A DNA stretch of 64,000 nucleotides. Source: Mobula hypostoma. Its lineage: Eukaryota. The stretch is taken from the NCBI RefSeq assembly GCF_963921235.1, contig NC_086108.1, positions 68,946,001 through 69,010,000 on the forward strand, in the 5' to 3' direction. The position numbers and the translations under genes are program-made. This document shows positions 1 through 64,000 of the stretch, in pieces (the first letter of the stretch is position 1; each line of letters begins with the position of its first letter). The notes under the pieces are model-generated. The model worked only from the letters and a program-made list of their open reading frames with translations, was not told the origin of the DNA and made no database searches.

Positions 1-2297
1 ATGGGGGATTTCAATATGCAGGTAGGTTGGGAAAATCAGGTTGCTGCTAGATCCCAACAGGGAGAATTTCTAAAATATCTACGGGATGGCTTTTTAAAGA
101 GCAGCTCATGATTGAGCCATCTAGGGGATCAGCTATTCTGTATTGCAATGAACTGGAACTGATTAGGGAACTGAAGGCAAAAGAACCCTCAGGGACCAGT
201 GATCATAAAATTCAGCCCACAATTAGAGAGGGAGAAACTAAAATCAGATGTATCAGTATTACAGTGGAGTAAGCAGAATTACAGAGGTATGAGAGAGGAG
301 TGGCCAAAATTGATTGGAAGGGAACATTAGCAGGAATGATGGCAGACCAGAAATGGCAGGAATTTCTGGGAGCAATTCAGAAGGCACTGGATATATACAT
401 CCTAAAGATGTGGAAGTATTCTCAAGGCAGGTTGATGCAACTGTGGCTGACAAGAAAAGTCAAAGCCCAACATAAAAGCCAAAAAGAGGGCATATAATAG
501 AGTAAAAATTAGTGGGAAGTTAGAGGATTGGGAAGCTTTTAAAAGCCAACAGAAAGCAACTAAAAAGAGTCATAAAGGAAGAAAGATGGAATACAGAGAT
601 AAGTTAGCCAATAATACTAAAGAGGATATGAAAAGTTTCTTCAGATACATAAAGTGTAAAAGAGAGGCAAGAGTAGATACTGTACTGCTGAAAAGTGATG
701 TGGGAGAGGTAGTAATGAAGACAAGGAAATGGTGGGCGAATTGATTAAATATTTTGCATTAGTCTTCACTGTGGAAGACACAAGCAGTATGCCAGAAATT
801 CCAGAGTGTCAGGGCAGAATTGAGTGCAGTTCCTATTACTAGGGAGAAGGTACTTCGGAAGCTGAAAGGTCTAAAGGCAAAGAAGTAACCTGGACCAGAT
901 GGTGTACAGTCTTGGGTTCAGAACAGGCTGAGGAGATCGTGGAGGCTTTAGTACTGATTTATCAAGAATTAATTGATTCTGGTGTGGTTCCAGAGCACTG
1001 AGAAATTGCAAATGTCACTCCACTTTTCAAGAAGGGAGGAAGGCAGAAGAAAGGAAACTATAGGCCAGTAGTCTGACCTCAGTCTTTGAGAAGATGTTGG
1101 AGTTGATTATTAAGGATGTGGTTTCAGGGTACTTGGAGACGCGTGATAAATTAGGCCATAGTCAGCATGGTTTCCTTAAGGAAAAATCTTGCCTGACAAA
1201 TCTGTTGGAATTCTTTAAAGAAATAACAAGCAAGATAGACAAAGAAAAATCCATGGATGTTGTATACTTGGATTTTCAGAAGGTCTTTGACAAGGTAACA
1301 AGTTAAGAGCCCACAGTACTACAGTAAAGAAACTAGTATGGATAGAGCATTGGCTGATTGGCAGGAGGCAAAGAGTGGGAATATAGGAAGTCTTTTCTGG
1401 TTGGCCAAGTTTGCAAACAATATGACAATAGGTGGAGGGGCAGAGAGGCTATAGAAGACTTGGATAGATTAGGAGAATGGACAGATGGAATACAGTGTCG
1501 GGAAGTGAACAATCAAGCACTTAGGTAGAAGAAATTAAAGCGTAGACTATTTTCTAAAGGGAGAGAAAATTCAAAGCTCTGAGTTGCAAAGGGACTTGGG
1601 AGTCCTCATGCAGGATTCCCTAAAGGTTAATTTGCAGATTCAACCGGTGATAAGAAAGGCAAATGTGATGTTAGCACTCATTTTGAAAGGACTAGTATAT
1701 AAAAGCAAGGATGTGATGTTGAAGCTTTATAAAGCACCTGCGAGGCCTCACAGAGTATTGCGAGCAGTTTTGGGCCCCTCATCTAGGAAGGATGTGCTGA
1801 CATTAGAGAGGGTTCACGTAAATTATACCAGAATTGAAAGGCTTGTCATATGAGGAGCGTTTGATTGCTCCAGGCCTCTGCTCACTGGAATTCAGAAGAA
1901 CGAGGGGTGACCTTATTGAAACCTATCAAATGGTGAAAGGCTTCAATAGAGTGGATGTGGAGAGGATGTTTCCTATGGTGGGGGGAGTCTGACCAGAGGA
2001 CATAGTCTCAGAATAGAGGGACATCATTTTAGAACGGAGATATGGAGGAATTTCTTTAGCCAGAGATTGGGGGAATCTGTGGAATTCGTTGCCATAGGTG
2101 GCTGTGGAGGCCAAGGCATTGGGAATATTTAAGGCAGAGATTGATAGATTCTTGATTAGTCAGGGCATGAAGGGATACATCGAAAAGGCAAGAAATTAGA
2201 GCAGAGAGGGAAAATGGATCAGCCATGATGAAATCGCAGAGCAGACTCGATGGGTCAAATAGCCTAATTCTGCTCCTATATCTTAATGGCCTTGTGG
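1..2297 (+). mobile_element. CR1-type LINE, decayed ORF2 (end of endonuclease plus RT) and 3' UTR
   Basis: MGDFN at the window start; SQHGFLKEKSCLTNLLEFF and MDVVYLDFQKVFDKV in ORF 1094-1306; tail gcctaattctgctcctatatct. Confidence 0.9.
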
Positions 2298-2566
2298 ACA
2301 AAAACTGTTGCTTTTTTGAATACAAACACATGCAATTAATGCTGTTTACAAACTGTTCACTCAAAGCATAGTATAGTGTCTAACGGCCACACAAGTACAT
2401 GCAACTGACACTAATTGGAAACTGTTTGACAATAGTCTCCTGCCCCATTTAAGCAACAGAATGTTCGAAATAAACAAATCCCATCTATTTTCTCGATTAG
2501 TTTTTGTTTTTTAAATTATCCCAAATAAGCAGCTGCCCAGGTTAACCAATAGCCCAATTTACCGTA
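2298..2566 (-). mobile_element. Fragment of the Tigger-like MITE family seen at 15333-16611
   Basis: Reverse-complement similarity to about 15345-15610 (aattgggc-ggttaa-gggca-cttatttggg ... gttgcatgtgtttgt). Confidence 0.65.
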
Positions 2567-2569
2567 ACC

Positions 2570-4060
2570 ACTATGTAGCCACACAAAATGGCAATCCTCT
2601 GAGGCCAGGTGCAATACACATTACCAACAGACATATCACAGGTAGTTATGGTTTCAGAAAAAAAAGTCACAAAGAAAACAAAAAAATATAGCCCAATTGC
2701 CAGAGTGGCGTGACTGTAGCCCTGGTCCAGCTTGTTCTTCCATCGAGCAAACACCGGAGAGCAATGTCCCCTCTAATTTGTAATGACCCGCATGTGCAAA
2801 AATCTTGTGCTGTGCAATTTTTTGCTCAGTGACAATAATGTGTGCACACTGAATTTTATATATAGAGGATTCAGTTTAACAGCTAGCAAAACACCGTCAA
2901 TATGAATTTTGATCTCTGGGTTTGAACATTTTCTCTCTCTCGTTCATCCACACTCTCACAAAACATACATAGGAGGCCTGTAGCGGATAATGAAGGACTT
3001 TTTCGCCGGAGCTTTTACACACCATCCATATGTGATTTGCTTGCTAAATGAAGCTTTAAAAAGTCAAGTTTCCAAATATGACTCCACTTCTTCCCACCTG
3101 CAAATTCTCCAGCAACTTTTACATCACGACGATACATGCAGATAACACCAGTTCTGCACATAAATATTTTTCGTAGCTGTACCTTCTTGACTTCATGAGC
3201 TTTTGGTATAGCTGTTGCTACCGCTTCATTAAGCTATTCTAATTTAAATGAACTAGCAGTTCTTTTATGCGTCATGCCCTTTGCTTCTTTGGAATTTGAC
3301 ACAGTGAATCAATAATTTCTTCAATAAAAACAATATACATCAGCCAGTTCTAAAATCTGCAGACAAATCCACAAACTCCACGTTGTCATCACTGTCCACA
3401 TCAAAAACCGGAAAAGGAGATGGGATTGTGTATGAACACGAAATATACTTAACATGCCAACAAAGGAGCGGGTGACAACCTTTTGTGCGCAGTTTAAATT
3501 GCTTTGTGTGTTACTAGCAAAAGATGTGTGCGCGTGCACACCTCATAGGGAACATTGCTGGAGAGCAGCACCAATGGGAAGGGCCAGACTCCAACCCAAT
3601 ACAGACTCCAGAGCACCTCACAGAGGCTCTCCCACACCACCCTGGCATCTCCCCTACCAGGCGGCATCAAAAGGGGAGCCCGCAGCTTTGGTCTAGTCCT
3701 TATCACAACCGAGCAAATGCAGCTCTGTCACCATTGGTCTCACCAATGAACCAGTGAACTGGACTTGCAGTATACTACATTACCAATGTCCAACAACGTC
3801 CTCTGATCTCAATAAAAACATCCAAGACAATCAGTCGCACCCCGCATCATCACAGAACAACGGTATGCAACATGTCCAGGCAACAACACAACAACAGTAT
3901 GCATTAAGTCCAGCTCCATTAACTTATCGATCAACTCACTGATGGGATAGTCCAGCAGTACATGATGTTTTTAGTATCCAGCGGCAACTTGCAATTGTAA
4001 AAAAAAAATGTACTGGATGAACAAATACACCTTCGAATAGACCTGGAGTGGCTGCTGCAT
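2570..4060 (-). mobile_element. Non-autonomous retroposon (same family as 13394-14218), split by a hAT insertion
   Basis: Shares aaccagtgaa-tggac-tgcagtat-ctacattacc-atgtccaaca and ggctgctgcatc blocks with 13880-14200. Confidence 0.6.
2762..3557 (-). mobile_element. Internally deleted hAT DNA transposon with a zinc-finger remnant
   Basis: TIRs caatgtccc / gggaacattg; 8-bp TSD ccggagag (2754-2761) / ctggagag (3558-3565). Minus frame at about 3300-3015 reads GVICMYRRD...WKLDFLKLHLASKSH, resembling a TTF-type zinc finger. Confidence 0.8.
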
Positions 4061-4739
4061 CTAAGTTACATAATTTTCAGCTAAAATCAAGAAAAACTCA
4101 AAACCCTTTTACTAATACTCAAGGGCAAAGAAATGAATGACTAAGGCCTTTTAAAGACAAAAAGCTCACCAGTTTATGGAGGTGAAAGGCACAGGTATGA
4201 TTCTAACTGATATTTTGTATCTACCACCCACAAAGGCACAGGAATGGTGGATGAAAAATTACAGAGATGAACATGATAAGAGATAAAAATCTTTAATAAA
4301 TAGGGAAATCCTGAAAAGAACATCCTAGGTAACTAAGAGAAGCATAGGATGCAACAGCATGGGCTTTGACCATCATTTTTTAAACCCTCTCTTCTCTGGC
4401 TACAAATTTGGTTCCAATACAGTAGAGGAGAGCAAGACAGCATTTATAAGGCTAACTAATGAAAGACAGTTTGTATTGCGACCAATATACTTAATTAAAA
4501 TAATATGGAGTTATCACAAAACACATACCGAAATGGTTCCTGAACTCAGACTTTAACTAACTGTTTTTTCCATTTTACAGACACTGCTGAAACTGCTGAA
4601 TTTCTAGCATTTTCTGTTTCTATTTCAGATTCCTAGCATCTGCATTTTCCTTGATTTACATCTATTATCAGAAAAATGATTACTGGGAAGTTATCAAGTA
4701 ATATGAAACAACAGAAAATGATCTGATTACAGTGGGATT

Positions 4740-5425
4740 CAGCAGCGAATACAATAAATAGTAGTGTGTAGAGGGGGAGGGGGAGTTGAGATGTGCTTGT
4801 CTATTGATCCCTGAAGCCAACAGGAAAGGTAAATAATATAGTTCCCAAAGTATATGGGTTTATTTCCTTTATTTGCAGAGGTCCAGAATATGAAAAGAGA
4901 TCATACTCAACCTGTATTGAACAACAATCAGCCTGACAGCATTGTTTTGCTCTGTGGACATCAAGTTACAGGAAAAATGAGATTGCACTAGTAAGAGTAC
5001 AGTGCAAATATGAAGATGTTTCTAGGACTGATGGTTTAATTATAAGAAAAGAATGGGTAGGGTGAGATTGTTTTCTACAGAATGAGAGAGGCTGAGAAGA
5101 GATTTAATTGGGGTGTAGAATGTTATGAAAAGACTAGACAAGTCCAAAAGGATTACTTTATTTCCCTCAATAGAGACGTTAATAAATTGGGGGTCACTAT
5201 CAAGGTAGTAAGAGTTAAATTAAGTTTTTTTCTATCCAAGGAACACACTGCTCAAAAAATTTGGTGGAAGGAGAAATCTTCATCTCTTTAAAAAGTACCT
5301 ATATGTGCCTCAAAGCAAAGAACTTAGAGCTGAGAAGTGGGATTAGTCTGAAGAGTTCTCTCTCAGCCATTGGAAACACAATTAATCAAACAGCCTCCTT
5401 CTGTGTCATAAATTTCTATGACTAA
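4740..5425 (+). mobile_element. Old CR1 3' fragment
   Basis: Degenerate CR1 C-terminal coding sequence ending in cagcctccttctgtgtcataaatttctatgact. Confidence 0.6.
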
Positions 5426-6406
5426 GAGGTGAAAAGGACTTAAGCGGGAAGAGAAAGGATCTATTATGGCCTGTGAAATTGTTTGGAAAGATTTCCTTTT
5501 ATCAAAAGACAAAAGCAGCAAATACATCTTAATTAAATTTGGTGAAGAGATTCATAAAGCGGCATAAAAATCTTCAAATTTAGAAACCAACTTCATTTAT
5601 TGCAAATTAAATAAAGCATAACCTGATGTTTTAACCATCAAATTAAACAAATGGTATCTCACATTAACAAAGCTGCTGAAAATCAAAATCATTGCCCATT
5701 TCCACGGGAGTCACCATTCATTAATGAACAGTAATAACAGAATATTGCCTTTTGCATCAAGAAAATGCAACTTCAATTTTAGGGTTTAGATAAATAGAGC
5801 ACCAGAAAATTCTCCATCTACGCTGCTCTCAACAACTGTGAATTTAGCAAATCTTAAACTCAGTATGTTTTTGAAAGGGAATGTTTTTACCAAATAGTCA
5901 AAGAGTTATTGATGAGTTTCTAGCTGTCTCATGCTTATTTTCAGAAGTTGCTCATAATACTCTTGTGATATTGACTGAGGAGAGGATGATGGTTACTATT
6001 TAAAGATAACAGAATTAAACAAAAGTACAGTTTGACATTAGGAACTTACCTTGTATTACACAAATCAAAACATGTTAGTTGCCAAAATAAAAATCAATAC
6101 AAGCTATTTTACTTCTGTACTGTCAGCCTTAGTGAATCTAACAAGCTCACGTTTAACTTTTTAACCTAGTTGCACATGATCTCTCCAACTGGGAGTCAAA
6201 CACATACAATAGCAATTGATAAGCAGTCACCATAATTGCTTAGCTTCCTGTACTAGTAAAATAACACAGCTCATATTTCAATTTTAAGAGCACATAAGAA
6301 AATCAGAGATTTGTGCAGTAATTGTCAAAAATTTAGAACCTCTTTAGCAGAACCTATGTTGGTGATAATGAGCTGCCTATACCTCCCCGACTCCAATATT
6401 GCTCAC

Positions 6407-6512
6407 CTCTTGCACAGTTCTGGTGCCCGGAAAGTTTAGGCTATAATCCCGTTGGGCTTCTCGATGCGTAATGATCAGCATGAAGTTTTCATTTAATGAT
6501 TCCTGTAGGGCA
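6407..6512 (-). CDS. FAF1: FAF1 coding exon (equivalent to exon 7), 106 nt, start of UBL2
   Basis: tttcAG acceptor and GTgagc donor. Encodes (S)ALQESLNENFMLIITHREAQRDYSLNFPGTRTVQE, matching FAF1 ALQESLNQNFMLIITHREVQREYNLNFSGSSTIQE. Confidence 0.96.
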
Positions 6513-9289
6513 CTGAAAGAGTAGAGACAAAAACAACAGAATCAGGGAAGAGCATGTTCAAACTTGCTCTCGGTCTGACTATGCAAAATCCCAGGAGTAT
6601 TGACTAGCAATTGGACAAGTCTTAACAGATTCATTTATAGTCTGTAGATAAAGCAAAGTAGTACACTGGGAGTGACCAGAAAGGACATTACCAGCAAATT
6701 TACTCTTTATACTTAACAGACATCAAGTATCGGGATAAACCAATCATTTGGAAAAGTTATTTATTTTAAATGTTTATTTAAAACAGAAACATAATTATTT
6801 CCTGTTTTACATTACTTCAATATTTTTTACATTTACTTTGAGTTGTATGTCAACTATAATCTGCCATGACATAAATATTGCCAAAATATAATATTATGCT
6901 GCCCAAAGTACGAGCTACCAGGACATATGCTAATTTTATAAGAAAAAAAACTATGAAATCAAGGATGAGCAAATGAGAAAGAAGAAGGGGTTATACAACT
7001 CCATTTGGAATTTACTCAATTAAATAAATTCATGACCATCTACATTTTCCAAGAATTAAGTATTTTACGTTGAATTTCACTTGTGAAAGTACACACTTTT
7101 TCTTTTCAAAGGGAAGATGCAAACCAATTTGGTCTCATCTTTCCTGCTGCATAACCATAACAGAAGATTCGTTGAGTTTTTTCTCCTCAATCATACTACT
7201 TAGTTTTTTGTGCAATTTGACACTCCAACTGGGGTCATTAATAGCAACATTCTGAAAAATACACGGCTGTGAAAGTTTTACAGCATCTTAAAATTTTGCT
7301 AATACACCGGAAAAGCAAATTACAGTATTGGTTTGCTTTAGTTTGAAGATTCAGAATGATCTATTTTACTTGCATGGATTAGGAAAGAAAGAAATGGTAT
7401 AAGCTGTTGACAAATGCATTGTTCTTGAAGCAGTCAATAACAACTATGAAGAATGTAGCAGCCAAATTACACAGAAAAGATATCAAAAAGCAGAACAAAA
7501 CCAAAGTATTTTGACAGTGTACAATGACAGGCAAGAGTTGCATAGAACACAGAGAGAACTCCATCTCTGCATCAAATGGTGGAGTGTCGCATTTTTTAAA
7601 TCTTCCCCTCAAACAGGGATTTTAATTTCTCTTCTGAAATGAAGCATCACTGACAATAAAACATTTCCTTAACATACACTGAAAAAGAGCAATTACTCAC
7701 AAGGTGGCAAACAACGGGATGTGGCAATCTCTAATAAATTCATAACACAAATACCAATAAAGCTGAAACTAAAACAGATAGGAAGAAAAATATCAAATGG
7801 CTCAAATAATTTTGAGGAAACAAGATACCAAGTATGAAGAGCTTGTATAATGGCAAAAGGAAGCAGATGCTACAAATATCCGCTCATTCTCACTTGTGGG
7901 CCTCTGAGCTGGGAGACAAAAAAAAAAGCGTGCTGGGTAGACCAGCCTAAGATCAACACATGCCACCTATGCCGGAGATCAGGGAGCAGACTGTTTAACA
8001 ATTACGCTCAGTGACAGTACCAGCCTTGCATCAATGAAAAATAAACCAATGAAAGTAATGGATATCATTTGGCATTTCTACTTCAGCACTAATTTTACCC
8101 ATTTCATTATTTTATTCCAAATCTACTTAAAATTTTAAAAAATCCTTATGAAACTTTTTCTTAAACCATTAAAATACTTTTCAATATCACTGAAAATATT
8201 TATACACTTTACAGCCATTTCATGATAGTGTTGCACTTGATTTTGTCTTCTGCTTTCCTCTACAATCTGTCCTGTGCACATAATTTTGATACAGACAATC
8301 CTAAGAGAGCAAATAATTTTAATATGCATTCATTAAAATACTATTCAGATTCACTTTGATTTTAGTCACACAAAGTACACATGAAGCAGGTGTTTTCTGA
8401 GAAAAGCAAATTTGATACGTCTTTGATGGTCCTAACAATTAATAAGTTATGGCACACAGTAAAGACATTCTTTTACTATGAGTACAATACTAGCTTAAGC
8501 TAACAGAAACCAAGTTTACTGTAATTACTGCATATTTACATAAAGTAAAAATATTAAATCACTGTGAGCAAGTAATGTTTGATGTGGCTTGTACAGCTAT
8601 ATTGGGCAGATTGATGTTCGAAGGACAGACAGCATGTGACAGCTTGAAAATGCAGCAAATACACTTTTGATGAGGCTTTAGTGTTTACTTTGTATTTAAA
8701 ATTTGGAAATTTTCATATGTCATCATATGCATTTCCAAACTACAGATTACAGTTCTGTATTAATCAAATTCTAAAGCTTAGCTTATTATTATGGTATTTC
8801 CCCCAGGGCTGATCAAATTAATGATAAGATAATGATCCAAGATACAAAATGGATCTTACATAATTAACGCTGTTACAAATGTTAATGAATAACAAGATAT
8901 CTGAAGTTCCGTTACATCTCATCTTTTCTCTCATATCAATTTTTTTCTAGAAACCAATCAACTCATTTCTTTTCCCCCTTTAAGAAATGTGCTCACCCAA
9001 TGAAGTACATTACACTCTAAATCAAAATCTTCCTAAACTTACAAGGCTTAATTTATTGGTCTTTACTTTTGTACATAAAGACATCATATATGTTTATGAT
9101 GAAGAGAATACCCACTTTAATAAATACCTCTTTAGTCTTTAAATGCTGTTGTCAGCTAAGCAAAGATAATTAGGAGCATTCTTTCAATAATTGGTTCACC
9201 ATTATATTGTTCGTCACTTTTCAATTCATATTATACTAAAGCCATTATAAACAGAGCTGCACACAACCAACATACTTCATTTAACCCAA

Positions 9290-9822
9290 GTCCATTGTCA
9301 ATTCTACCGCATATATTTCCCTCCATTATATCCACTGTGATGAAGTGCTTTGAGAGGTTTGGTGATGAAACATATCAACTCCTGACTGAGAAGCAACTTG
9401 GATCCACTCCAATTCACCTACCATCACAACAGATCAAATTCAGATCCCATTTCATTGGCTTTTCACTCAACCCTGGAACATCTGGACAGTGGCCATGCAT
9501 ATATCAAGACATTGACTACAGCTCTGCATTCAATACCATTATCCCCTCAAAACTAATCAATAGGCCCCAAGACCTTGGCCTCAGTACCTCCTTGAGCAAC
9601 AGGATCTTCAATTTCCTCACTTGCAGATGCCAAACATTGGATTTGCAAAATCTCCTCCACAATGACCACCAGCACAGGATCAGATGTATGCTTAACCCCT
9701 TGCTCCATTTGCTTTATACTTAGGATTGTGAAGCTATTGTAAGTACAGCTCCAAAGCCATATTCAAATTTACTGATGGCATGACTGTTGTTAGCCAAATC
9801 AAAGGTGGTGACAAATCAGCAG
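9290..9822 (+). mobile_element. Rex1/Babar LINE RT fragment
   Basis: STVMKCFERF and IDYSSAFNTIIPSKLI motifs in ORF 9295-9723. Confidence 0.8.
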
Positions 9823-10395
9823 GATGAAGCTTTCCTTTTCAGCACATTACAGACGTCCTCCTCCTTCAAAGAACAGGGTTTCCTTTCCTCCAGCATTGAT
9901 GCTGCCCTCACCCGCATCTCTTCCATTTCCCGAACATCCGCACTCAGCCCATCTCCCGACTGCCTTAACTCACCTACCACCACACAAAGCTCTGAATCAA
10001 TACATCATTCTCCAAAACTTCTGTGATTTTCAATGGGGTCCTACCACAAAACACCTCTTTAGCTCCCACCAACTCTCTGCTATCCACATGGATTGCTCCC
10101 TCCATGATTCCCTTATTCATTCATCCCTCCCCACTAATCTCCCTCCTGGCACATATCCCTGCAAGCAACAGAAATGCTGCACCTGTCCCTTCGTCTCCTC
10201 TCTCACCCCCATTTAGTATCCGAAACAGTCCTCCCGAAAAGGCAACACTTCATCTGCAAATCTGCTGGGGTCGTCTGTTTTATCTGGTGTTGCTGATGCG
10301 GCCTCCTCTACATAGATGAAACCCAATGTAAACTGGGGGGCCACTTCATCAAGCATTTCTGCTCCATCCCACCAAAAGTAGAATTTCTTGGTGGA
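9823..10395 (+). mobile_element. Penelope-like element fragment (RT thumb to GIY-YIG)
   Basis: PGTYPCKQQKCCTCPF motif; homologous to 55870-56250. Confidence 0.8.
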
Positions 10396-10654
10396 TTAGT
10401 AGTGAGGGGGTGGTGGGTTTAAAAAAAAACACACACAAGTGAGCTAAGGGTTACCTAAAATACTTTCATTCTGATTTAATAGTATTGATGAATGTGTATA
10501 GCAAGTGACAACCCAAAATGCCGGTCAACAAAGGCAGCCCATCATGATTAAAAACACAAACATGAGGAAATCTGCAGATGCTGGAAATTCAAACAACACA
10601 CACAAAAAATGCTGGTGAACGCCACAGGCCAGGCAACACCTATAGGAAGAGGTA

Positions 10655-10692
10655 CAGCCGACATTTCGAGCCAAGACCCTTCGTCAGGACTA
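10655..10692 (-). ncRNA. Hammerhead ribozyme copy, slightly degenerate, sense to FAF1
   Basis: Reverse complement reads UAGUC-CUGACGA-A-GGGUCUUGGCUC-GAAA-UGUC^GGCUG. Confidence 0.6.
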
Positions 10693-11577
10693 ACTGAAAG
10701 AAGAGATAGTAAGAAATTTGAAAGTGGGAGGGGGAGGGGGAGATCCGAAATGATAGGAGAAGACAGGAGGGGGAGGGATAGAACTCAGAGCTGGAAAGTT
10801 GATTGGCAAAAGGGATACAAGGCTGGAGAAGGGAGAGGATCATGGGACCAGAGGCCTAGGGAGAAAGAAAGCGGGGGTGGGGGGGAGCCCAGAGTTATAG
10901 TGAGAGGGCAAGGGGAACCCTATTCCTAGTGGGGTGGCAGAAGGGTGGGGTGAGAACAGATGTGCATGAAATGGGAGAGATGTGTTTGAGAGCAGAGTTG
11001 ATGGTGGAGGAAGGACTAGGACTTCCACTAGGAATAGGGTTCCCCTTTGTCCTCACCTACCACCCCATCAGCCTCCGGGTCCAACATATAATTCTCCGTA
11101 ACTTCCGCCACCTCCAACGGGATCCCACCACTAAGCACATCTTTCCCTCCCCCCCCTCTGCTTTCCGCAGGGATTGCTCCCTACGCGACTCCCTTGTCCA
11201 TTCGTCCCTGCCCCCCATCCCTTCCCACCGATGTCCCTCCTGGCATTTATCCTTGTAAGTGGAACAAGTACTACATATGCCCTTACACTTCCTCCCTCAC
11301 CACCATGCAGGGCCCCAGACAGTCTTTCCAGGCGAGGCGACATTTCACCTGTGAGTCGGCTGGGGTGATATACTGCGTCTGGTGCTCACAATGTGGCCTT
11401 CTATATATTGGCGAGACCCAATGCGGGTGGGAGACTGTTTCGCTGAATACCTATGCTCTGTCCGCCAGAGAAAGCAGGATCTCTCAGTGGCCACACATTT
11501 TAATTCCACGTCCCATTCCCATTCTTATATATCTATCCATGGCCTCCTCGACTGTCAAGATGAAGCCACACTCAGGT

Positions 11578-12210
11578 TAGATTAGATTATGAGGACGCTC
11601 AGTCCTCGTTTATTGTCATTTAGAAATGCATGCATTAAAAAATGATACAATGTTCCTCCAGAATGATATCACAAGAAACACAGGACAAACCAAGACTAAA
11701 ACTGATGAAACCACATAATTATAACATATAGTTACAACAGTGCAAAGCAATACCGTAATTTGATAAAGAGCAGACCATGGGCACGGTAAAAAAAAGTCTC
11801 AAAGTCCCGATAGCCTCATCATCTCATGCAGGTGGTAGAAGGGAGAAACTCTCCCTGCCATGAACCTCCAAGCACCGCAAACTTGCCGATGCAGCACCAT
11901 TGGAAACACCCGACCGCAGCGGACTCTCTGAGTCCGTCCAAAAACTTCGAGCCTCCGACCAGCCCCTCCAACACAGCCTCTCTGAGCACCACCCTCTGCC
12001 GAGCACTTCGACCCTGCCCCGGCCACTGAACAACAAGCAAAGCCGAGAACTCAGGGCCTTCTCCTCCAGAAATTCTGAACCACACACTAGCAGCAGCAGT
12101 GAAGCAGGCATTTCAGAAGTTTCACCAGATGTTCCTCCATGCTCTCACGTCCGTCTCCATCAATTCAGGATTGTGCACGGAACCCTACTTGACAAATAAC
12201 AGACATCCAA
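11578..12210 (-). mobile_element. Non-coding retroposon of about 630 bp with a (TCTAA)n tail, nested in the Penelope element
   Basis: caggtt repeated on both sides; the Penelope frame resumes (ATLR|LEEQHLIF); homologous to 22845-23432. Confidence 0.8.
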
Positions 12211-12400
12211 CAGGTTGGAGGAACAACACCTGATATTCCCTCGGCCTCCCGTCCCATGATCCTCTCCCTTCTCCAGCCTTGCATCCCTTTTGCCAATCAA
12301 CTTTCTAGCTCTTAGCTCCATCGCTCCCCCTCCTGTCTTCTCCTATCATTTTGCATCTCCCCCTCCCACTTTCAAATCTTTTACTATCTCTTCTTTCAGT

Positions 12401-12438
12401 TAGTCCTGACGAAGGGTCTTGGCCCGAAACGTCGACTG
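12401..12438 (+). ncRNA. Minimal type-I hammerhead ribozyme in a Penelope pseudo-LTR
   Basis: UAGUC-CUGACGA-A-GGGUC UU GGCCC-GAAA-CGUC^GACUG: conserved core, stem I UAGUC/GACUG, stem II, and a palindromic ACGU mini stem III. Confidence 0.8.
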
Positions 12439-12959
12439 TACCTCTTCCTATAGATGCTGCCTGGCCTGCTGCATTCACCAGCATTTTTTGTGTCCATCAT
12501 GATTAATGCAGCTGCTTCAGTACTACATCCTGCATAATTTACCCCCAAAGGGATTAAAATACTCATCATTTTTCTTTCACAATGTGCTTCCAAGCAAGAC
12601 CTTAGTATCTCATTTCTAATTTCCGAGGCAAAATGCAACATTTACCATTAAATGTAGATTTCACCTTGATCTCACTCATTGGAGATCTACAGAAGCACTC
12701 AGCAGTATTAATATTCATTCTGTTGTTTCTTAGCTTCAACAAAACAGATTCTGTCTTTGATCCTTCTGCAACATCCTCTCTCTCGAGCATTATAAGATTG
12801 TCTTTAATTAATCCTGTACTCCTCTCCCTTTCTTTCCTTCCCCAGCCGTGTACAATTCAGGAATCTTTATGCTCAAATAAAGATAGATGAGAAAAGGGCC
12901 AGCCATTCTGCCTCTTGCACCTGCACCACTGCTTACTGTGAACTTATTGTGACACATGC

Positions 12960-13190
12960 ACCTTTGGTATGAGGAGGGATTTCTTCAGCCAGAGGATGCT
13001 GAGTCTGTGGAACTCATTGCCAAGTCGCTGGGTTATTTAAAGAGGAATTTTATAGGTCCTTGATTAGTCAGAGCATCAAAGGAAGAAAGGAAAAGAATAG
13101 GAATAATAGGGATAATAAATCAGCCATGATTGAGCAGACTTGAAGGGCAAAATGACCTCATTCTGCTCCTATGTCTTATGATCTTATATT
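12960..13190 (+). mobile_element. CR1 3' end fragment
   Basis: ttcttcagccagagg...tctgctcctatgtcttatg, as at 2050-2290. Confidence 0.75.
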
Positions 13191-13393
13191 AACACCTCAA
13201 GATTTAATAATAAACACTTGATCAAATTGAGAAAATGAAAGTTTCAAACTTCTGTCATTGCTTAAATTAATCTTTCCACTTCTCAACAATAATTGAGAAC
13301 AATAATGTTACCTGGACAACCTTGATCTCCACCTTATCACAGCCATTCTCGTCATTTGATCACAGCTGATTTATTTTCTCTTGAAAAACCCAT

Positions 13394-14218
13394 TCAAGTT
13401 CAAGTTTAATTGTCATTCAACCATACACATGAATACAGCCAAAAGAAACAGCATTCCTCTAGTGCCAAACTGCAAAACACCGAACCAACAGTCACAAGCA
13501 ACACATATAATTATGATAGCAGAAAAACATAGATACAAAAAAAATCAGAAGATAATAATATAGCCCAAGTCTCCAAGTTTCACGCACTGTAGATTGATGG
13601 TGCTTGAATGTAGTCGTGGAGCCACGTTTCTACAAGAACAACCTGCAGCAGTTCCTCGTTGCGTTGAGATGCCCCAGATAAGCGCAATCCAGCTTGTCTT
13701 CCACACTGAAGGGTAGCACAGCGGAAAGGGCCAGCCCCCTATCCAGCAGGGAATTCAGCAGCACAGCTAGCTCCTGCGTCTCCTTCCTCAATGGCTGCAC
13801 CAGGTGACCCCAAGGCATGAATGAAGGCCTGATCCATGCCAGAAATAAGGCGAAGCAACTTCTCTGCGAGTCTCACTAACGAACCAGTGAATCGGACCTG
13901 CAGTATCCTACATTACCGATGTCCAACAGGGTCTTACGATCATAACAAAAATGAACAAGACAATCATCCGCACCATCTGTTGGATCACGCACCACCTCTG
14001 ACGCCTTCTTCCCTGGGTGGCTGAAGCAGGTTGCAACACAGTGTGTAACAAGACCAGTTCCACCATCATCCAACAACTCACTAGTGGGGTAGATCTGCAG
14101 TATTTGAGGATCTTGATAATCAGCAGTGTCTTGCAATCAAAAAAAGGCGTAAAGGACAAACAGTTACAACTTTGGTTGGACCCAAAGAGGCTGCTGCATC
14201 CAAGTGCATCAACATCCT
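13394..14218 (-). mobile_element. Non-autonomous retroposon with a (TTGAAC)n tail
   Basis: ttcaagttcaagtttaattgtcatt end (tail plus poly(A)-signal-like motif on the minus strand); second copy at 2570-4060. Confidence 0.6.
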
Positions 14219-14224
14219 AGTAGA

Positions 14225-15000
14225 AGTTTCTGGCCTTCTCCCCATAACCTTTGACACCCTTACTAATTAAGTACCTTTCAACCTTTGCTTTAAATATACC
14301 CAGTGACTTGGCCATAGATTCACCAACTTCTTGCTACAAAAATACCTCCTTATTTCTTCTCTACTGAGACGTCCTTCCATTCTGAGTCTGTCCTCTCTGC
14401 TCCAAGACTCTCTCACTACTTAAAACATCCACAATCTAGACCTTTCAATGTTTGGTAGGTTTCAATGAAATGCCTCTCCCACCCACCCCATTCTGCTAAA
14501 CTCCAAGTACTGGCCCAGAGCCATCAAACACTACTCATACATTAACTCTTTCATTCCCACTGAATTATGAGGTCATTCTCATAATCATTCAATGGACCCT
14601 CTCCAATGCTTCTGCCAGTCAGCCAATCTTCTGTCCATGCCATTAATTTTTCTGTAATACCATGGGCTAGTATCTTGATAGCAGCCTCATCAAAGGGCTT
14701 CTGAAAATCCAAGTAAACAACATCAACTGATTCTCCTTTGTCTCTCCTGCCTGTTATTTCCTCAGAATTCTGACAGATTTATTAAGCAAAATTTCCACTT
14801 ATGAAAATAAAGAAATATTATGGAAACTATACTAACTTTGGCCCATTTATCATGTGTCTCTAAGTACCCTGAAACCTCATCCTTAATAATACATTCTAAC
14901 ATCTTGCCAACCACTGAAGTCACGCTAACTGGTCTATAATTTTGTGCCTTTTGCCTCCCTCCTTTCTTATAGAGTGAAGTGACATTTGCAATTTTCCAGC
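14225..15000 (-). mobile_element. CR1 fragment with internal deletions
   Basis: Reverse complement of CR1 3' and RT segments (ctgaaaatccaagtaaacaacatc = DVVYLDFQK). Confidence 0.75.
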
Positions 15001-15332
15001 AAATGAACTACAGCATTCTTGCTTTCATGTGCAGCATCTGGTAGCTCACAGCACACTGGACCAATTTGTTGGAATTGGAGCAATTTTAAAAGGTACTCAT
15101 TCGGATTAAAATCTTGCATTAAAAAAATTATCCAGGTGATGCACTCCATCAGCTCAGGTAATTGTGACAGTAGGAATTCACCTCTTGGCGCTTAGAGCTA
15201 TAGAATATGAGTGGGAACGAAAATCTCAGGCTACCTTTTTAATCTCGCTCATATTTTAACTGGTACTATTAACTCATTAGTCCAAATTGCCTTACCAGAA
15301 CCACTGAAAATAACAAGGCATCTTTTCCAATG

Positions 15333-16611
15333 CAGTGGATTCCAGTTAATTGGGCCATCGGTTAATCGGGGCAACCACTTATTTGGGTCAGCTCTTAAAG
15401 AACAAAAACTAATCAAGAAAATAGGGATTCCCTTTGTTTTTTGGAGATATTATGCAGCTTAATTGGGACAGCAGACTGCTGACAAACAGTTGCTAACAAA
15501 CATCAGTCACAGGCACTTGTATGACTGTCTGACAGTACACAGTGCTGAAAGAAAAGATTTTTTAAATAGCGTCAGTTGCATGTGTTTGTGATCAGAAAGC
15601 ATTGATTTTTGTCACTGATAGTGAGTGAGAAATAAGCAGCAAGACAACTCATAACTGTTATGCTCACTGCAGTTTCAAGCATTCAGGCTTGGAGATTCAA
15701 GAAACAGCTGGGAGTGAAAATGAAACAATGTCATTACTTCAGTGTACAGTGGATGAATTCCTCCATCAATAACTAATACACCATTTTATAATACTGTAGT
15801 AGTATTGGTAGTGTTTGATTTTGTTCTGTATTTCAAACAAGAGAAAATCTGCAGATGCTGGAAATCAAAGTAATACACACAAAATGCTGGAGGAGCTCAG
15901 CAGGCCAAGCAGCATCTATGGAAAGAGTAATCGATCAACATTTTGGGCCAAGACTCTTCATCAGCACTGTGAAAAAAAGAGATGAGAAGTCAGGATAAGA
16001 AGATGGGGGGAGGAAGAAATACAAGGTAGTAGGTGATGGGTGAAACCAGGAGAGGGGGAGGGGTGAAGTAAAGAGTTGAGAAATTGGTGAAGGAGATACA
16101 GGGCTGGGGAAGGGGGAATCTGATAGGAGAGGATAGAAGGCCATAGAAGAAAGGGAAGGGGGAGGAGCACTGGAGGGAGGTGATGGGTAGGTAAGGAGAT
16201 AAAGTGAGCTAGGGAAATGAGAATGGGGAATGGCAAGGGGGCAATAACCAGAAGTCTGAAAAATTGATGTTCCTGCCATCAGGTTGCAGGTTACCCAGAC
16301 AGAATGCAAAGTGTTGTTCCTCCATTCTAAGTGTGACCTCATCGTGGCAGTAGAGGAGGCCATGGAATGTCATGTCGGAATGGGAATGGGAAGTAGGTTT
16401 GAAATGGATGGCCACTGGGAGATCCTGCTTTTTCTGGTGGATTATTTTGTATTTCATTTAAATACATAATTTGTTACTCAGGTAAATTTAGTTTGTCTTT
16501 TTTTATATACCTTTTTAATGATTTCCATGAATCTTGGGCTAATTGGAACTGCCACTTAATTGGGCCAAAATGTAATGGACCCAATGGATCAAAATTAACC
16601 AGAATCCACTG
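15333..16611. mobile_element. Tc1/mariner-superfamily (Tigger-like) MITE interrupted by a Penelope fragment
   Basis: TIRs cagtggattccagttaat / attaaccagaatccactg, with TA after the right end. Confidence 0.75.
15836..16447 (-). mobile_element. Penelope 3' fragment (GIY-YIG C-terminus plus pLTR with a degenerate hammerhead)
   Basis: QDLPVAIHF...EEQHFAFCLGNLQPDG; flanked by the direct repeat tgtatttca (15827-15835 / 16448-16456). Confidence 0.85.
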
Positions 16612-16671
16612 TATAATATCAATTCAAAATACTCTTAGTGAACATAACACATCATTGAAAAATATCTGGAT

Positions 16672-19425
16672 TGGAAGAAGGGTTCCGATGTTTCAGATGT
16701 GATCGAGGCAGAGGAATGAAAGGTGGGGGAGTAGCATTGCTTGTTAGGGAAAATATTACAGCAGTGCTCAGGCAGGACAGATTAGAGGGCTTGTCTACTG
16801 AGTCCTTATGGGTGGAGCTGAGAAACAGGAAAAGGTATGGCCATATTAGTGGGATTGTATTACAGACCACCCAATAGTCAACGAGACTTGGAAGAGCAAA
16901 TCTGCAGAGAGATAGCAGGCAACTGCAGGAAACATAAAGTTGTGGTGGTAGGGGATTTTAATTTTCCATACATTGATTGGGACTCCCATACTGTTAGGGG
17001 TCTAGATGGTTTAGAGTTTGTAAAATGTGTTCAGGAAAGTTTTCTAAATCAGTATATAGAGGGACCAACTAGAGGGGATGCAATATTGGATCTACTGTTA
17101 GGAAACGAATTAGGGCAAGTGACAGAAGTCTCTGTAGGGGAGCACTTTGGTTCCAGTGATCATAACACCATTAGTTTCAATTTGATCATGGACAAGGATA
17201 GATCTGGTCCTAGGGTTGAGGTTCTGAACTGGAAGAAGGCCAAATTTGAAGAAATGAGGAAGGATCTAAAAAGCGTGGATTGGGACAGGTTGTTCTCTGG
17301 CAAAGATGTGATTGGTAGGTGGGAAGCCTTCAAAGGGGAAATTTTGAGAGTGCAGAGTTTGTATGTTCCTGTCAGGATTAAAGGCAAATTGAATAGGAAT
17401 AAGGAACCTTGGTTCTCAAGGGATATTGCAACTCTGATAAAAGAAGAAGAGGGAGTTGTATGAAATGTATAGGAAACAGGGGGTAAATCAGATGCTTGAG
17501 GAGTATAAGAAGTGCAAGAAAATACTTAAGAATGAAATCAGGAGGGCAAAAAGAAGACATGAGGTTGCCTTGGCAGTCAAAGTGAAGGATAATCCAAAGA
17601 GCTTTTACAAGTATATTAAGAGCAAAAGGATTGTAAGGGATAAAATGGGTCCTCTTGAAGATCAGAGTGGTCGGCTTTGTGCGGAACCAAAAGAAATGGG
17701 GGAGATCTTAAATAGGTTTTTTGCGTCTGTATTTACTAAGGAAGCTGGCATGAAATCTATGGAATTGAGGGAATCAAGTAGTGAGACCATGGAAACTGTA
17801 GATTGAAAAGGAGGAGGTGCTTGCTGTCTTGAGGAAAATTAAAGTGGATAAATCTCCGGGACCTGACAGAGTGTTCCCTCGGACCTTGAAGGAGACTCGT
17901 GTTGAAATTGCGGGGGCCCTGGCAGAAATATTTAAAATGTCGCTGTCTACGGGTGAAGTGCCGGAGGATTGGAGAGTGGCTCATGTTGTTCCGTTGTTTA
18001 AAAAAGGATCAAAAAGTAATCCGGGAAATTATAGGCCGGTGAGTTTAACATCAGTAGTAGGTAAGTTATTGGAGGGAGTACTAAGAGACAGAATCTACAA
18101 GCATTTGGATAGACAGGGGCTTATTAGGGAGAGTCAACATGGCTTTGTGCGTGGTAGGTCATGTTTAACCAATCTGTTGGAGTTTTTCGAGGAGGTTACC
18201 AGGAAAGTGGATGAAGGGAAGGCAGTGGATATTATCTACATGGACTTCAGTAAGGCCTTTGACAAGGTCCCGCATGGGAGGTTAGTTAGGAAAATTCAGT
18301 CGCTAGTTATACATGGAGAGGTGGTAAATTGGATTAGACATTGGCTCGATGGAAGAAGCCAGAGAGTGGTGGTAGAGAATTGCTTCTCTGAGTGGAGGCC
18401 TGTGACTAGTTGGTGTGCCACAGGGATCAGTGCTGGGTCCATTGTTATTTGTCATCTATATCAATGATCTGGATGATAATGTGGTAAATTGGATCAGCAA
18501 GTTTGCTGATGATACAAAGATTAGAGGTGTAGTAGACAGTGAGGAAGGTTTTCAGAGCCTGCAGAGGGACTTGGACCATCTGGAAAAATGGGCTGAAAAA
18601 TGGCAGATGGAGGTTAATACTGACAAGTGTGAGGTATTGCGCGTTGGCAGGACAAACCAATGTAGAACATACAGGGTTAATGGTAAGGCACTGAGGAGTG
18701 CAGTGGAACAGAGGGATCTGGGAATACAGATACAAAATTCCCTAAAAGTGTCGTCACAGGTAGATAGGGTCGTAAAGAGAGCTTTTGGTACATTGGCCTT
18801 TATTAATCAAAGTATTGATTATAAGAGCTGGAATGTTATGATGAGGTTGTATAGGGCATTGGTGAGGCCGAATCTGGAGTATTGTGTTCAGTTTTGGTCA
18901 CCAAATTACAGGAAGGATATAAATAAGGTGGAAAGAGTGCAGAGAAGGTTTACAGGGATGTTGCCGGGACTTGAGAAACTCAGTTACAGAGAAAAGTTGA
19001 ATAGGTTAGGGCTTTATTCCCTGGAGCGTAGAAGAATGAGGGGAGATTTGATAGAGGTATATAAAATTATGATGGGTATAGATAGAGTGAATGCAAGCAG
19101 GCTTTTTCCACTGAGGCAAGGGGAGAAAAAAACCAGAGGACATGGGTTAAGAGTGAGGGGGGAAAAGTTTAAAGGGAACATTAGGGGGGGCTTCTTCACA
19201 CAGAGAGTGGTGGGAGTATGGAATGAGCTGCCAGACGAGGTGGTAAATGCGGGTTCTTTTTTAACACTTAAGAATAAATTGGACAGATACATGGATGGGA
19301 GGTGTATGGAGGGATATGGTCCCTGTGCAGGTCAGTGGAACTAGGCAGAAAATGGTTCGGCACAGCCAAGAAGGGCCAAAGGGCCTGTTTCTGTGCTGTA
19401 GTTTCTATAGTTTCAATGGTTTCTA
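16672..19425 (+). mobile_element. Young 5'-truncated CR1 LINE with near-complete ORF2 (APE endonuclease plus RT) broken by about 4 frameshifts
   Basis: ORFs 16837-17463 (YYRPP, VGDFN, SDHN), 17456-17806, 17817-18467 (NYRPVSLTS, QHGF, DFSKAFDKV) and 18415-19344 (PQGSVLGP, KFADD); 8-nt repeat tail gtttctata. Confidence 0.95.
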
Positions 19426-20227
19426 ATACTGCAAGGTACAGTTCTTGCAGATCCTAGTGAATAGATCTCAAAAATACTATGTTACAAATTGCATCAGTAT
19501 ATGGTAGATCACACTTAAGAACCTATTCTTTGATGCAAGAGGAAATGTCACTGCAAACAACAGCAATGATCAGAAATGATTGTAACAAACACTGGCCATC
19601 TGATTTTGATCATGCACACCACCTGGTGGCAAGTTGAGGCTTTAGTATTAATTGGGCTCCTTCCATCATACTGCAACTCTCAAAACTACTATATCAACTC
19701 TCAACACAATATATATTTTTGCAACGAGTTTAAGGGATATACTATTAATACAATATGCCTTCTAAATTGTCAATTACCAAATTTAAAATGGAAAACTCAG
19801 TAAATGAGCAACAGCCAAATAACTGGTGGCATTAAGTACAGAGCTCATCTTTTCCAAACTGTCTCTTCAACCCCTTTCACAAAACAAAATCATCTTTCAC
19901 TCCTTTATACTTACAAACTATCATTCCATCTTCAGTCCACATTTTTCATCCATGGTACTGAAATGTGTTGCTTTCCAAATCATTTTTCAATACCATAATA
20001 TTTTAAACCTTTAATCAATTATTTTCCCCTGCAAAGGTTTGAAATGAATTAAGTAATGATTGGCAATCCTCACCTGTGACCAGAGTGCATTTCCTTCACT
20101 TACACTGACATCTCTGTAACTAAGAATGTTCCATTGAAAGCTCACTTTAGGATCAAAAGGATGCCATAACTCCAAACATCTCAAACAGTAGTTGAGTAAG
20201 CGATGGAATCGACACCCAATGTAATAG

Positions 20228-21010
20228 AGCAACACACTCAAAATGCTGGAGGAACTCAGCAAGTCAGGCAATGTCTACAGAAATGAATTAAGCAGTCCAC
20301 ATTTTGGGATCAGGCCCTTCTTCAGCACTAGAAAGGAAGGGGGAAGGAGGAGGAGACCCAGAGGAAAGTAATAAGCAGGTGAGAAGAGGTAAGAGGCTAG
20401 AGTGGGAAATAGAAGAGCGGAAGGGGAGGGAATTTTTTTTAAACCGGTAGTAGAAATCAATATTCATGTGGGGGCTACCCAGATGTTATATAGGGTGTTG
20501 CTTCTCCACCCTGAGGGTGTCGCTTCTCCACCCTGAGGGTGTCCTTGTCTGAGCACAAGAGGAGGCCATGGATCAACATGTTTGAATGGAAATGTGAATC
20601 AGAATTTAAAAGTTTGGCCACCAGGAAGTTCTACTTTTGGTGGATGGAGCAGAGGTGCTCAATGAAGCAGTACCCCAACTTATGACCGGTTTCACCAATA
20701 CAGAGGATGCCGCATTCGGAGCACCGTACACAATAGACTTCACCAGCATATCTGCTGTGGTTGTGTTGCCTCACCTGGAACCACTGTTTGGGGCCCTGAA
20801 TGGAGGTCAGGGAGGAGGTGAATGGGCAGCTGTAACAATTTGGTCATGGAGAGGGACGAATGGACAAGGGAACCACAAAGATGAAGAAACTGAGAAAAGG
20901 GAATAGCATTCTTGCAGGAGACATGGTGGGAAGAGGTATACTCAAGATAACCATGGAAATTGGTTGGTTTATAAAAGATGTCTCCAGAGATGGAGACAGA
21001 AATTGAGAAG
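20228..21010 (-). mobile_element. Decayed Penelope element
   Basis: DIFYKPTNFHGYLEYTSSH...KNAIPFSQFL (Penelope RT thumb); pLTR motif aatgctggaggaactcagca; internal 22-bp duplication at about 20500-20543. Confidence 0.8.
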
Positions 21011-21574
21011 TGTGGAGGGGGGATGCAGGGGGTGGTGTCAGAAATGGAGTCTGTGCCAGGAAATGAAGACACTATCTTCAGTCTTTCCATATTAAACTGC
21101 AGAAAATTTGGCTTATACAACACTGGAAGTTGGACAAGCAGGGGATCAGACGACATAAGTGGAATACAATGTCATGTCACCATGGGGATAGTTCATAAAA
21201 TAAAGATCCTGGAATATCAAAATCTTAAAAGAACTGAAAATATCAAGTTTGCTCTTTCAATGGTATCAAGTAAACAACAAATGCTTCTAGACATTCAAGA
21301 CCTTTTCTCTGCTGCGTTTTCCTGTTGAATTTTAAGGCACCAAATAATCAAATATTCCCCATGCACTTCTTTGGTCACACAAGCAAGAACCATGAACCAG
21401 TAAGCCAGAAATGGTAAAAACCTTACCCCTCTCCTGCAATGCTTTCTATTCTTATCCTACATTTGTATCAGTAATAGTTCACTACAGTCAAAGCCATGTT
21501 GATTATAATCAATGCACGCATATAACAATTATTGTTAATTATTGAAATTAAAACTAGTGCAAAAACAGAAATAA

Positions 21575-22245
21575 TTTTTAAAAGTGAGGTAGTGCTCATG
21601 GGTTCAATGCCCATTCAGAAATGGGATGGCAGAGAGGAAGAAGCTGTTCTTGAATTGCTGAGTGTATGCCTTCAGGATTTGGTACTCCTTCCTGCTGGTA
21701 ACAGTGGGAAGAGGGCATGTCCCAGGTGATGGGGGTCCTTAAATAATGGACATCACCCTTTTGAGGCATCACTCCTGAAGATGTCTTGGATACTACAGAG
21801 CGCAGTACCCAAGATGGAGCTGACTAATTTTACAACTTTCTGTAGTTTCTTTCAGTCCTGTGCAGCAACACCCCCCCCCCACCACCTTACCAGACAGTGA
21901 TGCAGCCTGTCAGAATGCTCTCCATGGTATATCTAGTGAAGTTTGTGTGATTTCACGGACAAACCAAATCTCCTCAAACTCCTAATAGCCATTGTCCATA
22001 TAGCCACTGTCTTGCCTTCTTTATAGTTGCTTCGATAGGTTGGGATCAGGTTAGATCCTCCAAGATATTGACACCCAGGAACTTGAAATTGCTCACTCGC
22101 TCCATTTCTGATCCCTCTACGAGGATTGGTTCATAGTCCCTTACCTCACCCTTTCTGAAGTTCACAATCAGCTGTTTGATCTTACTGACGTTGTGTGTAA
22201 GATTGTTGCTGCGACACCATTCAACCAGCTGGTACATCTTGCTCC
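21575..22245 (-). mobile_element. Rex1/Babar LINE 3' fragment
   Basis: LVEWCRSNNLTHNVSKIKQLIVNFRK and FKFLGVNI. Confidence 0.85.
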
Positions 22246-22439
22246 AGACAGTAAAGGTGCTATTGCTCCTCAGTTTTGGAATACAAATCAACCTGTCTCA
22301 CAAATGTGATAAAGTTTGCTTTTTGCTTACTGTAAACAATATTAGCTAGAACAAATGGGAATGGGAACACAGTAATAGACATTGTGCATTCAATACATAA
22401 TATATAAATATGTTAGGACAAATATGATAAATATTACTT

Positions 22440-25400
22440 CCAGAGCGCCTTGAAGATGGTGATCTCGTGCAGCACAGCTCGATGGATACAATTAATATTC
22501 CAGTTTCAGCCAGACACAGCTAAGAATCACAACTTCTTCCAGTGTCTGTACAATCAATAAAGATGTCTTAATGAAATTGAATAATCTATCACTGTTTAAA
22601 ACTGATGGAAACAATGCTGATACTATGGCTATACTTCTCGCCAGACTCTTCACAGGAAACTTGGCTGCCAGTCAGAGATACAGATGCGTTCAAGAAAACA
22701 GGGTTTTCGACTCCCAGTACTGACCATCTTGCTGGCAAACGTAGTCTAGTAAATAAAAGCAAAGATTTGAGGGCTGTAGTGCTGTATCAGAGGGACATTA
22801 GAACCACTTGTGTACTTTATTTCATGGAATCCTGGTTAAATCCAGCCCTCCGGTGAAAAATGATATCGTATCTGTTAAATAGGGGCCGTGGACAATTCTG
22901 ATTTGATGGAGATGGACGTGGAAGCACAGAGGAACATCTGGAAAAATTTCTGAAACGCTCATTCGCTGCTGTCGTTACTGCGCAGTCCGGAATCTTTCAG
23001 AGGGTAGGCCTCAAAATCCCCGGCTTTGCCTGCTGTTGGCGACCGAGATGGAAGTCAAATCGTTCGGATAGAGATGGCGCTCAGTACTCAGTGTCGGAGA
23101 GCTGATCAGAGCTCGAAGTTTTCGGATGACTCAGAGTCGGACCGTGGTCGGGTATGGCAGGGAGAGTTTTTCTTCCTTCTCTCATCTGCGTGAGATGTGG
23201 GACATTTGAGAGACTTTGAACTTTTACTGTGCTCATGGACTTTTTCATCAAGTTATGGTATTGTTGCACTATTGTAACTACATGTTATAATTATGTGATT
23301 TTGTTAGTTTTTTTCAGTCTTGGTCTGTCCTGTGTTTTGTGATATCACACCGGAGGAAATACTGCATCATTTCTTAATGCATGCATTACTAAATGACAAT
23401 AAAAGAGGACTGCGTGTCTTCATAATCTAAAAAAAAATCCTTCTGTACCAGATGCAGCGATTCATATTGACAGGTTTACGATAGACCATCAGGATAAGAC
23501 TACAGAGTCTCACAATAGAAGAGGTGGAGGTGTAAGCCTCATGACTAACTCCTCTTGGTGCACAAATGTGTCAGTTGTCCCAATTCTGCTCAGTAGACCT
23601 TGAATATCTTGCAATTAAGTGCTCTGGCTGATCCGAGCAACGGGATTAACACCAATGCCTTCACCATCATTTTGGGGGATTTTAAATCAGGCCAGCTTGA
23701 AAAAGTCACTAAATAATTACCATCAACAAATCACTTATACTACCAGAGGAACCAACATACTGGACCACTGTTACAGCACCATAAAGAATGCCTACTGTGC
23801 TACTCCACACCCACACTATGGCAAGGTCTGATCACTTGGCTATACTTCTACTTCCAGAGTACAGGCAGAGACTGAAGACTGCAGCACCAGGAGTGAGGAT
23901 CAAGAAGGTATAAACAAGGGAAGCACAGAAACACATACAGGACTGCATTGAATTGGTAAACTGGACTGTATTCAGGAATTCATCATCGAATCCGACTGAG
24001 TATGCCATAGCTGTTACCGACTTAATTAAACCTGTGTGGATGAGAGTGTGCCTACAAAAATTTTCTGTACATTCCCAAACCAAAAGCAGTGGATGCACCA
24101 GGAGATTCATCAATCGCTGAGGGCTAGATTGTGTGCATTAAGTGACCCAGATCTGTACAAGAAAAACAGGTATGACTTGCGGCAAAGAAACAGCTCCAAG
24201 CAAGGTTAGAGGAGACATCAGATGCGTATCAACTCTGGCAGGGCTTGCAGGATATTACTTCCTATAAAGCAAAATCCAATAAGCACGAATGGCAATGATG
24301 CTTCACTACCAGATGAACTCAATGCCTTCGATGCTCGCTGAAAGGGAGAACATAATTACAGCTGTGAAGATCCCTGCTGCACCGGGAGACCCTGTGATCT
24401 CTGTCTCGGAGGATGATGTTAGGTTGTTGTTAAGGAGAGTGAACCTTCGCATGGCAGCAGGCCCTGATGGAATACCTGGTAAGGCTCTGAAAACTTGTGC
24501 CAACCAACTAGCGGGAGTATTCAGGACATTTTTAACCTCTCACTGCTACGGTCTGAAGTTCCCACCTGCTTCAAAAAGGCAATAATTATACCAATGCCTA
24601 AGAAGACTAGTGTGAGCAGCCTAAATGATTATTGCCCAGTAGCACTCACATCTATGACGATGAAATGGTTTAAGAGGTTGGTCATAGCTAGAATCAGCTC
24701 ATTTCAACAAGGACCTGGACCCACTGCAATTTGTCTATTGTCACAATAAGGTCTACAGCAGACGCAATCTCAGTGGCTTTTCACACGGCCTTAGATCACC
24801 CAGACAATACAACACCTATGCCAGGATGCTGTTCACTGACTATAGCTAGGCATTTAACACCATCATTCTCACAGTCCTGATCAATAAGCTACAGAACCTG
24901 GGTCTCTGTACCTCAATCTGTAGTTGGATCCTTGACTTTCTAACTGGAAGACCACAATCTGTGTGGAATGGTGATAATATCTCCTAACAGTTAATACTGG
25001 CGCACATCAGGGGTGTGTGCTTACCCCACTGTTTTACTCCCTCTATACCCATAACTGCGTGGCTAGGTGGAGCTCAAATGCCATCTATAATTTTGCTGGT
25101 GATACAACCATTCCTAGTAGAATCTCAGATGGAGATGAGAAGACATACAAGAGCGAGATATACCAGCTAGATTAGTAGTGTTGTAGCAACAACCTTGCAC
25201 TTAATGTCAGTAAGCCAAAAGAGCTGACTGTGGACTTTAGGAAAGGTAAGATGAGGGAACACAAACCAATCCCTATGGAGAGATCAGAAGTAGAGAGAGT
25301 AAGAAACTTCAAGTTCCTCAGTGTCAAGATCTCTGAGGATCTAACCTGGCCTCAACTATAAAGACAAGACAGCGGCTATATTTCATTCGGAGTTTGAAGA

Positions 25401-25855
25401 GATTTGGTTTGCCAACTGAAACATTTTAAAATTTACATAGATGTACCATGGAGAGCATTCTGATATGGGGGGGGGGGGGAAGAAAGAGGAAGGCTACTGC
25501 ATAGGACTAAAAGTTACAGGAAGTCGTAAAATTAGCCAAGTTCCAACTTTTAGCCTCCATAGTATCCAAGACAACTTCAAGGAGCAGTGCCTCAGAAAGG
25601 TGACATCCATATTAAGGATCCCCATCACCCTGGACATGCCCTCCTTTCATTGTTACCATCAAGAAGGAGGTACAGAAGCCTAAAGACACACACTCAGTGA
25701 TTCAGGAACAGATTCTTCCCCTCTGCCATCCGGTTCCTAAATGGACATTGAACCCCTGAACGCTACCTCACTTTTATTATTTCTGTTTTTGCACTATTTT
25801 TAATTTAACGATTTAATACGCACATATATATATAAGTAATGTAATAGATTTTTTT
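22440..25855 (+). mobile_element. Near full-length decayed Rex1/Babar LINE
   Basis: Endonuclease (FMESWL, LDHCYSTIK) and RT (GPDGIPGKALKTCANQLAGVF, NDYCPVALTSMTMKWFKRLV) remnants plus 3' region. Confidence 0.9.
22845..23432 (+). mobile_element. Non-coding retroposon of about 590 bp (family of 11578-12210), nested in the Rex1 element
   Basis: aaatcc on both flanks; ends atgacaataaaagaggactgcgtgtcttcataatctaa. Confidence 0.75.
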
Positions 25856-25861
25856 CTTTAG

Positions 25862-26655
25862 GAAGGATGATGGCACCAACGGCAACTCCTTTGCTTGCAT
25901 CTTCGGAAACAGCTCTATTTCTTCCTTTATTATCTTTAATATCTTTATTTTTTTCCCCTTTCAGGGTTCTTTTGAAGACCCTGACCTGAAGTTACATGTA
26001 GGCTTCAGTTCTTTGCGGGAATGGGACTTGTTCTCGGGGTTCCTTAACTGGCCATTACTCGACATGCCAAGGGTTTGGCCTGAGTGTCTCAATCGTGTTC
26101 GGAAGCCTAAGATCTCGGGGCTCTGGAGACAGGCGGATCGAGGGTCGGTGTCACGCCAGAAGACTTGTGTCATCGGGGAGAGCAGAAAATCTTTCGCTGT
26201 CCCCCAAAGACCCGAGGTCTTTGCAATCTTCGGATACAGAGCTTGAAAAAAGCGACGAAATGGCCTTTTAACATCATGAACCAGTGAGTTGTTGTTATGT
26301 CTCCCGCTTGCTGTGAAAATGGGGGGCACCTCCCTCTCCCTTGCCAGGGAGAGAGGGAACCTATAGATTGTTAAATTTTGGATGAAATGCAAAGCCTCTG
26401 GGGTAACTTTGGTCTGTGTCTTTGCTATTGCTTAGCACACACTTGGGCTCAGTGATGGTATCGATGGGCATTTTTTTTTTGCTGGGTGGGGGGGGGGATC
26501 GTTGCTCACTGCCGCTTATGCGTGGAAGGGGGGACTTTGGGGTTCCCAGATTTAACTGTCATTCATTCTTTGGGGCACTTCTCGGTTTTTGTGGATGTTT
26601 GCAAAGAAAAAGCATTTCAGTATGTATACTGTATACATTTCTGACCTTTGAACCT
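25862..26655 (+). mobile_element. Unclassified non-autonomous repeat in the Rex1 3' UTR
   Basis: GC-richer block beginning gatggcaccaacggc and ending ctttgaacc; Rex-like 3' UTR resumes afterwards to about 26745. Confidence 0.45.
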
Positions 26656-27061
26656 TCTATATTATCTTGTATTACATTGTACTACTGCTGCTGCAAAGTT
26701 AACAAATTTCATGACACATGCCGGTGATAATGAAACCAATTCTGATCTACATAGCTTGTCTTACACTTTCAGACTCCTCTGGCATCTCCAAAAAACAGAA
26801 ACAATTACTAGAAATTTAAACTTGAATAGATAATTTGAACATTAACCTATCATACAGTTATAAGCATCCAGAAAAGAAAGTGTTTCCCTCAAGTGAATTC
26901 CCTTGGAGTTCAAGTAATCCATATTTTTCTTTTAATTAGAAAGTCTACAAAAAGCACTATAAAACTGATGATCCTCTTAAAGAGCTAACATGCTCACTGC
27001 TAATTTTTAAATAATTTTAGATAAATAGCTGCAGACTACCCTTTCACCTCAGCGCCTCTCA

Positions 27062-27585
27062 CCTCAGACAGTTGGAGAAGTTTGGTATGGACCCCCAAAT
27101 CCTAATTACTTTCTACAGGAGCAAATTGAGAGCATCCTGACTCGCTGCATCACTGCCTGGTATGGGAACCGTACTTCCCTCAATCGCAGCACTCTTGTGG
27201 ACAGCCCACCACATCTGTAGATGTGAACTTCCCACTATTCAAGACACTTACAAAGATAGGTGTGTAAAAAGGGCCTGAGGATCACTGGGTACCCGAGTGA
27301 CCCCAAACACAAACTGTTTCAGCTGCTACTATCCAGGAAATGGTACCGCAACATAAAAGCCAGGACCAACAGGTTCTGGGACAGCTTCTTCCACCAGGCC
27401 ATCAGACTGATTAATTCATGCTGAACATTTGTATTTCTATGTTATATTGACCGTCCTGTTGTACATACTACTTATAAATTACTATAAATTGCACATTGCA
27501 CATTTACACAGAGATGTAACATAAAGATTTTTTACTCCTCATGTATATGAAGGATGCAAGTAATAAAGGCAATTCAATTCAATTA
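27062..27585 (+). mobile_element. Rex1/Babar 3' fragment
   Basis: IESILTRCITAWYGN remnant; aataaa followed by a (caatt)n tail. Confidence 0.8.
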
Positions 27586-27870
27586 GATTCATAGGGACTG
27601 AATTTCTGCAGGGTTTCCCTCACTCACTGACCAGTTTACTGAAAGGCCTATGAAAATCCTGGAAATATAACATAAATTGCAATAGTTTACCTTTTCCAGG
27701 TTTTCCATGGCTCCCTAACAACACAGCAACAAGGAATATGTGCAGAAAAACACAAGAGGAATTTCAACATCTAAGCCCCAATTTTCTAAACTTGCGGACA
27801 GTTAGCAAAATTAGTAGGCAATTATAACAAAACTAATCTATCTGCATCACAGAAAATTTCAATATACAGG

Positions 27871-28434
27871 TGTAACGTGCTGTAAGGTTTCACTGCTAAT
27901 GTAATAGCCTCTCTGTAATGTTTCACTGCTAATGTAATGGTTTCTCTGTAGCAGCAATGTTTGGATTATGACTGGAGTTAGCAGGTCTTGGAATGTTGGG
28001 GGGGGTCGGGGTGGTGAGGAGGGCCATCCAACGAGAGAAATGTCGTTGTTTCTTGTGAGTCTGGAAGAGAGATTTTCAGGGTCGTTTGGTCAGTGAGAGA
28101 AGAAGGAAGGTGTGTGTGCAGAGAGACAGCTGGGAGACCACCAGACGGAGTGGACCGGGAGCGAGGGTCCGAAGGTCATCGATGCTTGGAGGAGGTCGAT
28201 GGTTGATGAATGGCCGTATTTGTGAATTCCAATGTGCACTTTTGACTTTCCTCTTAAAATGGGCCTTTTTTCTTTACTAACCCTATATTCAGATTAAAAT
28301 TTATGAAGTTCAATCAGTTAATTGCATATGTTCTACTGTCTGATATTTTGCAGCGCAGATTTGTAACTGGGCAACACTTCACGCAGCATCCACATGAATG
28401 AGATTTCTCAGTTTGGGTGGGCCTAAGGGTTACA
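27871..28434. mobile_element. Probable solo LTR
   Basis: tgtaac...gttaca termini (TG..CA); 4-bp flanks cagg / caag; internal attaaa. Confidence 0.55.
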
Positions 28435-28608
28435 CAAGTCATATTTATACTGTAACCCTTAGGCCCAAGAAATCTCAGTCATACTTTGTTATTGTATGAC
28501 TGCTTATTCTTCGAGCATCAAATACAGTAAACGAGATCAAGGAGCACCACAAATGGTAAAGATTCAAGGTTCTAATAACAGAAAATAAAAAATTATACAA
28601 CAGTTTAC

Positions 28609-28712
28609 CTTGACTGACTTGTTGCTGGTCCATCTAATCCTGGTTGAGCTATGTCAGGTGTGAGAACATAAAGGCTATTATTCTTAGGTAAGTGCAGAGA
28701 CCTCAGAACAGT
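28609..28712 (-). CDS. FAF1: FAF1 coding exon (equivalent to exon 6), 104 nt
   Basis: ctatAG acceptor and GTaaac donor. Encodes TVLRSLHLPKNNSLYVLTPDIAQPGLDGPATSQS(S), matching FAF1 TVLKSLHLPKNNSLYVLTPD. Phase 2 out fits the next exon. Confidence 0.94.
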
Positions 28713-28859
28713 CTATAGATGGGGAGAAAAACAACAGTGACCAATTTAAGGCAGGTTTTTATAGAACCAGTAAGAAAAACCAATATAACAACAACTTTTA
28801 TCTTCCTATAAAAAAACTTGTATATTTATAAATGTATATTTTCAAATGAACATTAAGGA

Positions 28860-29325
28860 AAGTCACACACGTGATTAATAAGGGCAAGGAAATGGATGTT
28901 GTCAGCATGGATATCAGCAGAACATTGGATAAGTTCCCTCACAGTAAGCTGATCCAAAGGTTACTGTATGTCACGTGGGATCCACAGCGAGCAGTCAAGT
29001 TGGATGCAAAAAGTGATCTGTTCATAGAAGACAGGAAAATGGTGACAGTGGTGTTTTTCTGACTGTAGGTTTATGAACCTCTCATCACCCACAAGGATTA
29101 GTGCTGAGAACTGTTGTTTGTGATATAATAATCTGGATGAAAATGTGGGTGGTCTAATTAGTAAGACTGCAAACAACATAAAAATAGGTGGAGTTGTGGA
29201 TACTGAGGAAGGTTATCAAAGGACAGAGCAGAAAGAACTATCTGTTCATACTTGGATACTATACAGAGATCAGTCAGAAATTTGGGCAGAAAAATGGCAG
29301 ATGGAGAACAAATGTACTGTAATAA
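28860..29325 (+). mobile_element. Old CR1 RT fragment
   Basis: MDVVSMDISRTLDKFPH and EIWAEKWQME. Confidence 0.75.
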
Positions 29326-30055
29326 GAGTTGCTTCCTAATCATAGCAATCTATTAATTAGTCTGCTACAAATCCTGTTCCAATGCTAGGACATACATTGG
29401 AGGAGAAACATTGAAAAAAAAGAGCAAGTCAGCTGCCACTTCAAAAATAATCCAGATCATCAAACACAACAGATCACCAATGTACTAATGAAGAAGCAAA
29501 ACATTGACAAAATATTTTTCAGTAAGATCTTTGAGCTGGATTAATCATCATATCACATATTTTATTAGAAAGATTTGCCATCTTGGACACATTAGCTTTT
29601 CAAACATTCAACTTAAACAATTTCCACATCTACTGAACTTAGCAGACCCCAAAGTTAGGTACGAAGAATGTGCATGAGGAAAGATGTTTATTTCACTCCT
29701 GGTTTAACCAAATGAGTCATTTATGGATGTCTCAATTGATAACCCAATTTGTGTTCATTAAGCACAAGAGAGACTGCACCAGTTTGAAACTTGCAGCAAC
29801 ACACACGAAATGCTGGAGGAACTCAGCAGGTCAGGTGTCATCTACAGAGAGAAATGAACAGTCAATGTTTCAGGGTCAGACAAAGACCCTTCATCAGGAT
29901 TGTTGATTAAGAACTGTTATTACACAGCAAATATAACAAAGTAAAGACAGCACGACCCGCCCAAGTATCTGTTTAAAATTTGGTCCAGCCTTTCAAAGTT
30001 ACCTTGCCTTGAAATTACAACAAGATACACAATGTTGCAATGTTGAACAAAGCAT

Positions 30056-30258
30056 AAACACAAAGGATTCTGCAAATGCTGGAAATCCAGAGTAACACAC
30101 ACACAAAATGTTGCATCTATGGAAAGTAATAAAGAGTTGACGTTTCAGGCCGAGACCTTTCACCAGTTCAGATGAAGGGTCTCAGCCCAAAACAGCGACT
30201 CTTTATTCTTTTCCATTGATGCTGTCTGACCTACTGAGTTCCTCCAGCATGTTGTGCT
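30056..30258. mobile_element. Palindromic mini-element of about 200 bp made of two inverted Penelope pLTR ends
   Basis: gagttgacgtttcaggccgagacctttca...tgaagggtctcagcccaaaacagcgactc fold-back; degenerate 13-bp flanks ttgaacaaagcat / tggaataaagtat. Confidence 0.7.
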
Positions 30259-30289
30259 TGGAATAAAGTATCATTACTGCAGTAATGTG

Positions 30290-31655
30290 GGAAGATATTC
30301 TAGACAGCTCTTCAAAATGAGGCCATATGGGTAGATCTTAGGAACAAAGGGGGGCAAACACTTTGTTAGAGATATACTAAAGGTATGCTAATAGTCAGCA
30401 GCAGACAAAGCAGCAGACAAGTTGACAAATCACAGAGCTAAGGTAGGAAATGTCAACTTACCCAATGTTAACTAGGAACACTTTTAAAAAAATCCACCCC
30501 ATCGACAACTTTCACATTAAACTACCGCAAGGAGAGCTTTTTGAGCAAGGACAAAGCTAGTCCTATGAGAGAAGGGGCAAAGCTAGATTTTATATTAGGT
30601 AAGGTAACTGGCAACAGTAACCATGATTTTGGAAGGTTCTGAATTGGAGGAAGGCGATTTCAACAACAATGGACCTGGCAAGTGTAAGCAGAGCAACTAA
30701 CAGCAAGCAGGTCCACGACTGACAAGTGGAGTTATTCAAGAGTGAGACAAAGAAAGTTGTTCCCAAAAGGGTGAAAGATACCATCAACAAGTCTGTGAAA
30801 TCCCAAAACTCAAGGACTAGATAAAAAGAGACCACGTGGTAAGTATTGTGAACTGAAAACAAGGGAAGGCCTTCAAAATTTACATAATGTGAAAGGGTGG
30901 TGGGAACTTGTATTTTTTTTAAAAAAGCAGAGAACAGGCTCATTAATTTGGAAAATTCCAAGGCATGTTATGAATATATCAAGGACAGAAGATAATTAGG
31001 GGAAAAAAGAGCAGGATGCATCAAGGACAAAAATATCAAACTGGTGGTGATGCAGGGGCACATAGGTGAGGTCTTTATTTAATACTTCTAATACATATTC
31101 ACAGAGAAGAACATTTAATTGGAGAATTCAGGGAAGGGGTAGTTAATTTTTGGAATATATTCGTATTAAATAGGGTTAATAGATGTCTTAGTGTACTTAA
31201 AAGTACTAATTCTCCTGGGCCTAATGCGATGCAAGCCAAGCTACTATGGAAAGCAAGGGATTGCTGGTGCTCTAACAAAGGTTTCTAAATCTTTGCTAGC
31301 CACAGGCAAGATACCTGATGACTGGAGGACAGCAAATATGTTGACTTTATTCAAAAAAACTGCAATAAACGAGGTAATTACAAGACAGTGAGTCCAACAT
31401 TAATGGTAGGAAAGTTGGAAAAAAAGAGGGATAGATTTAATCTGCACTTTGAAAGACAGAAATTAATTAACAATTGTAAGCACTTTCTTAGTCAGAGGAT
31501 GACCAATTTGACAGAATGATTTGAAGTAATAAAATGCATTGGAGAGCAGTACAGTTGATACAGTCTACAAGGACTTTAATAAGACATCTGATATGCTGGG
31601 TTGGTTTAAAAAGTTAAAGTCCTTAGGATTCAAGGCAAGTTGGCCAATTTAATAA
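30290..31655 (+). mobile_element. Old CR1 ORF2 fragment
   Basis: IAGALTKVSKSLLATGKIPDDWRTANMLTLFKK. Confidence 0.75.
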
Positions 31656-31664
31656 AGTGTTATG

Positions 31665-31960
31665 TGGGTAGCACAGCGGCATAGTGGTTTATTTAACATT
31701 TCAATTCCTACTGTTGTCTGTAAGAAGTTTGTATGTTCTCCCTGTGAACACATGGGCTTCTGATGGGTGCTCTAGTTTCCAACTGATTCCAAAGACATAC
31801 AGGTTAGGGCAAGTTAGGAGTATACTGTGTTAGCATCAGAAGCATGGTGACAATTGAGGGAAGCCACAAGCACATCATCAGACTGTGTTGGTCACTGATA
31901 CAAACAACACATTTCACTATATGTTTCAATGTACATGTGACAAATGAAGCAGATCGTTAA
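31665..31960 (+). mobile_element. V-SINE-like element
   Basis: V-domain-like gtttgtatgttctccctgtg...gggtgctctagtttcc...ccaaagacatacaggttagg. Confidence 0.7.
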
Positions 31961-31992
31961 CTTTTTATCTCTTAAAAAGCAGTAAAACTCAC

Positions 31993-32084
31993 ACTGTCAT
32001 TTACATCTGCTGACTTCCAACCTTTTAACTGCATTTGTGGTACAGGAATCTGCAGCTCATTTTCTAAAATTTGCTTGATAGCAC
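31993..32084 (-). CDS. FAF1: FAF1 coding exon (equivalent to exon 5), 92 nt
   Basis: tttgcAG acceptor and GTgagt donor. Encodes (G)AIKQILENELQIPVPQMQLKGWKSADVNDS, matching FAF1 GEIKQILENELQIPVSKMLLKGWKTGDVEDS. Phase 1 in, phase 0 out. Confidence 0.96.
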
Positions 32085-32231
32085 CTGCAAAAATTAAAAA
32101 TGAAAAAAGAATCACATTTGCTGGATCTACAGGAAGTTTCAATTACTGAGAAAAACTAATAATAAATTAAAGGTTTGCCACGAAATATGGTTTAGAATAT
32201 GTTATTTAACAGAGGTAACAATAAAATAAAT

Positions 32232-34760
32232 TGATATAAGACCATAAGATATAGGAGCAGAAGGCAGCCATTCCGTCCACCTAGTCTGCTCCGCCATTCA
32301 ATCATGGGCTGATCCAATTCTTCCAGTCATCCCCACTCCCCTGCTTTCTCCCCATACCCTTTGATGCCCTGGATAATCAAGAACCTATCTATCTCTGTCT
32401 TAAATACACCCAATGACTTGGCCTCCACAGCCTCCCATGGTAACAAATTCCACAGATTTACCACCCTCTGACTAAAGTAATTTCTCCACATCTCTGTTCT
32501 AAAAGGACGTCCTTCAATCCTGAAGTTGTGCCCTCTTGTCCTAGGATCCCCTACCATGGGAAATAACTTTGCCGTATCTAATCTGTTCAGGCCTTTTAAC
32601 ATTCGGAATGTTTCTAAGAGATCCCCCTCATTCTCCTGAACACCAGGGAATACAGCCCAAAAGCTGCCAGACGTTCCTCATAGGGTAACCCTCTAATTCC
32701 TGGAATTGTTCTCGTGAATCTTCTCTGAACCCTCTCCAAAGTCAGTATATCCTTTCTAAAATAAGGAGCGCAAAACTGCACACAATACTCCATGTGGTCT
32801 CACAAGTGCCTTATAGAGCCTCAACATTACATTCCTGCTCTTATATTCTATACCTCTAGAAATGAACACCGACATTGCATTCACCTTCTTCACCACCGAC
32901 TCATCCTGAAGGTTAACCTTTAGGGTATCCTGCACAAAGACTTCCAAGTCCCTTTACATCTCTGCATTTTGAATTCTCTCCCCATCTAAATAATAGTCTG
33001 CTCGTTTATTTCTTCCACCAAAGTGCATGACCATACGCTTTCTAACATTGTATTTCATTTGCCACTTCTTTGCCCATTCCCCTAAACTATCTAAGTTTCT
33101 CTGCATGCTGTTTCCTCAACACTACCCACTCCTCAACCTATCTTTGTATCATCGGCAAAGTTGGTCACAAATCCATTAATCCCATAGTCCAAATCATTGA
33201 CATACATCGTAAAAAGCAGCAGTCCCAACACCGACCGGTAACCCACAGCCAGCCAGAATAGGATCCTTTTATTCCCACTGTCTGTTTTCTGCTGATCAGC
33301 AAATGCTCCACCAATGCTAGTAACTCCCCTGTAATTCCATGAGCTCTTATCTTGCTAAGTAGCCTCATGTGTGGCACCTTATCAAAGGCCTTCTGAAAAT
33401 CCAAGTACACCACATATACTGCATCTTCTTTGTCAACCCCGCTTGTAATTTCCTCAAAAAAAAATTCCAGTAGGTTTATCAGGTAGGATTTTCCTTTCAG
33501 GAAACCATGCTGGATTTGGCCTATCTTGTCATGTACCTCCAACTACTCTGTAATTTCATCCCTAACAATCGATTTCAACAACTTTCCAACCACTGATGTC
33601 AGGCTAACAGGTCTATAGTTTCCTTTCTGCTGCTTCCCACCCTTCTTAAATAGTGGACTAACATCATTAATGCCTCCACAATCTCTTCAGCTACTTCCTT
33701 CAGAACCCGAGGGTGCATTCCATCAGGTCCAGGAGATTTACTACCTTCAGACCATTAAGCTTCCTGAGCACCTTCTCAGTCATAATTTTCAACGCATATA
33801 CTTCACTTCCCTGTCACTCTTTAATGTCTAGTATACTGCAGATGTCTTCCACTGTGAAAACTGATGCAAAATACACATTCAGTTCCTCTGCTGCTCTCAT
33901 TACAATATTTCCAGTGTCATTCCTTATTGGTCCAATATCTACCCTCAACCCTCTTTTACCTTTATATACTTAAAAAAAGCTTTTAGTATCTTCCTTGATA
34001 TTAATCGCCAGCTTCCTTTCATAATTCATCTTTTCCTTCCTAATGACCTTCTTAGTTTCCTTCCACAAGTTTTTAAAAGCATTGCAATCCTCTATCTTCC
34101 CACTAGCTTTGGTGATTGTAATTTCCTTTATTCCACTGAAATACCAACACATTGGATTTTAGTTTCTCCTTCTCAAATTTCAAAGTGAACTCGATCATAT
34201 TGTGATCACTGTTCCCTAAGGGTTCCTTAACCTTAAGTGTCTTATCTCCTCTGGATCATTGCACAACACTCAATCCAGTGCAACCAATCCCCTAGTGGAC
34301 TAAACAACAAGCTGTTCTTAAAAGCCATCCTTATACATTCTACAAATTCTCTCAAGGTGCCGTACTGACCTGGTTTTCCCAATCCACTTTCATGTTAAAA
34401 TCCCCACCGATTATCAAGCCATTGCCCTCCTGACACACCTTTTCTATCTTCAACTGTAATTTGTCATCCACATCCCGGATGCTGTCTGGAGGCTTGTATA
34501 CAACTACCATTAGGGTTCTTTTACCCTTGCCATTTCTTAACTCAACCCATAGGGACTCTACACCTTCCGATCCTATGTCATCCCTTTCTCAAGATTTAAT
34601 ATTATTTCTTATATACAGGGCCTCCTCTGCCTAGTAACTTATCTTTCCAATACACCGTATATCCTTGGACAGCTGGCTCGCAATGGAGCTTTAGCCAAGT
34701 TTCAGAGATGGCCACAACGTCATACTTGCCAATCTGTAGATGAATTTCAAGATCGTCTAT
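32232..34760 (-). mobile_element. CR1 LINE (same family as 1-2297), decayed ORF2
   Basis: QHGFLKGKSYLINLLEFF and VYLDFQKAFDKVPHMRL; tail ctgctcctatatcttatggtcttat on the minus strand. Confidence 0.92.
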
Positions 34761-34849
34761 TATAGATTTTATACATAGACAAAATCCATCTCAGACATTT
34801 GAACATTAAATTAACAACCCACTGCATTTGAAGGAGCACCATGTCTTTT

Positions 34850-37800
34850 CCAATATTTTTATTATTAATTTTACATATAAGAATAAGAAAAAAATATCAA
34901 TACATTATACCAAATCGCATATAATGACCTTATCTTATATTCATACAGATTAATTCGTAACATTGAAATATAATAATTTTATTATATTAAAAAAAATCTA
35001 ACCCACTGCCAAGACCAAAGCTGATTAGTAAAGAAAAATAGGAGAAAAAAATTGTTAGTCATCATCTGTGCTTTAACAGCAAATCAAAGGTTTTAAAAAT
35101 AATTCAAAAAATGTCCCCACAATGTTTGAAAGTCTTGGCTGGATTCAGAGATTGAACATCGAATCTTCTCTAAATTTAAACATGACATCACATCACGTAA
35201 CCATTGAGCATGAACAGGAGGGGCCGCATCTTTCTATTTAAGCAAGACTGTCCTTCTGGCCATAATAGAAATACAAGCCAAAATATGCAAGTCAGATGAC
35301 TCCAAAATAATATCCTTTCCTCCAACAATACCAAATAAAGCGGTCAAAGGATTAGGCTTAAAGTTTACTTTAAAAGTATCGAGAAAGTTTGAAATACTTC
35401 TTTCCAATATTTTCCAAGACTAGGGCATGTCCAAAACATATGAATGAGTGAAGCTTCTCCATTACTACATTTATCACAGTAAGGAGACATAGCTAAATAA
35501 AAACAAGACAACTTATCCTTGGTCATATGGGCCTTTTGGACCACTTTAAATTGTAGGAGAGAGTGGCGGGCACATAAAGATGAAGTATTAACCAATTTAA
35601 AAATTTGATTCCAAGTTTCCTCAGAAATTGAAGTCTGTAAATCTTGTTCCCAAAGATTTTTAATTTTATCTGAAGTAACACTTCTCATTTCCAACAGCAT
35701 ATTATAAATATTAGATATAGATCCATTATAAAAAGGTTTCAAATTAAAAATACATCTAGTAAATTCTTATCAGGACTGCTAGGAAATGTACTTATTTGAG
35801 ACTGTAAAAAATCTCTCATTTGTAGGCATAGAAAAAATGAGTTTTAGGTAAACTATATTTAGTTGACAGTTGTTCAAACGAAAAGAGACTTCCCTCTACA
35901 AACAAGTCCTGAAAGCATTTAATACCTAATCTATCCCATTCTTTAAAAGCCACATCAATCATAGAGGGTTTAAAAAAATAATTAGAAAAAATGGGACTTG
36001 AAAGAGGTAATGGCTAAAGGTTCTAAAGGCCAGATCAAAAAGCAAAGGGCTCAATGGACAGCCTTGTCTAGTGCCACACTGAAGCTTAAAAGGTTTGGAA
36101 TTATGAGAATTAGTGATAACCCTAGCAGAAGTAATTTAATCCACTGAATGAAAAGGGGTCCAAAATTGAATTTTTCTAAAGTTTTAAATAAATAATTCCA
36201 TTTAACGCTGTCAAAAGCTTTCTCAGCATCTAGGGATACCACACATTACCATATAATGTTAGAAGGAGAATAAATAACATTTAATAACCGATGAATATTA
36301 AAGTGAGAATATCGATTTTTGATAAATCCAGTTTGGTTATCAGAAATGGCAGATGGTAAAACACTTTCAATCCTATGTTAGTATCAACATTAAGTAAAGA
36401 AATTGGTCTAAAAGAAGAGCATTCAGTTGGATCCTTATTCTTTTTAAGGATAAGTGAAATAGAAGCCTCAAAAAGATTGAGGGAGTCTGCCTGACTTGAA
36501 TGAATCCAAAAAAACTGAACATAAACGAGGTATAAGCGGTGAGGAAAAGATCTTATAAAACTCTCCAGAAAATCCATCTGGACCCGGAGCTTTCCTCAAA
36601 TGTAATGAGCGCACAGCCTCAACAATTTCCTCAAAAGAAATAGGTTGTTCCAACAACTTTCTGTTGTCGGCAGAAATTGTAGGAATGTTTAGTTAGTCTA
36701 AAAAAATTGTTCATTACAGTGTCATCCTTAGAAGATTTAGAACTGTAGGGTTTAGAATAAAATTCTCTAAGAGTATCATTCATTTCTAAATAATCAGTTG
36801 TCCCATCACCATTAGCTTTGCATATTTCTTTAATCTGCTGTTTAGCTATAAAGGTTTTAATTTGATCAGCCAATAACTCACCTGTTTTATCTCCATGAAT
36901 ATAAAATTGACTTTTATCTTTTAAAATTTTAAAATTGGGTTTCAATTGGATAGGTTAAAAGGAGTTTATATTTAGTTTTAGTTTCAACACGTCTTTTATA
37001 TAAGACAGTTTCTGGAGCCAAGGCATACTCTTGGTCTAATTGTTTCAGCTGATTAGTTAATACACTTCTCTCTTTATTAGCTTTTTTCTTAATACTTGCA
37101 GTATAAGAAATAATTTGTTCTCTAATATACGCCTTAAAGGCCTCCCATCTGATAACACTAGAAGTCGCCTCTAATGTATTCTCTTCAAAAAAGAGTAATT
37201 TGTCTCTCCATAAACTTTAAAAAAATCTTTATCAGATAACAAAGTTAAATTAAATCGCCAAAATCTATTTGTTTGAAGAAGACCAGGGAGATTTAAAGAT
37301 AGCAGCACAGGAGCATGATCTGAGACAGCAATCTCTTTAAATTCACAGAATCGAACTGATGGAATCATTTGGCTATCAATAAAAAAATAATCAATCCTGG
37401 AATATATATGATGGACATGAGAGAAAAACGAACATTCCGTGTCTACTGGATTTAAAAAAAACGCCAAGCATCAACAATAGCACATTTCATTAAAAAAAGA
37501 TTTAATAAACACAGTTGATTTATTTGGTATCATTAGTTTGGAAGATGAACAATCTAAAGCTGAACCTAAGCAACAATTAAAGTCTCCACCCATCACCAAT
37601 GAGTACAGACTTAGATCTGGCAAAAATGAAAAAAAAGCTCAAAAGACACCTGGGTCATCTATACTCGGAGCATACACATTGGCAAATACCATTAGTTTGT
37701 TATTTAGTGTCCTTGATACTATAACAAAATGCCCATTAGTATCAGAAATTACTTTATGTTGAACAAAGGGAATTTTATTATCTATAAGGATCGAAACCCC

Positions 37801-39320
37801 TCTGGCTTTGGCCTGAAACGAGGAATGGAAATGAGATCCCCCCCATCGATTGAAAAGACGTGAATTGTCACACTTACGTACATGGGTTTCTTGAAGAAAA
37901 ACAATTGGTATCTTAAGTTTTTTAATATATGCAAATATTCTTAATTTCTTTTCACAGGGTGATTTAGCCCTTTCACATTAAAACTAAGTAAATTAATACT
38001 TTGATCCATTTTAAAATTATAAGAAAGGTTAAAGTAGCAATCAGAGAAATGTATATTAAACCCAAATAATAAACCTTGAGATATATTAGCTAAGCAACAG
38101 AATTGACTAGATTCCCAAATCAGTTTCAAGAAAAGAAGAACTCCCCATCCTTCTCCCTCCTCCCAAAGAGAGAAAATCAGTCAAAGAACAACTGCTATCT
38201 ACCCCCACTGAAAACATCCCCCTTAGAAAGCCTGTTGGAACCGCTCCAAAGAATTCATGGTTATTTACTATTCCAACCAAGACTAAATAATATGCAGTAA
38301 AAAAAAAAACAAGCTTAGGCAGGTTTATCAAACAGAAAGAGCAATTTATTCATACTGAAAAATATTGAACAGTCATTTTTTTTATTATGTAGTATTTCTG
38401 TTTTTGCAAGATTTTCAATCTATTCTATATATGTATACAGTCATTTTTTTGAGTCTAAAAATTCTTGCGCCTGCTCCTTCATACAAAACCATTTAAATGA
38501 TCCATCTTCCATTGTGATTCTCAGTCGAGCCAGAAAACAAAGAGAAAGTTTAAAATTTTGGCTGTATAGCTCCACCATAACTTTTTTTTAAAAAACTTAA
38601 CACGTTCTCCCATAACTTCTGATGAAAAATCTTCAACAATACGAATCTTCTGCCCTTGGTAGTCAATCATACCTTTTCCACGAACATCACGAATCAGACA
38701 GTCCTTTATTTGAAATTCATGGAAACATATAATGACTGAACTTGGTTTAGATTTTGAAATAGATCCGTAGATAGGCAATCTGTGAGCACGATCAATCAAA
38801 GGCAGAGACTTTATAATATCAGGGAATAATTCCATCAAAAGGTTTGCAAAGAATTCTTTAGAATTATCTCCGTCCGTTTGCTCTTTAAGTCCCAAGATTC
38901 GTAAGTTGTTTCTCCTACTTCTGTTTTCCAAATCAATAATCTTCTGTCTCAGTATTTCGTTGGACTTGGATTGTTTTTCACACAGCTTTTGCAAATCATC
39001 CATTCTCTTGTCCAGTACAGTAATAACCTCTTCATGTTCCTTTATCTTCTTCTTACGCTCGGTTAGGGTTGCTTGAATATCGTCTGATTTCATACCTATT
39101 TGCTTAATTTCAGCGCTGATTTGTTGCAAATCAGTTCTTTTCTGAACTGTTGAAACTCCTCAGTAAGCTTTTGAATTGAGCCCGTAATAGCTTCCAAAGC
39201 TGCTTTCGCAGTCATAGTAATATAATAACCCGTCTAACAATAGTATTTCAAAAGGTTGGAGACAAAAGTAAGTTAGGAGCACCAGCAGAGAGCTGTTACT
39301 CCATCAGCGGCCACCAGGCA
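34850..39320 (-). mobile_element. L1-clade LINE: ORF1 plus ORF2 with an RT-core deletion
   Basis: ORF1 38521-39129 (DLENRSRRNNLRILGL). ORF2 starts MDQSINLLSFNVKGLN at 38009 and contains [30 protein letters not shown] and a C-terminal CxxC-HMFWTC. AATAAA at 34863-34858. Confidence 0.93.
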
Positions 39321-39639
39321 AATCCCCACTATAATGTCAAAAGAACCGCCTTAGGACAGTGAATTCAAGACACAACTACCTCCAGCTGAAAGTAAAAATT
39401 CCAAGGGAAGGACAAGAAGAGCAGAAGTGCAGGATTTTTAAAAAAATTCAGAGGACATGGCTGCAATAGACAATACTGGCATTTACTGACTGTCCTTAAG
39501 AACTGAGAAGTTAACATTGGTGCAGTTAGGCCAGGTTAGGCAAAGATTGTAAATTTTCTTCTCTGAAGGACTGCAGTGAACCAGCTGTATTTTTTCCAGA
39601 TAACAACCCAGTACTTTCACAGTCATCATTAACAAGATC

Positions 39640-39945
39640 ATAAAACAGAAACAGAATCAGGCGATTTTGTCCATCGATTCTGCTCCGCTATTCAATCATG
39701 GCCAATTTATTCTCCCTCTCAAACCCATTCTCCTGCCTTCACCCCATAACCTTTTGACACCCATATTAATCAGGAACCTATGAGCCTCTACTTTCAATAT
39801 ACTCAATAACCTGGCTTCCACAGATTCACCATCCTCTGACAAACGAAAGGGATGTCCTTCTATTCGGAGGCTGAGTCCTCTGGTCCTATACTCTCCCGCT
39901 ATTAGAAACATCTCCAAGTCCATTCTATCCGGGCCTTTTAATAGT
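39640..39945 (-). mobile_element. CR1 3' fragment, followed by a Penelope pLTR fragment (39947-40076)
   Basis: RTRGLSLRIEGHPFR; then ctgcagatgctgaaaatcc...gggccgagacccttc. Confidence 0.7.
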
Positions 39946-40329
39946 CAAGAGAAATTCTGCAGATGCTGAAAATCCAAAGCAACACATACAAAAAAACAGG
40001 AGAAACTCAGCAGGTCAGGCAGCATCCATGGAAATGAACAATAACAGCTGATGTTTTGGGCCGAGACCCTTCTTCATTTAAGCCAACAGCATGAGAATTA
40101 GTTAAACATAACCTAATTTAATCTCCTGAATTTCAAAAAGAGTGGAAACTAAAATAACCAATAAATAATTAAAATATACCGATCAATTATGTCTCAGATA
40201 TATCCCGAGATGAAATTCTGGAGAAAAAAAAAATTCTAACAATACAATGGGTCACTCATAGAAATAGAGAAAGCTTCTTAACATTCCAAAGACAAATCAT
40301 AAAATCTGATAAACCAAAGGGCGGTCAAG

Positions 40330-41200
40330 CAAAGAAAATCAATCATTTCAAAATGGGAATTAAAAAGGCATCAGTGACATTAACCTGCAAGGCCACAGGG
40401 CCAGATCAGGGGTACATTGACAGTGCTACAGAATTAGATGAGGCAAAATCTGTTGAAAGCAACCAGAAAGAGTTTTCTGAAACAATATGTAGATACCCCT
40501 ACTCGATCACTACTGGCCCTATTACTCTATCTCCTCTTGAGAAATGAGGTTGAGCAAGTGGTTGATGTGTCACAGAGAAAGACCAGCAGGTTTAAGCAAC
40601 CCTGGCTGACAAAAGATATTAAGGCTCAGATCAGGATAAAGGAGGTATACGTTAGGTACAGTCAACTGAGATCAAGTAAAGCCCATGAGAAATACAAGGC
40701 ATGAAGTATTATACTTAAGGAAATTAGAAGGGCAAAAAGATATTCTTGGCACACAAGATAAATGAGAATCCTAAAAAAAATGGGCACATGAGGACAAAAA
40801 GATATTGAGACAAAGGTTCACTAATCTCCTATGGATCAGTGTGGTCATTTATGCGTGGAACCACAGGAGAAAGGGCAAGTTCTTAAGCAAATAGTTCTCA
40901 ATTATATTTACCATGGAGAAGTACTTGGAAGTTAGTGTGTTCAGGCAAAAGAACAGTGTTAGCCTAAAACATAAACTTTACAAAAAAAATGATGATGGCT
41001 ATCTTCAAGTGCATAAAGGTGGATCCCAGGGTCTGACCAGGTACATCCTAAGCCATTGTGGGGAAGCAAGGGAACAAACTGTTGGAGCCCTGACAGAGAT
41101 CTTTCTATTTTCCTTAGCCACAGATAAGGTATTGAAAAATGGTTAGTATTTTGCCTTTATATAAGGATTGCAAGGATAAGCCAAGGAACTACATAAAAGG
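40330..41200 (+). mobile_element. Old CR1 fragment
   Basis: FLKQYVDTPTR, PWLTKDI and GALTEIF...LAT remnants. Confidence 0.7.
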
Positions 41201-41204
41201 CACT

Positions 41205-42480
41205 GAGCTTAGATGAGAGTGAAGCATCACTGCCATTCATGATGTTACTTTTCACTTTGTAGGAAGTAATGGCCTGCAAGCCCTGCCAAAGTTGATGCGC
41301 ATCCGATTCCACCTCCAACCTCATTCAAAAGTGTTCCTTTGCTCGAGGTAGTGCACCACATGTCATACCTGGTTTTTTTGTATAGTCCTTGGTCTCCAGA
41401 CTTGAATGCCACAGGTCTAGCCCACAACAAACTACGACCATCCTGATTCATCCACAGGTTCTGATTTGGATACATACAGTATGTTCTCACATGCACACAG
41501 GTTTTAACTTAAGAGTCTGAATGAGTATGCCACTGCTTTCATGGACTAAGATGAATCCCTGAATAGAGTCCAGTATATCAATACAAAGCAGTCCTGCAAG
41601 AGCTTCTGCACCTCCCTTGTCCAAACCTTCTTAGTCCTCACTACTGGTGCTGCAGTCTTCAGTCTCCATCTTTTCTCAGGGAGTAGAAGTACAGCCAGGT
41701 GATCAGACTTTCCAAAGTGTGGGCATAGGATTGCACGGCAAGCACTCTTTATGGTAGTGTAGTAGAGGTCCAGTGCACTGGTTCCTCTGGTTTCACAAAT
41801 GATTTGTTGGTAACAATTATTTAGAGATTTTTTCAAACTGGTCTGATTAAGATCTCAAATAATGTAAAAGGCATTAGGATGTGCTGTTTCAAGCCTGTTG
41901 ATTACATAGCTCAGTTCGTCTAAAGCCTGCTTGACAATGGCACGAGGTGGAATGTAAACTGCTACCAAGATGACAGTTGAAATCTCCCATGGCAGATAAA
42001 ATGGATGACACTTGATTGTGAGATGTTCCAGACTGGGTGAGCAGGACTGGGACAGCACCACAACATTTATACGCCACAAGGAGTTGATCATAAAGCATTT
42101 TCCACTGCCTTTGAAAGACTCAGGAGTACTGTCTTGGCAGTGAATTGTGAAGATATCCAGCTATATCACTGCATCCAAAATGGCAGGGGGCATCCAAGAC
42201 TTCATGAAACAAAAAACACAACTGGTCCTAATGTCCCTCTGGTACAGCAGTCTAGCTTTGAGATCTTTGATTTTATTTGCCAGAGACAGTATGTTTAACA
42301 GCAGAATGGTCAGTATTGAGAGTTGAAAGCCACAGTTCCTTAGATGAACTTTTAAAGCAGAGCAGCATCCTCTTTCCCACTGTCTAAAAGGGGAATCATG
42401 CCAGCAATACTGACTTTGAGTGATAGCTTTTTCAAAATCACCTTAAAATGATACCACTAACTATATAGTCCATAGATGTA
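41205..42480 (-). mobile_element. Rex1/Babar LINE 5' / endonuclease part
   Basis: LVAVYIPP, LDLYYTTIK and HFGKSDHLAVLLLP. Confidence 0.85.
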
Positions 42481-42947
42481 GCTGTGTTTTTCAGATGTAG
42501 CAGACTGAAACGGGGCCAACAGAGCTGCTTGCTCAACTCGCAAGCAGATCCAATGCAATGATGGATGGTTGATCAAGCAGTTTGCTTTCATCTGGACAGC
42601 ATCGGGCCAAAGCCATTTTTGGAGCTGCAATCTGCTACGCATGTCACAATTATTCCATCGCATCTTGGGAAGTTGGGAGTTAAATTACTTACTTTTGTAG
42701 TTTTTAATATTGCTATTCCAGTTGTCTTTTGCCATCGATTTTCCAAGGAACTGATTTGAAATTTGACAACAATGATGACAGTAAATAAAGGATTGAGAAT
42801 TCTCTTCCAGGAGATTTTCATTGCATTAGTCAAATACAGTTCACTTTCCAATTATTAGCCCATACCCAAATGCTATCTGTGTCATACTGCCAGCAGGCTG
42901 ACTGCTTCATTTTCTGGGAACTTGCAAATATTGAGAGCCTTGTTGAC

Positions 42948-45900
42948 AGCTGATGGAGTAACATTGCTTTAGATTGCTCCTACCCTGTTTACTTAATTGT
43001 CTCCTACCAGTCTTTTTTTTTTTGAAACCTTATTATAATACTTTAAGACTGCTTTACTATGGCTGGGAAAAGAACCAAAGCATCTGCAAAAGAAAGAGAA
43101 ACAGAAGATGAATGCCCAGTCACTCTGGATTCAGTGACTTCCTTAAACGGCAAAAATCGGAATTTTCTGAGGAGTTTCAACGACTCAACGGCAAATTAGA
43201 TACAATTCAACAAACTTTATCTAAGCACGAGAACCGAATTCAGGAAAATACTGTGAAGCTGATGACACTTGAAGAGGACGTTGACGATACAATTAAATTC
43301 TGCAAAGAGTTAACTTTATCCAATGATAAAATGCTGAAAAGGATCATCAGTCTCAAAAATAGAAACAGTAGAAATAACTTACGAATTCTGGGTCTTGAAG
43401 AATCAATTGAAGGCGTTGACCTTACAAAGTTATTTGCAAACTTTCTGAAACAACTTTTCCCTGCTTTATTCACTTCCGAGCCAAAGCTCAATCGAGCATA
43501 TAACTCTCCGACTTCGAAGCCATTGTTGGCGGCGGCGAGACCCAGATCGGTCATACTAAGCTTTCATGAATTTCGTATTAAGGACCTTTTAATTCGCCAT
43601 ACCCATCAACAAGGAATGATCGATTTCCAAAATTACAAGGTTAGATTCGTGGAAGACTATTCGTGGAAGTTATGGCTGATCGCATGAAGTTTAAAGAAGT
43701 TATGTTGGAATTTTACAATAAAGGATATAAACCATCCCTTCGGTTCTCTGCTCGTCTGAGTATTGTTTTGAAGAATGGATTGCAAAAAAGAATAAAGTCG
43801 GTTGAAGAAGCAAAAGAATTTCTGAAGGATGAAGTCTAAAACTGTTAAATTTCTTACCTGATCAATTTTTTTCTTCTGTTAATATGAATTTGAAGTAAGG
43901 TTTCAATAAGCTTACGTTTTGGCTGTTCATATATTGTCTTTTTTTTGGACACTTTTTTATTGTATCCCTTTTTGAGGCTTTATTTTAATACAGCTTTCTT
44001 TGAATTTGTTTAAACTGATCCTTTCATACTTTCGAATACTGAGGTATTTTTCTTTTTAAGTTGTGTCTTGGTAGGGACATAATGACCTTGCAGGGCCGGA
44101 GTTTTTTCTGTCAACAGGATTTTTTGGGGAGGGAACTTAGTTCTTAGCTCGCTGACTCAAAAAGAATAAGAATCCTACTGTATGCTTTTCGTATAGACCT
44201 ACCTCTTTACTCAATTTTGATACTAAAATTTTATCTAAAGTGTTAACTCGCAAACTTGAAAATATTATATCTTCTATAGTTTTGGATGATCAGACAGGAT
44301 TTATTAAAAATCGATATTCCCATTTTAATATACAGCATTTGTTAAATGTTATGTACTCTCCATCTAAGGAAATATCGGAACGTGTGATATCTTTGGATGC
44401 AGAGAAGGCTTTTGACAAGAGTTGAATGGAACTTTTTAATCTGCATCCTTAGAAAAATTTAATTTTGGACCTAATTTTATTCATTGGATTAAATTACTTT
44501 AGTTATCTCCCTCCGTTCGAGTTCTTACTAATTTTCAGAATTCTAAACCCTTTAAGCTCCAATGTGGAACTAGACAAGGTTGCCCTTTGAGCCCTCTGCT
44601 TTTTGATTTGGTATTAGAACCCTTAGCAATTGTTTTTCCGAGAGTCTAAAGAGATTACTAGTATCTTAAGGAGAGATACTATTCATAAAGTGTCACTCTA
44701 TGCTGATGACTTATTGCTTTTTATATCTAATGTTACAACTTCCTTACTATTTGTGTTCTGTTTACTGACTAATTTTAGTCAGTTCTCAGGATATAAATTA
44801 AATTTACAGAAGAGTGAACTGTTTCCTTTAAACAATTTAATACCAACTGATATTAACCTTACTTTTAAAATTTTAAGAAAATAATTGACATATTTAGGAG
44901 TAACAATTACTAAGAATTATAAGGATTTATTTAAGGAAAATTTTTTAAGTTTATTGAATTATGTTAAAAAACACTAATTGGTTGCCTCTCTCTTTATTAC
45001 TAATTGGCCGAATCAATTCTATTAAAATGAATATCTCACCTAAATTTATATACCTTTTTCAAGCTGTGCCTGTTTTTATTCCTAAATCTTTTTCTGACTC
45101 TTTGGATTCAATTCTTTCTTCCTATATATGGAGGAATAAAAAACCTCGTATAAATAAAGCTCACCTGCAAAAACCCAAATAGAACAGAGGATTTGCCTTA
45201 CCCAATTTTAGGTTATATTATTGGGCAGTTAATATACGTAATATTACGTTCTGGATATATTACATTAACCATGAAAATTGCCCTACATGGGTTTCTTTGG
45301 AAGTCAACTCTGTTATAAAATTTTCCATTATTTCTTTACTTGAATCCTCACTTCCTTTATCTTTAAGTAAACTAATTGACAATGTGGTGCTTATACATAC
45401 ATTGAGAATTTGGTTACAGTTTAGAAAACATTTTGGTTTATTGAGATTCTCCCTCTCTCAAGTCCCACATTTTCTAATTGTTTTTTCAAACCATCTTTAA
45501 TTGACTTATCTTTTAAAGAATGGGATAGATTGGGTATTAAACGATTTCAGGATTTGTTTGATGAAGGGAATCTATCTTCTTTTGTGCAACTTTCAATGAA
45601 ATTTAACCTTTCCAACACTCACTTTTTGCGATACTTACAGATTAGAGATTTTTTAAGATCTCAATTACTTACATTTCATACAAGTCCAGATAAGAATATA
45701 ATAAATACAATTTTTAATCTGAAACCTTTGATAAAGGTTCAATATCTTACATTTATGGTCTACTGTTGGGACTCAAAAAGGCCTCTTTAGATAAAATTAA
45801 AGGAGATTGGGAAAAGGATCTACAGATTTTCATATCTGATGAGAGCTGGAAGACTATTTTAAAATTGATTAATTCTTCATCATTATGTGCCCATCATTCT

Positions 45901-46690
45901 TTATTACAAACCAAAGCAGTACACAGAGTTCATATGAATAAAGACAAGTTTTCCCATTTCTACACAGATATTTCCCCTTACTGTGATAGATGTACTAATG
46001 GAGTGGCCACACTAATTCATATCTTTTGGACATGTTCGAGCCTTGAAAAATCCTAGAAAGATGTATTTCAAACATTTTCTGCACTTTTCAATGCCAAAGT
46101 TAAGCCCAATCCTTTGACTGCCTTGTTTGGTATTGTTGAGGATAGCACTACAAAATTGAAGCCATCTGATTTGCGGGTATTGGCCTTTATGTCTCTTACG
46201 GCCAGGAGGGCAATCTTCCTCAAGTGGAAGGAGGCCGCCCCGCCCACTCACGTTCAATGGCTTATCTGACGTCATGTTGTGCCTTGATCTACAGATCCGT
46301 TGTTCAATTTCTGATTCTAAACATGATTTTCTAATATCATGGGGACCCTTTCTGAATTAGTTTCACAATCTTTGAACTGTTATTAAAGTATGGATCTGAG
46401 CCATTATTATTATAATATCACATGGTCGGTATTTTTCTTTTTTCTTCTTTTTTTTTTACCAACCAGCTCATTTTGGTAGTGGGGGTAGATGTTTTTTATA
46501 AAATACAATTATTTTATCCTATTTCATTTCATAATTCAATCTTTTTTTTAATACATGATTGATTGGGAATATGGGATACTGTGATTTAAATGTAATTTAA
46601 TTCGTATTATTTACTTGTAATCTTATGAATTTTGTATTTGTATTCATGTAATTTATATCATATCAATAAAAATATTGCAAAAGCAAACAG
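42948..46690 (+). mobile_element. L1-clade LINE: ORF1 plus ORF2 lacking the endonuclease
   Basis: ORF1 at about 43059-43839 (NRNSRNNLRILGL). RT remnants [24 protein letters not shown] and GRINSIKMN, plus zinc knuckle. Ends tcaataaaaa. Confidence 0.93.
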
Positions 46691-46897
46691 AATACAGAAA
46701 GAGGCTTTGTGAACGGACAAAATATGTTGGATGAAATATAATACAGAACATGATGTGGGAAAGTAGAAAAATGGGGTATTTTATAAATATAAAAGATCAT
46801 AAGTGCTGTTATTCTGAGGGACCCGAGTGATCTAGCACTTTCATTAAAGATGCACAAATCTTTCTTGGTTAATGAGCTGTTCATTTTAAAAGCTTAC

Positions 46898-47097
46898 CAA
46901 CTGTGTTGGTATCTTCAACTACCACCTCCACATTTCTGTCACGGTATTCCACTCTAAAATTCAACATTCTTGGTTGCCTTTCCACTATTGGTCTTGATGG
47001 TGTTTTGGGGCAGAAGGTCGAGGAAGTGGAAGAGGAAGAGGACTGACCAGTAGATCCAAACGTTGGATCCTGTGACGTCTCACCACTAACAAACTCA
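46898..47097 (-). CDS. FAF1: FAF1 coding exon (equivalent to exon 4), 200 nt, start of UBL1
   Basis: tttgcAG acceptor and GTaag donor. Encodes EFVSGETSQDPTFGSTGQSSSSSTSSTFCPKTPSRPIVERQPRMLNFRVEYRDRNVEVVVEDTNTV(G), matching FAF1 IVERQPRMLDFRVEYRDRNVDVVLED. Confidence 0.96.
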
Positions 47098-47632
47098 CTG
47101 CAAACAGATAAAAAAATTCAAACATGAACAATAATATTACCAAAACATCTAAAACAGACATAGGAAACTACTCTGGCATACCAAACAATCACTGGTCAAT
47201 TTCTTAGATAGTTAGCTCTGGTTTGTGCATTGAAAAGTTATCTGTATCTGGGCAGCTGGCTGCATGGCTGGCCAAGTTATGAACTGATCAAAACTATAAA
47301 AATGGTAAAGCAAGATTTTATGGACAAGATTTTCAATATTATACTTTTTTTAAAAAAAGTCACCAACTAAAGCTGGTTTTAATTTAGTTTGTAAAATGTA
47401 AACCATTTCAGAACAAATATTGAAAGCCCTAAAAAGAGTGTAATAAAATCTTTCACAATGAATTCAGAATTATTCATACATTTACACCCAAGGACACAGA
47501 AACTTCGAAATTCTCATAATAAATCGAAATCACAATACAACTTCCACTTCCTCTATTATGCAAATGTTCATCTGTAGGTTACAAATGCATTAATAATGAG
47601 AAAACCATACAAAAATAACAACCTCAACAATT

Positions 47633-48094
47633 ACGAGGAAATCTGCAGATGCTGGAATTTCAAGCAATACAAGTTGCTGGTGAACGCAGCAGGCCAGGCA
47701 GCATCTCTAGGAAGAGGTACAGTCAACGTTTCAGGCCGAGACCCTTTGTCAGGACTAACTGAAAGAAGACCTAGTAAGAGATTTGAAAGTGGGAGGGGGA
47801 GGGGGAGATCCGAAATGATAGGAGAAGACGGCGGGGGGGAGGGATGGAGCCAAGAGCTGGACAGGTGATTGGCAAAAGGGATATGAGAGGATCATGGGAC
47901 AGGAGGCCTAAGGAGAAAGAATCCCCCTCCTGTCTTCTCCTATCATTTCGGATCTCCCCCTCCCCCTCTCAAATCTCTTACTAGCTCTTCTTTCAGTTAG
48001 TCCTGACGAAGGGCCTCGGCCCAAAACGTCGACTATACCTCTTCCTAGAGATGCTGCCTGGCCTGCTGCATTCACCAGCAACTTTTATGTGTGT
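47633..48094. mobile_element. Non-coding palindromic Penelope derivative (two inverted pLTRs, each with a hammerhead motif)
   Basis: 47670-47830 is the reverse complement of 47930-48085; 13-bp flanks aacctcaacaatt (47620-47632) / aacctctacaatt (48095-48107). Confidence 0.85.
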
Positions 48095-49674
48095 AACCTC
48101 TACAATTGTAGGGTTTTAGCAGATTATAAAAACTTGTTTTAAATATCTCAATTATTCTGATGACAATCAAGAAAAATAGCTAAGCAGCTTTTGAATTATA
48201 CTTCTTCGCAGTTGGTAGGACAATTCCTACTGATAATTCAAGTTATCTATACATATATTTAACACAACTGGAATCAAATCTGAAATGCTGACACACTAAC
48301 AGAATGACTAAGTGTCTTCCGGTTGCTTTGGATCCATATGAAAATTTACTTTTTTATTATTTCTCATCTTTTTAAAATCACACGAGCTGGTCACCTAGCC
48401 CAAAGTCTCCATGCCAACCCTGAGAGGATTCGTATTCCTCAAATTTCTTACATGCCCATCAACTACTCCTATTTTCAGACAACCTGCCAATTCACAGTAG
48501 TCAATTAATTTACCTTTGGGACACGGGAGTAAATTAGGGCAGATCAACCAAAGGCACTGCATCTGTTCAGCACCCACAGCTATGCCCCTGTGACATTCAT
48601 GCACTCTCATTCACCAATAACTCATAAAATGGTTGACATGAGAATTAAGCAAATATCATCTTGATATAATTTAGAAAATTATGACTTGGGTTTAGATATG
48701 TTGCAAGTGAATAATTAGCACAAATGGATATATTCTGAATTTAATCATTTAACGAAGTGTACTTAATCATTTAACGAAGTGTCATATAAAGATGAACGCA
48801 CAAGGGGGAATAGGCCACTCAGCCACAGGGGTGAAACTTGTTCAACAGGAAACCATTAAGCAGACAAGGTCTATATTTTCCAGAGATCAGGTAAGTGAGA
48901 AGTGATCTAACTTCAGTTTAAGATGGTGTTACTGAAGGTGGGCAACAACTTAATGGGTGTTTTCAAAGCAAGAAATTTGACTAAATGCTCTATTAATAAC
49001 ACTTCTTATATGGAAAATTGTGGTAAACCATCACTGCAAACAATGAAGTAGTGAATGAAGGCAAGGCTGATCGGTGGGTCGAGGCGTGTGAATGCAAGAC
49101 AGACTAGAGCAAGGTAGAGGCATGTTCCTGGAGAAGTTGGAACTTTGGAGACAACGTTGGAGCGACCAGAGCGGTACTAAAGTTGAAGCGGAGTTGTTTT
49201 GGTGCCCAACTACCTAAACGGGGAGCAAGGTTTGATCCTTCTAAACGCCGCATTGATTTGGAAAGATTGAATACATGCCAGAAGCAGCCTAGAGTATCAC
49301 TGCAGCGGGGCCCAGGTTCGAGTGTGGGGGACAATCCAGTGCTTGAACAATTTAAACACTAGGCCAAATGGACTGAAAAGGCAGGGTGTCAGGACTGGAG
49401 ACAAGAGTTGAGCTGGATCTGCTCCACAATGTTTTACTCTGTTCTCCTCAGCGTTGAGGCTGAGGCTGTGCCCTGCTCTGGCTCCTACGCGCTTCGTGTC
49501 TGCAAGCTTCACAGAGATTTTGCCTTACTATACAATGAGCTAAGAACTAGGCTACGGGTCTACTCTGGCTGCTCCAGGATTCAGATCCATGGACTCAAGT
49601 TGGTTCGGAATGCTGCTGCTTGCTTTTACTGTTTGCGTGATTTGTGGGGTTTTTTCGCCCTCTTTCTCAGCATA

Positions 49675-52370
49675 CAGGTTTCCCCCGCCATCCGAAGGTA
49701 GAGTGTTCCAATGAAACAGTTCGTAAGTCGAAATGTCGTAAAGTGAAGAAGCAATTACCATTTATTAACATGGGAAAAATTTTTGAGCATTTCCAGACCC
49801 AAAAAATAACCTACCAAAACATGCCAAATAACACATAAAACCTAAAATAACAGTAACATAAAGTAAAAGCAGGAATGATATGATAAATACACAGCCTATA
49901 TAAAGTAGAAATACTTTTTGCAATCATTGAAGTACTGTCTAGCACAGCGAAAATCTCACGCATGTGCTCTCGGCAGAAGCACTCTCTCCAGTAACCTTTA
50001 AACTATGAGGCTGCCAAATTGTACCAAATAACAAATCATACTAAATAACACAAAAATACACAGCCCATATAAAGTAGAAATACTTTTTGCAATCATTGAA
50101 GCACAGTCTAGCGCAGCGAAAATCTCACGCATGCGCTCTCGGCGCAGGCGCTGTCGGTGGAAGCACTCTCTCCAGTAACCTTTAAGCTATGAGGCTGCCA
50201 AATCGTACCAAATAACAAATCATACTAAATAACACAAGAATACACAACCTATATAAAGTAGAAATAATGTATGTATAGTGTAGTTTCACTTACGGGAATC
50301 GGGATGGTGTGTTAGGCTGAGTCATCGGAAATTGGGGTGGTGGGAGGTAGAGGAGACTGGGGTGTCATCTCATCGTAATCTATTTTCAATAGGGCAGCCA
50401 GGTCATCATCTTCTATGTCTGCCTGCCTCGATGTCGAAGGTCGAGATTCGTCGTCTGCTGTGGCTGATGTGCAAGGCTTGAAAAACGACAGTATACTTGA
50501 CTGCTGAGCCTCGCGCATTTTTAGATCATAGAGTTCTTTGTAAGCACTCAAAACATCCTGCAAACCTACCCTAAACCTACGTGCCCTTTCAAAATTAAAG
50601 TCATACTTTTCTGCAATCATTGCAGCGTTGTCAATCGCAGCGAAAATCTCACGCAACTGCTTCACGTTCAGTCCTGGACGACTTCATTTTTGCCACTGCG
50701 TTCGGTTTCGATTGTTATCCTTTCCTCTTGCAATTGCATCAGCTCTTCATCTGTCAATTCTTGGTCGTGGAATGCCAAAACCTCTTCAACATCATCTTCG
50801 TCAGCTTCCACAAACCCAGCCTCCTTAGCCAAGCTCACTATTGTCGTATTTATTGTTGATGGTTCGAAGCCTTTAAAATCGTTCACTGCTTCGGGACATA
50901 GTTTCCTCCAAACGCCATTTCTCATCGAGACTGTTAGCCTATCGAGAGCATCTCCAATGTTGGCGATTGCCAGTTTTATATTGTAGTCTTTCCAGATCTC
51001 TCACAAAGATGCTTCGGAGTTTCCCTCTCTGTCAAGAGCACTTACAATAAAACGCATCACATTTTGCGTATAGTAAGCCTTAATTGTGGCTATTAGGCCT
51101 TGGCCACACGGCTGCAGCAACGATGTCGTATTCGGCGGTAAGAGCGCAATACGCATGTTACTGCCATACTCGGTAATGGCAGACGGATGAGCAGCACAAT
51201 TATCCACAATCACAAGACACCTATTATCAAGGTCATCTTCTCTACAGTATTTTTCAACAAAAGGACTAACGTATCTGCTCATGTACTCAGAAAAAAGCAC
51301 TTGGGTGTTCCAACTGCTTGGATGTGAACGGAACACAACGGGAAGTGTTTTCTTATCAACGCCTTTAAGTGCCCTTGGATTTTCTGAATGGTACCCTAGT
51401 AGAAGCTTAATGGCGTTAGTAATAGGCATTAGGGTAAGCCTGTCCTTCGATGCCTTGTATCCCTTTAGCCTGCTTTTCTTCTTTCGAAATAAATGTCTTA
51501 CTCAGCAATTTTTTCCAATAAATTGCAGTTTCGTCACAGTTAAACACTTGCTTATAGGAATAACCACCCTCTGTAATTATTTACTTCAGTTTTGCTGGGG
51601 ACCTTTCAGCAGCTTCAGTTATCAACCGAAGCACTCTGTCCAATAAACGTTAAACTATGAAGCTGCCCTCACCTCAGAAACTGATCAAACCACCCGTGAC
51701 TACCTTTAAATTCCACTTTCGCAATACTTTCATCACCAATGGCCAGTGCTTTCTGTTTCAGCTTATTAAAAAGACTGACTGATTTCTCCTTAAGTATAAG
51801 ATAACTTAAAGGAACACCACGTTTTGTACACCCATCAATCCACTCAAGCAATAGACTTTCCATTTTATCCATTACTGGATGCCAACTAAGAGAGACCACT
51901 TTGCTACGAGCAGAGCCAACAGTAACATCGGCAGCTTTCAAGATTTTTTTCTCCGCGTGTAAATAGTGCGAATGGTGGATGCAGGCAAGTTCAACACGCA
52001 GACAATGTCCTTACTTCGTTCACCATGGTCGAAATGCTTAATTATGTCTAGTTTTACGCTAAGTGTAACACCCTTATGAGCTCTTTTAGGCTTTTCCGAT
52101 ACCTTAGAACTCACCTCGCTAACAGATACACAAAATAAATCGAGATAAAGCATGTGTTTAAGCAATGGCGGCTAGAATGCAGTTCTGGGGGAGGAGCTTG
52201 GCTGCTCGAGGCGCGCGCTGTTTTTTTCCCCGCACACTGCCATTTTTCGCACGCTGCTTTTTTTCATAACAGTGAAAAAACCTTCTGTTAGCGAAAACAG
52301 GGTACTAATGTAGGTCTTTCGTAACAGTGAGGTTTCATAAAGCAAACGTTCGAAAAGTGGGGGACACCTG
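49675..52370 (-). mobile_element. Tigger/pogo DNA transposon, near full length, with a frameshifted transposase
   Basis: TA TSDs; TIRs caggtttccccc / gggggacacctg. HTH-psq (VTLSVKLDIIK), CENP-B HTH (MESLLLEWI, FKGSHGWF) and DDE_1 (IVDNCAAH, LPPNTTSLLQP) remnants. Confidence 0.93.
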
Positions 52371-52669
52371 TATTAGGTGTTGGCCTTTTATTAAATTGGG
52401 TTCTTTCGGGTTTCTTGTTTTGTGGCTGCCTGTAAGCAGACAAACTTCAAGGCTGTATAACTTATACGTACTTTGATTGAAACATACAAAGGTTTAATTG
52501 GTCTGATATTTCCTCTCGTTCCTACCTAGAACTAGGAGGTCAAAGTTTCTTAATAAGGGTTTGACTATTTACATACCAGATGGCAAGAAAGTTCTGTATT
52601 CAAGAGGCCAGAAGAGATTCAGATACTGAATACATTCAATTCAAAGATCAACACTTTTTCAAAATCTCA

Positions 52670-54150
52670 CTTTTTCGTACACAATTTTACAGATTGACAG
52701 AAACACCAGAGTTTTAAATGCAGAACAACAATTTGAGTGGAGATACAACTATTTCTGGAGCAATCCTCCAGTTCTACTGCAAGGAATAATCTGATCCCAA
52801 AGCCAATGCTGTATTCAGTACTCCTTGGTATCAGCTGGCTTCCATAAATGACAAAGGTTGCAGAAGCATGATGCATCATCCACTCAAGACCTCCAGCTGA
52901 AGATGATTCCAAAATTATGTTTTTTTTCCCAGTACTCACCTGCCACACTCCACCAACACAAAGAGAATGATATTCCTGGAGCCATCTTCTCCTGTTAGCT
53001 GTATAATTGGGCTAAACTTGACAAAACTGCAGAGCTGTGATATTATCTGTTGATTCGCAAATTGCTTAACTCACATAATTTTACTTGTTTAGCATACATG
53101 TTATATGCTACTGCATCATTAAACTGGACTTTTTAGGAATAATTTATGCTGTTGCCAGCATGCCCTGCTGTGCTCCTCAGTGAACCAGGACTGGTCCAAT
53201 AGCTTGATTGTCATGTAAAGGATAGATACTGACAGACTGTACTGGAATACTACTCTGGTAAGGTAAATATCTTTCAGTTTCTCTTGTATTCCAAATTTTA
53301 TATTATACATTCAGACTAACCAAATTATCATGATGCTAATGTCACACAACATTGAAGGATGCCCTTAGTGTGAAAATCAGACCATCTCCAAAAGGATAAT
53401 CTGATAGTCAACACTGTCACAGACAGATACAACCATAAAAAGCTGATTACTGAGTGAGGTTATGCAAGTTTCTCCTTCATATTCATTTGTTCATCACCTG
53501 CCAGAAAGCAAGTTCTTCAGAGGTCAGCAAGTAATATTACTACGACTGTTAATCTTAGTAACAGATATAGAAGTCCACTCAGTGCTTCTTCCAAGTATTT
53601 TCAATACAGAGAAATGACAATGCATTAGAAGAAAGAGAATGGTAACTAATGAATCTACTCTTGATAACTCAAGTTCTTGTCTGTGTTTGACATGATGCCA
53701 TGATATATACTGGCATTCCATCATTCTTGTACATAAATATAACACCACTTCTAGTGGCATTGTCCCACCAGCGCGGTCTGGATGAATTCAAGATTTACAA
53801 CGGAGAAGTTAAGGTATTAGCTGTGGAGCTACAATGCTGAGAGTGAGAATGTCAGGTAGACCATAGACAGCTCTTCCTATTTAGACATGGAGCTCCAAGC
53901 ACTCCTGAGGACATTACCAGTCAACTGGAGGCAAATGAGATGACAGATAATAAATTCTTAATCATTATCCTTATTCTATTTTGACGCAGCTGTTCTTATA
54001 TAATAAAAATGGCTTGCATGACCATTTCAGAAGGCAGTTAAGGATGAATAACACTGCTGTGAATCCGCATTCATAAAGATCAAGCTGAGCCAGGGCACCA
54101 AATTTTATTCCCTCCATAGTATCAGTTAATCAGATGATTTTATTTTGTTT
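52670..54150 (-). mobile_element. Very old CR1/L2-like remnant
   Basis: Faint LINE-like remnants (for example gagtggatgatgcatcatg and ggtttattt-like segments) with no intact motif. Confidence 0.35.
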
Positions 54151-55738
54151 TTTTGATAAATAGACAAGGAGCTTCATATTCACCATTCCTCAGACTAATT
54201 TTACTTAAAAATTAATTTAATTTAGATTCCACATCTGCACCCACTAGGACCTTATTCAGGCCCAACTGCAGCACCATTTCCTGACTGTAGGTGGCCACGT
54301 ACAAAATTAAGCATCCACCATCACCTTTTAATAAGCAACTAAGTTAGTTTTGCCAGTGATGACCACATTCCAAGACATTTTTAAATTGAAACAGGAAGCA
54401 AGTTAACATTTTCCTTGTAAAGAGAATGAGCAAATCAGCTCAATGAAGTCTTTTTACACTACACTGCAATAGTTTACAAGTTAGAATTAAATTATATTTT
54501 AATAGCTATTGCTAATCAACATTGGTAAACTTGAAGACTAGGGAATTATGCTGCAAATTCAAAAATAATTGCCAGTTATTGGTTAGAGAAAAGGAAAAGC
54601 AGAAATCTGAAAATGGGATGGTGGAACAGAGGGGCGGTGGAAATCAGCAAACAAATCAACTAAAACAAAACAATTAGAAATAAACATCTCTTTGACACGT
54701 TTAACGATATTGAATTAAAATAGAAAACTTTGTGAAACTTGTGTAGTCATAACCAAGCTGCACATACAGTGCCTATAAAAAGTATTCACCCCCCCCCCCG
54801 AAAGCTTCCATGTTTTATTGTTTTGCAACATTGAATCAGTGGATTTAATTTGGCTTTTTTGACACTGATCAACAGAAAAGATCCTTTTGTGTCAAAATGA
54901 AAACAAGTTTTTACAAATGGGTCAAAATTTATTACAAATATTAAACACAGAATAATTGAATTCAAGTTAGTATTTAGTAAATACACCTTTGACAGAAATT
55001 AGAGCCTCAAGTCTATGTGGATAGGTCTCTATCAGCTTGGCATATCTAGACACTACAATTTTTCTCCACTCTTCTTTACAAAGCTACCTAAGCTCAGTCA
55101 GATTGCAAGGGGATTATGAGTGAACAGCCCTTTTTAAATCTAGCCACAAATTCTCAGTTAGATTGAGGTCTAAACTCTGACTTGGCCACTCCAAACACTG
55201 TTGTTTTTAAGCCATTCTTGTGCAGCTTTGGCTTTGTCTTGCTGGAAAACAAATCTTCTCTCAAGTTGCAGTTTGCTTGCAGACTGCACCAGATTTTCTT
55301 CCAAGACTTCCCTGTATTATGCTCCATTCATTTTACTCTCTACCTTCACAAGTCTTCCAGGGCCTGCGGCAGTGAAGCATCCCCACAGCACGATGCTACC
55401 ATGTCTCACAGTAAGGACGGTGTGCTCTTGTTGATGTGCAGTATTGACTTACATCAAACATAGCTATTAATCTGATGGTAGAAAGCTCAAGTTTGGTTTC
55501 ATCAGACCATAACATCTTCTTCCAGCTGCCTCCAGTCTCCCACATGCCTTCTGGCAAACTCTAGCCAAGATTTCATGAGTTTCCCCCCTCTCCACCAAGA
55601 GGTTTTCTCTTTGCCACTCTCCCATAAAGCTGCCATTAGTGAAACAACAGGAATTCTGCAGATGCTGGAAATTCAAGCAACATACATCAAAGTTGCTGGT
55701 GAACGCAGCAGGCCAGGCAGCATCTATAGGAAGAGGCG

Positions 55739-55776
55739 CAGTCGACGTTTCAGGCCGAGACCCTTCGTCAGGACTA
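55739..55776 (-). ncRNA. Minimal type-I hammerhead ribozyme, intact, sense to the FAF1 pre-mRNA
   Basis: Reverse complement reads UAGUC-CUGACGA-A-GGGUC UC GGCCU-GAAA-CGUC^GACUG. Confidence 0.8.
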
Positions 55777-56715
55777 ACTGAAGGAAGAGTGAGTAAGGGA
55801 TTTGAAAGCTGGAGGGGGAGGGGGAGATGCAAAATGATAGGAGAAGACAGGAGGGGAAGGGAGGTAACTTCCGCCACCTCCAACGGGATCCCACCACTAA
55901 GCATATCTTTCCCTCCCCGCCTCTCTCTGCATTCCGCAGGGATCGCTCCCTACACAACTCCCTTGTCCATTCGTCCCCCCCATCCCTCCCCACTGATCTC
56001 CCTCCTGGCACTTATCCGTGTAAGCGGAACAAGTGCTACACATGCCCTTACACTTCCTCCCTTACCACCATTCAGGGCCCCAAACAGTCCTTCCAGGTGA
56101 GGCATCACTTCACCTGTGAGTCGACTGGGGTGATATACTGCGTCCGGTGCTCCCGATGTGGCCTTTTATATATTGGTGAGACCCGACGCAGACTGGGAGA
56201 CCGCTTTGCTGAACATCTACGCTCTGTCCGCCAGAGAAAGCAGGATCTCCCAGTGGCCACACATTTTAATTCCACATCCCATTCCCATTCTGACATGTCT
56301 ATCCACGGCCTCCTCTACTGTAAAGATGAAGCCACACTCAGGTTGGAGGAACAACACCTTATATTCCGTCTGGGTAGCCTCCAACCTGATGGCATGAACA
56401 TTGACTTCTCTAACTTCCGCTAGGCCCCACCTCCCCCTCGTACCCCATCTATTACTCTTTTTAATGCACACATTCTTTCTCTCACTCTCCTTTTTCTCCC
56501 TCTGTCCCTCTGAATATACCTCTTGCCCATCCTCTGGGTCACCCCCCCCCCGTCTTTCTTCCCGGACCTCCTGTCCCATGATCCTCTCGTATCCCCTTCT
56601 GCCTATCACCTGTCCAGCTCTCGGCTCCATCCCTCCCCCTCCTGTCTTCTCCTATCATTTTGCATCTCCCCCTCCCCCTCCAGCTTTCAAATCCCTTACT
56701 CACTCTTCCTTCAGT

Positions 56716-56753
56716 TAGTCCTGACGAAGGGTCTCGGCCTGAAACGTCGACTG
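56716..56753 (+). ncRNA. Minimal type-I hammerhead ribozyme, intact
   Basis: tagtc ctgacga a gggtctcggcct gaaa cgtc^gactg; predicted cleavage after 56748. Confidence 0.8.
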
Positions 56754-57205
56754 CGCCTCTTCCTATAGATGCTGCCTGGCCTGCTGCGTTCACCAGCAAC
56801 TTTGATGTATGTTGCATTAGTGAAACACCTGGACAACAGTTGTTGTATATGCAGTCTCTCCCATCTCCGCCAATGAAGCTTGTTACCCCACCAGAACTGT
56901 CATAAGTCTCTTGGTGGCCTCCCTCACTAATTCTCTTCTTGCACAGTCACTCAGTTTTTGAAGACGGCCTGCTCTAGGCAGATTTACAGCTGTGCCGTAT
57001 TCTTTCCATTTCTTGATGATTGACTTAACTATACTCCAAGGGATATTCAGTGACTTGGAAATTTTCTTATATCCATCTCCTGACTTGTGCTTTTCAATCT
57101 TTTCGCCGAGTTGCTTGGAGTGTTCTTTTGCCTTCATGGTGCAATTTTTGCCAGGATACTGACTCACCAGCAGTTAGACCTTCCAGATACAGGTGTATTT
57201 TTACT

Positions 57206-57558
57206 GTTGTTCGCCCATTGTTGCCGTCGATGAGGACCTCGACACCATTATGATGGTGTCGAGACTAGCGCGTGATTTGGATTTAAGTGAGGTGGAGTTG
57301 CGCAGCGTCAGCCTCACTCTCTCTTCCCAATTCCCATCTGGATCCAGTGGCAAGACAGAGTCTAGACGGCTGGAGATGGGACTAGGCGCAGTGGATGACC
57401 AGGACGTCTTCTGTGTCTTGTCCTGCTCTGCACGTTCCACGATGCTTGCAGAGACCGCCGCCTTGACCGTTGGACCTTCCATTGGTCTCGTCCGCTCAAT
57501 CCGCCGGAGTCTGTCTTCACATGCTGGGATAGACAACTCCCTATCTCACCGAGGGTAT
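57206..57558 (-). mobile_element. 353-bp RTE-related non-autonomous retroposon
   Basis: 12-bp TSD tgtatttttact (57194-57205 / 57559-57570); (AAC) tail; 11-bp stem-loop near the 3' end. Confidence 0.75.
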
Positions 57559-58084
57559 TGTATTTTTACTACAATCAATTGAAACACCTGACTGCACACA
57601 GGTGATCTCCATGTAACTAATTACACGATTTCTAAAAATCAACTGGCTACACCAGTGATGACTTGGTGTGTCATATTAAAGGGGGTGAATACTTATGCAA
57701 TCAATTACTTTGTCATTTATATTTGTAATTAATTTAGGTCACTTTGTAGAGATTAGTTTTCACTTTGATATGAAAGAGTCTTTTTCTGTTGATCAGTGTC
57801 AAAAAAAACCAAATTTAATCCACTGTGATTCAATGTTGTAAAACAATAAAACATAAAACTTCCAAGAGGGTGAATACTTTTTAAATCGGCACTGTATGTG
57901 GTACAGTTCTGGTCTCTTCACTGGATAAGCCAAATTTAAAAGTTCCAGGAACAACTGAATAACTTGCATTTTTCAGAAATGTTGCAGGTTACCTGAATGG
58001 TCTTTAAAATTATGACAGAATAGGAGAATATACTCTATGTAGAGAGGGCTTCCACTTGTGGGAAAATCATAAATTTTAGACAAT

Positions 58085-58490
58085 TATGGACTGGAAAACC
58101 AATGCCATGGCTGTTTACAAGAAGGGGATGAGCAGACTCAATTTTCTAAGAAAGCTGAGATCCTTCAATGTGTGCAGCAGGACTTTGGAGATCTTTTACC
58201 AGTCTGTTGAAGCAAGGGCAGTCTTCTTTGATGCTTTATGTTGGGGGAGCAGCATCGATGCTGGTGATGCAAAAAGACCAAATAAACTCATCAAAAAAGC
58301 TGGATTCATCCTTGGCTACAACCTGGACTCTTGAGTTAGTGGTGGAGAAGAGGTCCATCATGGACAATCTGGCACATCCTCTCCATGACTACTGAATTAG
58401 CAGTGGAGCACCTTTTTGAACAGACTCATTCAGCTTCACTGTCACAAGGATCGTTACAGAAAATCTTTCCTACAAAATGCAATAAGTATA
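58085..58490 (+). mobile_element. Rex/L2-type LINE 3' fragment
   Basis: SRLNFLRKLRSFNVC...IFYQSV...CWGSSI. Confidence 0.8.
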
Positions 58491-58492
58491 TA

Positions 58493-59395
58493 CAGGTGGC
58501 CCCTGTTTTCTGAACGTTCGCTTTACGACACCTCGCTGTTACGAACGACCTACATTAGTTACCTGTTTTCACTAACAGAAGGTGTTTTCACTGTTACAAA
58601 AAAAGGCAGCGCGCGTCCAAACAGCCAAGCTCCTCCCCTGGAACTCCATTCTAGCAGGCATTGCTTAAACACGTGCTTCATCTTGATTTATTTTGTGCAT
58701 CCATTAGCAAGATAAGTTCTAAGGTATCAGAAAAGCCCAAAAGAGCTCGTAAGGGTGTTACACTTAGCGTAAAACTAGACATAATTAGTGTTTCGATTGT
58801 GGTGAACGAAGTAAGAACATTGTCCACGCGTTGAACTTGCCTGCATCCACCATTCACACTTTTTAAACACAGAGAGAAAGAATTTTGAAAGCTGCCAATG
58901 TTACTGTTGGTTCTGCTCGTAGCAAAGTGGTCTCTCTTAGTCGGCATCCAATAATGGATAAAATGGAAAGTCTATTGCTTGAGTGGATTGATGGGTGTAC
59001 AAAGCATGGTGTTCCATGAAGTTTTCTTGTACTTACGGAGAAATCAGTCAGTCTTCTTAATAAGCTGAAACAGAAAGCACTGGACAATGGTGATGAAAGT
59101 GTTGTGAAAGTGGAATTTAAAGGTAGTCGTGGGTGGTTTGATTGGTTTCTGAGGCGAGGGCAGCTTCATTGTTTAACGTTTACGGGAGAGAGTGCTTCGG
59201 CTGATACTGAAGCTGCCGAAAAGTTCCCAGCAGAACTGAAGAAATAATTACAGAAGGTAGTTATTCATATGTGTTTAACCGCGACGAAACTGCAATTTAT
59301 TGGGAAAAATTGTCGAGCAAGACATTTATTTCGATGGAAGAAAAGCAGGCTGAGGGACACCAGGCATTGAAGGACAGGTTTACCCTAATGTCTAT
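58493..59395 (+). mobile_element. 5' part of a second copy of the Tigger element
   Basis: TA then caggtggccc TIR; highly similar to the reverse complement of about 51425-52370. Confidence 0.9.
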
Positions 59396-59838
59396 TTCAA
59401 ACTATTTGACCTAACATATAATTCACAAGCAGACACAAAGTTGATAAGCGAAAAGCAAGGAAATGCAAAAGCTGGAAATCTGAAATAAAACAGACTGCTA
59501 TAAATAAATCAGTAGTTCAGATAGTACCTGTGGAGAGAGAAACTGAATTAATATTTTAGTTACGTTCATTAGAACCTTTCTGATTTAAGTAAGCATGTTT
59601 TGGTAATATTACCTTTGTTCAGTGACTTTTAAATTGAGTAGCATTTTCTTAAATAAACTGGAATAAATTAGCTGCAATGAATCTCAGCTTGAAAAGTAAA
59701 TGAATGTCCAGTCATAGAAAACAGTATTTTTTGAAAAACTATATCTTTTTTAGAAGTTTATGCCTCAACTTCTGCAACATTTTTCTTCTGAGTATATTTA
59801 ATCAACCTGTGAAAAATGGTAAAGAAAAGAATACTTAC

Positions 59839-59885
59839 TTTTGTAAAATGCCATTCTCTTGTGGAATTATGCCATTAATAGCTGC
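59839..59885 (-). CDS. FAF1: FAF1 internal coding exon (equivalent to human exon 3), 47 nt
   Basis: Minus strand: pyrimidine tract-tttatAG | GCA GCT ATT AAT GGC ATA ATT CCA CAA GAG AAT GGC ATT TTA CAA AA | GTaagt = AAINGIIPQENGILQ(N). Matches the recalled FAF1 segment AAINGVIPQENGILQS. The phase-2 end fits the next exon. Confidence 0.93.
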
Positions 59886-61404
59886 CTATAAAGGGGAAAA
59901 AAAGGTTTTAAAATGTCAAAAACTAGTTTGGTTGGGCTTAAATTTTCTAAACTAGAATATTATTTACTGATAATTATTTGAAGATGTGCTCCAGTCTTTC
60001 AAATATGGACACAAATTCTGAACTAGGAGGCATGTACCCTCCTCCTCCAACACCCCCCCCCACCCCAATTAAGACCAGGCCCAATAGTTACGTTATATCA
60101 TGAAATGTCTCCTAAAGAAAAATCAAAGTACTACTATTAAGAGTTGAAAATTGATAATCCTTATTATCTTGAATCATAAGGGTTATCAACATCCTTTGCA
60201 ACAAATGGGAAATAAAAAATTCTAGCCATTCAGCAAAAGAATAAAGAGGCTGCTGAATGCTCGATTAAAATGCTGCTAAAAATAACATAAGCATTTGCAA
60301 AAAACACACGGAGTGAAAATCAACCACTTTTACTCTCAGAAATCTGCCGCCCTTGCAATTTCACATTTACCTCATTTTATCAGGAATAGCTGTCTTCCAA
60401 GTCCTGAAGAAATGGTTTTTAGCTCGCCTTGTTCACTGAAGGCCACAATGTGAAAACCAGAAGCAACCGCTACTAACAATTTTAGAAAATGCTAGTGAAA
60501 GCAAAGAGCAGTAACAAGCATCTTTGTTCTTCAATTCAGAGAACCTTCCCAAATTGATCTGGGGAAAACAAGTAGGTTCTCAATGGCAACTCCTTCCTCA
60601 AGTAGCTGGAAGGTGTCAAAGCACACCAAAATTTTCGCAACCCATCCCAGCATCCTTCCAAGTCCAGGCAGCAATACAAGATTTTGTTGTAGCTTCACCC
60701 GGACCAATCCCATGCAATATTCAAAGACCCTAACATACCTGGGGACTATCCGAGTCCTCTTTGTGAAAACAGATGCTCAGTATGCATCAACCTTTGGTCC
60801 CCATTTTAATTTCCTCTGAATCAATTGAAATAAATTATTTTTTCCTTGTCGAGTATTTCTAGCATCTACAGTGTTTTGTTTTTCAATTACTTTAGTAAAA
60901 TGACCTGCTGGATTCTAAGCTAAAACAAATTTGGTGCAAGATTTGAGACCCTACTGATTTTAATGGTGACTGTGGGATAAAGGTGTGAGACAAAAAGAAA
61001 GATTAAAGCAAAAATAATTGTGCTTGTAATACTAATGTGACATATGTATTTTGTAAAATGCTTATACTTTAAGCATTCAGTATAGTATTCATTTGTTTCA
61101 ACGGCATGAACATTTACAAACCATGAAAATAAATTACAGTGAAGCCCACCACCATCTTTGCTGGCTGTCAAGGCAAGCCATCAATGCACCTCTGGAGGTT
61201 TAGAGACCATCTAGAATGTGCCACAAGATTCTGCTAGTCACAAAGGACTAGCAAGAAAAGCCCTCTATATCCCAACTAACAAATACCAATATGGACAAAC
61301 TGTGAGCATTGAAATATACCAGAGAGTCTGAGTCATCAAGAACTAATCTACAGCTATTTCACTGTTGGTATTTCAATTTCAAATTTAAGTTTATTGCCAT
61401 CTCT

Positions 61405-62645
61405 CAACTACAGCTTGGCAGTCAATACCATCACCCCCTCAAAACTAATCAAAAAGCTTCAAAAACTAGGACTCAATACCTCCTTGTCCAACTAGATCCA
61501 CAATTTCCTCACTTGCAGACCCCCATCAGGAATGACATTTCCTCCACAATCTGCATCAGCACAGGAGCACCACAAGGCTGTGTGCTCAGTCCACTGCTCT
61601 ACTCAATATATACTTACGGCTGTGAAGCTAGGCACAGTTTCAATGTCACATTTCAGTTTGCTCACAACACCCCTGTCACTGGCCAAATCAAAGGTGGTGA
61701 TGAATCAGTATATAGGAGGGAGATTCTAAATTGAGCTGAGAGGTGCCACAACAACAACCTTTTGCTCAACGTCAGCAAGAGCAGGTAGCTGATTATTGAC
61801 TTTAGCAGGAGGAAACCGGAGGACCACAAGTCAGCTCTCATCGGAGGATTCAGTGATGGAGAGGGTCAGCAGTTTCAAATTCCTCAGTGTTGTCATTTCA
61901 GAGGGTCGGTCCTGGGTCCAGCACGCAAGTCTCATTACGAAAAAAGCACTGCAACACCTCTAGTTTCTTAAAAGTTTGTGAAGATTCAGCATATCAGCTA
62001 AAACTCTGACAAACTTATATAAATGTGCAATGGAGAGTATACTGACTGGTTACATCATGGCCTGGTATGGAAACACCAAGGCCCTTGAATGGAAATACCT
62101 ATAAAAAGAGTAGTTGATACAGCTCAGTCCATCGTGGGTAAAGCCCTCCCACCATAGAGCAATCTACTCAGCGTGCTGTTACAGGAAGGTAGCATCTATC
62201 AGCTAAGATCCCCACTATCCAGGCTGTGATCTCTGTTGCTGCTGTCACTTCGAAGGTGGTAAATGATCCACACCACCAGGTTTAAGGAACAGTTATTACC
62301 CAGCAGTCACCAGGCTCTTGAACCAGAGGGAATGAGTTTACTCGCCCCCATCATTGAACTGTTCCCACAATCTATGTACTTACTTTCAAGGACCCACTAT
62401 ATCATGTTCTCAATATTTATTGCCTTTTGATTTATTTTTATTATTTTTTTCCTTTCTTTTCCTATTTGCACAGTTTGTTGTCTTTAGCACGATGGTTGTT
62501 TGTGCCCATCTTAGTGGGTGCAGTCTTTCATTGATTCTATTGTGTTTCTTGTATTTACTGTGAATGCCTGCAAGAAAATGAATCTCAGAATTGCATCTGG
62601 TGACATACATGTACTTTGATAATAAATTTACTTTCAACTTTGAAT
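61405..62645 (+). mobile_element. Rex1/Babar LINE 3' part
   Basis: STGAPQGCVLSPLLYSIYT; aataaa tail near 62622. Confidence 0.85.
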
Positions 62646-63695
62646 CTGACTGTACATACATATACCCAAATGAAACGTTCCTCCAGACCACAGTGCATGC
62701 ACAATACATACATTAAACACAGCACATAAAACAAAATATTACAAGTTAATAAAATATAATTCAAAAGGCATGTAAATAGTAAACAGCTCACTATCTTAGG
62801 GATGCGATCTCACAGCATGGGGAAGGAAGCTATTACCCAGTCTAGTCTGAGTCCTGATGCTCCTTTACCTCCTTCCTGACACTAGTGGGTCAAAGAGATT
62901 GTGGGATAGATGGTAGGGAGCCTCAGCAATGCTTAAGGCCCTTCATACACAATGTTCCCGGTAAATGTCACAATTTGTGGGGGGTGGGGGGTTGGAAGAA
63001 GAGACTCCGGTGATCCTCTCAGCAGTTTTTACAGTCCTCTATGGGATCTTGCAGCTTCTATACCACACAATGATGCAGCCTGACAGGACAGTCTCGATGG
63101 CACTTCTATAGGAAGTTACTAGAATAGGGGCAGGGAGCCTTGCACACCTCAATCTCCTCAAAGTGTAGACAATATTGTGCCGTTTTGACTAATCAGGAGG
63201 TGTTGTGGGTCCAGGTTAGACTTTGTGCTCTTCACTTGCTCCATGGCAGACACTGATGCACAATAGAGAGAGGCTGACCTGCGCCTTCCTAAAGTCCACA
63301 ATCATCTTTTTTGTCTTGTCCACTTTCAGACTCAAGTTGTTGTACTCACACCATTTCACAAGCTTCTCTATCTCCCCTCTGTATGCCAACTCATCATTAT
63401 TGCCATGAAGGTCAACCACTGTTGCATCATCAGCGAACTTGAAAATGTGGTTTGAGCTGAATCTGGCGGTGCATTCACAAGTCAGCAGCGTTAGCAACTG
63501 CTGGCTGAGCACAGAGCCCGAGGGGGCATCAGTGCTCAGTGATGGAGCGTCAGATATTACTATTGGGGTCTTTCCATCATGAAGCCCAAGGTCCAGTTAC
63601 AGAGAGGGTTGTTGAGTCCCAATGAGGACCATTCATTCCAGTCTCTAAGGATGATCGTGTTAAACACTAAGCTTAAGTTGATGAAATACAAGCTG
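62640..63695 (-). mobile_element. Rex1/Babar LINE 3' part, tail-to-tail with the previous copy
   Basis: IFKFADDATVV and KWCEYNNLSLKVDKTKKMIVDFRK. Confidence 0.85.
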
Positions 63696-64000
63696 AAATA
63701 GGTAAAGAACAACGTGGTTTTGTGAAAGACAAAGGTACAAGAAACGCAATATTGATGTTAAGGATACTATCAGAACGAGCTATTCAAGTGCAAAAAGATT
63801 TGTTTGTTCGTTTTATCGACTACAGAAAAGCATTTGATAAAGTGAAGCACAATAAGTTATTTGAAATATTACAGAAAACTCTATATCTAGATTCGAAAGA
63901 CCTCCACCTAATCAGAAATCTGATAAACTCCTGCTGTAAGAATAGATGGAGAAGTGAGTAAGTTTATGAAAATCAAGAGAGGCATTAGACAAGGGTGTGT
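63696..64000 (+). mobile_element. RTE-clade LINE RT fragment, runs off the window
   Basis: EQRGFVKDKGTRNAILMLRILSERAI...FIDYRKAFDKVKH and IKRGIRQGC. Confidence 0.85.

Follow-up and report, generated by a model that had tools for sequence, protein, structure and literature searches.

The 462-bp element at positions 47633-48094 of the window (the whole 64-kb stretch of DNA that was analysed), called element G here, is very probably a one-off product, in which a Neptune-type Penelope-like element (PLE) inserted two truncated copies of its 3' end head to head, and it has since decayed. Its architecture is already known; it represents an ordinary outcome of PLE integration and not a new kind of element.

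Element G is an imperfect palindrome in which two PLE 3' ends are placed head to head. An inverted pair of pLTRs of ~460 bp had been claimed in the first-pass annotation, the coordinates of which proved to be exact; the refinement made here is that the arms are unequal. The long left arm (47633-47921, minus strand, 289 nt) comprises 3' UTR, a hammerhead-bearing pLTR and a tail; its 5' truncation point lies 169 nt upstream of the hammerhead core. The short right arm (47922-48094, plus strand, 173 nt) is likewise a 3' end of this PLE subfamily, but it has no tail and is truncated closer to the core, at 81 nt upstream. The inverted arms (47667-47838 and 47923-48088) show 92% complementarity and are identical at 156 of 167 aligned sites, and the left arm additionally includes the tail of ~30 nt (47633-47666, minus strand), which is of the kind described in the accessible parts of PMC8557442 and PMC11167929. 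It also includes an unpaired, non-coding stretch of 83 nt (47839-47921, minus strand), which is more 3' UTR of the long arm and constitutes the hairpin loop. The arms meet at 47921-47922, either bluntly or with an overlap of at most 1 nt. The predicted fold reaches -327 kcal/mol (z = -27), and none of 100 shuffled sequences was equally stable. An Rfam search with the element returned five matches at E ≤1, all to miRNA models and all under their gathering scores; an identity as a miRNA was considered and rejected, these sub-threshold MIR matches being put down to the hairpin shape.

No coding remnant was found in 47633-48094, in agreement with what had been claimed for it: tblastn with the C-terminal ORF of the family gave 14 matches across the 64-kb window and none inside the element. 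Element G aligns only with parent sequence from ~130 nt past the stop codon of a coding copy, insertion H (55.6-56.8 kb), and its long arm shares 89% identity over 251 nt with the 3' UTR of H at 56553-56802. Both arms are the 3' end of a GIY-YIG-coding repeat, which upholds the earlier view that the element is retro-derived and stems from PLE pLTRs. The arms also share two states that are absent from H and from both arms of a further insertion, A, and since these private states are common to both, the arms come from one source and decayed in place. An origin of the arms from two different subfamilies was considered and gained no support, the 6-nt deletion seen at 47791 in aligned contigs matching a unit that was lost in A and not the deletion of the short arm.

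A single target-site duplication (TSD) of 13 bp brackets both arms, with AACCTCAACAATT on the left (47620-47632) and AACCTCTACAATT on the right (48095-48107) differing by one mismatch. This bears out the earlier claim that 13-bp direct repeats with one mismatch mark an insertion as a unit. The TSD directly adjoins both ends, and an equally good match was obtained in 1 of 200,000 draws of random 13-mer pairs from the window. ATT or AAT is present inside all five TSDs examined, compared to a background of 44% of the 13-mers of the window. The right copy together with its flank (48095-48115) forms an almost perfect palindrome of 21 nt with AATT at its centre; among the five TSDs examined in the window, no excess of palindromic target sites was found.

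According to the accessible text of PMC8557442, PMC3846280 and PMC8969392, it is standard for PLEs to have an inverted copy with a truncated 5' end, a tail on one side only and a TSD. The EN+ PLEs with inverted pLTRs described there resemble element G in 5' truncation, in the head-to-head inverted copy, in a TSD around the whole unit, in a tail of 30-40 nt at one end only and in a hammerhead located in the pLTR, and the tail, the inverted truncated copy and the TSD expected of an EN+ PLE insertion are all found in element G. Unlike Pen2/Pen2a, for which TSDs of 9-10 bp are given in the part of PMC3846280 consulted, element G has a TSD of 13 bp. Unlike the published inverted PLEs of these sources, it belongs to a vertebrate Neptune-type family and has two arms that both end in the 3' UTR, so that no ORF remains. 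With MITEs it has in common that it is short and non-coding, with inverted ends and a TSD; unlike in MITEs, its inverted repeat is asymmetric and derived from a retroelement 3' end, and a multi-copy status is unsupported. Symmetric terminal inverted repeats like those of a DNA transposon were not found at its ends, since the left one carries the ~30-nt tail and the right one does not, and both are PLE 3' ends.

The parent family can be characterised from insertion H (55647-56814, plus strand), a young sister insertion with the same layout as G, a 13-bp TSD and arms identical at 178 of 179 sites. H retains a C-terminal GIY-YIG coding region (55866-56420, 185 ORF codons), which matches Pfam PF01541 (GIY-YIG) with 23.4 bits at a cut-off of 22.6 and contains a CX4CxxC motif (CKRNKCYTC) upstream of a CCHH-type GIY-YIG. 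In the available portion of PMC8557442, the CCHH-type GIY-YIG is the mark of PLEs and a CX2-5CxxC linker is that of Neptune and Nematis, not of Penelope or Poseidon. As expected of an EN+ PLE insertion, element G shows homology with the 3' region of an element that encodes a C-terminal CCHH GIY-YIG endonuclease, and the linker found in H has the CX2-5CxxC form of Neptune; the parent looks like a Neptune-type EN+ PLE, its clade being assigned by the linker motif only. The Poseidon clade had been considered for the parent and was dropped on finding this motif in H. The RT core was not recovered from any copy of the family in the window. A literature search covering mainly open-access main texts turned up no account of this vertebrate Neptune-type parent family.

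A search of the 64-kb window with a profile of the pLTR end gave 12 clear ends in eight insertions, four of them solo and four head-to-head inverted; two weak matches (E about 0.02) were left out of these counts. Tailed ends at 15.8 kb (B), 20.2 kb (C), 29.8 kb (D) and 39.9 kb (F) are solo, and the head-to-head pairs A, E, G and H each consist of one tailed and one tailless arm. Insertion A (10552-12493, plus strand) has the layout of G, a perfect 13-bp TSD, a complex junction and a coding remnant; it was later broken up by another repeat and contains an internal deletion. Its junction (10895-11047) is made up of three pieces, an inverted pLTR, an inverted ORF piece and a sense ORF, with an 18-nt inverted repeat. 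Insertion E (about 30049-30262) is a coding-free mini-palindrome of ~215 bp with a double hammerhead, which belongs to an older subfamily and the arms of which meet at the 5' edge of the hammerheads (about 30160-30169). The inverted insertions range from 215 bp (E) over 462 bp (G) and 1.2 kb (H) to 1.9 kb (A), with coding sequence in the latter two, and element G is one point on this continuum and not the smallest. TSDs were recognised in five of the eight insertions, with 13 bp in A, G and H and 12-14 bp in the decayed ones of B and D.

All four inverted insertions of the window have different junctions, and this argues for what the first-pass annotation had offered as its second option, namely an extreme case of truncation with inversion. 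The 23-mer across the junction of G occurs once in the window when up to 3 mismatches are allowed, and the junction is probably single-copy in the genome as a whole. Scans with patterns of the junction or of the hammerhead gave 0 matches in metagenome contigs, viral contigs and prokaryote genomes, in none of which the host would be expected, so that these blanks carry no weight.

The arms end at two distances from the hammerhead. Past its core, the 3' ends extend for 87-93 nt in all three tailless arms that were measured and for 119-135 nt in all five measured tailed arms. Tailless ends are confined to the second arms of inversions (4/4), and the solo copies are all tailed (4/4). Upstream of the core, the tailed and the tailless arm reach 227 and 1376 nt in A, 169 and 81 nt in G, and 91 and 858 nt in H, respectively. 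In H, one arm alone has a tail and the other has 767 nt of extra upstream sequence; since each arm bears sequence that is missing from its partner, neither can have been copied from the other.

The biochemistry available for comparison is that of a Poseidon element studied in vitro, whereas the parent here looks Neptune-like. In the accessible text of PMC11167929, the Poseidon protein, a predicted dimer with a preference for ATT, cleaves the two strands of the target and extends each of them; RT starts at two sites bounding the tail, and hammerhead cleavage is not needed for insertion. The insertions of the window resemble this system from Anolis carolinensis in the two tail-bounding RT starts and in the AT-rich or ATT targets; a difference is that Poseidon is without the CX2-5CxxC linker that the parent of G has (PMC8557442, as above). 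By analogy, the two length classes of 3' ends would fit a tail delimited by two start sites of RT.

We propose that the RT/GIY-YIG protein of the PLE introduced nicks, with a spacing of 13 nt, into the two strands of an AT-rich target in the intron, and that each 3'-OH would have primed a cDNA on the element RNA, the distal start site leading to the tailed arm and the proximal one to the tailless arm. Both cDNAs would have halted in the 3' UTR, after 289 and 173 nt, and would then have been joined head to head, with repair of the staggered nicks creating the 13-bp TSD. Subsequently, the arms have decayed independently and largely at CpG sites, both ribozyme cores being hit. Such a course would involve two priming events, one per RT start site. 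As to where the cDNAs halt, four arms (of D, both of E, and of F; 29901, ~30160-30169 and 40076) stop at most ~12 nt from the 5' edge of the hammerhead, and this edge, not the cleavage site, is a possible stall point of the RT. The short arms of G (47922) and H (55862) start ~4 nt apart on the parent in one C-rich tract, which is possibly a truncation hot spot.

For element G alone, another route to the short arm also fits, that is fold-back self-priming or a template switch on the first cDNA. The short arm of G lies wholly inside the long arm and has both private states in common with it, and self-priming is proposed for head-to-head PLE inversions in the accessible part of PMC3846280. However, this route cannot generate H or A, in which the tailless arm is the longer one, and the junction of G shows neither a palindrome nor clear microhomology. 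We regard it as rather unlikely; with either route, the result would be a one-off product.

Contigs from four of 24 listed sequencing runs (X1, X5, X17 and X18) were aligned to 47052-47951. A 1029-nt contig of X1, which is possibly the source sample and not independent, spans the left flank into the tail with 0 differences (~605 nt). In X5, which is another organism, a contig spans the left junction with 7 differences in 605 nt (~1.2%), and because it crosses this junction, the insertion predates the split from the X5 species. The flank contigs of X17 (30/597 differences, 5.0%) and X18 (35/571, 6.1%) match as far as 47622, after which they continue with 94 and 167 nt, respectively, of sequence that does not fit element G. 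Judged from these run-on lengths and not from the letters, the site is probably empty in the X17 and X18 species, which are 5-6% away.

A quite different history would be that of a non-autonomous palindromic family, in which a hairpin mini-PLE is transcribed as a unit, reinserted in trans by the PLE protein and primed from its tail. In favour of this, element G has a complete tailed 3' end and a clean TSD, the short arms of G and H have neighbouring start points, and the PLE family is very abundant (81,694 contigs aligned in X1). PLE ends can mobilise unrelated sequence in trans and non-autonomous PLEs exist, according to the accessible parts of PMC3846280 and PMC8557442, respectively. In addition, a few other joints, among the 15 listed of 76, were found at several times single-copy depth. 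In X1, the joint 47767>47726 has a depth of 90.8 compared to 12.4 for the flank; in X5 (flank 50.3), the joint 47756>47683 reaches 118 and the joint 47709>47922 reaches 424.6, the latter with 24 letters on its short side. Thirteen of the 15 listed joints are unreliable, their short side comprising fewer than 30 letters, and the joint counts are lower bounds. Since some joints exceed single-copy depth, not every junction need be unique.

Against such a family stand the single occurrence of the junction of G in the window and the differing junctions of the other three inversions. Furthermore, a duplex of 170 bp would have to serve as its template, and the tailless ends of the window are without exception second arms of inversions. 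Contigs overrunning the ends of the aligned stretch are no commoner in the carriers X1 (409/81,694, 0.50%) and X5 (362/85,111, 0.43%) than in the non-carriers X17 (112/14,725, 0.76%) and X18 (104/28,254, 0.37%); this is a weak test, and the rates tell weakly against a large family with the same junction. Contigs that continue at 47921 as ordinary 3' UTR number 230 in X1, 61 in X17 and 155 in X18. The summed depth of X1 on the element (0.7-11 million, compared to 12.4 on the flank, ~five orders) is not a copy number, and the bin past the junction is deep in the insertion-free X17 and X18 too and hence not junction-specific. In the literature search, which covered mainly open-access main texts, no palindromic PLE family that amplifies was found described. 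Altogether, we consider it unlikely that element G belongs to a family of this kind, and equally unlikely that some fold-back stumps, G included, have been remobilised as units from the tailed end by the Neptune protein and have given rise to a palindromic retroelement family that mimics MITEs.

Very unlikely, too, is an origin in which a longer inverted insertion lost its interior once integrated, or in which two separate insertions hit one site. Longer inverted coding copies (A and H) are present in the window and A does have an internal deletion, but in element G a single TSD brackets both arms, the private states are common to the arms and the junction lacks clear microhomology.

Each arm of element G contains a decayed minimal type I hammerhead. 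Core mutations had been noted before in both ribozymes and were found again, namely G8>A (47747) and C17>U (47725) in the left one (47721-47756, minus strand) and G12>A (48023) in the right one (47999-48034, plus strand). The GUU resulting from C17>U, which presumably remains an NUH triplet, is the mildest of the three core changes. CpG-type changes make up 6 of the 11 substitutions between the arms and include all three of those in the hammerhead cores. Both cores are intact in the young insertion H, and the intact base at 47747 is present in 82% of the aligned depth of the X1 contigs. The core changes are CpG-type decay.

Motif and isolated fold identify the hammerheads as minimal type I forms, located in the pLTR as expected for an EN+ PLE. 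In Rfam, no hammerhead match was obtained at E up to 1, the motifs being minimal forms without helix III. The predicted pairing probability of stem I is 0.93-1.0 (right) and 0.55 (left) for the isolated motifs and 0.000 on both strands in the full element. Since the two motifs are located on opposite strands, ~250 nt apart, any transcript of element G bears one hammerhead only. In the modelled hairpin, the hammerheads would be sequestered and could not release a retrozyme circle, and ribozyme or circle function is probably absent from element G. According to the accessible part of PMC4209133, a single minimal hammerhead motif does not cleave in vitro. The dual minimal hammerheads of Schistosoma mansoni described there are likewise on opposite strands, ~100-700 bp apart, and most hammerhead motifs of this species are attributed to truncated PLEs; host and PLE clade differ from those of element G.

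That two hammerheads excise a unit RNA, which becomes a circle and is retrotransposed as a retrozyme, is extremely unlikely and fails on anatomy: two motifs ~250 nt apart without coding capacity, and the descent of animal retrozymes from PLE pLTRs (bioRxiv 10.64898/2026.07.22.740005, accessible part), would agree with it, but there is one motif per transcript and no tandem same-sense units, the cores are neither intact nor foldable in the element (G8>A, G12>A; stem I 0.000), both are paired to the opposite arm, and a lone minimal hammerhead is without cleavage in vitro (PMC4209133, as above). As far as described in the accessible text of PMC7761336 and of the same preprint, non-LTR retrozymes are like element G non-coding and pLTR-derived with a type I hammerhead; they are head-to-tail tandems with at least two same-sense hammerheads and circular RNA, whereas in element G the units stand head to head and each strand bears a single, decayed hammerhead. 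The amplifying retrozyme-like or MITE-like family that was the first option of the first-pass annotation is not supported: the four inversions have four junctions, the hammerheads are on opposite strands and sequestered in the predicted fold, and the cores are CpG-decayed here and intact in the young H.

Element G lies within an intron of FAF1, since exons of this gene flank it. In the direction of transcription, it is located 535 nt before the acceptor of the exon at 46898-47097 (minus strand); this exon and another at 31990-32079 (minus strand) match human FAF1 chains (E 7e-17 and E 8e-10), and the stretch 59839-59885 on the minus strand we take to be a further one, based on a motif and the splice sites. 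The host is a vertebrate, and the repeat suggests a cartilaginous fish. Most of the window is FAF1 intron, with FAF1 exons found only from 32 to 60 kb. At most, element G yields a dsRNA hairpin in the FAF1 pre-mRNA. All eight tailed pLTR ends of the window are on the minus strand, which is the sense strand of FAF1, and all four tailless ones, each a second arm, are on the plus strand. The skew of the tailed ends (8/8) has a two-sided binomial p of 0.008, calculated post hoc, and may reflect insertion bias or selection. Other repeats of the window include a region that codes in several frames for a LINE-like endonuclease/RT (16822-19344), presumably CR1-like by its motifs, and additional fragments of LINE-like sequence, at 35-39 and at 43-46 kb. 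A decayed transposase-like region (50312-52373), which we assume to be Tigger/pogo-like, has a partial inverted second copy at 58490-59402 with 84% identity.

Taken alone, element G is one decayed insertion of known architecture and carries little weight by itself. The set of insertions in the window is a genomic footprint of PLE integration and includes with H a copy that cannot be a fold-back product. This footprint links the two start sites of RT observed in vitro with the inverted structures, a step called undefined in the accessible part of PMC8557442. Fold-back stumps are easily mistaken for MITEs, miRNA hairpins or retrozymes. A family with the same junction, if there were one, would be a retroelement moving in the form of a long hairpin. 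If stumps were indeed remobilised, the abundance of the PLE family, together with the four inverted copies among eight, would mean a very large genomic pool of intronic dsRNA hairpins that could seed such families.

Follow-up and report, generated by a model that had tools for sequence, protein, structure and literature searches.

The window analysed here is a stretch of 64,000 nucleotides from Mobula hypostoma, and the host gene that runs through it on the minus strand is FAF1. A peptide translated from an exon in the window matched ray and shark FAS-associated factor 1 proteins with as much as 99% identity, and mapping one retrieved FAF1 protein back onto the DNA placed five minus-strand exons in the window. 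Two of these flank the feature under study: 59841-59885 (residues 38-52 of protein P0001) lies upstream of it and 46890-47099 (residues 53-122 of P0001) downstream, which puts a Penelope-like element (PLE) inside the FAF1 intron 47099-59841. The gene as a whole extends over at least 351 kb on contig C50. A second isoform, P0002, differs in its N-terminus (residues 1-19), which matches repeated DNA at loci L008, L011, L018, and L028 and may, judging from these matches, be a repeat-derived annotation.

The Penelope copy sits within an older repeat, a decayed Tc1/Sleeping Beauty-like transposon on the minus strand (54761-57900) with terminal inverted repeats at 54761-54974 and 57688-57900 and a Pfam HTH_SB match at 56883-57170 (E 1.4e-15). 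Identical 13-bp duplications at 55634-55646 and 56815-56827 on the plus strand bound the 1168-bp copy, and the final 5 bases of the left duplication match the element tail too. In three related Tc1 copies, the site matching the 13-bp duplication is present once. Two further repeats lie in this neighborhood. The Tc1 fossil also holds a GC-richer insert of about 350 bp (about 57205-57560), by eye with an 11-bp flanking duplication, and a pair of 960-bp inverted repeats with 84% identity (51415-52373 and 58490-59402) surrounds both the fossil and the Penelope copy. A Pfam search named no family for this pair; a frame within it (59020-59247), also without a Pfam match, resembles a Tigger/pogo transposase.

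The Penelope copy itself consists of two arms whose element 3' ends point outwards in one 13-bp duplication, their truncated 5' ends being joined. The left arm (55647-55862, minus strand) covers unit positions 3295 to about 3510-3515 of the family's full-length unit, at 99.1% identity to a natural full unit, and the right arm (55864-56814, plus strand) covers 2528 to about 3479 at 99.6%; a single base at the head-to-head junction (55863) belongs to neither. Only the left arm carries the PLE tail (55647-55676, minus strand), by which it outreaches the right arm by 30 to 35 nt; in tandem copies, the sequence of this tail is where the reading frame of the following unit starts. Apart from the tail, 55677-55862 and 56630-56815 are inverted copies of 186 nt each, identical at 185 positions, with the sole mismatch at 55857 beside the central junction. 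Each arm contains the same 38-nt minimal hammerhead motif, one at 56716-56753 on the plus strand, antisense to FAF1, with a predicted cut at 56748/56749, and the other at 55739-55776 on the minus strand, the strand of the FAF1 pre-mRNA, where the hammerhead consensus would place the cut between 55744 and 55743. Because the arms are so nearly identical and belong to a huge repeat family, a chance origin of the mirrored motifs is excluded.

The frame 55863-56423 on the plus strand is open for 186 residues and encodes the RT-EN linker, with a CX4CxxC motif, followed by a GIY-YIG endonuclease (Pfam E 7.3e-5, 23.4 bits against a cut-off of 22.6). We rejected a coding role for this frame: it is a 5'-truncated stump without reverse transcriptase (RT), its first methionine comes only at residue 145 of 186, and it runs antisense to FAF1. 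Lacking RT, the copy cannot move by itself. An earlier note, made from the letters of this DNA, had described much of this anatomy, and its description largely stands. The assignment to a Penelope-like element in a FAF1 intron agrees with the family copies and the flanking minus-strand exons, its limits of 55647-56814 coincide exactly with the DNA between the duplications, both motifs are identical and lie where it had put them, and its near-perfect arms of about 185 bp are the 186-nt arms with one mismatch. The uninterrupted GIY-YIG frame that it had reported is likewise real, with the refinement that it is an RT-less remnant.

With the endonuclease remnant as query, at least 150 copies with 99-100% protein identity were recovered from the animal's own genome, a count taken from the 150 scored among 224,485 first-look candidates. 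A DNA search of the genome with the left arm returned no match, but common words were skipped in that search, so it is uninformative. Sister copies reveal a 3515-bp unit in partial tandems with a 1043-aa ORF that encodes RT and then a C-terminal GIY-YIG endonuclease, of which the FAF1-intron copy retains the endonuclease end only; Pfam recovered RVT_1 (E 2e-4, below its cut-off) and GIY-YIG in these copies. The translations contain the CCHH motif, whose cysteines fall between GIY and YIG, as well as the DKG motif, as these are defined in Craig et al. 2021 (PMC8557442), pLTRs formed by partial tandems occur at L053, L054, and L056, and inverted 5' copies, one-sided tails, and target duplications were also found. 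The CX4CxxC of the RT-EN linker falls within the CX2-5CxxC pattern of Neptune and Nematis, which PMC8557442 describes as missing from Penelope/Poseidon. By these motif definitions, the family fits an endonuclease-positive PLE with a linker of Neptune/Nematis type rather than Penelope/Poseidon type.

Other members of the family illustrate its range of structures. At L056 (G000:C9:153173500-153183499), one 14-bp duplication encloses a full unit together with a partial tandem and an inverted arm, and two same-strand motifs 3515 bp apart give a dimer-competent layout. Two older inverted copies share the window with the one studied here. That at 47636-48094, in the same FAF1 intron, has both hammerhead cores broken (G8 to A in one arm, G12 to A in the other), and matches to Rfam microRNA families at 47769-47985 were set aside as the hairpin of this other inverted Penelope copy. 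The second, at 10558-12483, is interrupted; its plus-strand motif at 12406 is intact, and its minus-strand motif at 10687 is mutated. In the FAF1 and CDKAL1-like gene spans, many short copies start at unit 3376-3383, where the hammerhead has its 5' edge.

The inverted layout is not new. Craig et al. 2021 (PMC8557442) and the account of Pen2a_Av of Adineta vaga (PMC3846280) already describe a 5'-truncated body with an inverted 5'-truncated copy at its head, and Cervera and de la Pena 2014 (PMC4209133) noted paired motifs that lie on opposite strands at distances of 100-700 bp. Like the insertions in the first two accounts, the FAF1-intron copy has a 30-40-bp tail at one end only, a target duplication, a C-terminal GIY-YIG domain, and its core cysteines; unlike the examples given there, it has no direct upstream pLTR and no RT, and its duplication measures 13 bp as opposed to 8-10 bp in the rotifer examples. 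Since element class, motif, and layout are all in print, the FAF1-intron insertion is an ordinary one.

What the ray family adds becomes apparent when many copies are compared. Seventy loci comprised 33 single-armed copies, 25 inverted copies with both ends seen, 8 inverted copies with one end outside the retrieved sequence, and 4 without a visible 5' end; the 25 fully seen inverted rows represent 24 distinct insertions, one pair being the same insertion, and include the FAF1-intron copy. To estimate how common the layout is, we used 35 ten-kb sister loci drawn from the endonuclease-remnant matches irrespective of structure, with six rows skipped, five loci picked for long frames excluded, and an intact endonuclease required. 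Fourteen of the 35 were inverted, and as copies with two endonucleases were counted twice, the share may be nearer one third.

Each of the 24 distinct inverted insertions with both ends seen pairs one tailed arm with one tail-less arm. The arm that reaches the far site ends at unit 3513-3528 in every case, and the other ends at 3474-3487 in 21 and at 3434-3446 in 3. If the arms were independent, this one-tail rule would arise by chance with a probability of about 2e-8, taking as base rate the ends of the single-armed copies (20 far, 13 near). The strictness of the rule and the clustering of the tail-less end as well distinguish the ray family from the inverted PLEs in the published accounts cited above. 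The duplications around inverted copies measure 11-18 bp, with 13 or 14 bp in 17 of 24, and those of at least 11 bp, scored by one method, accompany 23 of 24 inverted but 13 of 33 single-armed copies. The two arms of an insertion also resemble each other, with a mean difference of 0.67%, whereas they differ from other insertions by 1.56%. In each of the 24 insertions, the distance between the arms is smaller than that to the median other copy, and minor alleles present in both arms number 136 (8 private), as against 29 discordant common ones.

We lean, by a modest margin of belief, toward reading these inverted PLEs as a record of asymmetric two-ended priming, in which a single complex would make a cut with a 13-14-nt stagger and prime both target ends on one uncut RNA, or on two RNAs of one source locus, invariably using each of two fixed start sites once. 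At the FAF1 locus, the endonuclease would have cut the target with a stagger of 13 nt, and each target 3' end would then have primed reverse transcription, one at the far site with the tail included and the other at the near site. Both cDNA copies would have passed the uncut ribozyme, stopped early, and been joined. The family data are most simply read as a single staggered cut whose two 3' ends prime on one template, or on the transcripts of one source; gene conversion or a single source locus could also account for the similarity of the arms.

This sequence of events bears directly on the hammerheads. The ribozyme cut site corresponds to unit 3413, with the near start site about 65 nt and the far one about 100 nt beyond it, so the RNA template must have been uncut. 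Because the start sites fall just 3' of the hammerhead, any two-armed copy with arms longer than about 100-135 nt will carry the motif on both strands, as all 25 inverted rows do. The PAc (Poseidon) element of Anolis carolinensis (Frangieh et al. 2024, PMC11167929) behaves similarly in vitro, where both target strands are cut and extended, two internal RT start sites bracket the tail, and an uncut hammerhead is copied. Unlike PAc as described there, the ray family has the CX2-5CxxC linker, its ribozyme lies upstream of the ORF without overlapping the ORF start, and its targets follow no clear ATT rule (24 sites, by eye). A search by title and abstract, which subscription papers mostly escaped, found no printed two-ended priming model for PLEs.

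An alternative route to an inverted arm is a single priming event followed by fold-back or self-priming, on cDNA or on an antisense RNA hairpin. Self-priming on an antisense template has been proposed for head-to-head rotifer PLEs with junction palindromes (PMC3846280), junction overlaps of 1-8 nt are common in the ray inverted copies, and a fold-back copy would be expected to share alleles with its template just as the arms do. The ends of the arms, however, fit this route poorly. Copying a tail-less arm by fold-back cannot yield a tail, yet in 13 of 25 rows it is the endonuclease-anchored arm that lacks the tail. The outer ends of both arms cluster at two fixed sites, while their 5' truncation points are unrelated (2528 and 3295 in the FAF1-intron copy), and the junction of that copy contains no palindrome. 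We therefore regard fold-back as an unlikely origin of the inverted arms.

Whether the hammerheads do anything in the host transcript is a separate matter. A motif descriptor matched both copies with a complete core (CUGANGA, GAAA, and NUH), five of five pairs in stem I, and three to four pairs in stem II, and positions 15-16 lie in a 4-nt palindrome that would permit dimers as in the minimal class; the earlier assignment to a minimal type-I hammerhead with palindromic stem III is thus borne out. As in the metazoan PLE hammerheads of PMC4209133, stem I has 5 bp, the core consists of CUGANGA and GAAA, an extra base follows A9, and the palindromic stem III is loopless. Departures from that class, as described there, concern stem II, which has 3-4 bp compared with 7-8 bp given for Schistosoma. 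The pair adjoining the core is G.U if the extra A is included and A-U if it is not, in place of the conserved G10.1-C11.1. This loss characterizes the young, currently amplifying ray subfamily: at its loci L053-L072 and L093-L112, 71 of 72 motifs have U rather than C ahead of GAAA, while several older copies have C.

The earlier description of the hammerhead as intact consequently holds for the core but not for the whole: besides the altered pair next to the core, the monomer has no stem III, only a 2-nt loop, and the 38-mer at its predicted energy minimum does not adopt the hammerhead fold, the core pairing with itself instead (z -1.24). No hammerhead fold appeared in predictions for 58-, 126-, and 144-nt contexts of the motif, and the fold predicted for two copies does not clearly correspond to the active dimer. 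In the hammerhead search that the note had proposed as a check, the descriptor matched, and an Rfam scan of the window named no hammerhead family at E up to 1. PMC4209133 reports undetectable cleavage for a minimal PLE hammerhead monomer and low cleavage for dimers, and according to PMC11167929 the anole hammerhead cut only together with the element's protein, with no anole RNA-seq reads ending at the cut site. A dimer partner in the FAF1 transcript would have to be another same-strand motif, as the complementary arm would be unable to serve, and the nearest intact one found lies about 70 kb downstream. Without stem III in the monomer and with no partner nearby, the sense motif would be idle regardless of pairing. 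By analogy with the anole system, an active family could nonetheless cut such introns in trans through the element protein.

Overall, we are confident that the locus represents a PLE of high copy number, equipped with an endonuclease, that inserted recently in 5'-truncated, head-to-head form, and the two hammerheads are likely inert passengers of integration.

The earlier note had gone further, proposing that fold-back could silence self-cleavage and make the intronic insertion tolerable. Spelled out, the idea would be that the arm transcribed first masks a sense hammerhead which would otherwise sever the FAF1 pre-mRNA, so that introns keep inverted copies while solo copies are purged from them. 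Its structural premises are supported. The FAF1 pre-mRNA does hold the sense motif and its exact complement, the complement is transcribed ahead of the sense motif whichever strand is read, and the whole element is predicted to fold into one long hairpin with its arms paired end to end (-408 kcal/mol for the arm duplex), as the note had supposed. Tandem hammerhead repeats are, moreover, reported in a preprint to be excluded from Xenopus introns (bioRxiv 10.64898/2026.07.22.740005), by analogy with which dimer-competent motifs may be harmful in introns; that finding would concern dimer-competent arrays, not the inverted layout. Earlier work cited in PMC2995048 found that a hammerhead cut in an intron left splicing efficient, whereas a fast HDV ribozyme did not.

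To look for the predicted purging, we counted motifs in 914 kb of FAF1, a CDKAL1-like gene, and gephyrin, all on the minus strand and all assumed to be transcribed. The second of these was recognized by six collinear TIGR01578 matches, and we take it to be CDKAL1. Of 22 descriptor hits, the 17 with a palindromic stem III were counted and represent 15 insertions; the five without one (3 sense and 2 antisense, one of them outside the PLE family) were left out. Six insertions carry an unshielded sense motif, 2 an unshielded antisense motif, and 7 are inverted, two of these covering the motif partly. Unshielded sense motifs are thus not depleted (6 versus 2, one-sided p for depletion 0.96), and inverted copies are not enriched (7 of 15 versus 14 of 35, Fisher p 0.76), in a sample that is small (15 insertions, 3 genes) and of mixed ages and against a comparison set that is genome-wide rather than verified as intergenic. 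Among the six unshielded sense motifs, stem I reaches four of five pairs in 3, and for 2 a complement matching at 28/38 positions occurs at a distance of 4-5 kb. The clearest counter-example (C1:79666118) is an unshielded 2.2-kb copy, 98% identical to the unit, that places the same 38-mer on the gephyrin pre-mRNA strand with no complement better than 21/38 within 8 kb.

A weak silencing effect is compatible with so small an intron sample. The counts, the inactivity of unaided monomers of the minimal class as published (PMC4209133 and PMC11167929), and the youth of the FAF1-intron insertion, whose arms are 185/186 identical and which is too young to show long-term retention, nevertheless make silencing-for-tolerance very improbable, and this part of the earlier proposal is not supported; the fold-back is predicted, yet there is likely nothing to silence. 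Least credible of all is that the hairpin acts on the host as long dsRNA through editing, small RNAs, or altered FAF1 splicing rather than through the ribozyme: a near-perfect duplex of 186 bp is predicted and the same intron holds other inverted pairs (47636-48094, and 51415-52373 with 58490-59402), but no exon lies between the arms and the insertion is very young and one among very many.

As one among very many young copies, the FAF1-intron insertion carries little weight by itself. Whether minimal hammerheads endanger host pre-mRNAs receives an initial, small-scale test in the intron counts, which speak against it. The pattern across the family, with its one-tail rule, 13-14-bp duplications, and allele sharing between arms, bears on the unsolved mechanism of PLE integration and yields predictions that can be tried in vitro. 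If two-ended priming proves true, a young ray family that has dispensed with the canonical G-C pair would be a good system in which to study both PLE integration and the need for the ribozyme.
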